From contig NIVC01000040.1 in assembly GCA_002269645.1 (NCBI GenBank), positions 620,001 to 684,000 of the forward strand: 64,000 nt of DNA. The letters are read 5' to 3'. The notes below the pieces were generated by a model, which saw only the letters and a list, made by a program, of their open reading frames with translations, made no database searches and was not told the origin of the DNA. Within the stretch, counting starts at the first letter, position 1; each line of letters opens with the position of its first letter. This DNA is from Macrostomum lignano (Eukaryota). Below are positions 1-64,000 of the stretch, piece by piece. The position numbers and the translations under genes are program-made.

Positions 1-128
1 TGAGGGCAGTCCTACAGTCCGAGGCCTTACCTGACCGCCAGAGGGCGGCGCTGTTCCAGGCGGTGATCGAGACCGTCCTGTTGTACAACGCCGAGCCCTG
101 GACGCTGACGGAGTCGCTCGAGCAACAA
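1..128 (+). mobile_element. Fragment of an RTE-like non-LTR retrotransposon (RT C-terminal region)
   Basis: Translates to RAVLQSEALPDRQRAALFQAVIETVLLYNAEPWTLTESLEQQ, nearly the same as the minus-strand copy at about 33380-33480 (RAVLQSEALPDRQRARLWQAVVETVLLYNAE). LLYNAExWTL is typical of the RTE clade. Confidence 0.8.
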
Positions 129-921
129 GAATGAGTTAGGAGTCGACTGGCAGAGCCACACCCGGGTTCAAATTAATATGTTAAATAATCCAAATTTTCT
201 GACAAAATGTTAGTTTCGGATAGCGTTTCGAAAGTCCAATGAACCAGTTTTTGAGTGGTATTTTTATCGTATTCTATCTTAAACATTAAAGAAAAGCAAT
301 TGATTTGTGCCAAACTTGCACCAATAAAGATTAAAAAAAATTCAGGAATCGCTGATTAGTCTCCTGACTTCTGATTATAAAATTTCTTATGCTAAAAGGA
401 TTAAGATATTTGAGGAACAGGTTTTGCATAATGGTTACAATGGTCCGTCTGAAATAGAGAGATTCCAAGTTGACTACATAGCCCGTGTTAGGGTTAGGTT
501 TTGGACATGGCTTGAGAGCTACGAGACGCACCCCGAGGACCACGGGAAGACTTTACCAATGCTCAAGGCTGGATGCTGATATTTTAGACTATATAGCTGG
601 CTTTTGAGGAGCTGATGCTTTCTGCTTTGATTTCACGATTCACATAATTTGCGAGTACATAGCGTCATTATTCTATAATGTCCATTAATCCCCCGACTAA
701 ACCTTTGAAGAGAATTTGACGTCTGGCGCTACCGTGCAGATCAATCTGGGTATGCCATCAAACTGTGTACATCGACTTATGCAGAATAGCATATTAGGTC
801 GTATTAAGACGTCAAATTTAATTTTTATTCGGAAAAGTATATGCACTAATATTGCAGAGACTGACAGAATAGTTAAGACAAAGCCAATGCAAGTTATCGT
901 TGTTTCATCGTTCCTATAAGT

Positions 922-966
922 CATAGGTCGGCAAACTCCGGCCCGTGGGCCACATGTGGCCCGCAG
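922..966 (+). mobile_element. Possible hAT-type MITE terminus
   Basis: CATAGGTCGGCAAACTCCGGCCCGTGGGCCACATGTGGCCCG resembles the CAGGGGTCGGCAAACT..CGGCCCG.GGGCCA ends of Charlie-like hAT MITEs. No matching opposite end was found. Confidence 0.3.
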
Positions 967-2649
967 ATCTAGAGCATCCCTATCTGGCCCTCGGGTCCTT
1001 TGAAACTTCACAATAGCCATCCGACCCGCGATCTATGTTTATATCACTTCTTAGCACTCTTCTCTCTAATCTCCTCTCGTCTCTCTCCTCTTCTCTCCAC
1101 TCCTTTCATCTACTTTATTTATTTACTCGCCTCTCCCTCTTATCTCCCTTCTCTCTTCGCTATTCTCTCTCCTCTCTCTCCCCTTCTCCAGCCATTCAGC
1201 CATTCTCTAGGTTCTCTACTTGACCCTTGAAGTGAAACGCCGAATCCAGCTATAAGTGCTTTTTCTTAAAGGAATTTAATGAAGAGTAATTAGAATCATG
1301 CCATAAAAGTGCTAATTTGCCATATGTCGGTTGCATGTACGTCGTTACGTTGGCGAACGTTGATTGTTGTACAGCCTCGATGCAGCTCTCTCAGATCGGC
1401 GGGGCTTTGTCAGCGGCATGATGGCGGATGACCGTCCGTGCTTTTCAGAAAGTTCCGCTGTTGGCCTGAGCGCTCCAAATCCTACCCGTTCCAATAGCCT
1501 TGTACAGCAAAACCCTTAAGTGGCCGCTGCCGATGAGGTTTGCGGAGACTCGGCAATAGTCTGCAGAGCCAGCCCGGCTTAAGAACCTCCAACTGTTTGA
1601 CGAAGACTCGAAGCAGCTGCTGCACGTTGCAAGTAGTGGGCTGGAAGTACGCAGCTAGAGATGAAGATCGGATGAATGTCGCGGCTTGCTGCCTTCAGCA
1701 GTTCGCAATGTGGCGCAACAAAAGCAAAGTAAATGGCGATCTGGAATGAAGGACCAGTTCTGGCGTAACCACAAATCATTTACAAGGACGACTTAAGTCG
1801 TCCTTGATCATTTATTTAAACTCAAGCAAATTTGAGATGCATTTAAACATTTTAACAAAGGCACAACAAAAGCATTGTATCTATCTTGTAATGATGAATA
1901 ATGATAAGCTACTATAATCAAGTTGCACTCTTTTAAGTCTTGATAATTTTGTGGCTTTATTTTCATGTTTTTCTTGACAACAACGTTGACGCTCGGGTAG
2001 GGGGTAAGGCGGCCTGTGGTATGTAGGCCTATGTTGATGTTGATGCATAATTTACAATATGACAATAGGCCCTCGTCATTTGCGCGTTATTATTATCTTA
2101 TCTGTAGCACCCAACCAGAGGTTTTTAAATGCCAAGTATGACTTATTTTTAAACCTGTAATCGTAGCCGTAGGCAGCCTACCATTGGCATTTAGGCAATG
2201 GCCTAGCCTAGACAGGGCTGGCACCTGCCACCTGGTAGGTAGGGCTAAGCCTTAGCCACTTGTAGGGTAGGCGCAGGCCTAGCTAGGTAGTCAGAAGTCA
2301 GCTAGTGCTAGGCCTATTTTAACCTAATAGGCTTTTAAAAGGCCACTTTTTTAATAGATGGGCTTGTGCTGTGCTGTGTCCTGTGGCCTGTGATTGCTTA
2401 TTTTTATTTTATGCCCTTTAGATGCTGTCTATTATTAAAAAAGAAATAGGCCTAGGGTATAGGCCTAGGCATAGGCCCTATATTAAATGCAATTTAAAAA
2501 TAGAGTTGTTGCTACAAAAAAGTACATAGCCTATATTTCTTAGGCCCCTATAATTATTTACAAAGTTAAAAAGTATCTATAAATTTATAAATATTTTTAG
2601 GTTTATAGATTTGATATTTAATCCCTTTTACATTGAGCAATTTCTTAGC

Positions 2650-2950
2650 TAAGATGCATTTACCATCCCAGAAAAATTTCTGATTGAATGGTGCAAGTTT
2701 GAAGAAAATCGGTTGAGCCATTTTTTTCTGAAATCAATCGCATAGGCCTACCCATATACATACATACAGAGTCCAGACTCCAGACAACTCATTTTTACTA
2801 TATAGGATTTCTGATCGAATGGTGCAAGTTTGAAGAAAATTGGTTGAGCCATTTTTTCTGAAATCAATCGCATACCTATACATACATACATACATACATA
2901 CATACATACATACATACATACAGACAACTCATTTTTAGTATATAGGATTT
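2650..2950 (+). repeat. Tandem pair of ~140-bp units with (CATA)n, DINE-1/HINE (non-autonomous Helitron)-like
   Basis: Two copies of TTTCTGAT.GAATGGTGCAAGTTTGAAGAAAAT.GGTTGAGCCATTTTTT..CTGAAATCAATCGCATA, each followed by (CATA)n and ACAACTCATTTTTA.TATATAGGATTT. A related piece lies at about 61725-61790. The family assignment is by resemblance only. Confidence 0.45.
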
Positions 2951-4934
2951 ATAATATAAGCCCTAGCCTAATGAATTTGTGACAATTAGGCCTATGACTT
3001 GCTTATAATAGGCCTATTAATTTTGACCTAGTTGCCTTGGCTAGGCCTATATCATCTTTATTACATTAGGCCTATTCAAAAAGGAATTAGAAATACAAAC
3101 CTAGCCTACAACCAGTATAAGGGCTGTCTCAAAAATAATGTTAATTTTCACTGTCTCTTAGTCTTATTCTGATAATCCAAAAATACCATTTTGTATAATT
3201 TTATAATGGAAACTGTTTTTTATATTAGGCCTAACGCCTAACTTAAATATCCCTAAAATCAAACAAGGAAACAAAAGTTACAAACTAAAATATAGCAAGA
3301 GATTGACCATAGACCTATAGTAAGTTAAAAAGCTAGCAAAATTTTGAAATAGAAGCTGACTAAGGTAATTGGCTACAAAAAATATGTAAAATGACTTTAG
3401 TAAATGACTGCATTAGACTTAGGCTATGAGTTCATGAAAGTTGCGTATGAATCTTGGTTACACTATGCTTTGTCTTTTTAAAGGTATAAATTCTACTCCT
3501 CTGAGCAACATTTGAATATATATCCATGATTTTTGGCTTAGCAAAAAGAGGGAACAAAAAGCAATTGAAGCTGAAGCCCAATAAAAAATATTTTATTGCT
3601 TTAAAAGTTTTGTTTCTAAAAATTTTTCTATGTCTTTGTTTAAACAGCCTAACAAAAAAGTCTGAGTGCATTCAATCAAAAGTAATTTTGTTAATTTCCA
3701 CTAGCTTGTTAATTTATTGTAAGTTTATAGTTAAGCTTTTGTTTCCACTTTCGTTTCCATTGTTTGATTTTTAACATGGTAAATTAATATGAAGAAAAGA
3801 GTTGCCACTATAAAATTGTGCAAAATAATGTTTTTAGATCATCAGAATGAGAAATATAATGAAAAGTAACACTATTCCCTCAAGGACAGCCATTTTAAAA
3901 TGCAATATAAACCAGGATAATTTAAGACTAACTTTTGTAGATATTGTTATACTATTATCAAGAAGATGGTATAGCTTGCATTAGGAAAAAATACTAGAAA
4001 AAATTCTAAAAGGGCAATTTTTTGCTGCCTGATTTGTGCCACAAAAATAAAATTTTGCAATAAAATTTGAAATAAATAAACAATTACATAAAAATATATT
4101 GAATTTGCTTTCTTTTCTAAATATATTTAAATCTATCTAAAAACTAGATATTAAATCTGATGAATCCACTATTATGGGAAGTTTTATTTAGGGAGGCTTT
4201 TACATAAAGCATGCAGATAGAGATACTTGTATGGTTATAAGAATACATAGTTTTTATGTATAGTAGTCATCTAGTAATATTTGCCACTCAATAAACTAAG
4301 ACTTAAAGATTTTAAAGATCTTTAAAGCTCTTGATTTAATAGATAGAAAGGGGTAGATGAAATAGAAATCAATGGATATTGCCTGTTTAAAAGCAAGACT
4401 CTTTGGTCCCTTGGGTTGGGGACTCAAGGAACAGAGATCTTGTAGGGCATGTAGGGGCTGAAATTATCATAAGATAAATGAGATGCTATTAATGAGTGAT
4501 AGTGTAAAATATTGCTCCTTGTCACTTTTTATTTTCACCCCAATATTATAGTAAATGATAGCAGAACTGTTACCATTAGATTTGACATCATTAAAAACTT
4601 AAAAGTTAAAATAAATTTATAAGCTATCAATGTAGATATGGATAGGCAATGGCAAAAATCAGATATATGCTGGTACAAGCTATGGCAAAAAAATTAGGAT
4701 TTTATATCCAACCTCTATATGCATACTAGACTCCCAGACCAGATGCTGATTGTGTGTAAAAATGCCACTTATTCTAATGTGCCTATGCTAAATTTATTCA
4801 GATTAGATTGGACATGCTATAGATTAGAAAGCTTTAATTGCTTTAATTCCCAATTGGCAGCTGAATTTCCATAAATGCTCAGTATTATATAATAATTCAA
4901 TTAATGATATTTTCAACAAAATGCAACTGCAGCC

Positions 4935-6418
4935 ATGGCCAGTTTAAGCCGCCTGTTTTGGTCCAGCTGGTTCTGGCTGCCCAATGGCACTAGTTGGCAG
5001 GAATTTGCTAAATTGAAACAGCCCAGCGAGTACAGGCCGCGGCTGCAGGATCTATGGATTATGTTTCCATGCACCGTCGCTATTCATATTGTTCGCCTAG
5101 CAACCGAGCGCTTCCTGCTAAAGCCTATTGGCCGTTATTATGGTCTGCGCGAATTTGTCAGCCCGAAGTCGGCCCCGGGTCAAGCTAGCAAACTGCAGAA
5201 ATTTGCAGAGGCGTCTTGGCACGGCTGCTTCTATATAATGTCCAGTATCTATGGCGTTGCTGCGCTATGGGACAAGGCCTACCTGTGGGATACTAGACTG
5301 CTGTGGCGGGATTGGCCTCATCATGCTGTGCCCACAGAGATCTACTGGTACTACATGCTTGAGCTATGCTATTACTGGGCCGCTCTGTTTTATATTTCGT
5401 TTGAATCAAAAAAGAAAGACTTCTTTGAAATGGTGCTGCACCATGTGGTCACTATCTGGCTGCTGGTGTTCTCTTGGTCCGCTAATTTTGTACGCGTCGG
5501 CTCTCTTGTACTGCTGGTTCACGATGTGGTTGATCCGTTTCTGCAGGTGCGACTGACTTTCTATTAATATATCTGTATTGATCTAGTGTGTTGTGTTTAT
5601 TTCACAACGAACAAGCTCATCACAATCTCTATAATTTACAAGCTACCTCACAAGCTCACATTTTATAAACACTTAAAAATGTGAGCGACACTTTAAAAAT
5701 TGTGCACTTCACAGACTGTGCACTTCACAGACTGTGCACTTCAGAGACTGTGCACTTCACAAACTGGACTCTTCACAAACTGGACTCTTCACAAACTGGA
5801 CACTTCACAAACTGGACTCTTCACAAACTGTGCTCTTCACAAACTGGACACTTCACAAACTGTGCTCTTCACAAACTGGACACTTCACAATCTTATTTTA
5901 ATAAGTTTAAAGATTATTATTGGTTGATAAGTACATCCTAAATCTGTAAAGTACTAATTAACCCACTTAATTAACTTATCAACCTGTGCTCATCGAACTT
6001 GACATCGCTAAACCCGCAGGGTGCAAAGGTGTTCAAATACCTGGGCATGCAGAGCCTGTGCAACCTGTCTTTCACCCTGTTCACACTCGGCTGGCTACTC
6101 ACACGGCTGTCGGCCTATCCGCTAGTCATCTTGCGCAGCAGCCTTTGGCAGAGTGTAGAAGAACTAGGCATGTTCCCAGCTCACCTGCTATTCAATGGCG
6201 CCCTGATACTGCTGCAATGCCTGCACATTGTGTGGTTCTACTTCATTGTTAAAATTCTAATCCGTTCTCTGAGGGTCGGTAAAGTTGTGAACGATACTCG
6301 ATCGGATTCTGAGCAGTCTGATTGCTCCGATGACGAGTCACATTCGCCTGTTGCTAACGGCGCTCAGGCTGTTAGGCGTCGGCATAGAAACGGATTGGCA
6401 AAAAATTCTTCTACTTAA
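4935..6418 (+). CDS. CERS: Ceramide synthase (LASS/Lag1, TLC domain), CerS2-6-like N-terminus, no Hox domain. Exons 4935-5546 and 6020-6418, about 336 aa
   Basis: Lag1p motif KKDFFEMVLHHVVTIWLLVFSWSANFVRVGSLVLLVHDVVDPFLQ|GAKVF, N-terminal FWLPNGTSW glycosylation motif and acidic C-terminal SDSEQSDCSDDE. The phase-0 GT-AG intron joins the exons in frame. Confidence 0.93.
5700..5890. repeat. 16-bp minisatellite in the CerS intron
   Basis: TGTGCACTTCACAGAC / TGGACTCTTCACAAAC, about 11 copies. Confidence 0.9.
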
Positions 6419-6679
6419 CTATGCCCCTAAAAGTACTTTTGTATAAGAAAACGTACTTTTTAAGCTGAGATACTGATATCCTTTACCTGAAAAAATTGTT
6501 GGCTAGATAGCGTATTAGCTAGATAGTTTAATCCATTTAATATTTGCTTCACTTGTAGTTTGCAGCTTACATTTATGTATATATTATTGGCATATTAATA
6601 AATTCATGACAAATGATTTTTAGTATTTTTGCGGATTGCTATATACCATTCAAGAATGGGATTTTTCTGTAGGAATAAC

Positions 6680-6895
6680 TTTAGTGTGTACCCTCTTCCT
6701 GAGACTTCAGTGTCTACCCTCTCCCTGAACATTCAGTGTGTACCCTCTTCCTGAGACTTCAGTGTGTACCCTCTCCCTGAACATTCAGTGTGCACCCTCT
6801 CCCTGAGACTTCAGTGTGTACCCTCTCCCTGAGGCTTCAGTGTGTACCCTCTCCCTGAACATTCAGTGTTTACTTTCTCCTGAACATTCAGTGAG
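6680..6895. repeat. 26-bp minisatellite
   Basis: TTCAGTGTGTACCCTCTCCCTGAGAC/AACA, about 8 copies. Confidence 0.9.
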
Positions 6896-7399
6896 ATTGT
6901 AAATTAATTTTATTTCGCAAAAGCCACGGCAGAAACTCGGACTTGACTTTTTGATTTGATCTGCTTATTTTTTACCTATTGTTTACTATATTACAATCAT
7001 GATATGCTGTTGTAACTGTCTTGAGTACCTGTTCACTTGTCAATGCATTCGTTTAATTTGAACCGTTTTTGATTAGCCAATATTTGTTATATTATACTGT
7101 TGTAATTTATTTTAACCCGGCACAACTTTACTTATTTTCGATCAATTTATTATTTTTTTAATCTCTCTTTTCAAGGTGTCACGTCAGCTTTACTCTTGCA
7201 TGCTAATTAATTACTGTGTGCTTATATATTTGTTTGCTGCAAGTATTTGCCCTGCAGTTTATCATTTTTTATATTTCTGTGTCTACCACTTCCATTTTAT
7301 GATCCTCTCTGAGATGTAGAGGTTTGCCCTTTACTATTGACTAGAGACCAAGCGTCGTAGTTTATCAGAAGCAACAAGTGGTTATTAATTTAGCATTTT

Positions 7400-7550
7400 T
7401 GTATGCTCTACTTATAGTAGAAATAACAGAAAATTAGGCTAATAATAATAAACTTTAACTTAGTACTCTACTTATAGTAGAAATGACAGAAAATTATGCG
7501 TATAAAATTAATAATAAACTTTAACTTAGTACTCTACTTATAGTAGAAAT
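7400..7550. repeat. Short direct repeat, about 60-65 bp x 2.5
   Basis: TACTCTACTTATAGTAGAAAT..CAGAAAATTA...AATAATAAACTTTAACTTAG recurs. Confidence 0.75.
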
Positions 7551-8359
7551 ATGAGGAAACGCGATAAAAATTTGCAAACCTAAGCTGTACTAAATCGAGA
7601 CAATGCCTATTAGAATAATTTCTATATGTAATTTAGGCAGGTATTTCAGTGATATTAAAGGTCACGTGATCTTCAGGCCGCTGGAAAACCCCAGTTAAGG
7701 CTTAACTTTTATCTTTCTCACATTTTCAAACAGAAGCTATAAAAATAATGCGAGCGGAATCAGTTCTGTTGCTTTTTTACTTTCCCTGCTAATTTCTTTA
7801 TTCTACAGTCAGTTAATGTTAATAAAATGCTGATTTTGTCTGTTTTATAGCCTGAAGCACCAATTTGATCAGTTGAACTTTTTAAAAGTCTACTTAACAT
7901 TGCAGCTAAATAAGCGTAAAGCAGTTTTATCTATACTTATTTATTTGCATGAATATTTATATAAATATTTATTATTATATATATCCTATTTGATGTTTTG
8001 CTATACAATTTTGCACTTTTTGCACTTTCAGCTTCAGTTCTTTGCGCGTTCGCTATTTTTGCGATTTTCAAAAAAAATTAGTACCAGTTATCGCTTTTAG
8101 TCACGCTTCTAGAGTTGCTCCTGTAACTTCACTGTACAATTTATTTTTTACTATTAACCGAAACTTCACACTCCGGAGGCAAAATTGATATTGTGTCGGT
8201 TTTGTACCGAAAAAAAATAAATTATTTATCTATTGTCCTAATTGTTTCAGTTTAAATACTAATGTTCCGAACATACCTTGACAATGGCTTTATTAGTAGT
8301 TGTTTTAGTCTGTATCTTAATCGGCTATTGTTTGCGTTCAATTATTTGGGCTAAACTTT

Positions 8360-8565
8360 GCAGAAGCTGGTGCAGGTGTGGTGATGAAGCTGGTGCAGGT
8401 CGGGTGATGAAGCTGGCACAGATAGGGTGATGAAGCTGGTGCAGGTAGGGTGATGAAGCTGGTGCAGGTGTGGTGATGAAGCTGGTGCAGGTGTGGTGAT
8501 GAAGCTGGTGCATGTAGGGTGATGAAGCTGGTGCAGCTGTGGTAATGAAGCTGGCACAGATAGAT
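8360..8565. repeat. 22-bp minisatellite
   Basis: GGTGATGAAGCTGGTGCAGGTG(T), about 9 copies. Confidence 0.9.
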
Positions 8566-8716
8566 AAAACTTAGACAATGATACAAAGATTCTTAATATT
8601 TTTGTAAATATGTAGGCAGCAATAAAAATTAGTAAATTTAATACAGATAAGGAAGAACATTAAATTTAACAGTAAATATTGAAATAATGCAGACTCCTTT
8701 GCTTCCAGCTCAAAAT

Positions 8717-11402
8717 ATGGCTTTTATTGGCCGGTGCTTCAATTTTTTGATTTGGTTTCTGGTTTCTATCTACGTAATTGTGCCTCTGATCGTCTACTTG
8801 TATCCTGGAATCCTTACCAGCGTGGTATTCTTTAATTTGTGTAAGATTTTAGTTTGATACCACCATGAAAATCAGTTTGATCCCATCATGAGTATCAGTT
8901 TGATCCCATCATGAGTATTAGTTTGATCCCATCATGAGAATGAGTTTGATCCCATCATAAGAATGAGTTTGATCCCATCATGAGAATCAGTTTGATCCCA
9001 TCATGAGAATGAGTTTGATCCCATCATGAGTATCAGTTTGATCCCATCATGAGTATTAGTTTGATCCCATCATGAGAATGAGTTTGATCCCATCATAAGA
9101 ATGAGTTTGATCCCATCATGAGAATCAGTTTGATCCCATCATGAGAATGAGTTTGATCCCATCATGAGAATCAGTTTGATCCCATCATGAGAATGAGTTT
9201 GATCCCATCATGAGAATCAGTTTGATCCCATCATGAGTATCAGTTTAATCCCATCATGAGAATGAGTTTGATCCCATCATGAGAATCAGTTTGATCCCAT
9301 CATGAGTATCAGTTTGATCCCATCATGAGTATCAGTTTGATCCCATCATGAGTATCAGTTTAATCCCATCATGAGAATGAGTTTGATCCCATCATGAGAA
9401 TCAGTTTGATCCCATCATGAGTATCAGTTTGATCCCATCATGAGTATCAGTTTGATCCCATCATGAGAATGAGTTTGATCCCATCATGAGAATAAGTTTG
9501 ATCCCACTGTGAGAATCATTTGCGAATCATATTTACCTTTGACCCAAAGCCTCACTCTACTCCGCTCCTTGCAGACTATTGTCCGCACTTTTCGAGAAAC
9601 TTCTCAGACTTTAAGCACTACGGCCTTTCGCCAAACTCGACTCGGAATTTCTATTTGGCTAATTCTTTGGGTCACAAACTGGGCGTATGGCAGCTGGAGT
9701 CTGAGCCCTGCTCAACTCAGACCGAATTCGAAGCTAAGCTACTCGACGGCCGGCCAGTGCTGCTCTATTACCATGGCAACGCTTTGAATCGAGGCGGCCA
9801 CCATATGGTTGACTTGTACAAGCGCCTGCTTAAGGAGAATGATGTGCATATTTTGGCTTTGGATTATCGAGGTGTGTAGAGCCATTCAGGATGTGTCTGG
9901 CGCTATCTAGAATTTGTGTACCGACAAACTTAAAAACCAGACATTTAAAAAGTATTTCTAAATAACTAAAACATTTTAGCGGTTTCCCTTCTACCCAATC
10001 CAGGTTACGGTGACTCAGAAGGCCTTCTAGAAACTGAGATTGACGCAGTGGACGACGCTGAAGTGTTATTTAACTATGTCACAAAATCGGGAGTCAAGCG
10101 GCTGTACTTATGGGGCCATTCGTTAGGCACCGGGTGAGCGAGTGACGATCGATGCCCTTCATATAACACACCAATCCTTCCCCTGATAACACGCCCACCA
10201 CCTCGAAACACCCCCACCACCCCTCAAACACGCCCACCACCTCAAAACACGTCCACCGCCCTAAACACGCCCACCACCCCTTAAACACGCTCGCCACCAC
10301 CAAACCTGCTCACCTCCCCAATACACGCCCACCACCCCAAAATACGCCCACCCCTAAAACACGCCCACCCCTAAAACACCCCGACGGCCCCACCTCTAAA
10401 ACACACCAATCACCCCAAAACACGCCCACCACCCCAAAACACGCCAATCACTCGAAAACACGCCAATCACCCGAAAACACGCCAATCACCCCAAAACACG
10501 CCCACCACCCCAAAACACCCCCACCCCTAAAACACGCCGACGGCCCCAAAACACGCCTACCACCCCAAAACACCCCCACCCCTAAAACACGCCGACGGCC
10601 CCAAAACACGCCTACCACCCCAAAACACCCCCACCCCTAAAACACGCCGACGGCCCCAAAACACGCCTACCACCCCAAAACACCCCCACCCCTAAAACAC
10701 GCCGACGGCCCCAAAACACGCCTACCACCCCAAAACACCCCCACCCCTAAAACACGCCGACGGCCCCAAAACACGCCTACCACCCCAAAACACCCCCACC
10801 CCTAAAACACGCCGACGGCCCCAAAACACGCCCCACCACCCAGAAACACGTAATATTACCTCTAAACTGGCCCACTATTGCCACCACCTTAAAACAAGCT
10901 GCCCCGAAAATCCACTGCTTGTATGTACGTTCTGTACATGTTAGAAAGCGTACAATATGTTTGTCTTCAGTGTCGTGTCCCATCTGGCCAAACGCCTGTC
11001 TGACAGTGGCCGCTTAAACCCAATAGCTGGCCTGGTACTGGAGTCGCCATTCAATAACATTCGCGACGGTGTGCGTATGCATCATTTCAGCCTGGTGAGT
11101 GCCTTTTTGTAACAAAAATTATGAACAAGAATTTCGTATGTACGACAGTACACACCCAGATGATCGAGGATAGTAGCTATCCCCAAGACGGGTCTACGAA
11201 GTTTGCCTGCGGGACGTTTGCCAGCCGACGTTTGCCAGCGGGACGTTTGCCAGCCGACGTTTGCCAGCCGACGTTTGCCAGCCAAACATCTGCAGGCGGC
11301 AATTGGTTAAAGAAGTATGCCCTCTCTAGTCTCTAGGCTTACATGTACTTGCATTTGAAAACTGTGGACATAGCACTAATCTAATTCCACCTCGCTCCCT
11401 AC

Positions 11403-11495
<93 letters not shown>

Positions 11496-14400
11496 AGGTT
11501 ACTAACAAACTACTGTTCAGGCTTATTGAAGTTATTGCTCTTCTCTGCCTAAATAGGAAGGTAAAAATGCAAAATAGAAGTTTCCATAATCCATTGTCAC
11601 AGTTGATGTCTATGTATGCCATGGAATGGCCCTTTCCATCTCAGTGGCCAAACAAGCTAAGTGTTTACAAGCTAAATGGGAAAATACTGAGACATCCATG
11701 ATGGTATTGGCTTAGTCTCGCCTATATATGCTTAACTCAAAAGCCAAACTCTGCTTAATGGAGTTCGGCCATGACAGCGTGCAATTGACAAGCTACATTG
11801 GAATTAATTCGCTTACGTTTGGATCTCCCAATGAACTGGGAAATATATAAGCCAGAGTTATCGTTCAACTTTATAATATTTTCACATTCAAAGAAATTGT
11901 TGTTAAACTAGATGCTAGATTAGTGAACTGCATAATTTGTGTAGCTTTTGTTTTCGAACTTTTATACATGCGAATAACCGTCAAAAAGTTGGACTAAAAA
12001 ACCGCTAAACTGCGAATATTTCAGTATCAAATTTTTCACTCACTGACTTAATGTTGGCTGGCAAACGTCGGCAGGCAAACGTCAGCTGGCAAACGTCGCG
12101 CAGGCAAACGTCGCGCAGGCAAACGTCGCTATCCCCCAAGACGTCAGGATCACGAACATGTGGGTGACCTATCCTAGGCTGTCCTTCCATCTTGAAGCTA
12201 GTAGTATTCATGGATAAATTCGCTGAGATTCAGTAGATAGATTCACTGAAATTCAGTAGATAGATTCACTGAGATTCAGTAGATAGATTCAGTGAGATTC
12301 AGTAGATAGATTCAGTGAGATTCAGTAGATAGATTCACTGAGATTCAGTAGATAGATTCACTGAGATTCAGTAGATAGATTCACTGAGATTCAGTAGATA
12401 GATTCAGTGAGATTCAGTAGATAGATTCACTGAGATTCAGTAGATAGATTCACTGAGATTCAGTAGATAGATTCACTGAGATTCAGTAGATAGATTCACT
12501 GAGATTCAGTAGATAGATTCACTGAGATTCAGTAGATGGATTCACTGAGATTCCGTAGATAGATTCACTGAGATTCAGTAGATAGATTCACTGAGATTCA
12601 GTAGATAGATTCACTGAAATTCAGTAGATAGATTCACTGAGATTCAGTAGATAGATTCACTGAGATTCAGTAGATAGATTCACTGAGATTCAGTAGATAG
12701 ATTCACTGAGATTCAGTAGATAGATTCACTGAGATTCAGTAGATAGATTCACTGAGATTCAGTAGATAGATTCAGTGAGATTCAGTAGATAGATTCAGTG
12801 AGATTCAGTAGATAGATTCACTGAGATTCAGTAGATAGATTCAGTGAGATTCAGTAGATAGATTCAGTGAGATTCCGTAGATAGATTCACTGAGATTCAG
12901 TAGATAGATTCAGTGAGATTCAGTAGATAGATTCACTGAGATTCAGTAGATAGATTCACTGAGATTCAGTAGATAGATTCACTGAGATTCAGTAGATAGA
13001 TTCACTGAGATTCAGTAGATAGATTCACTGAGATTCAGTAGATAGATTCACTGAGATTCAGTAGATGGATTCACTGAGATTCCGTAGATAGATTCACTGA
13101 GATTCAGTAGATAGATTCACTGAGATTCAGTAGATAGATTCACTGAAATTCAGTAGATAGATTCACTGAGATTCAGTAGATAGATTCACTGAGATTCAGT
13201 AGATAGATTCACTGAGATTCAGTAGATAGATTCACTGAGATTCAGTAGATAGATTCAGTGAGATTCAGTAGATAGATTCACTGAGATTCAGTAGATAGAT
13301 TCAGTGAGATTCCGTAGATAGATTCACTGAGATTCAGTAGATAGATTCACTGAGATTCAGTAGATAGATTCACTGAGATTCAGTAGATAGATTCAGTGAG
13401 TTTCCGTAGATAGATTCACTGAGATTCAGTAGATAGATTCACTGAGATTCAGTAGATAGATTCACTGAGATGCAGATAGATTCAGTGAGATTCAGTAGAT
13501 AAATTCAGTGAGATTCAGTAGATAGATTCACTGAGATTCAGTAGATAAATTCAGTGAGATGCAGATAGATTCAGTGAGATTCCGTAGATATATTCAGTGA
13601 GATTCAGTAGATAGATTCAGTGAGATTCAGTAGATAGATTCAGTGAGATTCAGTAGATAGATACAGTGAGATTCAGTAGATAGATTCAGTGCGATTCCGT
13701 AGATATATTCAGTGAGATTCAGTAGATAGATTCAGTGAGATTCAGTAGATAGATTCAGTGCGATTCTGTAGATAGATTCAGTGAGATTCAGTAGATAGAT
13801 TCAGTGCGATTCCGTAGATAGATTCAGTGAGATTCAGTAGATAGATTCAGTGAGATTCAGTAGATAGATTCAGTGAGATTCAGTAGATAGATTCAGTGAG
13901 ATTCAGTAGATAGATTCAGTGAGATTCAGTAGATAGATTCAGTGAGATTCAGTAGATAGATTCAGTGCGATTCCGTAGATAGATTCAGTGAGATTCAGTA
14001 GATATATTCAGTGAGATTCAGTAGATAGATTCAGTGCGATTCTGTAGATAGATTCAGTGAGATTCAGTAGATAGATTCAGTGCGATTCCGTAGATAGATT
14101 CAGTGAGATTCAGTAGATATATTCAGTGAGATTCAGTAGATAGATTCAGTGCGATTCCGTAGATAGATTCACTGAGATTCAGTAGATAGATTCAGTGAGA
14201 TTCAGTAGATAGATTCAGTGAGATTCAGTAGATAGATTCACTGAGATTCAGTAGATAGATTCAGGGAGGTTCAGTGAGATCCTTGAGATTTACTGACGTT
14301 CAGTGAGATTCAATGAGAGTTAGTGAGATTCAGTGGGGCTGAGTGAGATTCAGTTGGGCTGAGTGAGATTCAGTGGGGCTGAGTGAGATTCAGTTGGGCT

Positions 14401-15724
14401 CAGTGAGATTCAGTTGGGCTGAGTGAGATTCAGTGGGGCTGAGTGAGATTCAGTTGGGCTCAGTGAGATTCAGTAAATTCAGTAGAATCTGTCATACGGC
14501 CAATCGCTAGGCTGTCCTTCCGTGCGGCTTCAATTTAGTCGCACGCAGAAGTGATATTAATTAAGCTAATTAGTCAAATTCCCTCACCTCCTTGTTGGAG
14601 ACTGAGAGACAGCGAATATACAGGGGCAACGAAACCTTCGCGATTGAATATATAAGAAAAAACGAAGCTACGGATGTCTAATTACATGTAGGTCTGTTAA
14701 TTAAAGCCTCTAAAACTGACTGACTGACTTCTTTTACTTTGCTAATTGTAACGAGCATGGCTTTCGAGTTGCATAACGGATTTAAAAAATTAAAGAGAAA
14801 AAAGAGAGTAGACATCTAAGAGCATCATTTTAGTATATAAGACTGCAGGTCTGGGTCATAGTTTTAACGTCCAACGTATCTTGCTCGCCTAAAAGTGCAA
14901 CTAAGATATGGATAAATGATTGCAATATGGATAACGGTGCAGTCTTTTTGTTCTCTTATGTTTATATAACGGTGAAACTGACACTAAAATTGCGGCAGTG
15001 TTGGGAAATTTCGATCTTATAATGCTGTCTAGGGCCGCAGCTCAGTGGTCTAGCGTAGCGCTCTGATGTACCAGCGGCCCAGGCTCGATTCCTAATTCTG
15101 CAGTCAAATTAATTTGGGGCTAAATTGGAATCTCGGCTTGGCTCTGCTCGTGCAATTAACGCCCTTGAGGCCCAAACCTTAAGGCACAGTGAAGTGTGCA
15201 TGCCTAACGATAAATAAAGTTAGGGCCGGCTGTACACTCCTGTGTGAGTGTGTGCCTGTGCGTATGACTGCGTACGTATCCGCGCGCTTGTATGCCTGCT
15301 CAGGGGAGTCGGCGTTTGTGTGACAATATTGCACAGGATGCTCATAGCCTGTTGCTTCGAATTAAATAAAGGCCTTCCTACCTCTCCTTGGCAGCCCTAC
15401 CGTCTGCTGCCCTACTTCGAGCCCGTATTTGTAGACGGAGTCGGCAAATGCGGCATCCGATTCGATTCGGATCGGAATCTGGCCAGGTTGAGCAGCCCGG
15501 TGCCCGTGCTGATCATTCACGCCCAGGACGATCGGGTGGTGCCCATAGAGCTGGGCAGGCAGCTCAGGGACTATCTGAACACGGCCCGGGGTGGCGCCGA
15601 TATTAGCGCCGTTCGTTTCTTAGAATTGCCGGCCAACAAAGGCTACAAGCACACCAGGGCGGTGGATGCGCCAGAGGTTTACGTTGAATTTCAACGCCTG
15701 ATTGAGACCACTCGGGGTTTATAG
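8717..15724 (+). CDS. ABHD12: ABHD12-like alpha/beta hydrolase (lyso-PS/monoacylglycerol lipase). Exons 8717-8840, 9575-9871, 10004-10133, 10971-11094, 15395-15724; 1005 nt, about 334 aa
   Basis: N-terminal TM segment ending VVFFNL, then LLYYHGN, LALDYRG|YGDSEG, nucleophile motif LWGHSLGTG, GLVLESPF, IIHAQDDRVVP and YKHT. All introns are GT-AG with matching phases (1,1,2,0). Confidence 0.9.
8862..9510. repeat. 23-bp minisatellite filling ABHD12 intron 1
   Basis: ATGAGAATCAGTTTGATCCCATC, about 28 copies. Confidence 0.95.
10180..10850. repeat. C/A-rich composite minisatellite in ABHD12 intron 3
   Basis: CACCCCAAAACACGCC variants with a ~54-bp higher-order unit from about 10500 to 10830. Confidence 0.9.
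11191..12134. mobile_element. Mutator-like MITE (9-bp TSD, GG termini, inverted subterminal repeat arrays)
   Basis: Direct repeat CCCAAGACG at 11182-11190 and 12135-12143. Imperfect TIR GG....CGA.GTTTGCCTGCG. Arrays of ACGTTTGCCAGC(CG) on the left and their reverse complement on the right. Confidence 0.55.
11399..11495. repeat. (CTA)n microsatellite
   Basis: About 31 near-perfect CTA units. Confidence 0.95.
12220..14480. repeat. 23-bp satellite (about 2.1 kb) followed by a derived 20-bp array, in ABHD12 intron 4
   Basis: CTGAGATTCAGTAGATAGATTCA, about 90 copies, grading into GAGTGAGATTCAGT(T/G)GGGCT from about 14320. Confidence 0.97.
15032..15095 (+). mobile_element. tRNA-derived SINE head
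   Basis: A-box-like CAGCTCAGTGGT and B-box-like GGCTCGATTCC at tRNA spacing. No intact cloverleaf. Confidence 0.45.
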
Positions 15725-16399
15725 ATTATTTTTAGTGCAAATCGTTACTAATAGTAGTTTCATAAGAGAAAAAAAATTCTATTTTATCTATTCGGCTCAA
15801 GAATAGCATGGGTTATTAGGTACTGATTTTGAAGTTTATTGTGTATTTACGATTTATAGGAAAGATTTGTAAGTCCAATCCGACTACCGATATGTAGTTT
15901 AAAAATCTTTATTAAATAGCGATTTTTATAATATGCTGTTATAAAAATTTTAGAACAAACGTAGAATAAAGAGGAAAAAATTTTCAGTGATAGTGGAATT
16001 GTAATTCACTCAGAATAGATTAGTCTTATCTGCCGATATGTATCGTAGGACACTTTGTTCGGGCGTATACGGATATTTTTAGATTTCGTTTCTTAGAAAA
16101 TTGAGCTTATTAATTAATTTTTTCGTTTGAAAATGTTTTTTATTTGCAAATAGGAATTCAGTTTCTATGCTTTGTGCTTAATTTCTCAAAACTATAGTGA
16201 TTTGTTGTCGAGCAGTGCATAATTATTAGTTATTAATTTTATCTAATTTCTTGTTTCACGAATTTTTAAGGATTTTACGCTTTGTCAACTAAATGTTGAA
16301 TTTCTAACTTATTTTTAAAAGCTAAAAAGCAGTAAGCCTAAGTATTGAAGTTAAAATATCCAGAATGTACATGGATATAATTGGAATAAAACACGGATA

Positions 16400-17362
16400 T
16401 AACCAGAAGACTCTAGAATATAACATGGATTGGATATATCCCAATGGATCTAGAATATAACACGGATATAACCCAAAAAATCTAGAATATAACACGGATA
16501 TAACCCTATGGATCTAGAATATAACACGGATATAACCCAAAGGATCTAGAATATAACACGGATATAACTCAAAAGGATCTAGGATATAACACGGATATAA
16601 CCCAAAAAATCTAGAATATAACACGGATATAACCCAAAGGATCTAGGATATAACACGGATATAACTCAAAAGGATCTAGGATATAACACGGATATAACCC
16701 AAAGGATCTAGAATATAACACGGATATAACTCAAAAGGATCTAGGATATAACACGGATATAACCCAAAGGATCTAGAATATAACACGGATATAACTCAAA
16801 AGGATCTAGGATATAACACGGATATAACCCAAAGGATCTAGGATATAACACGGATATAACCCAAAGGATCTAGGATATAACACGGATATAACCCAAAGGA
16901 TCTAGAATATAACACGGATATAACCCAATGGATCTAGAATATAACACGGATATAACCCAATGGATCTAGAATATAACACGGATATAACCCAAAGGATCTA
17001 GAATATAACACGGATATAACCCAAAGGATCTAGAATATAACACGGATATAACTCAAAAGGATCTAGGATATAACACGGATATAACCCAAAAGGATCTAGG
17101 ATATAACACGGATATAACCCAAAGGATCTAGAATATAACACGGATATAACTCAAAAGGATCTAGGATATAACACGGATATAACCCAAAGGATCTAGAATA
17201 TTACACGTATATAACTCAAAAGGATCTAGAATATAACACGGATATAACCCAAAAGGACCTAGAATATAACACGGATATAACCCAAAAGGATCTAGAATAT
17301 AACACGGATATAACCCAAAAGGATCTAGAATATAACACGGATATAACCCAAAAGGTCTAGAA
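16400..17362. repeat. 32-33-bp minisatellite
   Basis: GGATCTAGAATATAACACGGATATAACCCAAA(A), about 29 copies. Confidence 0.95.
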
Positions 17363-17770
17363 TAGGTTTTAATCTCCTTGCTTTAGCTTGCCTTGCGAAA
17401 TTTCTATAATAGTAGTCATCTATATAACGGTATAGTAGTCATATAATTGTTTAGATTCGATGTTACACCCGTTATATAAGCAATACTGTAGTTGATTTTT
17501 GTCACAAAATGCATTGCGCTGTTACATGTACTATGATTTCCTATTTACTAGATTTTTATATTGCTACAAATACTTTAATTGTTAGCGTTTAATTATCTAA
17601 TTAGCAAATAAACTTCTAACAGATTCAATATAATTTAAGCCATAATACTTTAAGTTTAATTTCGTCAATATTTTCGTGAACTCAATAAAGTCGAAAATTA
17701 TAGATCGTACACAACTTTTACTTACTATACTTATGATAATATTCATGCTTCTCTCGTAAAAAATCCTGAA

Positions 17771-20700
17771 ATGCGCTTAACAAAGCTACTAACAGTAGCA
17801 TCATTTGCATTCTGTCTGGCCTCGCTCTGCCAGTGCCGCTACACGCCCGATTGGGCCTCGTTGGATTCGCGCCCTCTGCCCGCCTGGTACGACCAGAGTA
17901 AAATTGGCATCTTTATCCACTGGGGCGTGTTCTCGGTGCCCTCCTACCACAGCGAGTGGTTCTGGTGGTACTGGCAGGGCACGGACAAACAGAAGGACGT
18001 GGTGAACTTTATGAAACAGAATTATCCTCCCGGTTTCACCTACGCCGATTTTGCGCCAAAATTTAAAGCGACATTTTTTAATCCGGACCAATGGGCGGAG
18101 CTTTTCGACTCGGCTGGTGCGAAGTACGTCGTGTTCACTAGCAAGCATCACGAGGGCTATTGCAACTGGGATACTGCTTATAGTTTTAATTGGAACTCGG
18201 TACGTTTCAAGGTCGATTTTGTTGTATTTTCAAAAGGCCTAATTTTTCTGTCTTTTAAAGACCGAATTTCGTATCTTCAAGGCCAATTTTGCAGCGTTTT
18301 GAAGGCCGATATTCGCAGGGTTTTGAAGGCCGATATTCGCAGGGTTTTGAAGTCCGATATTCGCAGGGTTTTGAAGGCCGATTGTTGCAGGGTTTTTAAG
18401 TCCGATATTCGCAGGGTTTTTAAGGCCGATTGTTGCAGGGTTTTCAAGGCCGATTGTTGCAGGGTTTTGAAGGCCGATTATTGCAGGGTTTTGAAGGCCG
18501 ATTTTTGCCGGGTTTTGAAGGCCGAATGTTGCAGTGTTTTGAAGACCGATTGTTGCAGGGTTTTGAAGGCCGATTTTTGCCGGGTTTTGAAGGCCGATTT
18601 TTGCCGGGTTTTGAAGGCCGATTTTTGCCGGGTTTTGCAGGCTGATTTTTGCAAGGTTTTGAAGACAGATTTTTGCCGGGTTTTGAAGGCCGATTGTTGC
18701 AGTGTTTTGAAAACCGATTGTTGCAGGGTTTTGAAGGCCGATTTTTGCCGGGTTTTGAAGGCCGATTTTTGCCGGGTTTTGCAGGCCGATTTTTGCAGGG
18801 TTTTGAAGACAGATTTTTGCCGGGTTTTGCAGGCCGATTTTTGCAGGGTTTTGAAGACAGATTTTTGCCGGGTTTTGAAGGCCGATTGTTGCAGTGTTTT
18901 GAAAACCGATTGTTGCAGTGTTTTGAAAACCGATTGTTGCAGGGTTTTGAAGGCCGATTTTTGCAGGGTTTTGAAGGCCGATTTTTGCCGGGTTTTGCAG
19001 GCTGATTTTTGCAAGGTTTTGAAGACAGATTTTTGCCGGGTTTTGAAGGCCGATTGTTGCAGTGTTTTGAAAACCGATTGTTGCAGGGTTTTGAAGGCCG
19101 ATTTTTGCCGGGTTTTGAAGGCCGATTTTTGCCGGGTTTTGCAGGCCGATTTTTGCAGGGTTTTGAAGACAGATTTTTGCCGGGTTTTGAAGGCCGATTG
19201 TTGCAGTGTTTTGAAAACCGATTGTTGCAGTGTTTTGAAAACCGATTGTTGCAGGGTTTTGAAGGCCGATTTTTGCAGGGTTTTGAAGGCCGATTTTTGC
19301 CGGGTTTTGCAGACCGATTTTCGCAGGGTTTTGCAGACCGATTTTCGCAGTGTTTTGAAAACCGATTGTTGCAGGGTTTTGAAGGCCGATTTTTGCGGGG
19401 TTTTGAAGGCCGATTTTTGCCGGGTTTTGCAGGCCGATTTTTGCAGGGTTTTGAAGACAGATTTTTGCCGGGTTTTGAAGGCCGATTGTTGCAGTGTTTT
19501 GAAAACCGATTGTTGCAGTGTTTTGAAAACCGATTGTTGCAGGGTTTTGAAGGCCGATTTTTGCAGGGTTTTGAAGGCCGATTTTTGCCGGGTTTTGCAG
19601 ACCGATTTTCGCAGGGTTTTGAGGACCGATTGTTGCAGGGTTTTGAAGGCCGATTTTTGCAGGGTTTTGAAGGCCGATTTTTGCAGCGTTTTGAAGGCCG
19701 ATTTTTGCGGGGTTTTGAAGGCCGATTTTTGCGGGGTTTTGAAGGCCGATTTTTGCGACCTTTTCAAAGCCAATTCTCGCTGCATTTTAAACATTATTTT
19801 TTGTTTTACTCAAAGGGACAACTATTGAGCTATTGACCTAGAGACAATTTTAAATGCTTTGGAAGAGAAATTCTTTTAGTTAGAAGAATATTTTGTTACA
19901 TTTTTAACAAGTTGTTTATAGTTAATCGACCCCTGGTCCGATTATGCTTAAAACCTGCACTCGCAGAAGCAAGTCGGCCCCAACCGCGACCTCGTTGCTG
20001 ATTTGGCGGCCGCGATCCGGAAGCGTCCCGGCCTTCGGTTCGGCCTCTACCATTCCCTGTACGAATGGTTCAACCCGCTGTACCAGAATGACCAGCGCTC
20101 CCAGTTCAAGACCAGAGATTTTGTCCTGTCTAAAACCATGCCAGAGCTGTACGAGTTGGTTAATCGCTTCAAACCTGATGTCGTATGGAGCGATGGAGAC
20201 TGGGACGCCCCGGCGGAGTATTGGAATTCCACCGGGTTCTTAGCCTGGCTTTATAACGACAGTCCAGTCAATGATAGCGTAGTTACTAATGATCGTTGGG
20301 GCAAAGGTGTCATGTGCAATCACGGCGGTTATTACACCTGTCAGGACCGGTACAATCCGGGCATTTTGCAGCCTCATAAATGGGAGAATTGCATGACTCT
20401 GGATAAGCTGAGCTGGGGCTATCGGCGGGATGCCCGGCTGGCCGACTATCTGACGCCTCAGGAGCTGCTGAGTGAGTAGGCCTGATTGTAATTGATCATT
20501 TTAGTGCCCTGATTTGACCTCGGTATATTGACTCTTGATTTCTTGCTCTTTGAAGTCACGTGACTTAGTTTACTTTAGTTGGGTCTAACGTAACCTGCTC
20601 CGTTGACTTTGGTGTCACGTGACTGCATTCTCCATAGTTTTCTATAGTTGTGTGTGTCACGTGACCTCATAGATTGCTGTAGTTTTGTGTCACGTGACAG

Positions 20701-21564
20701 CTTAAGTTACTCTAGTTTTGTATCACTTGACTGTATATTAGTTACTGTAGTTTTGTGCCACGTGACTTCAGGTTGCTGTAGTTGTATGTCACGTGACTGC
20801 AAATATTGCTGTAGTTGTGTGTCACGTGACTGCAAATATTGCTGTAGTTGTGTGTCACGTGACTGGCTTTTTGCAGTTGGGTGTCAAGTGATCTGCTTGA
20901 TTTGACTATGCGTCACCTGACTGGTTTTATTTCGATTGTTTCGAAATGTTAAGCAGCCAGCCTCCGGATTTTGGCGTCTCACGTGACCTGCAATTAGTTT
21001 TTAATATTCTGTTAGTCTCATATATTCTGTTAGTCCCGACTTCAAACAGCAAACTACTAGATGTTCTCTCCCCCCACAGGCACCCTAGCAACCACAATCA
21101 GCTGCGGCGGCAATCTGCTAGTTAACGTCGGTCCAACAGCCGACGGCACAATCGACCCGGTGATGGAGGAGCGGCTCAGGCAACTGGGCAGCTGGCTCAG
21201 AACCAACGGCGACGCGGTGTACAACTCCACACCCTGGACTAGGCAGAATGATACCGCCACCAGCGGAGTGTGGTACACCCAGCGGGCCGGCTCTGTGTAC
21301 GCCTTCCTGCTGACCTGGCCGGCTAACGATCGGCTGTTGCTAGGCTCCGTTGCCATGGCAACCAATGTCACCCTTTTGGGTCATCCGAAGCGACCGGCAT
21401 TTTCAGCTACGCCGAAGGGTTTGTCGGTGGCTCTGCCAAGTCTGGATGGCACAGGGCTGCGCTGGGCTTGGGTGCTGCGGCTCGACGGAGTGAAGCCTCC
21501 AAAGACAGCGGAGCGGCCGCGCATCTTCGAGCCAATGCCGAATAGAGAGTTCGATCGGCTGTAG
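17771..21564 (+). CDS. FUCA: Lysosomal alpha-L-fucosidase (GH29). Exons 17771-18199, 19967-20471, 21080-21564; about 472 aa
   Basis: Signal peptide, [45 protein letters not shown]|[10 protein letters not shown], nucleophile VWSDGD, NDRWG, KWE and [13 protein letters not shown]. Intron phases 0 and 1 are consistent. Confidence 0.96.
18290..19760. repeat. 24-bp minisatellite filling FUCA intron 1, stop-free in several frames
   Basis: GCAGGGTTTTGAAGGCCGATTTTT, about 60 copies. It explains the long repetitive ORFs ([24 protein letters not shown]). Confidence 0.95.
20555..20986. promoter_or_regulatory. Cluster of CLEAR/E-box palindromes (GTCACGTGAC) in FUCA intron 2
   Basis: Seven perfect GTCACGTGAC (20555, 20614, 20656, 20689, 20788, 20821, 20854) plus variants at about 20722, 20757, 20912 and 20977. 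Regulatory function is inferred. Confidence 0.5.
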
Positions 21565-21639
21565 ATTGGGATGCAGAGTTCGGGACTGTTGCTGATTCTT
21601 TATATACTGTGCGATTGCCATTGTCACTCTTGCAATACG

Positions 21640-22970
21640 GTTTTCACTCCAGGTCTGTCACTTTGAGATTGTCACTCCTGAGTTTGTCACTCTGATATTG
21701 TCACTCTTGAGTTTGTCACTCTGAGATTGTCACTCTGAGATTGTCACTCTTGTAATACGGTTTTCACTACAGGTCTGTCACTCTGAGATTGTCACTCTTG
21801 TAATACGGTTTTCACTCCAGGTCTGTCACTCTGAGATTGTCACTCCTGAGTCTGTCACTCTGATATTTTCACTCTCAAGATTGTCACTCTGAGATTGTCA
21901 CTCTTGTAATACGGTTTTTACTCCAGGTCTGTCACTCTGAGATTTTCACTCTGAGATTGTCACTTTGAGATTGTCACTCTAAAATTGTCACTCTGAGATT
22001 GTCACTCTAAGCTTGTCACTCTGAGATTGTCACTCTAAGCTTGTCACTCTGAGATTGTCACTCTAGGATTGTCACGCTAAGTTTGTCGTTCTGAGATTGT
22101 CACTCTAATTTTGATTCTTTAATTTTGATCTCTCTGAGATTGTCACTGTGAGATTTTCACTCTAAGTTTGTCACTATGAGATTGTCACTCTAAGCTTATC
22201 ACTCTGAGATTGTCACTCTGAGATTGTCACTCTAGGATTGTTACGCTAAGATTGTCACTCTGAGATTGTCACTCTAAGCTTGTCACTGAGATTGTCACTC
22301 TAGGATTGTCGCGCTAAGTTTGTCACTGTGAGATTGTCACTCTAAGCTTGTCACTCTGAGATTGTCACTCTAAGCTTGTCACTGAGATTGTCACTCTAGG
22401 ATTGTCGCGCTAAGTTTGTCACTGTGAGATTGTCACTCTAAGCTTGTCACTCTGAGATTGTCACTCAAAGCTTGTCACTGAGATTGTCACTCTAGGATTG
22501 TCGCGCTAAGTTTGTCACTCTGAGATTGTCACGCTAAGTTTGTCACTCTGAGATTGTCACTCTAAGCTTGTCACTGAGATTGTCACTCTAGGATTGTCGC
22601 GCTAAGTTTGTCACTCTGAGATTGTCACGCTAAGTTTGTCACTCTGAGATTTTCACTCTAAGCTTGTCACTCTGAGATTGTCACTCTAAGTTTGTCACTC
22701 TGAGATTGTCACTCTAAGCTTGTCACTCTGAGATTGTCAATCTAGGATTGTCGCGCTAAGTTTGTCACTCTGAGATTGTCACTCTAGGATTGTCACGCTA
22801 AGTTTGTCACTCTGAGATTTTCACTCTGAGATTTTCACTCTAAGTTTGTCACTCTGAGATCGTCATTCCGAGATTGTCACTCTAAGATTGTCACGCTAAG
22901 TTTGTCACTCTGTCACTATGAGATTGTCACTCTAAGATTGTCACTCTGAGATTGTCACTCTGGGGTTTTC
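21640..22970. repeat. 14-bp-based composite minisatellite downstream of FUCA
   Basis: GAGATTGTCACTCT and variants over about 1.3 kb. Confidence 0.95.
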
Positions 22971-23727
22971 ACTGAAGTTTTTTATTACGGGTATCTCTTT
23001 ATGATTCTCATTTATTGATTTTTCCACTCTTCACGTATGTTTGTCACTCCGGAACTTTTACTTCGAGATTGTCACCCTCGCATATTTTTATTCCAGGTCA
23101 CTCTCGTGGAATTGAAGCCAAATGCGATCAGACTGCACTTGTAGCAGTTCAAATTTATATTTGGTCGTTTTTTATTGTCAATTTGGCATTACGAATATTA
23201 GTAAAGACGTAATACTCAGACAAACATTCGATTAGTTGTATTTGCTCAGGTGACTCAAATCATGTATCACTATTACCGGTAATGAATTAAAGTTTTTATA
23301 TAATTATACTTGTCAATAAATTGAAAATCTGTGAAGTTGCTTTCATCGTAAAAAATCAATCCTCGTAAAAATTTAATACCTTTTTTTCTCAGGTTCTTTA
23401 TATTTTATTAAGTTATTATCGGTTAATGCGTTGCAGACTACTAGGCATCTATGTGATGGTATGCTGCTTCAAATTGAAAGTGCAGTTGCCGTGACTCTTG
23501 AAGCAGTTGTTGGCAAACTTGGCTTATATCTGCATGCCAAAGCAGAGGACAGGAGAGGGGAGAGAGCTGGTCACAACCTGAAGCACATGTGCATATAGCC
23601 TGAAGCTTAGCCCTAAGTCCACTTGCACACGACTATTTTCTCGCCATAACTCTTCAAGGCCAACTCGACCGCCACCGCCGCCAACTCCGAGTCGGATTTT
23701 GTCCCTTCGCCAGCTCTCCGCCTGGCC

Positions 23728-24153
23728 ATGTGGACTCTCGAGTCTGTGTGCTCAGACCTGTCTGATGCGTCAGACAAGCGCGACAACAATGACGTCACCC
23801 TGACTGACGAGCACCTGGAACGGCTGGCCTATCATTTCGGCGACAATTTGCTGACATCGGCACTCGAGCTAGTCGACTCGGCGATGAAGTCGTCATCAAC
23901 AATGACTCTGATAAGCGCGGCACAATCTGGTCGATGGTTGCACCGGATTTCTGGCAGCTCAGGTGCGGTTTATTACTGCCTGATGGAGCGCCATTATTGC
24001 GCCTGCCCGGCTCACAGACTGGGCGTTGTACGCCGCGCCGAGGCGCCGATGTGTAAGCACGCGCTGGCGCTCCGCCTGGCCGATGCGTTGCGCCTAGTTG
24101 GCTCCGAGACCGTTGATGAAGATCAGTTTGATGAGATGCTCAAGCACACGTGA
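23728..24153 (+). CDS. ZSWIM7: SWIM zinc-finger protein ZSWIM7/SWS1 (Shu complex), single exon, 141 aa
   Basis: L..L.YHFG..L.SALELVD, then TLISAAQSGRWLHRISGSSGAVYYCL...HYCACPA...R.EAPMCKHALA (CxC-xn-CxH). Length matches the family, and there is an in-frame stop upstream of the ATG. Confidence 0.9.
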   Translation: MWTLESVCSDLSDASDKRDNNDVTLTDEHLERLAYHFGDNLLTSALELVDSAMKSSSTMTLISAAQSGRWLHRISGSSGAVYYCLMERHYCACPAHRLGVVRRAEAPMCKHALALRLADALRLVGSETVDEDQFDEMLKHT

Positions 24154-24229
24154 TGGAAATTCCTCTCCGCATTGCATTTTCTTCATTTATTGCTCATTGT
24201 TCATGTGTGTACCTTCCTTGTTCTGCCCA

Positions 24230-24560
24230 TTTTTGTTCTTTGTTCTCCTCTGTTGCCCTTCTCCGTCTCCTTTTCCCCCCTCTTTTCCCATCTAAATTCC
24301 CCTCTCGTTTTCCCTCTCTCCCCTCTCTCCCCTCTCTCTCACCTCTTTATCCCTTCCTCCAACCTTCTTCCCTCTCTTTCCCCTCTCCTGCCCTCTCTCT
24401 CCAATCTTTTTCCCCTATTTTTCCCCTCGTTTTCCTCTCGTTTACCCCCTCTCTTCCCCTCTCTTTCCCCTCTTTCCCCTCTCGTTTACCTCTCGTTTCC
24501 CCCTCTTTCCCACCCCTTCTTCATTATCTCCTCTCTCCATCCACCCCGTTTGCCAATGCT
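24230..24560. repeat. CT-rich low-complexity tract
   Basis: Almost pure pyrimidine. A similar tract lies at about 1060-1200. Confidence 0.85.
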
Positions 24561-24839
24561 TTCCAATTCTTCCTATCCCAGTATATGCTTTAAAATTCTT
24601 AAAGCCGTTATCCATCATTTACATGTCGGAAATTTTTTGTCTGCTTACATAATAAGAATTTTCAGCGACAACAAAAATACACTAAAGGTTTTGTTTATGT
24701 TTGTAATTGTTTGTTTGTCTTTATTTATTTTGTTTTTTAGCCAAACAACATTGGTTAACATCAGCAAATGTACTCGTAGTAGTAAAATAATATTTAGTAC
24801 TTTGAATCTGCATTTATGTCAAATCTGCGCACCTGACAC

Positions 24840-27800
24840 ATGCCATTGCTGTTAATTGTTAAGTCTGCCGAGGATCCCCTTGATGATCCCTATCTGCAGG
24901 TAACTTTTCATGTCACCCTCTGTCACCCTCTGCAATCTGTCAGTTTCTCCTTCTGTCACCCTCTGCAATCTGTCAGTTTCTCCTTCTGTCACCCTCTGCA
25001 ATCTGTCAGTTTCTCCTTCTGTCACCCTCTGCAATCTGTCAGTTTATCCTTCTGTCACCCTCTGCAATCTGTCAGTTTCTCCTTCTGTCACCCTCTGCAA
25101 TCTGTCAGTTTCTCCTTCTGTCACCCTCTGCAATCTGTAAGTTTCTTCACCTGTCACCCTCTGCAATCTGTCAGTTTCTTCCTCTGTCACCCTCTGCAAT
25201 CTGTCAGTTTCTCCCTCCGTCACCCTCTGCAATCTGTCAGTTTCTTCCTCTGTCACCCTCTGCAATCTGTCAGTTTCTCCCTCCGTCACCCTCTGCAATC
25301 TGTCAGTTTCTCCCTCTGTCACCCTCTGCAATCTGTCAGTTTCTTCCTCTGTCACCCTCTGCAATCTGTCAGTTTCTCCCTCTGTCACCCTCTGCAATCT
25401 GTCAGTTTCTTCCTCTGTCACCCTCTGCAATCTGTCAGTTTCTTCCTCTGTCACCCTCTGCAATCTGTCAGTTTCTTCCCCTGTCACCCTCTGCAATCTG
25501 TCAGTTTCTTCCTCCGTCACCCTCTGCAATCTGTCAGTTTCTCCCTCTGTCACCCTCTGCAATCTGTCAGTTTCTCCCTCTGTCACCCTCTGCAGTCTGT
25601 CAGTTTCTCCCTCTGTCACCCTCTGCAATCTGTAAGTTTCTTCACCTGTCACCCTCTGCAATCTGTCAGTTTCTCCTTCTGTCACCCTCTGCAATCTGTC
25701 AGTTTCTCCTTCTGTCACCCTCTGCAATCTGTAAGTTTCTCCCTCTGTCACCCTCTGCAATCTGTCAGTTTCTTCCCCTGTCACCCTCTGCAATCTGTCA
25801 GTTTCTTCCTCTGTCACCCTCTGCAATCTGTCAGTTTCTCCCTCTGTCACCCTCTGCAATCTGTCAGTTTCTTCCCCTGTCACCCTCTGCAATCTGTCAG
25901 TTTCTTCCTCTGTCACCCTCTGCAATCTGTCAGTTTCTCCCCCTGTCACCCTCTGCAATCTGTCAGTTTCTCCCTCTGTCACCCTCTGCAATGTCTCAGT
26001 TTCTTTCCGTAATCGGAATTTTACAAACAAATTGCTCTACCCATCAGGCTGTGCAGTCGAACTTTTCAACTTCCGAGTTCGAACCCGTCGTCCTCAGTCC
26101 GCACGAGTTCCAACCGTGCAGACGCAACGACAACGACGAAACTTCCCGTGATGTCGTTGGCGACTCCTCAGAGGAGGATTCAAATCTAGCAGTCATTTTC
26201 ACCAGCAAACGGGCCGTGCAGTTCTTTTCCGCTGTCTGCCGCAGCCCACGCCGCCTCTGCTACGCTGTGGGCCCTGCCACCGCCCAGGCTGCCGCCAGCG
26301 TTGCCGGCTTCGTAGAAGTTCGCGGCGGAGCCGCCTGCGGCAATGCTGACGCTCTGTGCGACTTGGTTGAAGCTGGTTGGTGCTGGACCTCAGTTACTGG
26401 GCCAGCCCAGATCCTCAGTGGCTGGGCCAGCCTCCTAGATTCCCAGTTGCTAGATCACCAGCCTCCCAGATCCCCAGTTGCTAGGTCACCAGCCTCCCAG
26501 ATCCCCAGTTGCTAGGTCACCAGCCTCCCAGATCCTCAGTTGCTAGGTCACCAGCCTCCCAGATCCTCAGTTGCTAGGTCACGAGCCTCCCAGATCCCCA
26601 GTTGCTAGGTCACCAGCCTCCCAGATCCTCAGTTGCTAGGTCACCAGCCTCCCAGATTCCCAGTTGCTAGGTCACCAGCCTCCCAGATCCCCAGTTGCTA
26701 GGTCACCAGCCTCCCAGATCCTCAGTTGCTAGGTCACCAGCCTCCCAGATCCCCAGTTGCTAGATCACCAGCCTCCCAGATCCCCAGTTGCTAGGTCACC
26801 AGCCTCCCAGATCCCCAGTTGCTAGGTCACCAGCCTCCCAGATTCTCAGTTGCTAGGTCACCAGCCTCCCAGATCCCCAGTTGCTAGGTCACCAGCCTCC
26901 CAGATCCCCAGTTGCTAGGTCACCAGCCTCCCAGATCACCAGTTGCTAGGTCACCAGCCTCCCAGATCCTCAGTTGCTAGGTCACCAGCCTCCCAGATCC
27001 TCAGTTGTTAGGTCACCAGCCTCCAGATCCTCAGTTGTTAGGTCACCAGCCTCCCAGATCCTCAGTTGTTAGGTCACCAGCCTCCAGATCCTCAGTTGTT
27101 AGGTCACCAGCCTCCCAGATCCTCAGTTGCTGGGCCAGCCTCCCAGATCCTCAGTTACTGGGCCAGCCTCCCAAATCCTCAGTTACTGGCCAGCCTCCCA
27201 GATCCTCAGTTGCTAGGTCACCAGCCTCCCAGATCCTCAGTTGCTAGGTCACCAGCCTCCCAGATCCTCAGTTGCTAGGTCACCAGCCTCCCAGATCCTC
27301 AGTTGCTAGGTCACCAGCCTCCCAGAAGTAAATCATGGGTAATTTTGTGCCCATAAAGCCAATCAAAGCAGTATGAATAAACTGCAATCTTTGCAGAGCT
27401 GCAACCTGAGGTTCACAAGCTGCTGTTCCCATGCGGCAGGGTGCGCAAGAGCACGGTGGAGAACCGTCTGGCCAGCTTCCGCCTCACAGTGATGGAGCTT
27501 TACGACGCTGTGGAGAAGAAAGATTTGGGCCGAGAAATCCAGCAAATTGTATGTGCATTTAAACGCTTGACACTTGTTTTATAATCTGTCGGAGTTGTTT
27601 TTACAACTGTTTTGCTACACTTGTTGAATTGATTCAGGTGTAGCAATTAAGTTGGGGATTTCTGCGCCAGTTATCAGATGTCAGATGCCAATCACCTTGC
27701 CCGCGAATTTCAGACAGAGGCACTGAAGGAGCCGCAGCACAAGCAGCTTGTCTTGGCCTTCTTCAGCCCTAGTTCGGTTTCCATGGTAATGAAGCACCTG

Positions 27801-28025
27801 GACACGAGCTGTTACGATGATGTGAAGGTACGAGTAACAATAATGAATATCCGTTTTCAAGCTGTAAAATTCTTAGAGACTAACTTTCGATCGTTTTAGC
27901 TAATCTCGATTGGTCCGTCAACCAGTCACCGACTCAAGGAGTTGCTGCCGCACAATCAGTGTTTTGAATGTCGAACACCTTCTGTTGATGCATTTTTACA
28001 TACTCTGCGTCTTTGTCGTCAGTAG
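24840..28025 (+). CDS. UROS: Uroporphyrinogen-III synthase. Exons 24840-24899, 26048-26375, 27397-27548, 27678-27827, 27900-28025; about 271 aa
   Basis: LLIVK...DDPYLQ, AVIFTSKRAV, YAVGPATA, CGNADAL, LLFPCGRVRK, AFFSPSSV and ISIGPSTS. All introns GT-AG, total 816 nt in frame. Confidence 0.9.
24915..25995. repeat. 33-bp minisatellite filling UROS intron 1
   Basis: CTGTCACCCTCTGCAATCTGTCAGTTTCTCC(T/C)T, about 32 copies. Confidence 0.95.
26390..27325. repeat. 31-bp minisatellite filling UROS intron 2
   Basis: CTCCCAGATCCTCAGTTGCTAGGTCACCAGC, about 29 copies. Confidence 0.95.
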
Positions 28026-28148
28026 TATATTGTTAACTTGTGATCGAATTAATTCGTCGAAAATATAAGATTGCGATTTTTTAAACTGCTCTACTGTTAG
28101 TGCAAATACGACTAAAAATACAATAAAATATTACAATATCGTTTTTTA

Positions 28149-28690
28149 GGGTTTTAGCCTAGTGGTTTGAGCGTCGGAATCACGACTGAAAGGTCGCGGG
28201 TTCGATTCTCGACACACTCGAAACAATTTGTGTCCTTGAGCAAGACAGGGACTTCTGTGATATAAATTTACCATCGAACTGGTGCTGGCGCCCCTGGTGT
28301 TGGCGCCCCTGGTGCTGGCGCCCCTGGTGCTGGCGCCCCTGGTGCTGGCGCCCCTGGTGCTGGCGCCCCTGGTGCTGGCGCCCCTGGTGCTGGCGCCCCT
28401 GGTGCTGGCGCCCCTGGTGCTGGCGCCCCTGGTGCTGGCGCCCCTGGTGCTGGCGCCCCTGGTGCTGGCGCCCCTGGTGCTGGCGCCCCTGGTGCTGGCG
28501 CCCCTTGGTGCTAAAGCCCCTGGTGCTAAAGCCCCTTGTGCTAAAGCCCCTGGTGCTAAAACCCTTTGGTGCTAAAGCCCCAGTACCAAGAAAAAGGTTT
28601 GAATGGTTCTATTATTTGGTAAATTTATATCGTAGAAGTCCCTGGTAAGACACCCTAACTCTGCATTGCTTCAGTTCACCCAGCTGGGGT
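28149..28690 (+). mobile_element. tRNA-derived SINE, split by a MITE insertion
   Basis: A-box TAGCCTAGTGG and B-box GGTTCGATTC. The body ...GTGTCCTTGAGCAAGA | (GTAAGA)CACCCTAACTCTGCATTGCTTCAGTTCACCCAG is colinear with the uninterrupted copy at 52870-53000. Confidence 0.8.
28246..28644. mobile_element. ~400-bp MITE with 28-bp TIRs (CAGGG termini) carrying a 15-bp minisatellite
   Basis: Left CAGGGACTTCTGTGATATAAATTTACCA versus right reverse complement CAGGGACTTCTACGATATAAATTTACCA. Flanks GCAAGA/GTAAGA. Internal (CTGGTGCTGGCGCCC)n. Confidence 0.8.
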
Positions 28691-28991
28691 AATTAATTGA
28701 GGGTTCAGATGCTGTTTAAAATTACTAAATATTAATATCGTTTGTAAACATTATCCACGCAACTGAAAATACTGCATGCGAGAAAATCGTCTTGAACATT
28801 TAGGATGGTAAATAAATCCTCTCTTACAAATGATCGTCAGTAATATAATTATGTTTTTATTTGATGCTTTTAAGCATTGTAATTGACAATATAGAAAGTT
28901 AAGTTAAGTTAAATTGTTTCTGTTGTAATAACTAGCTAACTAAGGTCGCGTTAGCTACGTAGAACATGCATCAGCCGCTAGGACGTCATCT

Positions 28992-29652
28992 TCAACCCCG
29001 CCAGGCATTCTCAGCCGGGGTCCCATAGCAGGACGCCGGGTGCATGAAGAAGTTCCGGCAGAGTTTCGAGCGTTTCATTGCCTGTCGAAGCTCCTGACTC
29101 TTCCAGTTGGCGCTGATGCCGGCAGGAATAGGTGGCGAATTTCTCCGATACTTCGCATAGGCCCAAGCAGGAGCCGGGTGTATGAACTGGAACTCGATGA
29201 AATTTGACGTCGCAAACATTGAAGTCACTACTGATTAAACTATAATAAGAGCGACAAACGTGGAAAACTACAGTAAAAGGACGCACTTTAAGCGGCATTG
29301 TCACACAACCGGCGAGAGGCATTGCTGCCCATTCCGCCGACTCCCCCTGAGCAGGTACAAAAGCGCGCGGATGCGTTTGCAGTCATACAGGCGTTAGGCA
29401 TGTACCTATGTTGTCTCGGGGGTTGGCCCTCGAGGACGTTAATTGCACGCGCCGAGCCAAGCCTCTACCGATCTTTCTATCTTCCCATTGTCTGTTGTGC
29501 CTCATACTTATTTGGCAGTGCTATAAAGGGTTGATGTAATACGGACTTACGATGCCGAACTTGCGATCTTCGGGCAGCGCCAGAGCTTCTTGGGCAGCCA
29601 CCGCCAAGAGTCCAAGAGCGACCAGCACAACTAGAGCAAATCTGCAACTCAT
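28992..29652 (-). CDS. Secreted prepropeptide with a somatostatin/allatostatin-C-like cyclic peptide. Predicted exons 29652-29551 and 29186-28992; about 98 aa
   Basis: Signal peptide MSCRFALVVLVALGLLAVAAQEALA, perfect donor ATC|GTAAGT and acceptor TTCCAG|TTC in phase 0. Product ...EDRK-FGIFIHPAPAWAYAKY-RR-...AM-KR-SKLCRNFFMHPASCYGTPAENAWRG*. Confidence 0.65.
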
Positions 29653-29740
29653 AATTCCTATAGATGAGAGTCTGGTTGCGCCGGTGAATAGAGAATGAGT
29701 CGCTGTGAACAAGCCATTTTTAGGGCAGAAGATTTGCTAA

Positions 29741-29748
29741 TTTTTATA
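29741..29748 (-). promoter_or_regulatory. Candidate TATA box of the prepropeptide gene
   Basis: TATAAAAA on the minus strand, about 90 bp upstream of the ATG at 29652. Confidence 0.45.
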
Positions 29749-32700
29749 GATTTGAAAGATCAAAGGCGTTGGACCGCCCACGGAACTGCCGGGCCTCTGC
29801 TGTTTGCGGATTCCGTAGAAACTGGATTATTTTTCAGTTTTTTTGGAAACCTTCAAAAAATTTCTGTCAATTCGGAACACAATATTTTCGCGCAAATATG
29901 GAAGCAAAATTTCGGATCGGATGAAGATGAAATGCGGCCGTTTTGTTACATTGCATGCAGGATCTTTTGCTACAATATCGATTTTTTTATTCTGAGAGAT
30001 TTGTCCAGGCTCAATTGATGATGGATTGGGTTGCTTGCGCAGAACCGTCTTTTGCGGGCTTGTAGCTAAGCTTAAGCAAGGGTTCTGGGGCGCTGTCCCA
30101 GCCAGCTAGGAGGCAAAGAAGTCATGTCATGTCGCTTATCCATATGCCTCTTGAGCAGGCCCACGCTCACACTGGCTTTACAGCTGCTCTGCCTTGCTAA
30201 TCGTCAGGCATGTCCACTGTCGTGGGCCTCGTGAGAGCAAGAATCACATTTAAATACGAGCTCCATGGGTAGGCCACTTCATCTCTTCTTCACTTTTTCA
30301 CTTTATCTCTTCTCTTCTCTCTTCACTTTATCTCTCGGGAAACTTCTGCAATCAGAGACTGTAATGTATACCTACCGTCCTAATCAGTCAGTGATCTCAT
30401 AATCTCGGATCGCAAGTTAAACAGAAGCTGCTCACCACCACTTCCTACTAATACGAGCTAGTAGCATTTAATGTCCTTATGTACGATAGCGATCCTCGTG
30501 TAGCGATAGGAGTGAAGAGTCAGATCCGAGAGCTGAGCAGCATTCAAATTTTGGTAGAAAAAGTAGAACCATAAAGGGCATATCGCAAATTCGCAGTCAG
30601 ACAGAATGCTCGGACTTCACACACTAAGCCTATGGCTACGTTCTCAGACTCTTGAATAGAATTGCTTGATGAGGACGCACTTTTTTCCAAATCCCACGCT
30701 AGCACATGGGCTCTAAACTTACTAGCCTACTAACAGTGGGCAATGGGCATTTTTATCCTTTTTCTGCGAATTGTCATAGAATCTATACTAGATATAATGT
30801 TTGGTCATACTAGTAGTCATAATAACATAGGCGCAGCTTTTTGGGTCATAAATCATCGCTTTCGAAGCTGGTCTGACAGCCACCTGCGCCTCACTCAGTG
30901 TTGAGGCGGGCGCCAGATGGTCTGAGAGGATGCGGGCGGTAGCTTTTTTCTCATCATTTTGACAGGCCATCAAGATTTATGAGGTCAGAGCCTATTGTTC
31001 GGATTCACTCAAGCGTGTGACAGCTTTGACAGCTATGCGTTTTACCCCTAAAAGTACTTTGGGATTAGCGATTAGTGATTTCTCTTCACTATCTTCACTT
31101 TCTATTTAATAAGAGCTTTCTTATGTATATTTTTTCATTACTTTCTGTCAATCCTACGCGAAAAGTCATAAATCATTTTGTTGCGATTTTGATTGATTTA
31201 TGGCCGCACCTGTCATGTTTTTACGACCCTGTGGGAACTGATAGGATCTCCCGGTCACGTGATTCTGGGTAGCAACAAGCTTCTAGCTAATCAGAAAATT
31301 CGGCGCTCATTTTAACAAAACGGCTCAGCCAATCAGAATCGACGTGTTCCATTTTAACAAACTGCGGTCCAGTTGGCGGCTATTTAAACCGGTGTTTTTG
31401 GCCCGCTCGGACCAACTCCTCCTGGGACCTTAGCCTAGATTGAGACGTCCCGGAGCGCGACCGTCGTTTCTTGATCCCCGGATTGCGACCTCCCCCATCA
31501 TCATCAAGGACGAGTCCCCCCGGTCATCAGCAGCGAATATCAAAGTTAAGAGCATCAACTGCTAGCTATCTGCGAAGACCGTGACATCAGCATCATCCCG
31601 AGTCTACAGCTGCGAAGCACTAAGCCGATTCGGTCACTGTGGATTACCTGGTCTCCGGCTGTTGAGTTTCTGATTGGTTGGTTGAGAGGCTGCCTAGACT
31701 TGCTTGATTGGGTGATTTCTTATCTGTCCCCTGTTTCAGTAGCTGGATTAGGCGCACACTTTTGCTCTTTTTGTTCAGTAGTGCTGTTGCTGAGGCAGAA
31801 GTCATTGCATAATACTGCTAGTAGTCTAAAACTCCAATTCAATCTAAAAAGTGAAATGATCTGAGGAGAAGGTTAAATCTGACAGTTATTTTTATCGGTT
31901 TTATTTCTTTGTTCGCCGATGGCTCAGATGAGTAGCTAAGCTAGTAGGCGCCGGTCACAGTGGACCAATGGCATGGCAGTTCTCAGTCGATCAATCTATC
32001 AAATCAGTTAGCGAAACTGCCAGGAGTGCAGAATCGGCGCCAGACATGTACTCTGTGCACTCAAGGTTAGCCAAGCGGCTCGGGTAATGAATCATACGGT
32101 CTCTGATGTTCGAGTTACTGGTAGTCTATCATCAGTGCTAGGAGAGGCTGGTTGGCGCGTTGAAGGCCAAAAGTACAATTTTTCGTATTTAGCAATGTAA
32201 TAGTACATGTAGCTACCCCATAGTCTCGCCACTGCAAGAATCCCCTGCACAAGTCCCCTCTGTACCTGCATGGCCGATCTAGTCCCAGCAGTGTCCCTTA
32301 CGATCGGCTATGACTTCGAGATTGACAGCAAAAAGACACTAGTTGGCAGGTAAGTGCAAAGCCCCTTCTAGTCGGAAGCCCGATTTCGAGAGTCCCGGTG
32401 TGGTGAGCCAGGGCGTACGGGCTGGTGGCAGCGAGTTAGCTAATCTGCGGATTAACTAATTTCTACCTTCAAAATTCTCCCTGCTTGTCTCTCGCTGTCC
32501 ATCTCTTAGCTATAGGACCTAGACTGCTCGCCACACGATCAAGCTACCATGGGGCTGACCATCTGACAGGAGTGGGGGGCCAGGACTCTAATTGATTCAT
32601 TTCTGAGACCTGAGGCCCGAAGGCTTCCCCACAAGGGGGCTGAAAGGTCGAAACCCATCATGCTTGTCAGATAAATGGTAAGTCAGATTCGCCAACCTAA

Positions 32701-33004
32701 ACTGTCCTGGGAAACAAAAACAATGAAGACGGCAAGACCATAAAGATATTCCTGAGGATATGGGGACCCGCCGCTCCCCGTGAAATTCATTGAGTTTTTT
32801 TAAGTTTCGAGTTTTAAATTAAAAACCTCACTGCAGACGGTAGTGTTTTACTCAATTACTCAAGAAGACAGACTGCCAAGGTTTACTGAGGGAAATGCTG
32901 TGTCTCATGAGGGAATTTTTGAGACGACTATTAAGATTAATGTGCAGGGAAATCGATTAGATATAGCAACAAAGCCCGCAATCAGGGCCACAGAGCAAGG
33001 CGCG

Positions 33005-34920
33005 TCAGATGGCGCGCCGCAGAGCCTGAGAGCGGACGAAGTCCGTCCCGTTGGCAGTGTCGGGCGCCCCAGCGTCGCGTAGGAGGCAGTCCACATATCG
33101 ACGGGCCTGAGCCTGACCCCGCCTGAACGGGCCCTGCAAGGTGAGCAGCAGGACGTCCTGAACAGGTTGAGGGCAGTAGCCCTCGGCCCGGATCACGTGG
33201 CCCGCCAGTTGAAGTCGCCGTCGCGGCGCAGGATGGTGCATGGACGGGCGCTGCAGCTTGGCCCGATCGTACAGAGGAGCCTCGGTCCCGACGCTCTCGT
33301 CAGCTCGAAAGGCCGCACGGAGCAGCCCTGAGTGCGCCGAGTCCATGCAGCTGACGCTCTAGCCTAGCCGTCAGCGTCCACTCTCAGCGTTGTAGAGCAG
33401 GACGGTTTCGACCACCGCCTGCCACAGCCGAGCCCTCTGGCGGTCGGGCAGCGCTTCGGACTGGAGGACGGCTCGGATCGAACGAAAGGCCGCCCAGGCA
33501 AGTCCTCTGCTCCGTCGGAAGTCTTCCTCCACGTGAGACACCAGACCGCCGAACTAGGTGAACCGCTGGCAGCGTGCGAGCCTGGTCGTCTGCCCGTCTG
33601 CGCCGCGGCATGTCAGGTCCGCTAGGATGTCGGCCGGCACAGTCAGCACCTCGGTCTTCAGCGTGTTGACAACCAGACCGACGCTCGATGCCACCTCGAC
33701 GGGCCTGTCGATCTGGCGCTGGGCGCCTTCAACGGACTAGGAGAGGAGGGCAAGGTCGTCGGCGTAGCCAAGCACACTCAGGCGCTCAGATGCGTCTGCG
33801 CAGCAGGAAGCCGTCGTCAGCCGAGGGGAGTGCGGTCCGAAGCACCCAGTCCAGCAGCAGCACGAAGAGGAAAGGCGCCAGCGTGTTGCCCTGCAGAACT
33901 CTTGATGAAGTGTCGAACAGACCACACAAACCGTTTGCCGTCACCACAGCAGCTTGAGTGTCGCAAGTCTCAGAGCAGGAGCCGGTGGTCTGACCGGAGA
34001 GTCAGCGGAGCCATGGTGTTCTCAATTGGTGACGCGGCAGCGCTCGCGAGCGTGAACCAGCGCATGATCGACTTGCGCCAGTCTCCTAGTGACGTTCCAC
34101 CCGCGTGCGTTCCGTCAGCTTCTCTTGCAGCCCGCAAAGGTGACCAGGCGGGCAGGGGGCCTGCGGAACTGGGTGTTCGCGGACACCAGATCCAGCCGGT
34201 CAAGCAGGTCCTCCAGCGCATCGGTGTTGGCGTTCTCGCGTCCCGCAACGAAGGACGAGCGCCAGGGTCTCCGAGCACAGCCAGGGTGTCACGGTTTGGC
34301 ACCTCCTCCAATCTGCCCAGCCAGGAAGTCGAAGAAGGCACGAGCCTCCTCGGGGTGAGCAGCGGTGGGTGCATATGCGCAGAACAGCCGGATGCAGCGG
34401 GCGCGCCGGCGCAGGTCGACCCGCATCAGTCGCGGGGACAGCGAGATGCAGTGCACGCTCTGCTGGAGGCGCGGTCCGATCAGCACGCCGACACCGCCCC
34501 GGCCACGGTTATCTGCCGACGTGTACAGGAGGCTCCAGACGGCTCCGAGGTCCTCAGAGTGGAGCCCCGGCTCAGCCACGATAGACACCTCCTGCAGCAT
34601 GATGAGGTCCAGCTGTACGTCGCGAGCCAGCTGGACGGGAATGATGCGACGCCGGGTCTGAGGCAGGCACCTGGTACAGCTGGGGCCAAATGAAGGTTGG
34701 CCTCATGGTCCCCGGCGCCACCCGGCGGATCCATAGTTGAAATAGCAGGGACTGGGGACAACAGGCGCCTGGCCGCGCCACGGAGTCGCCCTCGCCGGTT
34801 GCGCTCGCGCCGCCGCTCAGTGCGGCGTTGCGCGCTGCGCTGACCTCTGCGAGTCCCTGGTGTGCTGAACTTTGCTGCCGCAGCCGAAGCGCGGCCGTCC
34901 GAGCCAACCGAGGTCATCCA
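33005..34920 (-). mobile_element. Internally deleted, degenerate RTE-clade LINE (APE endonuclease plus RT C-terminal half)
   Basis: Endonuclease motifs LQEV, GGVGVLI, CAYAPT and SDHRLL, joined at about 33950 directly to RT motifs VLQGNTLAPFLF and GYADDLALL. Then LLYNAE and LQLAGHVIR. Contains stops and frameshifts. Confidence 0.9.
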
Positions 34921-35529
34921 CGGCCTGATGATCTGGCCGCGATGCCAGGAGGTGTCAGCACTATTTGCACATGTGTGCTAATACTGCACAATGGCTCTAA
35001 TATTACGATTAGATGTTAAGGATCATCTGGGAGTTGTTAGTAGGCCAAGCGTCGAAAGGACTGAAAGAGTTCAGAGGTTAAGCCATGGCTCCAACGCAGA
35101 AGCTCGAAGGTGATGCTGACATCTTAGGTTGAACAGCTAGCTTTCAGGGTGGTGCCTTTTTGCTTTAAAAATATTTTCTATAGGAAAGTAACTTAGTAAC
35201 TAACATGTATGTCGAAAGCTACATGCATAGTTCATTTAAATACTAAGGTATTTATTACTTTCTTTTCTGCCTCCCAAAACGGGGTGCAGATTGCCGAAAC
35301 TTTAAGTGAAAATGTATAGAAATTAAGCTCAACTCGATATTGCTAAAAATTCAAGAATAAAGTTTCTGGAATTCACTTTCAAAGGAATGCGCCACGTGAC
35401 GCAGCCAAGCGATCCCGGAACCTCAGCATAAAATGGTTCAGCAAATACCCAAAACAGCCAACCACAGTCAGGCCCGACCTGTTCAACATTCAAATCATTC
35501 AGCATGCTACCGGCACCTTTGGGACTAAG

Positions 35530-35925
35530 ATGGGTGAGTTTGAGGTGCGCCTCACCTGAGCTGGGTGAGTTTGAGATGCGCCTCACCTGAGCTGGGTGAG
35601 TTTGAGATACGCCTCACCTGAGCTGGCTGAGTTTGAGATGCGCCTTACCTGAGCTGGGTGAGTTTGAGATGCGCCTCACCTGAGCTGGGTGAGTTTGAGA
35701 TACGCCTCACCTGAGCTGGCTGAGTTTGAGATGCGCCTTACCTGAGCTGGGTGAGTTTGAGATGCGCCTTACCTGAGCTGGGTGAGTTTGAGATACGCCT
35801 CACCTGAGCTGGCTGAGTTTGAGATGCGCCTTACCTGAGCTGGGTGAGTTTGAGATGCGCCTCACCTGAGCTGGGTGAGTTTGAGATGCGCCTTACCTGA
35901 GCTGGGTGAGTTTGAGATGCGCCTG
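35530..35925. repeat. 31-bp minisatellite
   Basis: CTGAGCTGGGTGAGTTTGAGATGCGCCTCAC, about 12 copies. Confidence 0.95.
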
Positions 35926-36309
35926 TGAGCTGCAGCTATCTACATGCATGCTGAAACGATCAGCTCAGCCGACCTCTCAGACAGAAAATGCGATTTCGCC
36001 AAGTCTTGATTTCCCTTGAGTGAGCTCAGTAGCCGACCTACTAATTACTGTACATCAGGTTACATCAGGGTTAGGTTTGAGACATGGCTTAAGATGAGTT
36101 GCTGAGCTGTCGAGACTCAGAAGTGGTGCTGCTACATGCATCTGAGGCTGGAAAGCTGGCTTTCAGGACTGGTGGTTTTTTACTCTAACATATTTTTTTA
36201 AGAATCTTTAAGATGGGGCCAGGAGCTCTAGTGACTGTGCGAGTCTTTCTGTGTGAGTTCACGTTAGAACTTTTGATGCAGGCAAATGGCTGCATGTCTC
36301 TTGTTGCAG

Positions 36310-39300
36310 AGCACCCGAAATGTAAGTTTATCATCAATCCACCAATGTATAATATTGTCGTGCTATTGAAAGTGCAAACGCTTTACTCAACCTTTTGAAT
36401 GTTTGGTTATTTACACTGGTGTTGGGACAATGTGCAGAAACGGATCTCACTCTCACTCATACTTGTAAATTTACCCAAAATTAGCGTCAGAGCACGAGCT
36501 CTGGCCGGACCCACTTCGAACTCTGAGCGGAAGATCGCGTCTTCGTTGGGATCGACCCGTCCCCAGGCACACACAGTACTCGTACACAATACTCGTACAG
36601 TACGAATCTCCAGCCCTCTAAGAAATAACGCAGCTCACTCAACATGCTCTTGGATTCCACGAGTCCGACAGGCAAGCGAGCGACGGGCTTGGTTGCACGG
36701 AGCGCTGAGTAGTATCGTAGTTGACTGACTCAGCTGAGTGAGCTCTCGATCGTCTGAGTTTATCTGAGTATCTGAGTCTGAGTAGACTCTGTGCACCACC
36801 TTATGCTATCAAGCTCAACCCACAAATCATATAAATGGCGTGACTGTAGCGCCATTCCACTTTACTTGTCCATGAGTTTGAGCATGAGCAGTTCTCTCTC
36901 TTATTCGCTTTCGTTTAACCGATCTTTGCTTTTAAATTTCAGTTAAACTGCTCGGTTGCTACCATCATCCCATGGCCGCATGGATGATCGACCCCTTTAT
37001 GTTAAGAAGCGATTCAATGACAATTGAGATGTGCCAAAACCACTGCTATATGATTACGAATCTCCTTTTTGGAGTAGCAAGACGAACAGACTGTCATTGT
37101 GGTCAGACAATAGAACTGAATAAAGTTCCGGCAAAGAAATGTCATTACAGGTGTCCGGGAAATCCAAAGCAGATCTGCGGTGGTCGCGACTGGGTAGTTG
37201 TGTACGAGCAGCCCGCTTCGCTCCCAACAGCCTCTGTTGGTGAGAATAATTTAATTAATCTTTGTTTCTCAACGCCTCCCCCCTAACCCTGAACCCAACC
37301 CAAAATTTAACCCTGACGAAAGCCCAAACTCTAACGCAAAAGTCACTAATGGTTGAACCCTAACTGAAATTGCTGACATTCTCTTGTCAAGGCTCATGGG
37401 AGTGTTGCTCAAATGCTTGAAGCCGAAGCTCATGGATGATGTCTACATGTACGCATGTGCATGTTCTTTGTTGCGTCCACAGCGGATGTGGCAAGATTGC
37501 CATCACGAGGGGCTTTCCCAGATTTTCCCTTTCCCAGAGTAAGCACCACTTCTCCCAGAGTATAGCACCACTTCTCCCAGAGTATAGCACCACTTCTCCC
37601 AGAGTATAGCACCACTTCTCCCAGAGTATAGCACCACTTCCCCAGATTACCGCAGTTCCAGAAAACTTCTAAGTTTACGGTTTACTTCTAATTTAAATAT
37701 TAAACACATTATTGTCGACTTTGACCTGAATAAATGGGTGGATGGATGGATTCATGGGTGCGTTGAATGATTAGATGTATTAATAGATGGATGGATGGAT
37801 GGATAGATGGATGGATGGATGGATGGATGGATGGATGGATGGATGGATGGATGGATGGATGGATGGATGGATGGATGGATGGATGGATGGATGGATGGAT
37901 GGATGGATGGATGGATGGATGGATGGATGGATGGATGGATGGATGGATGGATGGATGGATGGATGGATGGATGGATGGATGGATGGATGGATGGATGGAT
38001 GGATGGATGGATGGATGGATGGATGGATGGATGGATGGATGGATGGATGGATGGATGGATGGATGGATGGATGGATGGATGGATGGATGGATGGATGGAT
38101 GGATGGATGGATGGATGGATGGATGGATGGATGGATGGATGGATGGATGGATGGATGGATGGATGGATGGATGGATGGATGGATGGATGGATGGATGGAT
38201 GGATGGATGGATGGATGGATGGATGGATGGATGGATGGATGGATGGATGGATGGATGGATGGATGGATGGATGGATGGATGGATGGATGGATGGATGGAT
38301 GGATGGATGGATGGATGGATGGATGGATGGATGGATGGATGGATGGATGGATGGATGGATGGATGGATGGATGGATGGATGGATGGATGGATGGATGGAT
38401 GGATGGATGGATGGATGGATGGATGGATGGATGGATGGATGGATGGATGGATGGATGGATGGATGGATGGATGGATGGATGGATGGATGGATGGATGGAT
38501 GGATGGATGGATGGATGGATGGATGGATGGATGGATGGATGGATGGATGGATGGATGGATGGATGGATGGATGGATGGATGGATGGATGGATGGATGGAT
38601 GGATGGATGGATGGATGGATGGATGGATGGATGGATGGATGGATGGATGGATGGATGGATGGATGGATGGATGGATGGATGGATGGATGGATGGATGGAT
38701 GGATGGATGGATGGATGGATGGATGGATGGATGGATGGATGGATGGATGGATGGATGGATGGATGGATGGATGGATGGATGGATGGATGGATGGATGGAT
38801 GGATGGATGGATGGATGGATGGATGGATGGATGGATGGATGGATGGATGGATGGATGGATGGATGGATGGATGGATGGATGGATGGATGGATGGATGGAT
38901 GGATGGATGGATGGATGGATGGATGGATGGATGGATGGATGGATGGATGGATGGATGGATGGATGGATGGATGGATGGATGGATGGATGGATGGATGGAT
39001 GGATGGATGGATGGATGGATGGATGGATGGATGGATGGATGGATGGATGGATGGATGGATGGATGGATGGATGGATGGATGGATGGATGGATGGATGGAT
39101 GGATGGATGGATGGATGGATGGATGGATGGATGGATGGATGGATGGATGGATGGATGGATGGATGGATGGATGGATGGATGGATGGATGGATGGATGGAT
39201 GGATGGATGGATGGATGGATGGATGGATGGATGGATGGATGGATGGATGGATGGATGGATGGATGGATGGATGGATGGATGGATGGATGGATGGATGGAT

Positions 39301-42300
39301 GGATGGATGGATGGATGGATGGATGGATGGATGGATGGATGGATGAATTGCGGCATTAAACTGCAACCGACAGTCAAATTGTGGCAGTCTATTGGAGCTG
39401 ACAGTGAAATTAGAAAAGATTGTCTCAGCTCATTTTCTGACCTGCTATTGACGTGTAAATTCATTTATTTGACATCTATAAATGAAATAGCTTTTTGTCA
39501 TTGTTTATTTTAACGCCAGTAAATTTCCATCTCTTGTTGCAGAGCACCCGAAATGTAAGTTCATCATCAATCTACCAATATATAATAATAATTTCCTTGA
39601 TTGTATTTACACTGTACAGTGCAAAAGCTTTACTCAACCTTTTGAATTATCGGTAAATTTTCACTGTTGTTGAGACAATGGCAGAACGGATCTCACTCTC
39701 ACTCCTAAATTGACCCACTGAGCGTCAGAGCAAGAGCTCAAGGTGCCTTCGGTCCTCTGGCCGGACCCACTTCGAAATCTGAGCAGAAGTTCGCATTTTC
39801 TTAGGGATGACTAATAATGCGGTTCCAGTGAAGTATCAATATATAGGCTTCTCGCTTGGAGCGGCCTTTGGTTTCCGGCTGCTCTTCTATCAGAAACCTT
39901 AGTAGCGTAGTAAGTAGTGCTGCCAACAGTTCCTTCGGGTCTCAGCCTTCGGTGAGGTGAGGATCCCGTCGGAACGAAGTAAACAAGACGAGCGAACACA
40001 GCACTTCAGGCGGATTTGCGATTTCAAAATAATGGTAAGCAGATCCTGCCGGGCTCAGTAGGTCGGCTGGGAGGGCGGTGTCAGTTTCCGAGCAGCCTCT
40101 CAGAGGTCAGGGTTTAGGATTGGACAGGCAAGCCAGTATCAAGTGGTATAAATGCACACGGGCGGGAAATTAGAATGAACAGAATTGAAGAACTGACAAG
40201 CTAGAGACTCCTTGACAGAACCAAAGGCGAGAGGGTTCGTATTTAAAAGGCAGAAAACAATTGCACCATTACGCGCGAGACCACGATTGCGTCAGATTGC
40301 ATGATGCGCTGTTGCTATTTTTAGCAACTGACGCTATAGGGTTGCCTTAGAGAAAGCAATTGGTTCCAAGGGGGCGTGATTTCTGCCATAAACACGGACC
40401 AATTGCACAGTGAGTTATATTCACTGCACTTCGGACTTTCGAGAGAAAACAGCCTATATAGGGCCCGTTCTATAAAACTTTCGTAAGTTCCGTCGTACGA
40501 TCCAACTTACGCACGAGAGTTGAGAACCGCCTCAGAACGTTCTTAAGTGCGTTCGGTGAAACTTTCGCAGATGCGTCGTAACTTACGCAGTAGCTGCGAT
40601 CAAACTTAAGAATTCACGCCTGACTTTTGCCTCTGCCAGTGGTCTTTTTGGAACTGATTTTACCGTAATTGGAACCTAGCTTGTAAAAAACACACGTTGC
40701 ACTCTTAAATTAAAGTAAGACAAAATCATGCTCATTTATCCATTACCATTACAAGCAATATGAGCCATGACCATTTTGTCACATGTCGATTCCACTGTTG
40801 TATTTAGGCACATTAAAAAAACATTCAAACAAGGGTGCTTTATTCATTCGCATATACAAATAAGACCTAGCGAATTGCTTAATTACATTCCTAGTGCCAT
40901 TTTGACACATCACATGTCATGTGATGTCATGCCATGACAAAACTATCGTCAGTCTTTCCTGCTCAACGCGTAGACGTTCCGTCTCAATCTTCAGCCTCTC
41001 TCTCTCGACAAACAATCTGTCGTTTTCAACTTCCAATCGAGCTTCCTCCACCCGAAGACGTTTTATTTCTAAGCTTTCGATCAGCCCAAGTTTGCTCTGC
41101 TTTCGCTGACGCTTCGTGTTCTTGGCAGTGGCGTTGGCAACAGACTCTTCGCTTTTTTCGTCGTCAGCTGTCTCGTACTCAGGCGATGCGCTTCTGCCAA
41201 CTGCTTCGGAAAATTCTTCAGCAGGCGCACTTGCGATATCAATGTACTTGGCCGCCGAGCTTGGTGCTGCACTGTTGGATTTAGGCAGCTGCAGCGTGTC
41301 AACACCCCGTGGCACGCCTTCCACGACCTGTTTTCGGATGGACTGCGCCGCCTTCTCCTCTAAACTCGACAGCTGTGGGGCCTGCGATGGACCGCCTGCC
41401 TGTCTTAGCTTGCTCCTTGCGGATGCTGGCTACTTTGTGCTTCAGTTGACTCTTGAAGTCGGACCACCGCTTTCGGCAGTTCTCTCCAGAACGTCCTTGT
41501 CCACCGACTGCATTCAAGATATCGGCAATTTGCTGCCATTCGCTTTTTTGCGAAAATTCGCTTCGACAGTATTCGCAGGTAATTTTTCCGTTCGGTCGTT
41601 GCTTCTTGCAGCGTCTCCAGTTCCGCCGCTGACCAGTTCGCCGCGCGTTTTTGTGCTGCGTTAGAATTCATTGCATTCCAATTATTTGGCACTTTCGCCC
41701 GTATCAGCTTCTCTTTATGCTGTTATACGAGCTATACGAGCGTAATTGCCACTCTACTTAAATATCGATTGGTCAAGGCTGTTTGCAACTCTTCGACCGC
41801 AAGATCAATTATGTGATGCGAACGTATATTTGAGGAGCAATTATCAGGTCGGCCTGATAAGACGGTCAGCCAGTCACAGTATAGGGGACATAAAGTTAAG
41901 GATAATTAGAGTGGTTTGACACCGGGCCCTCTTATAACTTACTTAATTAACCAATAAAATCTATTATCTAATTATCTACTTGAAGCAACTTATGCTTCAA
42001 GAACTTAGCGCTGAAATTCCCCATCGGATTGCTAACTCACTTGCAATTGCCAAAGTCAGATCCGAGAATGAATTTTCTGGGCATCGCATTATTCGCTCAG
42101 CATGCTTTGAGAACTGAGAGAAGGTTTCGAGACAGACTTGACCCTCTCGACTTCAGCAATCGGGAAATTTTCGAGCGGTACCGTCTGCCACGTCAACCTT
42201 TGCTGGAGCTCATTGAGTTGCTGCGGCCGCAACTACAACGTCAGACGCGTCGCAACAGAGCGATTTCCGTCGAACTGCAGGTTTGCCTTGCCCTCCGATT

Positions 42301-45300
42301 TTTTGCAACAGGCAGCTTTCTCAAAGTCATTGGGGACGTTTTCAACTGTAGCTGCGTCACGGTGTTCGGAGTTGTGACTGAAGTTTGCCTGCTGCTTCAG
42401 GACATGGCACCCATTCGCATTTCATTTCCAAGCAATCAGCAAGCAGCAGCAGCGTCAGCACGTGCATTTTTTGAAATTTCCCGAATGCCTCAGGTGCTCA
42501 GAGCCATGACTGCACGCACATCCGCATCCGGCGCCCTACCGATGACGGTGGAATCTTCATTAATCGAAAAGGATTTCACTCGATTAATGTTCAGGCCGTA
42601 TGTAGTGCCAATCTCGCATTTACAAACGTTGTCGCACGTTGGCCTGGCAGTAGCCACGACTCCTTCACTTTTCAACAATCTGCACTGAAAGATCTCCTCG
42701 CGGATGGGAAGGTCGCTGGCTTCTTGGTTGGAGATGCGGGCTACCCACTCCGACCGTTTCTGATGACGTCATTTAGGGATACACAAACAAATTCCGAGCA
42801 AATTTTCAACCGGCGACTAAGCAAAACGCGCGTAACAATCGAGAGGGCGTTCAGTGTTTTGAAAGCGAGATTTCGATGCCTCGATCATAGCGGAGGAGCT
42901 TTACAATTTAATCCCAGTAAAGTGTGCAACAACATTGTTGCATACTGCGTGCTCCACAATTTCGCCGTGGCCAGAGCCATTCCACTTCCACCTGAGCATC
43001 AGCCGCTAGCCATGGAAGCTACTGCTGAAAATGAAGCCGCACTGGCTGAAGACACCGCTGCTGGTCGAGCAGAAAGGCAGCGGATCATGGAGCTACTCCC
43101 ACCGTGACTCACTTAAGCAAAATTTGTGTTTCTTGCTACTCAAATTTTAAATTAACAATTTTCGCTATTGTTTGATTTTTTCAGTCTTTAAACTTACTCA
43201 AATATACAGTAAAATGCGAATTTCTTGACTGAATGAAGTCGGCGCTGTGCATTTTCACAACTAAAGAGTGACTTACGACAGGTCCGACCTGTCTTAGATT
43301 TACGGCGGAACTTAAAAAGCCGAAGTGACTTAAGGAAGTGACTTAGTGACTTAGCTTCTTAAATCTAAGAACGGTCTTAAGAAACGATGGTTTCACCGAA
43401 CATTTTACGACACGGCGCGAACGTAAGTTCGAACTTAAAGATACGCAAGCTTTATAGAACGGGCCCATGTCATCATGTGACTGGCGCACATGACAAGGGG
43501 AAAGCGGCAAACCAGTGAAGCCACTTGTGACCGCTACACAGAGAGCGAACCAAGAGCAGGCTAGGCCAAGCTGCCCAGCCCTGAAAACAAGGAGCGTAGA
43601 GGGAACGGAGGGGAACAGAGAGCAAAAGGGAGAGCTGCTCCCAGCGGCAGACGGCAGCTCAGGGCGAGGGCGAGGGAAACTGCAAACTAGAGTGAGACAC
43701 CAGATAGTAATCCTAGTGGCTCACTAAAAAAGGCTGGAAATTGGAAGTTTTTTGGCTTGGAAATTGTTTTAGATGTTCTTGAGGTTGTGCACAGAATCGA
43801 AGATAATGAAAGTCAGTGGCGAATGTACTATTCACTGCAGCCTTGTTAAGTGAGCCGGCAATCACGGTGAAATGCTAAGCTCACAGCAATTCAATCACAT
43901 CTTGGAGCCAGGCGTGAAGCTTCTTGGCTGTTAAGTTAGCACCAGCATGCGTAGCTACCATGTTATTGCACTTCCCAGCAATGGGCTTAATCATAAAGCA
44001 AAAAACAGTGCGTTCGTTGTACATTAGCTATCGCTACGCATTCATCGACTCCGCGTACCTCCACGGCGGAGTATTCGATTCGGTTCGCTATGCAAATCTC
44101 ATCCAGCATTTGCAGCACCACCTTCTTCATCTGAGTCAGCTTACTTGCTCGGAGGCGCAGGCAGCCGTGGCTACTCAATCCATCCCGCCCAACTCACTGA
44201 CTGGAGGTGAATAACTTTTTGCCCACGAAGAGCATTGAAATCGGAGTTGCTGATGGAGTAAGTCATTTATATAGCTCAACATTATTAGCTCTTGAGAATA
44301 GACTCTTGCTGCTTTCTTAATCCTACTGAGCTGCAGCTGCTCCAGAAGAAATGCAACAGATTTGTGTCCTTTCCGTTCGAGCACATCAGTAGGCTGTCCT
44401 CTGCCAGGTCGAGGAAGCCGTTAGCCTGCTCGGGCGACTCAGACAGATCAGTGCTTTCGTTTCAGTTCTTCACCTTGTCAGCAACATCGGTCACCTTGCC
44501 CTTTTACAGCGGGGAGCCGTTGATACCGTTGGAGACGGACCCAATGCAAATAGATAGAGCAGACAATCCAGCAGACCGGCTTCACATCCAGCATGTAAAT
44601 ACCTGACTGGATGGCTTCACATCCAGCATGTAAATACCTGACTGGACGGCTTCACATCCAGCATGTAAATACCTGACTGTACGGCTTCACATCCAGCATG
44701 TAAATACCTGACTGTACGGCTTCACATCCAGCATGTAAATACCTGACTGTACGTCGCATATGCTGGTGTAAAATCCATGCAGCAGGTCGGTTCTCCTCTG
44801 CGTCGAGCAACTCCTGGATCTCCATGGTTGTGCGATCGAGAATTGGGTCTTCAACAAAAAATTGTCCATCTCACTCTGAAGACGCATCTAAATGTTTAAG
44901 TCGAGTCCGACAGAAGATTTCGCTGGAGACGTGCTTGCCGCCGGTTGTCAAGCAAGCACAATTTGTGCTCCTTGCCCCTGTAAAAGTCCGCCACCCATGG
45001 CCACACATTGCGTGTCCTGATGCTAGCTTAAGAATTCCCTGGGCTGCACGGAGCGCTGAGTGCCACCACCCATGACCTTCAAGCTCGACACACAAATCTT
45101 ATAAATATAGTTTCAGTTTCATCCTCTTTCACCCTTGGGTACACCACAGATACTAGAATAACTAGATGGGCCACTTAGCACATTTGCATATAAACTACTT
45201 TCAGTTCAGTAGTAAGTGAAACAGGAGCATTTTAATATACTCTTAAATTCAAGGCTCATCTAGCCAAAACCTTCCAACTGCTACTTTCTATACTACCCCC

Positions 45301-47878
45301 ACCCCAATTTTTGTTGTTTTCTTAGAATTCTAGCCTAAAGCTGCCATGTACATTTCAGTTGCTGGCTAATATACATTAGTACTAAACCAATTAATAAGTT
45401 ATGTAAACCTGCAAGCTTGGGCTTCTAAACTTATTAAAGTCATTTCAGTTGCCTTTTTATAAAATAGCTTATGTATTCTTTTTTGCTACTGAACTGAAAG
45501 TGGAAAGCTGTTTTGATAAGTATATTTACCTGAGTAGCCTATCTAGTTATTTTAGAATCTATGGGGTGCACCGACCCCGACTACAACTGACAGTGCGATT
45601 AGCGACTGTAGCGCCTTCTACTTTACTTGTCCATGAGTTCGAGCATGAGCAGTTCGCTCTCTTATTCGATTTTGTTTAATTATACGAATTAAAATTTCAG
45701 TTAAACTGAAAGGTTGCTACTATGATGGCACTAGCGTATATAATTTGGGACGTACTGTGTTTGTCACCAGCGAGTCAATGACAATTGATAGCTGTCAGAA
45801 AAGCTGCAATCTCACTACTAATCCCTACTTTGGAGTAGCAAGAGGAACAGAATGCTTCTGTGGCAAAAAGATACATCATATGAAAAATGATCTACACTAT
45901 TGTCATAGGAGATGTCCGGGAAACCCAACGCAGATCTGCGGTGGTAAAGACTTGATGATTGTGTACGAGCAGCCCGCTGCACTCGTTAAAACCTCTATTG
46001 GTGAGAATATTATAATAATGTTAATGTCTGGAGTTGATCGTGCACGTGCAGAGCGATTTAAATTCGTCAGTTGCTTGTTTTAATTTACGCGTGTCTACTT
46101 TTTGTAGAAAGCATAGCTTCAAAAAGTTGAATACCCCTAAAATACCTCCACGAATTAGATAGGAACCATCCATCCACCATCCAGCAAGCATCTACCAAAA
46201 GCAAACCGACATAGTTGTTGGAGAGCCAACGAAGAATGCAACAAAAGATCGAACAAAAAACATGTAGCTTCTGACCTCTGAGTCTTGACACCTCAGCAAT
46301 TCCTCCCGTAAGCCTTGACTTTCCAGCAATTCCCCCTATAGGTCACAGCATTGTAGCAGTTGCCCCCGAGGATGGATGGATGGATGGATGGATGGATGGA
46401 TGGATGGATGGATGGATGGATGGATGGATGGATGGATGAATGGATGGATGGATGGATGGATGGATGGATGGATGGATGGATGGATGGATGGATGGATGGA
46501 TGGATGGATGGATGGATGGATGGATGGATGGATGGATGGATGGATGGATGGATGGATGGATGGATGGATGGATGGATGGATGGATGAATGGATGGATGGA
46601 TGAATGGATGGATGGATGGATGGATGGATGGATGGATGGATGAATGGATGGATGGATGGATGGATGGATGGATGGATGGATGGATGGATGGATGGATGGA
46701 TGGATGGATGGATGGATGAATGGATGGATGGATGGATGGATGAATGGATGGATGGATGGATGGATGGATGGATGGATGGATGGATGGATGGATGGATGGA
46801 TGGATGGATGGATGGATGGATGGATGGCTGGATGGTTGGTTGAAAGTGATAGTAAACTGCAGCCGACAGTCAAATTGTGGCATTCCATTGCAGCTGACAG
46901 TCAAATCAAACAGATTGTAATTTCACCAAGATTTGAGCACTATACTGATCAGTAGCCGACCTGCTATTGACATGTATGGTAATTCTGAAATACCTATTAT
47001 CCATTTTAAATTTCACCCGAGTAAATTACTGTCTCTTGTTGCAGAGCACCCGAAATGTAAGTTCATCATCAATCTACCAATGTATGACTATAATTTCCTT
47101 CATGGTATTTAAAGTGCAAAATCTTTACTCAACCTTTGAATTTTTAATAAATTTAAACTTGTGTGCGACAATGGCAGAAACAGACCTCACTGTAACTCAT
47201 AAATTTACCCAATTAATGAGCGTCAGAGCAAGAGCTCAAGGTGCCTTCGGTCCTCTGGCCACTTCCAACTCTGAGCGGAAGATCGCGTCTTCGTTGGGAT
47301 CGACCCGTCCCCAGGCAGACACAGTACAGTACGAATCTCCAGCCCTCTAAGAAATAACGCAGCTCACTCAGCATGCTCTTGGATTCCACGAGTCCGACAG
47401 GCAAGCGAGCGACGGGCTTGGTTGCACGGAGCGCTGAGTAGTATCGTAGTTGACTGACTCAGCTGAGTGAGCTCTCGATCGTCTGAGTTTATCTGAGTAT
47501 CTGAGTCTGAGTAGACTCTACGCACCACCTCAATACACAACCTCGACCTCAACACAAAAATGTTTAACCCTTTGCATTAAAACTTCAGTTAAACTGGAGG
47601 GTTGCTTTTTTGTTGCCGAGCAGCCAGACAACCGCTACATCAGATCATCCAGCGAGTCAATGACAATAGACAGATGCTACGAGGACTGCATTGACTTAGT
47701 TTATCGCGAGAGGCCCACGTACTTTGGAGTTGAAAATAGAACACGTTGCATTTGCCAGTTTACTGTAATGTCCACGAATAATGTTTATTTAAAATATTGC
47801 GATAACAAATGTCCTGGAGATCCGAAACAGATCTGCGGTGGACCTCGGCTCGCGGTGGTGTACGAGCATCCGAAATAA
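36310..47878 (+). CDS. Tandem three-WSC-domain (carbohydrate-binding) protein, 5' exon not found. WSC exons 36943-37239, 45701-46000, 47589-47878; putative 12-nt microexons 36310-36321, 39543-39554, 47045-47056
   Basis: Each large exon has the 8-Cys WSC pattern (GCY/F...SMTI..C...C..FGV....C.CG...C...CPG.P.QICGG....VYE.P). All junctions are phase 1 (TTTCAG/CTTCAG|TTAAACTG ... G|GTGAGA). The last exon ends in TAA. Confidence 0.8.
37540..37645. repeat. 22-bp minisatellite
   Basis: CACTTCTCCCAGAGTATAGCAC, about 5 copies. Confidence 0.9.
37787..39346. repeat. (GGAT)n microsatellite, about 1.55 kb and essentially perfect
   Basis: About 390 GGAT units. It explains the spurious MDGW/HPSI ORFs. Confidence 0.98.
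40917..41671 (-). pseudogene. Harbinger Myb/SANT-like DNA-binding protein with a C-terminal coiled coil; at least 2 frameshifts
   Basis: [14 protein letters not shown] ... [30 protein letters not shown] ... KTG(G)GP ... [30 protein letters not shown], spread over three frames. Confidence 0.85.
42068..43107 (+). pseudogene. Harbinger (HARBI1-like) DDE transposase with a single 1-bp frameshift at about 42508
   Basis: [17 protein letters not shown](I)[61 protein letters not shown] and CVLHN. Confidence 0.92.
44580..44752. repeat. 35-bp minisatellite
   Basis: TTCACATCCAGCATGTAAATACCTGACTG(G/T)ACGGC, 5 copies. Confidence 0.9.
46371..46830. repeat. (GGAT)n microsatellite, paralogous to 37787-39346
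   Basis: Interrupted by GAAT variants. Followed by the same flank (TAAACTGCA.CCGACAGTCAAATTGTGGCA) as the first array. Confidence 0.97.
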
Positions 47879-48594
47879 TTGAGTCCTGCTTCATTTGTCA
47901 GTGTAGTAACTGACTTGTGAAGACAAATTGAAAACAAATTGGAACGAATAAATTACTCTGAAACATCTTGAAAAACTTGGATGAATCGAATTAATGAAAA
48001 AAAATTCAAACGATGTATACAATGTTTTTCCATTTTTGAAAGTCTTTGCTTGAATTAAAGCGCTGGAGCTGAGCTGATAAACTAGCCAATCAAGCTGATA
48101 AACTAGCCAATCAAGCTGATGAAAAGCCAATATCAAGCTGATAAAAAGCCAGTCAAGCTGATGAACAGCAAATCAAACTGATAAGGATGTATAAAGCTCA
48201 GCCTATAGGGGGCAGGCCCAATCTAGCTCAGCCAATGAGAAAGCAGAAAGGAGAGAGGTCTGTGGTGCCGGAGTGCTGAGCTTTGGATCTGATATTATGT
48301 ACGTGCACTGTACATGTACACTATTCTCATCCCGCTATCTTCGCTCTGTCATCAACATATGAATTTGATGACACATGGACAGGAAGTCAGTAAATTTCAG
48401 GTAAAGTGAAACAAGCAAAGTTACGAGCTCATAAATTTTAAGACGAATAAGCAATTGTGCACCAGCTTCTAGCAGCCCCTAACTGCGGCTTTGACAACTT
48501 AGTCTATGGTCCATCCAAGTGAGTCCTCTGGTTGCTTAATGGATCAATCAACCAAGGAAGAGGAAGAGAGGAAAAGCAAGTCAGCGCACATATA

Positions 48595-49121
48595 GGGCCG
48601 TATGCAGAAAGCCTAGTCCAGACTAGCTAGTCCGTACTTGGGTAGTTCAGTCTATAGTCTATGGTCCAGCTAGCCTAGTTCTGCTATAGTAGACTGGTCT
48701 AACTTTGGGCCGTATGCAGAAAGCCTAGTCCAGACTAGCTAGTCCGTACTTGGGTAGTTCAGTCTATAGTCTATGGTCCAGCTAGCCTAGTTCTGCTATA
48801 GTAGACTGGTCTAACTTTGGGCCGTATGCAGAAAGCCTAGTCCAGACTAGCTAGTCCGTACTTGGGTAGTTCAGTCTATAGTCTATGGTCCAGCTAGCCT
48901 AGTTCTGCTATAGTAGACTGGTCTAACTTTGGGCCGTATGCAGAAAGCCTAGTCCAGACTAGCTAGTCCGGACTTGGGTAGTTCAGTCTATAGTCTATGG
49001 TCCAGCTAGCCTAGTTCTGCTATAGTACTGGTCTAACTTTGTGTTTCTGCATACCAAATCCAAGTCTAGACTAGCTTTTCAAGACCGGACTACCCTAGAC
49101 AGAGCTTTCTGCATACGGCCC
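48595..49121. mobile_element. Harbinger-type MITE with 18-bp TIRs whose left ~110 bp is tandemly repeated 4 times
   Basis: GGGCCGTATGCAGAAAGC begins each ~110-bp unit. The reverse complement GCTTTCTGCATACGGCCC is at 49104-49121. Confidence 0.8.
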
Positions 49122-49214
49122 ATGAAGAGCATTAGAGCGGCAGAGAGAAACTGAGAATTTTTTGCAAGCAACAGTCTGTACAGTTGCAGAGTCACGCGAG
49201 GCGCGCGGCAAAGT

Positions 49215-49745
49215 TTACACTGCAAAATCTGTGCTGCGGCTACTCATGCGAAATCTACCGATGACCCAATCCGGATCGACTGTAAAACGTTGGAATGGAT
49301 GTGCAGCAGCAATGTCGCTGCCTTTCAAATATAGCTTCAGAAACGGATATTCAGGTGTTTCGCTGTGAATATGGCTGCCCACCTCGGCCTCGTGCAACAC
49401 ATCGTGGAGCACACAACTCAACGCCTGCTGTAGCCGATGCTTTACATGCAAACAACCATCACACTTTTGAAGGACTGCTTGGCCTCCTTCTGACGCTTCT
49501 GCAATGCGTTGCAAACGCTTTCCCGAATGGTGTTGTCCGCATCCACATACCGCGCAGCGACTGCCATCTGTTCCTTCTTCGAGATGTCGCAGGTCTCGTC
49601 CACTAGCACAGAGAAATCATTTTCTGCATTCACCTTAAATTAGCTTCAAGAGTTTCCTGAAGCTTCCAGCAGCCAGCAGCCAGCAGCTTCAATGAGGTCA
49701 TTTTGAGTTGTTTTGCTAATGTACGTCGCATTGGAAGCTGTGGCG
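49215..49745 (-). mobile_element. Internally deleted hAT transposase remnant (ZMYM/DUF4371-like)
   Basis: SNATYISKTTQNDLI, FSVLVDETCDISKKEQMAVAARYVD, and a C-terminal VDPDWVIGRF..SSRSTDF. hAT-like end motifs (AAATCCGCCCCTG, AAATCCGCCTGTG) lie at about 50000 and 50130. Confidence 0.8.
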
Positions 49746-51552
49746 CCAGCGGTCGCAGCAGGGGCGCCAGCGGTTCCAGCAGGCGCGTCATCACCAGATG
49801 CGAGGACGCCAGTACCAGCAGCAGAGGCAACAGAAGCAGTGGTGGGGCGGGGGTCGCGCAGGTGTCAGACTTTGGGGACCCATGGTTAAATCCTTTCCTT
49901 AAGGTCAGTGTGGGGTGGGCGTCAGTGGGCGGCGCCATAAACGGCCATGACGAAAATTTTGGAAGGGGGCGGCCGATCCCCCTCCCCTCCCCCTAAATCC
50001 GCCCCTGCTTCATACTATAAGCTCGGATCCTCATCAATAAGGGCCTCGCCGCCCTCAGTTTGCTTAGTAAGGCGCCCCTCTAGTGTATATTATGGCGGGT
50101 GTATTATCGCGCCCCCACTCTTATGGTTAAAATCCGCCTGTGCCATTGATAACGGAAAATATTTATTATTTGGTTAGCAGTTTTATCGTGAATGGGTTCT
50201 TTCTTGTCAACTGTAGCTATATAGCTAGCAAAATCTATAAATTTTCAAAAGCTAAATCAAATCAGTGAGCAGACTCAACGAATGAATCGCGATGGCATGA
50301 ATAGCTACATTGAACAATATCTGTCATTTTGTTGCAAGAAAGGGGAGTGAGTGACAAAAGGTTTTTAAGAAAATTATCGAACACGCGATGTCGCATGCAG
50401 TTGTTTCGAGCTAAATCAATTGTCATCTTCGAATTGTTGGTTGCATTTAACCAGGGGATCTACACATATGATGTCAGCTAGCTACAAACGAATAAATGTT
50501 TTATCTGTCACCGAACTATAATAGATAAATAGTTATCAGTTCATATGGATCCAGTCGATTTTGATTTCGATCTTAAGCTTCGAGCTTAAATCATATCATA
50601 TTTTATGGTCTTTTGAGCTAAAAAACAAGGTCTCTTCTCGTAGGTCTTTATAGAGCCATGTCTAATAGATGCATATATGGTCTGGAATGTATACGTGTTA
50701 GAATTGGGCAAATATTCGTGTTTACCAAAAAAAAATAATAAATAAATAGAAATATAGAATGAAATTTAAATATAGTATATGCGGATGAAAGAAGTAAATA
50801 AATAGGAAAAACCTGAAATTTTTTATGTCTCTAGCTAACTATACTATCTTCACGGCTTGTTTAAAACTCATCAATTTTTCGTTAGCGTATAATTAACCTC
50901 TTGCATTAAAATAATTGATACTACTAAATTAGCTATAGCAGTAAAAATTGTTCAGAAAAAAAGCAGAAAAATAGGAAAAAAGTACTGTTTTAAAATAAAA
51001 ATCACTTTTTCATCACCAACCCATTGATAGTTTTAAAATGATGCTTCTGACTCAATGCTGGTCAACTGACACGAGTATCACGAAATCTTTAAAAAATTCT
51101 TTTAAATGCAGCTTCTTCGCTTTCATAGTCAGTGAAGTTTCTGTAGCTAGTTATTGAAAACTGTTGTTAAATAGCCACTATATTTTGTTTGAATTTTCTT
51201 AAACCTTAAAAATTTTCAGTGCAATACGGCGACCATATATCGCTATCAACAAATTTTTGTAACTTCTGAATTTTACAGAACAAAGTTTGGATAACTTTTC
51301 TAGTCACAGCAATCAATATTAGGTCAGGGCTGCAGGCCTGTAGGTGCTACTGACGGAAACCAAAATCTTTAATTATTTTTACAGTTGCCATTGCTATAGA
51401 AAAATAATTTGTAGGAGCCCATTTTGTACTGTATGCCAATGAACAATAATAATTTTTGCGCAAAGTTGGTACATCTTTTGATCGATAAAGTAACTAAAAA
51501 TTATTTGAGAACGAGCTGAGTGTGACTGCATCCAAATGTTTGTCAGCCAATA

Positions 51553-52737
51553 ATGGCATCCCGACCGCATGCCTCTCAGATCGCTAATCAATCAATGCTC
51601 CGCAAACCAAGGCAATCCATGCTCCCCAGTGTCTGGAGCAGAGCAGCAAAGCGGTACACCATGTTCGCCTTCTGGTACAAGCACTTCACCAAGCTCCTTG
51701 GAGTCGTGTTCGCCGCGGGCCTGCTGGGCAACGCTGCAGTGCTCATTGCTGCGGTGACTCAGAAAACGGCGCACAAGGTGATCAACGTCTACCTGGCTAA
51801 CCTGGCTGTGGCCGACCTGCTCCATCTCGTCTCCATTGTGCCGCTCATCCGCCTAGCAACCGTGAACAGCTGGCTGTGGGGAACGGCCCTGTGCAAGATG
51901 AACTACATGATTCACTACATGTAGTAGTGGACCGCCAGCATCTTCATCATCACCGCTCTGGGATTCGATCGCTTCGTTGCCGTGGCGATGCCTGGGCGCT
52001 CCGGCAGCCTCCGCAACCGCCGGTTCGCCTGGGGCCTCACGCTGGGCCTGTGGATCCTGAGCGGCCTCCTCGTGAGCCCCATCGGGTTCCTCACCAGCGT
52101 CACAGCCAATGCGTGGCTGCTGAACGCCACGGACTTGAAGGTCCTCTACAGCTGCGGCCACTTTGCGCAGAAGCTCAACCGCTCCGACGCCTTCTTAGAC
52201 GTCCTTCAGAGCCTCGTGCAGGACCCGATGATCTTCTCGGCTTGCGCCTTCACCGTCGGGTTCGCCGTGCCACTCCTCCTGCTCGCGGTGTTCTACGGTA
52301 TGCTCATCAGGAAGCTGCTCAACCAGTCTCAGGCCACAACTGCTGGCGCCCAGGCCGCTCAGAGGCGCTTTGGCCGCGTGACCCTCATGGTGGCGGCTGT
52401 GATCCTGCTGTACACCGTCTGCACCCTGCCGCACTGGATCCACGTGGCGCTGAACTTGGCGGGGGTCATCAAATCGTACCGAGTCCTGTGGCTCACGTCG
52501 CACTGCTCAACTCTGCTGGGCTACCTGAACAGCGCCTGCAATCCCGTGCTGTACGCCTGGTACAACAAGCCGTTCCGCCAGGGCCTGAGCCGCTGCCTGC
52601 CGCAGCGCTGGTTTGACCGGCTGAATCGCAACGACAACCATCGGCAGGCGGACGACCGACCTCGCGGCAGAGCTCCTGGTCAGCAACAACATCTGGAGGT
52701 CGCTCTGATGAATATGGAAGCTGCTGCCGCTGTGTAA
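51553..52737 (+). pseudogene. Intronless class A peptide GPCR (allatostatin-C/somatostatin/opioid-receptor-like) interrupted by TAG-TAG at 51922-51927
   Basis: GLLGN, NVYLANLAVADLL, WLWGTALCK, DRFVAV, RVTLMV..LPHWIHVAL and LGYLNSACNPVLY. All seven TMs are in one frame; the only lesion is two stops in TM3. Confidence 0.85.
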
Positions 52738-52869
52738 AAAAAGCAGACTCACTTCAAACAAATAAAATAAAATTGAGAATAGGTCATGACACATTAATTT
52801 ATGAGAATTTCAGCTCTTTAAAATTGTTTTGTTTGCTTTAATGGCATTTTTAAGGAGTCTTTATCCATA

Positions 52870-53000
52870 GGGGATTGTAGCTTAGTGGTTTGAGCGTTGG
52901 ACTCACGACTTGAAGGTCGAAGGTTCGATTCCCGATCCCGCTGTAATAATTTGTGTCCTTGAGCAAGACACTTACTCTGCATTTCTTCAGTTCACCCAGG
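52870..53000 (+). mobile_element. tRNA-derived SINE (uninterrupted copy of the 28149 family)
   Basis: TAGCTTAGTGG...GGTTCGATTCCC...GTGTCCTTGAGCAAGACACTTACTCTGCATTTCTTCAGTTCACCCAG. Confidence 0.8.
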
Positions 53001-53689
53001 GTGTGTGTTGCGACCCCCCAGTCCTTGGACTGAACAGCCGTACGCAGCCTTCAGATGCGCCGCGCAATAGCTGCGGCTGAGCTTTCGGTTGCACATCTGG
53101 TCTAATTCGGACAGGTGCAATTAGTCATTTTTATTATTAAATTATTTATCCATCAAAGCTACTTATTTTAATCTGTGCCATAAGTACGAAGTAGTACACG
53201 CGAGCGAAAACACACAACGATGCGGTCCAACAATGCAAATTGAAGTGAGAATTACTAGCAGTAACCTGTGCTGCACTTGGGCCTCAGAACAAAATTTAAA
53301 ATAATCTCTGGTTAAAATCTAACAATAAATTAAAGCACTTAAATCTGACCTACGCTCTGCATATAACGACTAATAAAGTGTTATGAGAATCATTGACTTT
53401 TCATGCATCGAAAATGCTTGTACACACACAACGAAGCAATTATATTAATAAATCTGATCTGATTAATTATTTAAACATAAATTCATTAACTGAATGCCAC
53501 ACCGATTGGTTAAAAGCAAGCCAGACGAGCCGATAATCGGCTGAATTGGTGCACAAAAATGTAGACAGGATTCTTTTAACTTGATGAACTCTAAACACCT
53601 ACATGTACAGGATGGGACAACTGGTACCGCTCAATAAAACTAAATGACCAGAAAAAACAACTTTCAGACAATATGACAATTGGAATTAG

Positions 53690-54030
53690 TAACAATATAA
53701 ACCAATCAGAACCAATCATAAACCAATCAACAACAATCATAAACCAATCAACAACAATCATCAACCAATCAACAACAATCATGAACCAATCAACAACAAT
53801 CATCAACCAATCAACAACAATCATCAACCAATCAACAACAATCATAAACCAATTAACAACAATCATAAACCAATTAACAACAATCATAAACCAATCAACA
53901 ACAATCATAAACCAATCAACAACAATCATAAACCAATTAACAACAATCATAAACCAATCAACAACAATCATCAACCAATCAACAACAATCATCAACCAAT
54001 CAACAACAATCATAAACCAATCAACAACAG
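53690..54030. repeat. 21-bp minisatellite
   Basis: AACCAATCAACAACAATCAT(A/C), about 16 copies. Confidence 0.95.
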
Positions 54031-54139
54031 TCAGAACCAATAAACAAACTAACTTCAAGGGTAAACATTAAACGAACAGCCAATCAGCGACAAACAAGCA
54101 AGCAGGACCATTCGGAATCAACATCGAGGCTCAACAAAG

Positions 54140-63388
<9,249 letters not shown>

Positions 63389-63479
63389 CTGCAAATGTGA
63401 ATTTTTGTGATAGAAAATCAATCTTTTCGATGCCAAGTCTTGGTTTCAGAATTCATAGTATTCTTGCTTTAGTGCTCTT

Positions 63480-63805
63480 TGTCACAGCGGTCTTTGTAAT
63501 TGTGGTTTTTGTCGGCCGTCTTTGTTATAGTGATCTTTGTTTTAATTGTCTTTATTATAGTGGTCTTTTTCACAGTGGTATTTGCTGTAGTGTCTTTGTT
63601 GTAGTGGTCTTTGTCACAGTGGTGTTTGTTATAGTTGTCTTTGTTAGCAGTCTTTGTTATAGTGTCTGTTGTAGTGGTCTTTTTGTAGTGTGGTATTTTT
63701 GTAGTGTGGTCTTTGTTGTAGTTGTCTTTGTTATGGTTTTCTTTGTTATAGTGTCTTTGTTACAGTGCTTTTTGTTAGCAGTCTTTGTTATAGTGTCTTT
63801 GTTGA
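63480..63805. repeat. Degenerate GT-rich short-unit repeat
   Basis: GTCTTTGTTATAGT-like units. Confidence 0.75.
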
Positions 63806-64000
63806 ACTGCTTGTATTGATGAAGTTTTCTATTATTTTATTTTCATTTTTATCTTGAAAATATCTTTGCATCTTTGCAGTGTGTAGAGCAACATATTCAG
63901 CTACAGTGCGTCAAATTTAATGAAACGCAATCTTTATTAGCTGCAGATTTCATGAAACTCCTCTATTTATTATTTTACTGCCCAGGAAGGAAGCTCTCTT

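What the first reader, a model, noticed from the sequence alone, without database searches (positions are those of the whole stretch)
28992..29652. Hidden two-exon neuropeptide precursor whose Cys ring looks intermediate between somatostatin and allatostatin-C
Seen in sequence: a signal-peptide exon ends at a perfect GTAAGT donor (29550). Splicing it in phase 0 to the TTCCAG acceptor at 29187 gives signal-LPEDRK|FGIFIHPAPAWAYAKY|RR|spacer|KR|SKLCRNFFMHPASCYGTPAENAWR-G*. The splice creates IFIHPA, which parallels FFMHPA in the second peptide and supports the join. Established: somatostatin is [14 protein letters not shown], allatostatin-C rings are CYFNPISC, and the two families are orthologous. 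This ring starts like somatostatin (CRNFF), ends like AstC (HPASC), and has an intermediate size of 9 residues between the Cys. The terminal Gly suggests amidation. The ORF track splits the gene into two unremarkable ORFs. Inference: a lineage-specific SST/AstC-type prohormone that also carries a linear sibling peptide.
Basis: partly seen in the sequence, partly recalled or inferred. Interest (0 to 1): 0.85.

Follow-up and report, generated by a model that had tools for sequence, protein, structure and literature searches.

The report
Orphan flatworm Cys-loop peptide precursor gene
This is a small two-exon gene of the flatworm Macrostomum lignano, already in UniProt as an uncharacterised protein, that most likely makes a secreted, disulfide-looped, amidated signalling peptide, but the peptide fails the defining tests for somatostatin, allatostatin-C, elevenin and luqin, so it is an orphan candidate hormone and not a demonstrated link between families.

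Summary
On the minus strand, ATG 29652, a GTAAGT donor (29550) and a TTCCAG acceptor (29187) give a phase-0 splice and a 98-aa signal-peptide protein. It ends in KR-SKLCRNFFMHPASCYGTPAENAWR-G-stop. The gene is not "hidden": the spliced product is 100% identical to UniProt A0A1I8H222 (M. lignano, uncharacterised). A second genomic copy (A0A1I8IT71) uses the same junction.

The layout fits a prohormone and matches the general SS/ASTC precursor plan: signal peptide, phase-0 intron in the pro-region, and one C-terminal Cys-loop peptide after KR, with a terminal Gly.

Family membership fails on published criteria:
- No WK motif (SS-type).
- The loop is 9 residues, not 6 (ASTC) or 8 (elevenin).
- The peptide is not next to the signal peptide (elevenin).
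- There is no RF/RY/RW-amide peptide (luqin).

Profile scores lie far below every true elevenin or AstC. The ring resembles vertebrate SS-14 (K/R-N-F-F), Platynereis elevenin (F-H-P-S-C) and arthropod AstC. It resembles spiralian AstC and invertebrate SS-type peptides only at chance level, which argues against an "intermediate" orthologue. The "IFIHPA/FFMHPA" parallel is lost in the second copy. Expression and conservation could not be tested, because the databases lack Macrostomum transcriptomes.

The parts
29741..29748 (-). TATA box (TATAAAAA), about 90 nt upstream of the start codon
   Evidence: Sequence read; position. The promoter role is inferred from position only.
29653..29720 (-). Probable 5' UTR. 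It holds an out-of-frame upstream ATG (29716) opening a 19-codon uORF that stops 4 nt before the main ATG.
   Evidence: In the second copy (P0002) this upstream ATG is in frame and gives a 17-aa N-terminal extension. The two copies differ here by frame-shifting indels, which is the behaviour of non-coding sequence.
29551..29652 (-). Exon 1 coding part (codons 1-34): signal peptide (codons 1-25, 29578-29652), LPEDRK, and the first three residues (FGI) of the linear peptide
   Evidence: The n-region is MSCR, the h-region is FALVVLVALGLLAVAA, and Ala sits at -3 and -1 (ALA|LP), read by inspection with the von Heijne -3/-1 rule. Identical to UniProt A0A1I8H222.
29187..29550 (-). Intron, 364 nt, GTAAGT...TTCCAG, phase 0, lying in the pro-region nine residues after the predicted signal cleavage site
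   Evidence: The same junction is used in both UniProt models. GC is 0.49 against 0.57-0.58 for the exons. An alternative in-frame acceptor 6 nt upstream (29193) would add Phe-Gln.
28992..29186 (-). Exon 2 coding part (codons 35-98 plus the TGA stop)
29148..29186 (-). Exon-2 portion of the putative linear peptide FGIFIHPAPAWAYAKY (residues 32-47; the first three codons are at 29551-29559). It is flanked by RK (30-31) and RR (48-49, 29142-29147).
   Evidence: The peptide is not conserved between the two copies (FGIFIPAPARAYAKY in P0002). No Gly follows it, so it would not be amidated. Cleavage at RK is uncertain (own knowledge of convertase preferences).
29070..29075 (-). Lys72-Arg73 dibasic processing site immediately upstream of the Cys-loop peptide
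   Evidence: Cleavage is inferred, not shown.
28998..29069 (-). Predicted mature peptide SKLCRNFFMHPASCYGTPAENAWR (residues 74-97). Cys77 is at 29058-29060 and Cys87 at 29028-29030, with a 9-residue loop.
   Evidence: The sequence is identical in both M. lignano copies. The disulfide is inferred.
28995..28997 (-). Gly98, the last codon before the stop and a candidate amide donor (giving ...AWR-NH2)
   Evidence: Amidation is inferred from the general mechanism of peptidylglycine alpha-amidating monooxygenase.
28856..28861 (-). AATAAA polyadenylation signal, about 130 nt after the stop codon

Best explanation
A genuine, compact gene of about 0.9 kb in Macrostomum lignano (TATA box, two exons, AATAAA) encodes a 98-aa prepropeptide. 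Proposed mechanism:
- The signal peptide (residues 1-25) directs it into the secretory pathway.
- A prohormone convertase cuts after Lys72-Arg73, and possibly at Arg48-Arg49 and Arg30-Lys31.
- The C-terminal Gly98 is converted to an amide.
- Cys77 and Cys87 form a disulfide.
The product would be a 24-residue looped peptide, SKLC(RNFFMHPAS)CYGTPAENAWR-NH2, that acts as a neuropeptide or hormone, most probably on a rhodopsin-type GPCR.

[quoted passage not shown] The peptide does not meet the defining features of SS, ASTC, elevenin or luqin. It is best treated as an orphan Cys-loop peptide, either lineage-specific or too diverged to assign.

Shown: the gene anatomy, identity to an annotated model, the second copy, and the family tests. 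Inferred: expression, processing, disulfide, amidation, neuronal origin and receptor.
For: Gene anatomy and coordinates. The identical 98-aa product is UniProt A0A1I8H222 from M. lignano. The second copy, A0A1I8IT71, keeps the junction and is identical over the last 51 residues, including KR, both Cys and the terminal Gly. Canonical intron type for this genome. The SS/ASTC precursor plan (C-terminal loop peptide, common phase-0 pro-region intron) is described by Koch 2022. The Aplysia AstC precursor likewise carries an extra linear peptide that does not activate AstC-R. The orphan status rests on four results: no homologue at E<=1e-3 among 1.84 billion representatives, none among 5.8 billion by word search, no Pfam family, and no paper printing the motif.
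Against: There is no transcript, peptide or expression data. The databases lack M. lignano and close Macrostomum transcriptomes (calibration), so neither the splice nor conservation in other species is independently verified. The UniProt models are predictions. Only two nearly identical copies exist, so purifying selection on the loop cannot be shown: three differences all fall in the N-terminal half, which has roughly a 0.1 chance of happening at random. A signal peptide plus KR plus a terminal Gly would also fit a non-neuronal secreted peptide.
Confidence: 0.6

Rival explanations
1. The finder's reading: this is the platyhelminth orthologue of the SS/ASTC-type peptides, with a diverged and expanded 9-residue loop, signalling through an SST/opioid/AstC-type receptor.
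For: The precursor plan matches: a C-terminal loop peptide after KR and a phase-0 pro-region intron. The ring start R-N-F-F matches vertebrate SS-14 K-N-F-F (Cys-anchored score reached by 6/20000 ring shuffles). Like all 16 published AstCs, it has [A/S]-C-aromatic at the second Cys. Asn is present in the loop. A divergent GPCR whose best solved-structure matches are opioid/SST receptors lies 22 kb away, so that receptor lineage probably exists in this species.
Against: The WK motif shared by all SS-type peptides is absent, and protostome SS-like loops have 4 residues. Protostome ASTC loops always have 6 residues. The Cys-anchored AstC profile gives +3.6 bits, against at least 11.4 for every true member. 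Resemblance to spiralian AstCs (Platynereis, Aplysia) and to echinoderm SS-type and ASTC-type peptides is at chance. The matching KNFF is a chordate feature not shared by invertebrate SS-type peptides. The nearby GPCR is disabled by two stop codons, and linkage of ligand and receptor genes is not expected.
Confidence: 0.17
2. It is a diverged elevenin-type peptide.
For: The ring's C-terminal half and tail, F-M-H-P-A-S-C-Y-G, parallel Platynereis elevenin F-V-F-H-P-S-C-R-G (3/20000 random rings and 190/20000 shuffles reach the score). The conserved elevenin Pro and Gly are present.
Against: All 38 distinct published elevenins have exactly 8 loop residues and C-[R/L]-G; here the loop is 9 and the motif is C-Y-G. 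Elevenin follows the signal peptide directly in a precursor of about 150 aa; here the peptide is at the C-terminus of a 98-aa precursor. The conserved Asp before Cys1 is absent. The profile score is -9.4 bits, against at least 11.6 for true members.
Confidence: 0.07
3. It is a secreted peptide that is not a neuropeptide, for example a gland, seminal-fluid, antimicrobial or defensive product that happens to carry basic sites.
For: Only generic secretory features have been demonstrated. The gene has no family assignment. There are no expression data.
Against: The combination of KR directly before a short Cys loop, a terminal Gly and a very small precursor is typical of regulated-pathway prohormones. 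This rests on established knowledge and was not tested here.
Confidence: 0.12
4. It is not a functional gene, and the model is a prediction artefact.
For: Both UniProt entries are computational predictions, and no transcript could be retrieved.
Against: Several independent signals coincide: TATA box, ATG, signal peptide, consensus donor and acceptor in phase, exon/intron GC contrast, AATAAA, and a second copy with the same reading frame kept open.
Confidence: 0.04

Closest known systems
Allatostatin-C-type precursors (protostomes), e.g. Platynereis pQPVQCLVNIVSCW-NH2, Drosophila pQVRYRQCYFNPISCF
   Same: Small precursor. Single disulfide-loop peptide at the C-terminal end after a dibasic site. 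Phase-0 intron in the pro-region. [A/S]-Cys-aromatic at the second Cys. Asn in the loop. The Aplysia precursor also has an additional linear peptide.
   Different: The loop is 9 residues, not the invariant 6. There is no F-x-P motif or aliphatic-rich loop. An 11-residue C-terminal tail ends in Arg-amide. The ring shows no above-chance similarity to spiralian AstCs, and the profile score is far below that of true members.
Somatostatin/cortistatin (chordates), [14 protein letters not shown]. From memory and not tested: human cortistatin-17 contains CRNFFWK.
   Same: C-[K/R]-N-F-F at the start of the loop. ...S-C at its end. C-terminal position in the precursor. A single phase-0 intron.
   Different: It lacks the Trp-Lys pharmacophore that defines the whole SS-type family, having M-H-P instead. 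The loop is 9 residues, not 10. It has a long amidated tail. The matching KNFF is not shared by invertebrate SS-type peptides (ArSS2, protostome C-x-W-K-x-C).
Elevenin (L11), e.g. Platynereis PDCTRFVFHPSCRGVAA
   Same: Aromatic-x-H-P-x-S-C-x-G in the second half of the loop. A disulfide loop of similar size. A short tail after the loop.
   Different: The loop is 9 residues, not the invariant 8. It has Tyr in place of the conserved Arg after Cys2 and no Asp before Cys1. The peptide is at the C-terminus of the precursor, not immediately after the signal peptide.
Luqin/RYamide precursors
   Same: A peptide close to the signal peptide plus a Cys pair near the C-terminus.
   Different: There is no amidated R[F/Y/W] peptide (AKY is followed by RR with no Gly) and no WRPQ motif. 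The Cys spacing is 9, not 10. A KR site directly precedes the Cys region.

Membership tests
Generic regulated-pathway prohormone | N-terminal signal peptide | tested here: met
   MSCR + FALVVLVALGLLAVAA + QEALA|LP, with Ala at -3 and -1 (read by inspection, as no SignalP was available).
Generic regulated-pathway prohormone | Dibasic cleavage site(s) flanking the candidate peptide, and a C-terminal Gly for amidation | tested here: met
   KR72-73 sits before SKLC..., Gly98 is the last residue, and RR48-49 and RK30-31 are also present. Actual processing is not testable here.
Generic regulated-pathway prohormone | Expression in neurons or endocrine cells and a detectable mature peptide | not testable with these tools
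   No M. lignano transcriptome or peptidome is accessible.
Somatostatin-type (SS/CST/UII/SSRP-like) | Trp-Lys (WK) motif inside the Cys loop | tested here: not met
   The loop is RNFFMHPAS. [quoted passage not shown]
Somatostatin-type (SS/CST/UII/SSRP-like) | Loop size of 10-15 residues (SS/CST, echinoderm SS2) or 4 residues (UII/URP, protostome SSRP-like) | tested here: not met
   9 residues; criterion.
Somatostatin-type (SS/CST/UII/SSRP-like) | Loop peptide at the C-terminus of the precursor, and a phase-0 intron in the pro-region | tested here: met
   The feature is shared with ASTC and does not discriminate between the two.
Somatostatin-type (SS/CST/UII/SSRP-like) | Ring similarity to invertebrate members of the family | tested here: not met
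   Against ArSS2, 5808/20000 shuffles score as well. Only vertebrate SS-14 scores high (6/20000).
Allatostatin-C-type | Exactly six residues between the Cys (invariant in protostomes) | tested here: not met
   9 residues here. All 16 distinct published AstCs have 6, and Koch 2022 states the same.
Allatostatin-C-type | Loop content: Asn, often F-x-P, and an aliphatic or aromatic first loop residue | tested here: inconclusive
   Asn is present but at loop position 2. The motif is M-H-P (F-x-x-P), not F-x-P. The first loop residue is Arg. The Cys-anchored profile gives +3.6 bits against a leave-one-out minimum of 11.4, and 1.9% of shuffles do as well.
Allatostatin-C-type | Aromatic residue immediately after the second Cys | tested here: met
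   C-Y here; Y, F or W in all 16 reference peptides.
Allatostatin-C-type | Activates an AstC/SST-type receptor | not testable with these tools
   Requires a receptor assay.
Elevenin | Two Cys separated by exactly 8 residues | tested here: not met
   9 residues here; 38 of 38 distinct published elevenins have 8.
Elevenin | C-[R/L]-G after the second Cys, Asp/Asn before the first Cys, and a conserved F..P in the loop | tested here: not met
   Here it is C-Y-G (Gly kept, Arg lost), with Leu before Cys1; Pro is present. The profile gives -9.4 bits against a leave-one-out minimum of 11.6. HMMER finds no match.
Elevenin | Peptide located directly after the signal peptide in a precursor of about 150 aa | tested here: not met
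   The peptide occupies residues 74-97 of 98; criterion.
Luqin/RYamide | N-terminal peptide ending in amidated R-F/Y/W (WRPQGRF-like in spiralians) | tested here: not met
   ...AWAYAKY is followed by RR without Gly; criterion.
Luqin/RYamide | C-terminal Cys pair spaced by 10 residues | tested here: not met
   The spacing is 9; criterion, which notes that C. elegans has 8.

The most novel reading that the evidence does not exclude
The peptide is the missing platyhelminth representative of the SS/ASTC superfamily: a form with an expanded 9-residue loop that keeps an SS-like loop start and an AstC/elevenin-like Pro-x-Ser-Cys-aromatic end. It would signal through the divergent SST/opioid-leaning GPCR family, of which a recently disabled copy lies 22 kb away in the same window. 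Flatworms are absent from both recent analyses of SS/ASTC evolution, so such a member would bear on whether the two families are paralogues.
Probability: 0.15. Interest if true: 0.65.

Novelty: new member of a known kind. Interest (0 to 1): 0.4.

Why it matters
Flatworm peptide signalling is poorly mapped. Surveys report far more orphan peptide GPCRs than known ligands (Zamanian 2011). No flatworm sequences were included in the two studies that reopened the question of the somatostatin/allatostatin-C relationship. A concrete, synthesisable 24-residue looped amidated peptide from the genetically tractable flatworm M. lignano gives a direct test: deorphanise it against the worm's SST/AstC-type and elevenin-type receptors. 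If it pairs with one of them, it extends that family's known structural range, since the loop size was thought invariant in ASTC and elevenin. If it pairs with neither, it defines a new lineage-specific peptide system. As it stands it is an uncharacterised predicted protein with a plausible function, not a demonstrated evolutionary intermediate.

Tried and rejected
1. Homologue searches. Word-indexed search of 5.8 billion proteins, exhaustive phmmer over 1.84 billion representatives, Pfam, the metagenome contig scan and exact-protein contig look-ups found nothing beyond the two M. lignano entries. The calibration with the window's fucosidase exon found no hit at 90% identity or above (best full-length matches 55%, best partial match 72%). 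This shows the collections lack Macrostomum data, so the negative result says nothing about conservation or expression.

2. HMMER profiles of elevenin and AstC. They are too stiff to accommodate the ring-size difference. I replaced them with Cys-anchored PSSMs that allow free residue skipping and used matched shuffles.

3. Luqin-type precursor. Rejected because the luqin peptide itself is absent.

4. Synteny as used by Zhang 2022. It works at chromosome scale and cannot be applied to 64 kb.

5. Flatworm neuropeptide catalogues. McVeigh 2009 and Koziol 2016 are not held. Collins 2010 mentions no somatostatin or allatostatin. A full-text search for NFFMHP, FMHPASC, HPASCYG and FFMHPA returned no papers.

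6. The TAG-TAG in the neighbouring GPCR as a micro-intron. Rejected: a 7-nt GTAGTAG cannot be an intron, and a relative has a sense codon at that position.

7. Alternative splice combinations. Many open combinations exist mechanically, but only 29550/29187 joins two consensus sites, and both UniProt models use it. The acceptor at 29193 is a possible minor alternative that would add Phe-Gln.

Full report
**What is in the sequence.** The minus strand at 28992-29652 reads exactly as the finder described.
- The ATG at 29652 opens a 34-codon exon encoding MSCRFALVVLVALGLLAVAAQEALALPEDRKFGI.
- That exon is followed by GTAAGT (first intron base 29550).
- The 364-nt intron ends TTCCAG at 29187.
- The second exon continues in phase 0 with FIHPAPAWAYAKYRRNSPPIPAGISANWKSQELRQAMKRSKLCRNFFMHPASCYGTPAENAWRG and a TGA stop at 28994-28992.
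- The 98-aa product has an n/h/c signal peptide with Ala at -3 and -1 (predicted cleavage A25|L26).
- It has basic pairs at 30-31 (RK), 48-49 (RR) and 72-73 (KR).
- Two Cys (77 and 87) enclose nine residues, and Gly is the last residue.
- The mechanical ORF list does split the gene into 63-aa and 78-aa ORFs.

**Is it a gene?** The window is Macrostomum lignano DNA. The spliced product is 100% identical over its full length to UniProt A0A1I8H222, 'Uncharacterized protein', M. lignano. So the two-exon model is already annotated and is not hidden.

Its 90% cluster holds one more protein, A0A1I8IT71 (115 aa). This is evidently a second genomic copy. It keeps the same exon junction (KFGI|FI) and is identical from Tyr47 to Gly98. 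It differs by V8L in the signal peptide, loss of His37 and W42R. It also carries a 17-residue N-terminal extension that starts from an upstream ATG. In this window that ATG (29716) is out of frame and forms a 19-codon uORF. The two copies therefore differ by frame-shifting indels upstream of MSCRF, as expected for a UTR.

Local signals agree with a compact transcription unit:
- TATAAAAA at 29748, about 90 nt before the ATG.
- AATAAA at 28861, about 130 nt after the stop.
- Exon GC of 0.57-0.58 and GC3 of 0.62, against 0.49 for the intron and 0.34-0.39 for the flanks.
- A single copy in the window.

The fucosidase gene in the same window uses GTGAGT...CCCCCCACAG introns, so the proposed splice sites are typical for this genome. 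I could not obtain transcript evidence. Exact-protein look-ups found no contigs. A calibration with the window's fucosidase exon found no hit at 90% identity or above; the best full-length matches were 55% and the best partial match 72%. The collections therefore lack M. lignano and close relatives. This means the absence of homologues in the 5.8-billion word search, the exhaustive 1.84-billion HMMER search and the metagenome scan says nothing either way about expression or conservation.

**Most likely mechanism.** The protein has the hallmarks of a regulated-pathway prohormone. The inferred steps are:
- Signal-peptide removal.
- Convertase cleavage after KR73, and perhaps at RR49 and RK31.
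- Amidation using Gly98.
- A Cys77-Cys87 disulfide.

The product would be SKLCRNFFMHPASCYGTPAENAWR-NH2, 24 residues with a 9-residue loop. All of these steps are inferred, and none can be shown with these tools.

The putative linear peptide FGIFIHPAPAWAYAKY is weaker. It has no amidation signal, and its N-terminal RK site is of a type that is less reliably cleaved (own knowledge). The hexamer parallel IFIHPA/FFMHPA is unusual in this copy (BLOSUM62 score 26, reached by 4 of 20000 shuffles of the pro-region). It is destroyed in the second copy, which reads FGIFIPAPARAY (best score 13). FIHPA also lies entirely in exon 2, so the parallel gives little support to the splice. For comparison, the Aplysia AstC precursor also contains an extra linear amidated peptide, which did not activate the AstC receptor (PMC8786951).

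**Which family?** I took the defining features from the literature, not from memory.

*SS-type.* Koch et al. 2022 (PMC9048919) state that all SS-type and SSRP-like peptides share a WK motif in the loop. Protostome SSRP-like loops have four residues, and SS/CST/echinoderm SS2 loops have 10-15. This loop is RNFFMHPAS: no WK, and nine residues.

[quoted passage not shown] All 16 distinct published AstCs have six residues. This loop has nine. Asn is at position 2, and the motif is M-H-P. The [A/S]-C-aromatic ending is shared.

*Elevenin.* All 38 distinct published peptides have eight loop residues followed by C-[R/L]-G. The peptide follows the signal peptide directly in a precursor of about 150 aa. 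Here the loop has nine residues, the motif is C-Y-G, and the peptide sits at the C-terminus of a 98-aa precursor.

*Luqin.* The family needs an N-terminal amidated R[F/Y/W] peptide and a C-x10-C pair (PMC7041311). Neither is present.

**Quantitative tests.** HMMER profiles built from the published sets do not match the peptide. Cys-anchored position-specific scoring let the 9-residue ring drop whichever residues fit best:

| Family | M. lignano peptide | Leave-one-out minimum for true members | Shuffles scoring as well |
|---|---|---|---|
| Elevenin | -9.4 bits | 11.6 bits | 1.0% |
| AstC | +3.6 bits | 11.4 bits | 1.9% |

The resemblance is weak and similar to both families, and it falls far short of membership in either.

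Pairwise Cys-anchored ring comparisons:

| Reference ring | Ring shuffles scoring as well (of 20000) | Random rings scoring as well (of 20000) |
|---|---|---|
| Vertebrate SS-14 | 6 | 12 |
| Platynereis elevenin | 190 | 3 |
| Aplysia elevenin | 1072 | 133 |
| Drosophila AstC | 894 | 52 |
| Platynereis AstC | 8213 | 11765 |
| Aplysia AstC | 10216 | 5679 |
| Echinoderm ArSS2 (SS-type) | 5808 | 7841 |
| Echinoderm ArSS1 (ASTC-type) | 14890 | 9902 |

The SS-14 match comes entirely from K/R-N-F-F plus the final Ser. The SS-like part (KNFF) is a chordate feature that invertebrate SS-type peptides lack, while the residues that define the family (WK) are missing. The AstC-like part matches arthropods but not the spiralian relatives of a flatworm.

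This pattern is what convergence or chance on a short, aromatic-rich loop would give. It is not what an orthologue 'intermediate' between the families would give. The premise that SS and ASTC are orthologous is also contested. Zhang et al. 2022 (PMC8851493) and Koch et al. 2022 both argue that they are paralogous families coexisting in several phyla.

What does fit the SS/ASTC group is the precursor plan: a single loop peptide at the extreme C-terminus after a dibasic site, and a phase-0 intron in the pro-region. Koch et al. report that intron as the one gene-structure feature common to all SS, SSRP-like and ASTC genes. That is a resemblance in organisation, it is not discriminating, and it is not proof of homology.

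**Verdict on the interpretation.** The prohormone reading is the best explanation (confidence about 0.6). SS/ASTC orthology is possible but unproven (about 0.17). Elevenin affinity is less likely (about 0.07). A non-neuronal secreted peptide (about 0.12) or a spurious model (about 0.04) remain. No searchable paper prints this peptide, and none of the SS/ASTC papers includes flatworms. So the functional proposal appears to be new, although the gene model is not.

**Context and a side observation.** The window also carries these genes:
- A TLC-domain gene (about 4.9-6.4 kb).
- An alpha-L-fucosidase (17.8-21.6 kb).
- A HEM4-domain exon (about 26 kb).
- A WSC-domain exon (about 45.7 kb).
- A receptor tyrosine kinase on the minus strand (about 54.1-60.5 kb).

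It also contains very large micro- and minisatellites.

At 51553-52737 (+) there is a single-exon rhodopsin-type GPCR (7tm_1, E=2e-40). Its 394-codon frame is intact except for two adjacent stops (TAG TAG, 51922-51927) in TM3. Its closest relative reads HYI-NWTASIF where the window has HYM**WTASIF, so this copy is a recent pseudogene or a null allele.

Its best solved-structure matches are mu and kappa opioid, SSTR1/4/2 and nociceptin receptors (110-97 bits), ahead of GALR1 (96 bits). Genuine AstA-type receptors place galanin receptors about 29-34 bits ahead of opioid/SST receptors. The window's receptor therefore leans towards the SST/opioid/AstC-type branch, which earlier flatworm GPCR surveys did not report. 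It is too divergent to assign without a phylogeny.

This is weak circumstantial support that an SS/ASTC-type ligand could exist in M. lignano. It does not link this receptor to this peptide.

Noticed in passing
window 51553-52737 (+): Single-exon rhodopsin-family GPCR whose 394-codon frame is intact except for two adjacent in-frame stops (TAG TAG, 51922-51927) in TM3. A 42%-identical relative has a sense codon there, so this copy is a recent pseudogene or null allele. Its best solved-structure matches are opioid/somatostatin/nociceptin receptors, ahead of galanin receptors, unlike genuine AstA receptors. It lies 22 kb from the peptide gene.
   Followed up: partly
window 29657-29716 (-): An upstream out-of-frame ATG opens a 19-codon uORF (MACSQRLILYSPAQPDSHL*) that ends 4 nt before the main start codon. 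In the second M. lignano copy the same ATG is in frame, and the UniProt model (115 aa) begins there, which would bury the signal peptide. That is probably a mis-set start.
   Followed up: partly
window 29187-29194 (-): Two in-frame AG acceptors 6 nt apart (cgAG|ttccAG|). Using the upstream one would insert Phe-Gln between Ile34 and Phe35. Both annotated models use the downstream site.
   Followed up: no
window 18279-19756 (+): A 24-bp minisatellite (about 62 copies) in the first intron of the alpha-L-fucosidase gene stays open in several frames. It fuses with exon 1 into an artefactual 685-aa ORF.
   Followed up: no
window 37734-39345, 46370-46839 and 56014-56578: Very long tetranucleotide arrays: (ATGG)n of about 403 copies, (GGAT)n of about 118 copies, and (CAGA)n of about 141 copies. 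The last lies inside the receptor tyrosine kinase gene region on the minus strand. All of them create long spurious ORFs.
   Followed up: no
window 28279-28557 and 60543-61163: The same 15-bp minisatellite unit (CTGGTGCTGGCGCCC and its rotation CGCCCCTGGTGCTGG) occurs just 3' of the peptide gene and again 32 kb away. This suggests a dispersed satellite family.
   Followed up: no
window 54140-60516 (-): Multi-exon receptor tyrosine kinase: the kinase C-lobe hits PK_Tyr_Ser-Thr at E=2.5e-29, and an upstream extracellular exon has a weak fn3 hit. It was not characterised further.
   Followed up: partly
databases: The window's fucosidase exon finds no protein at 90% identity or above in the 5.8-billion-protein collection (best full-length matches 55%, best partial match 72%). 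M. lignano proteins are therefore only patchily represented there, and negative searches for this genome should be read with caution.
   Followed up: yes
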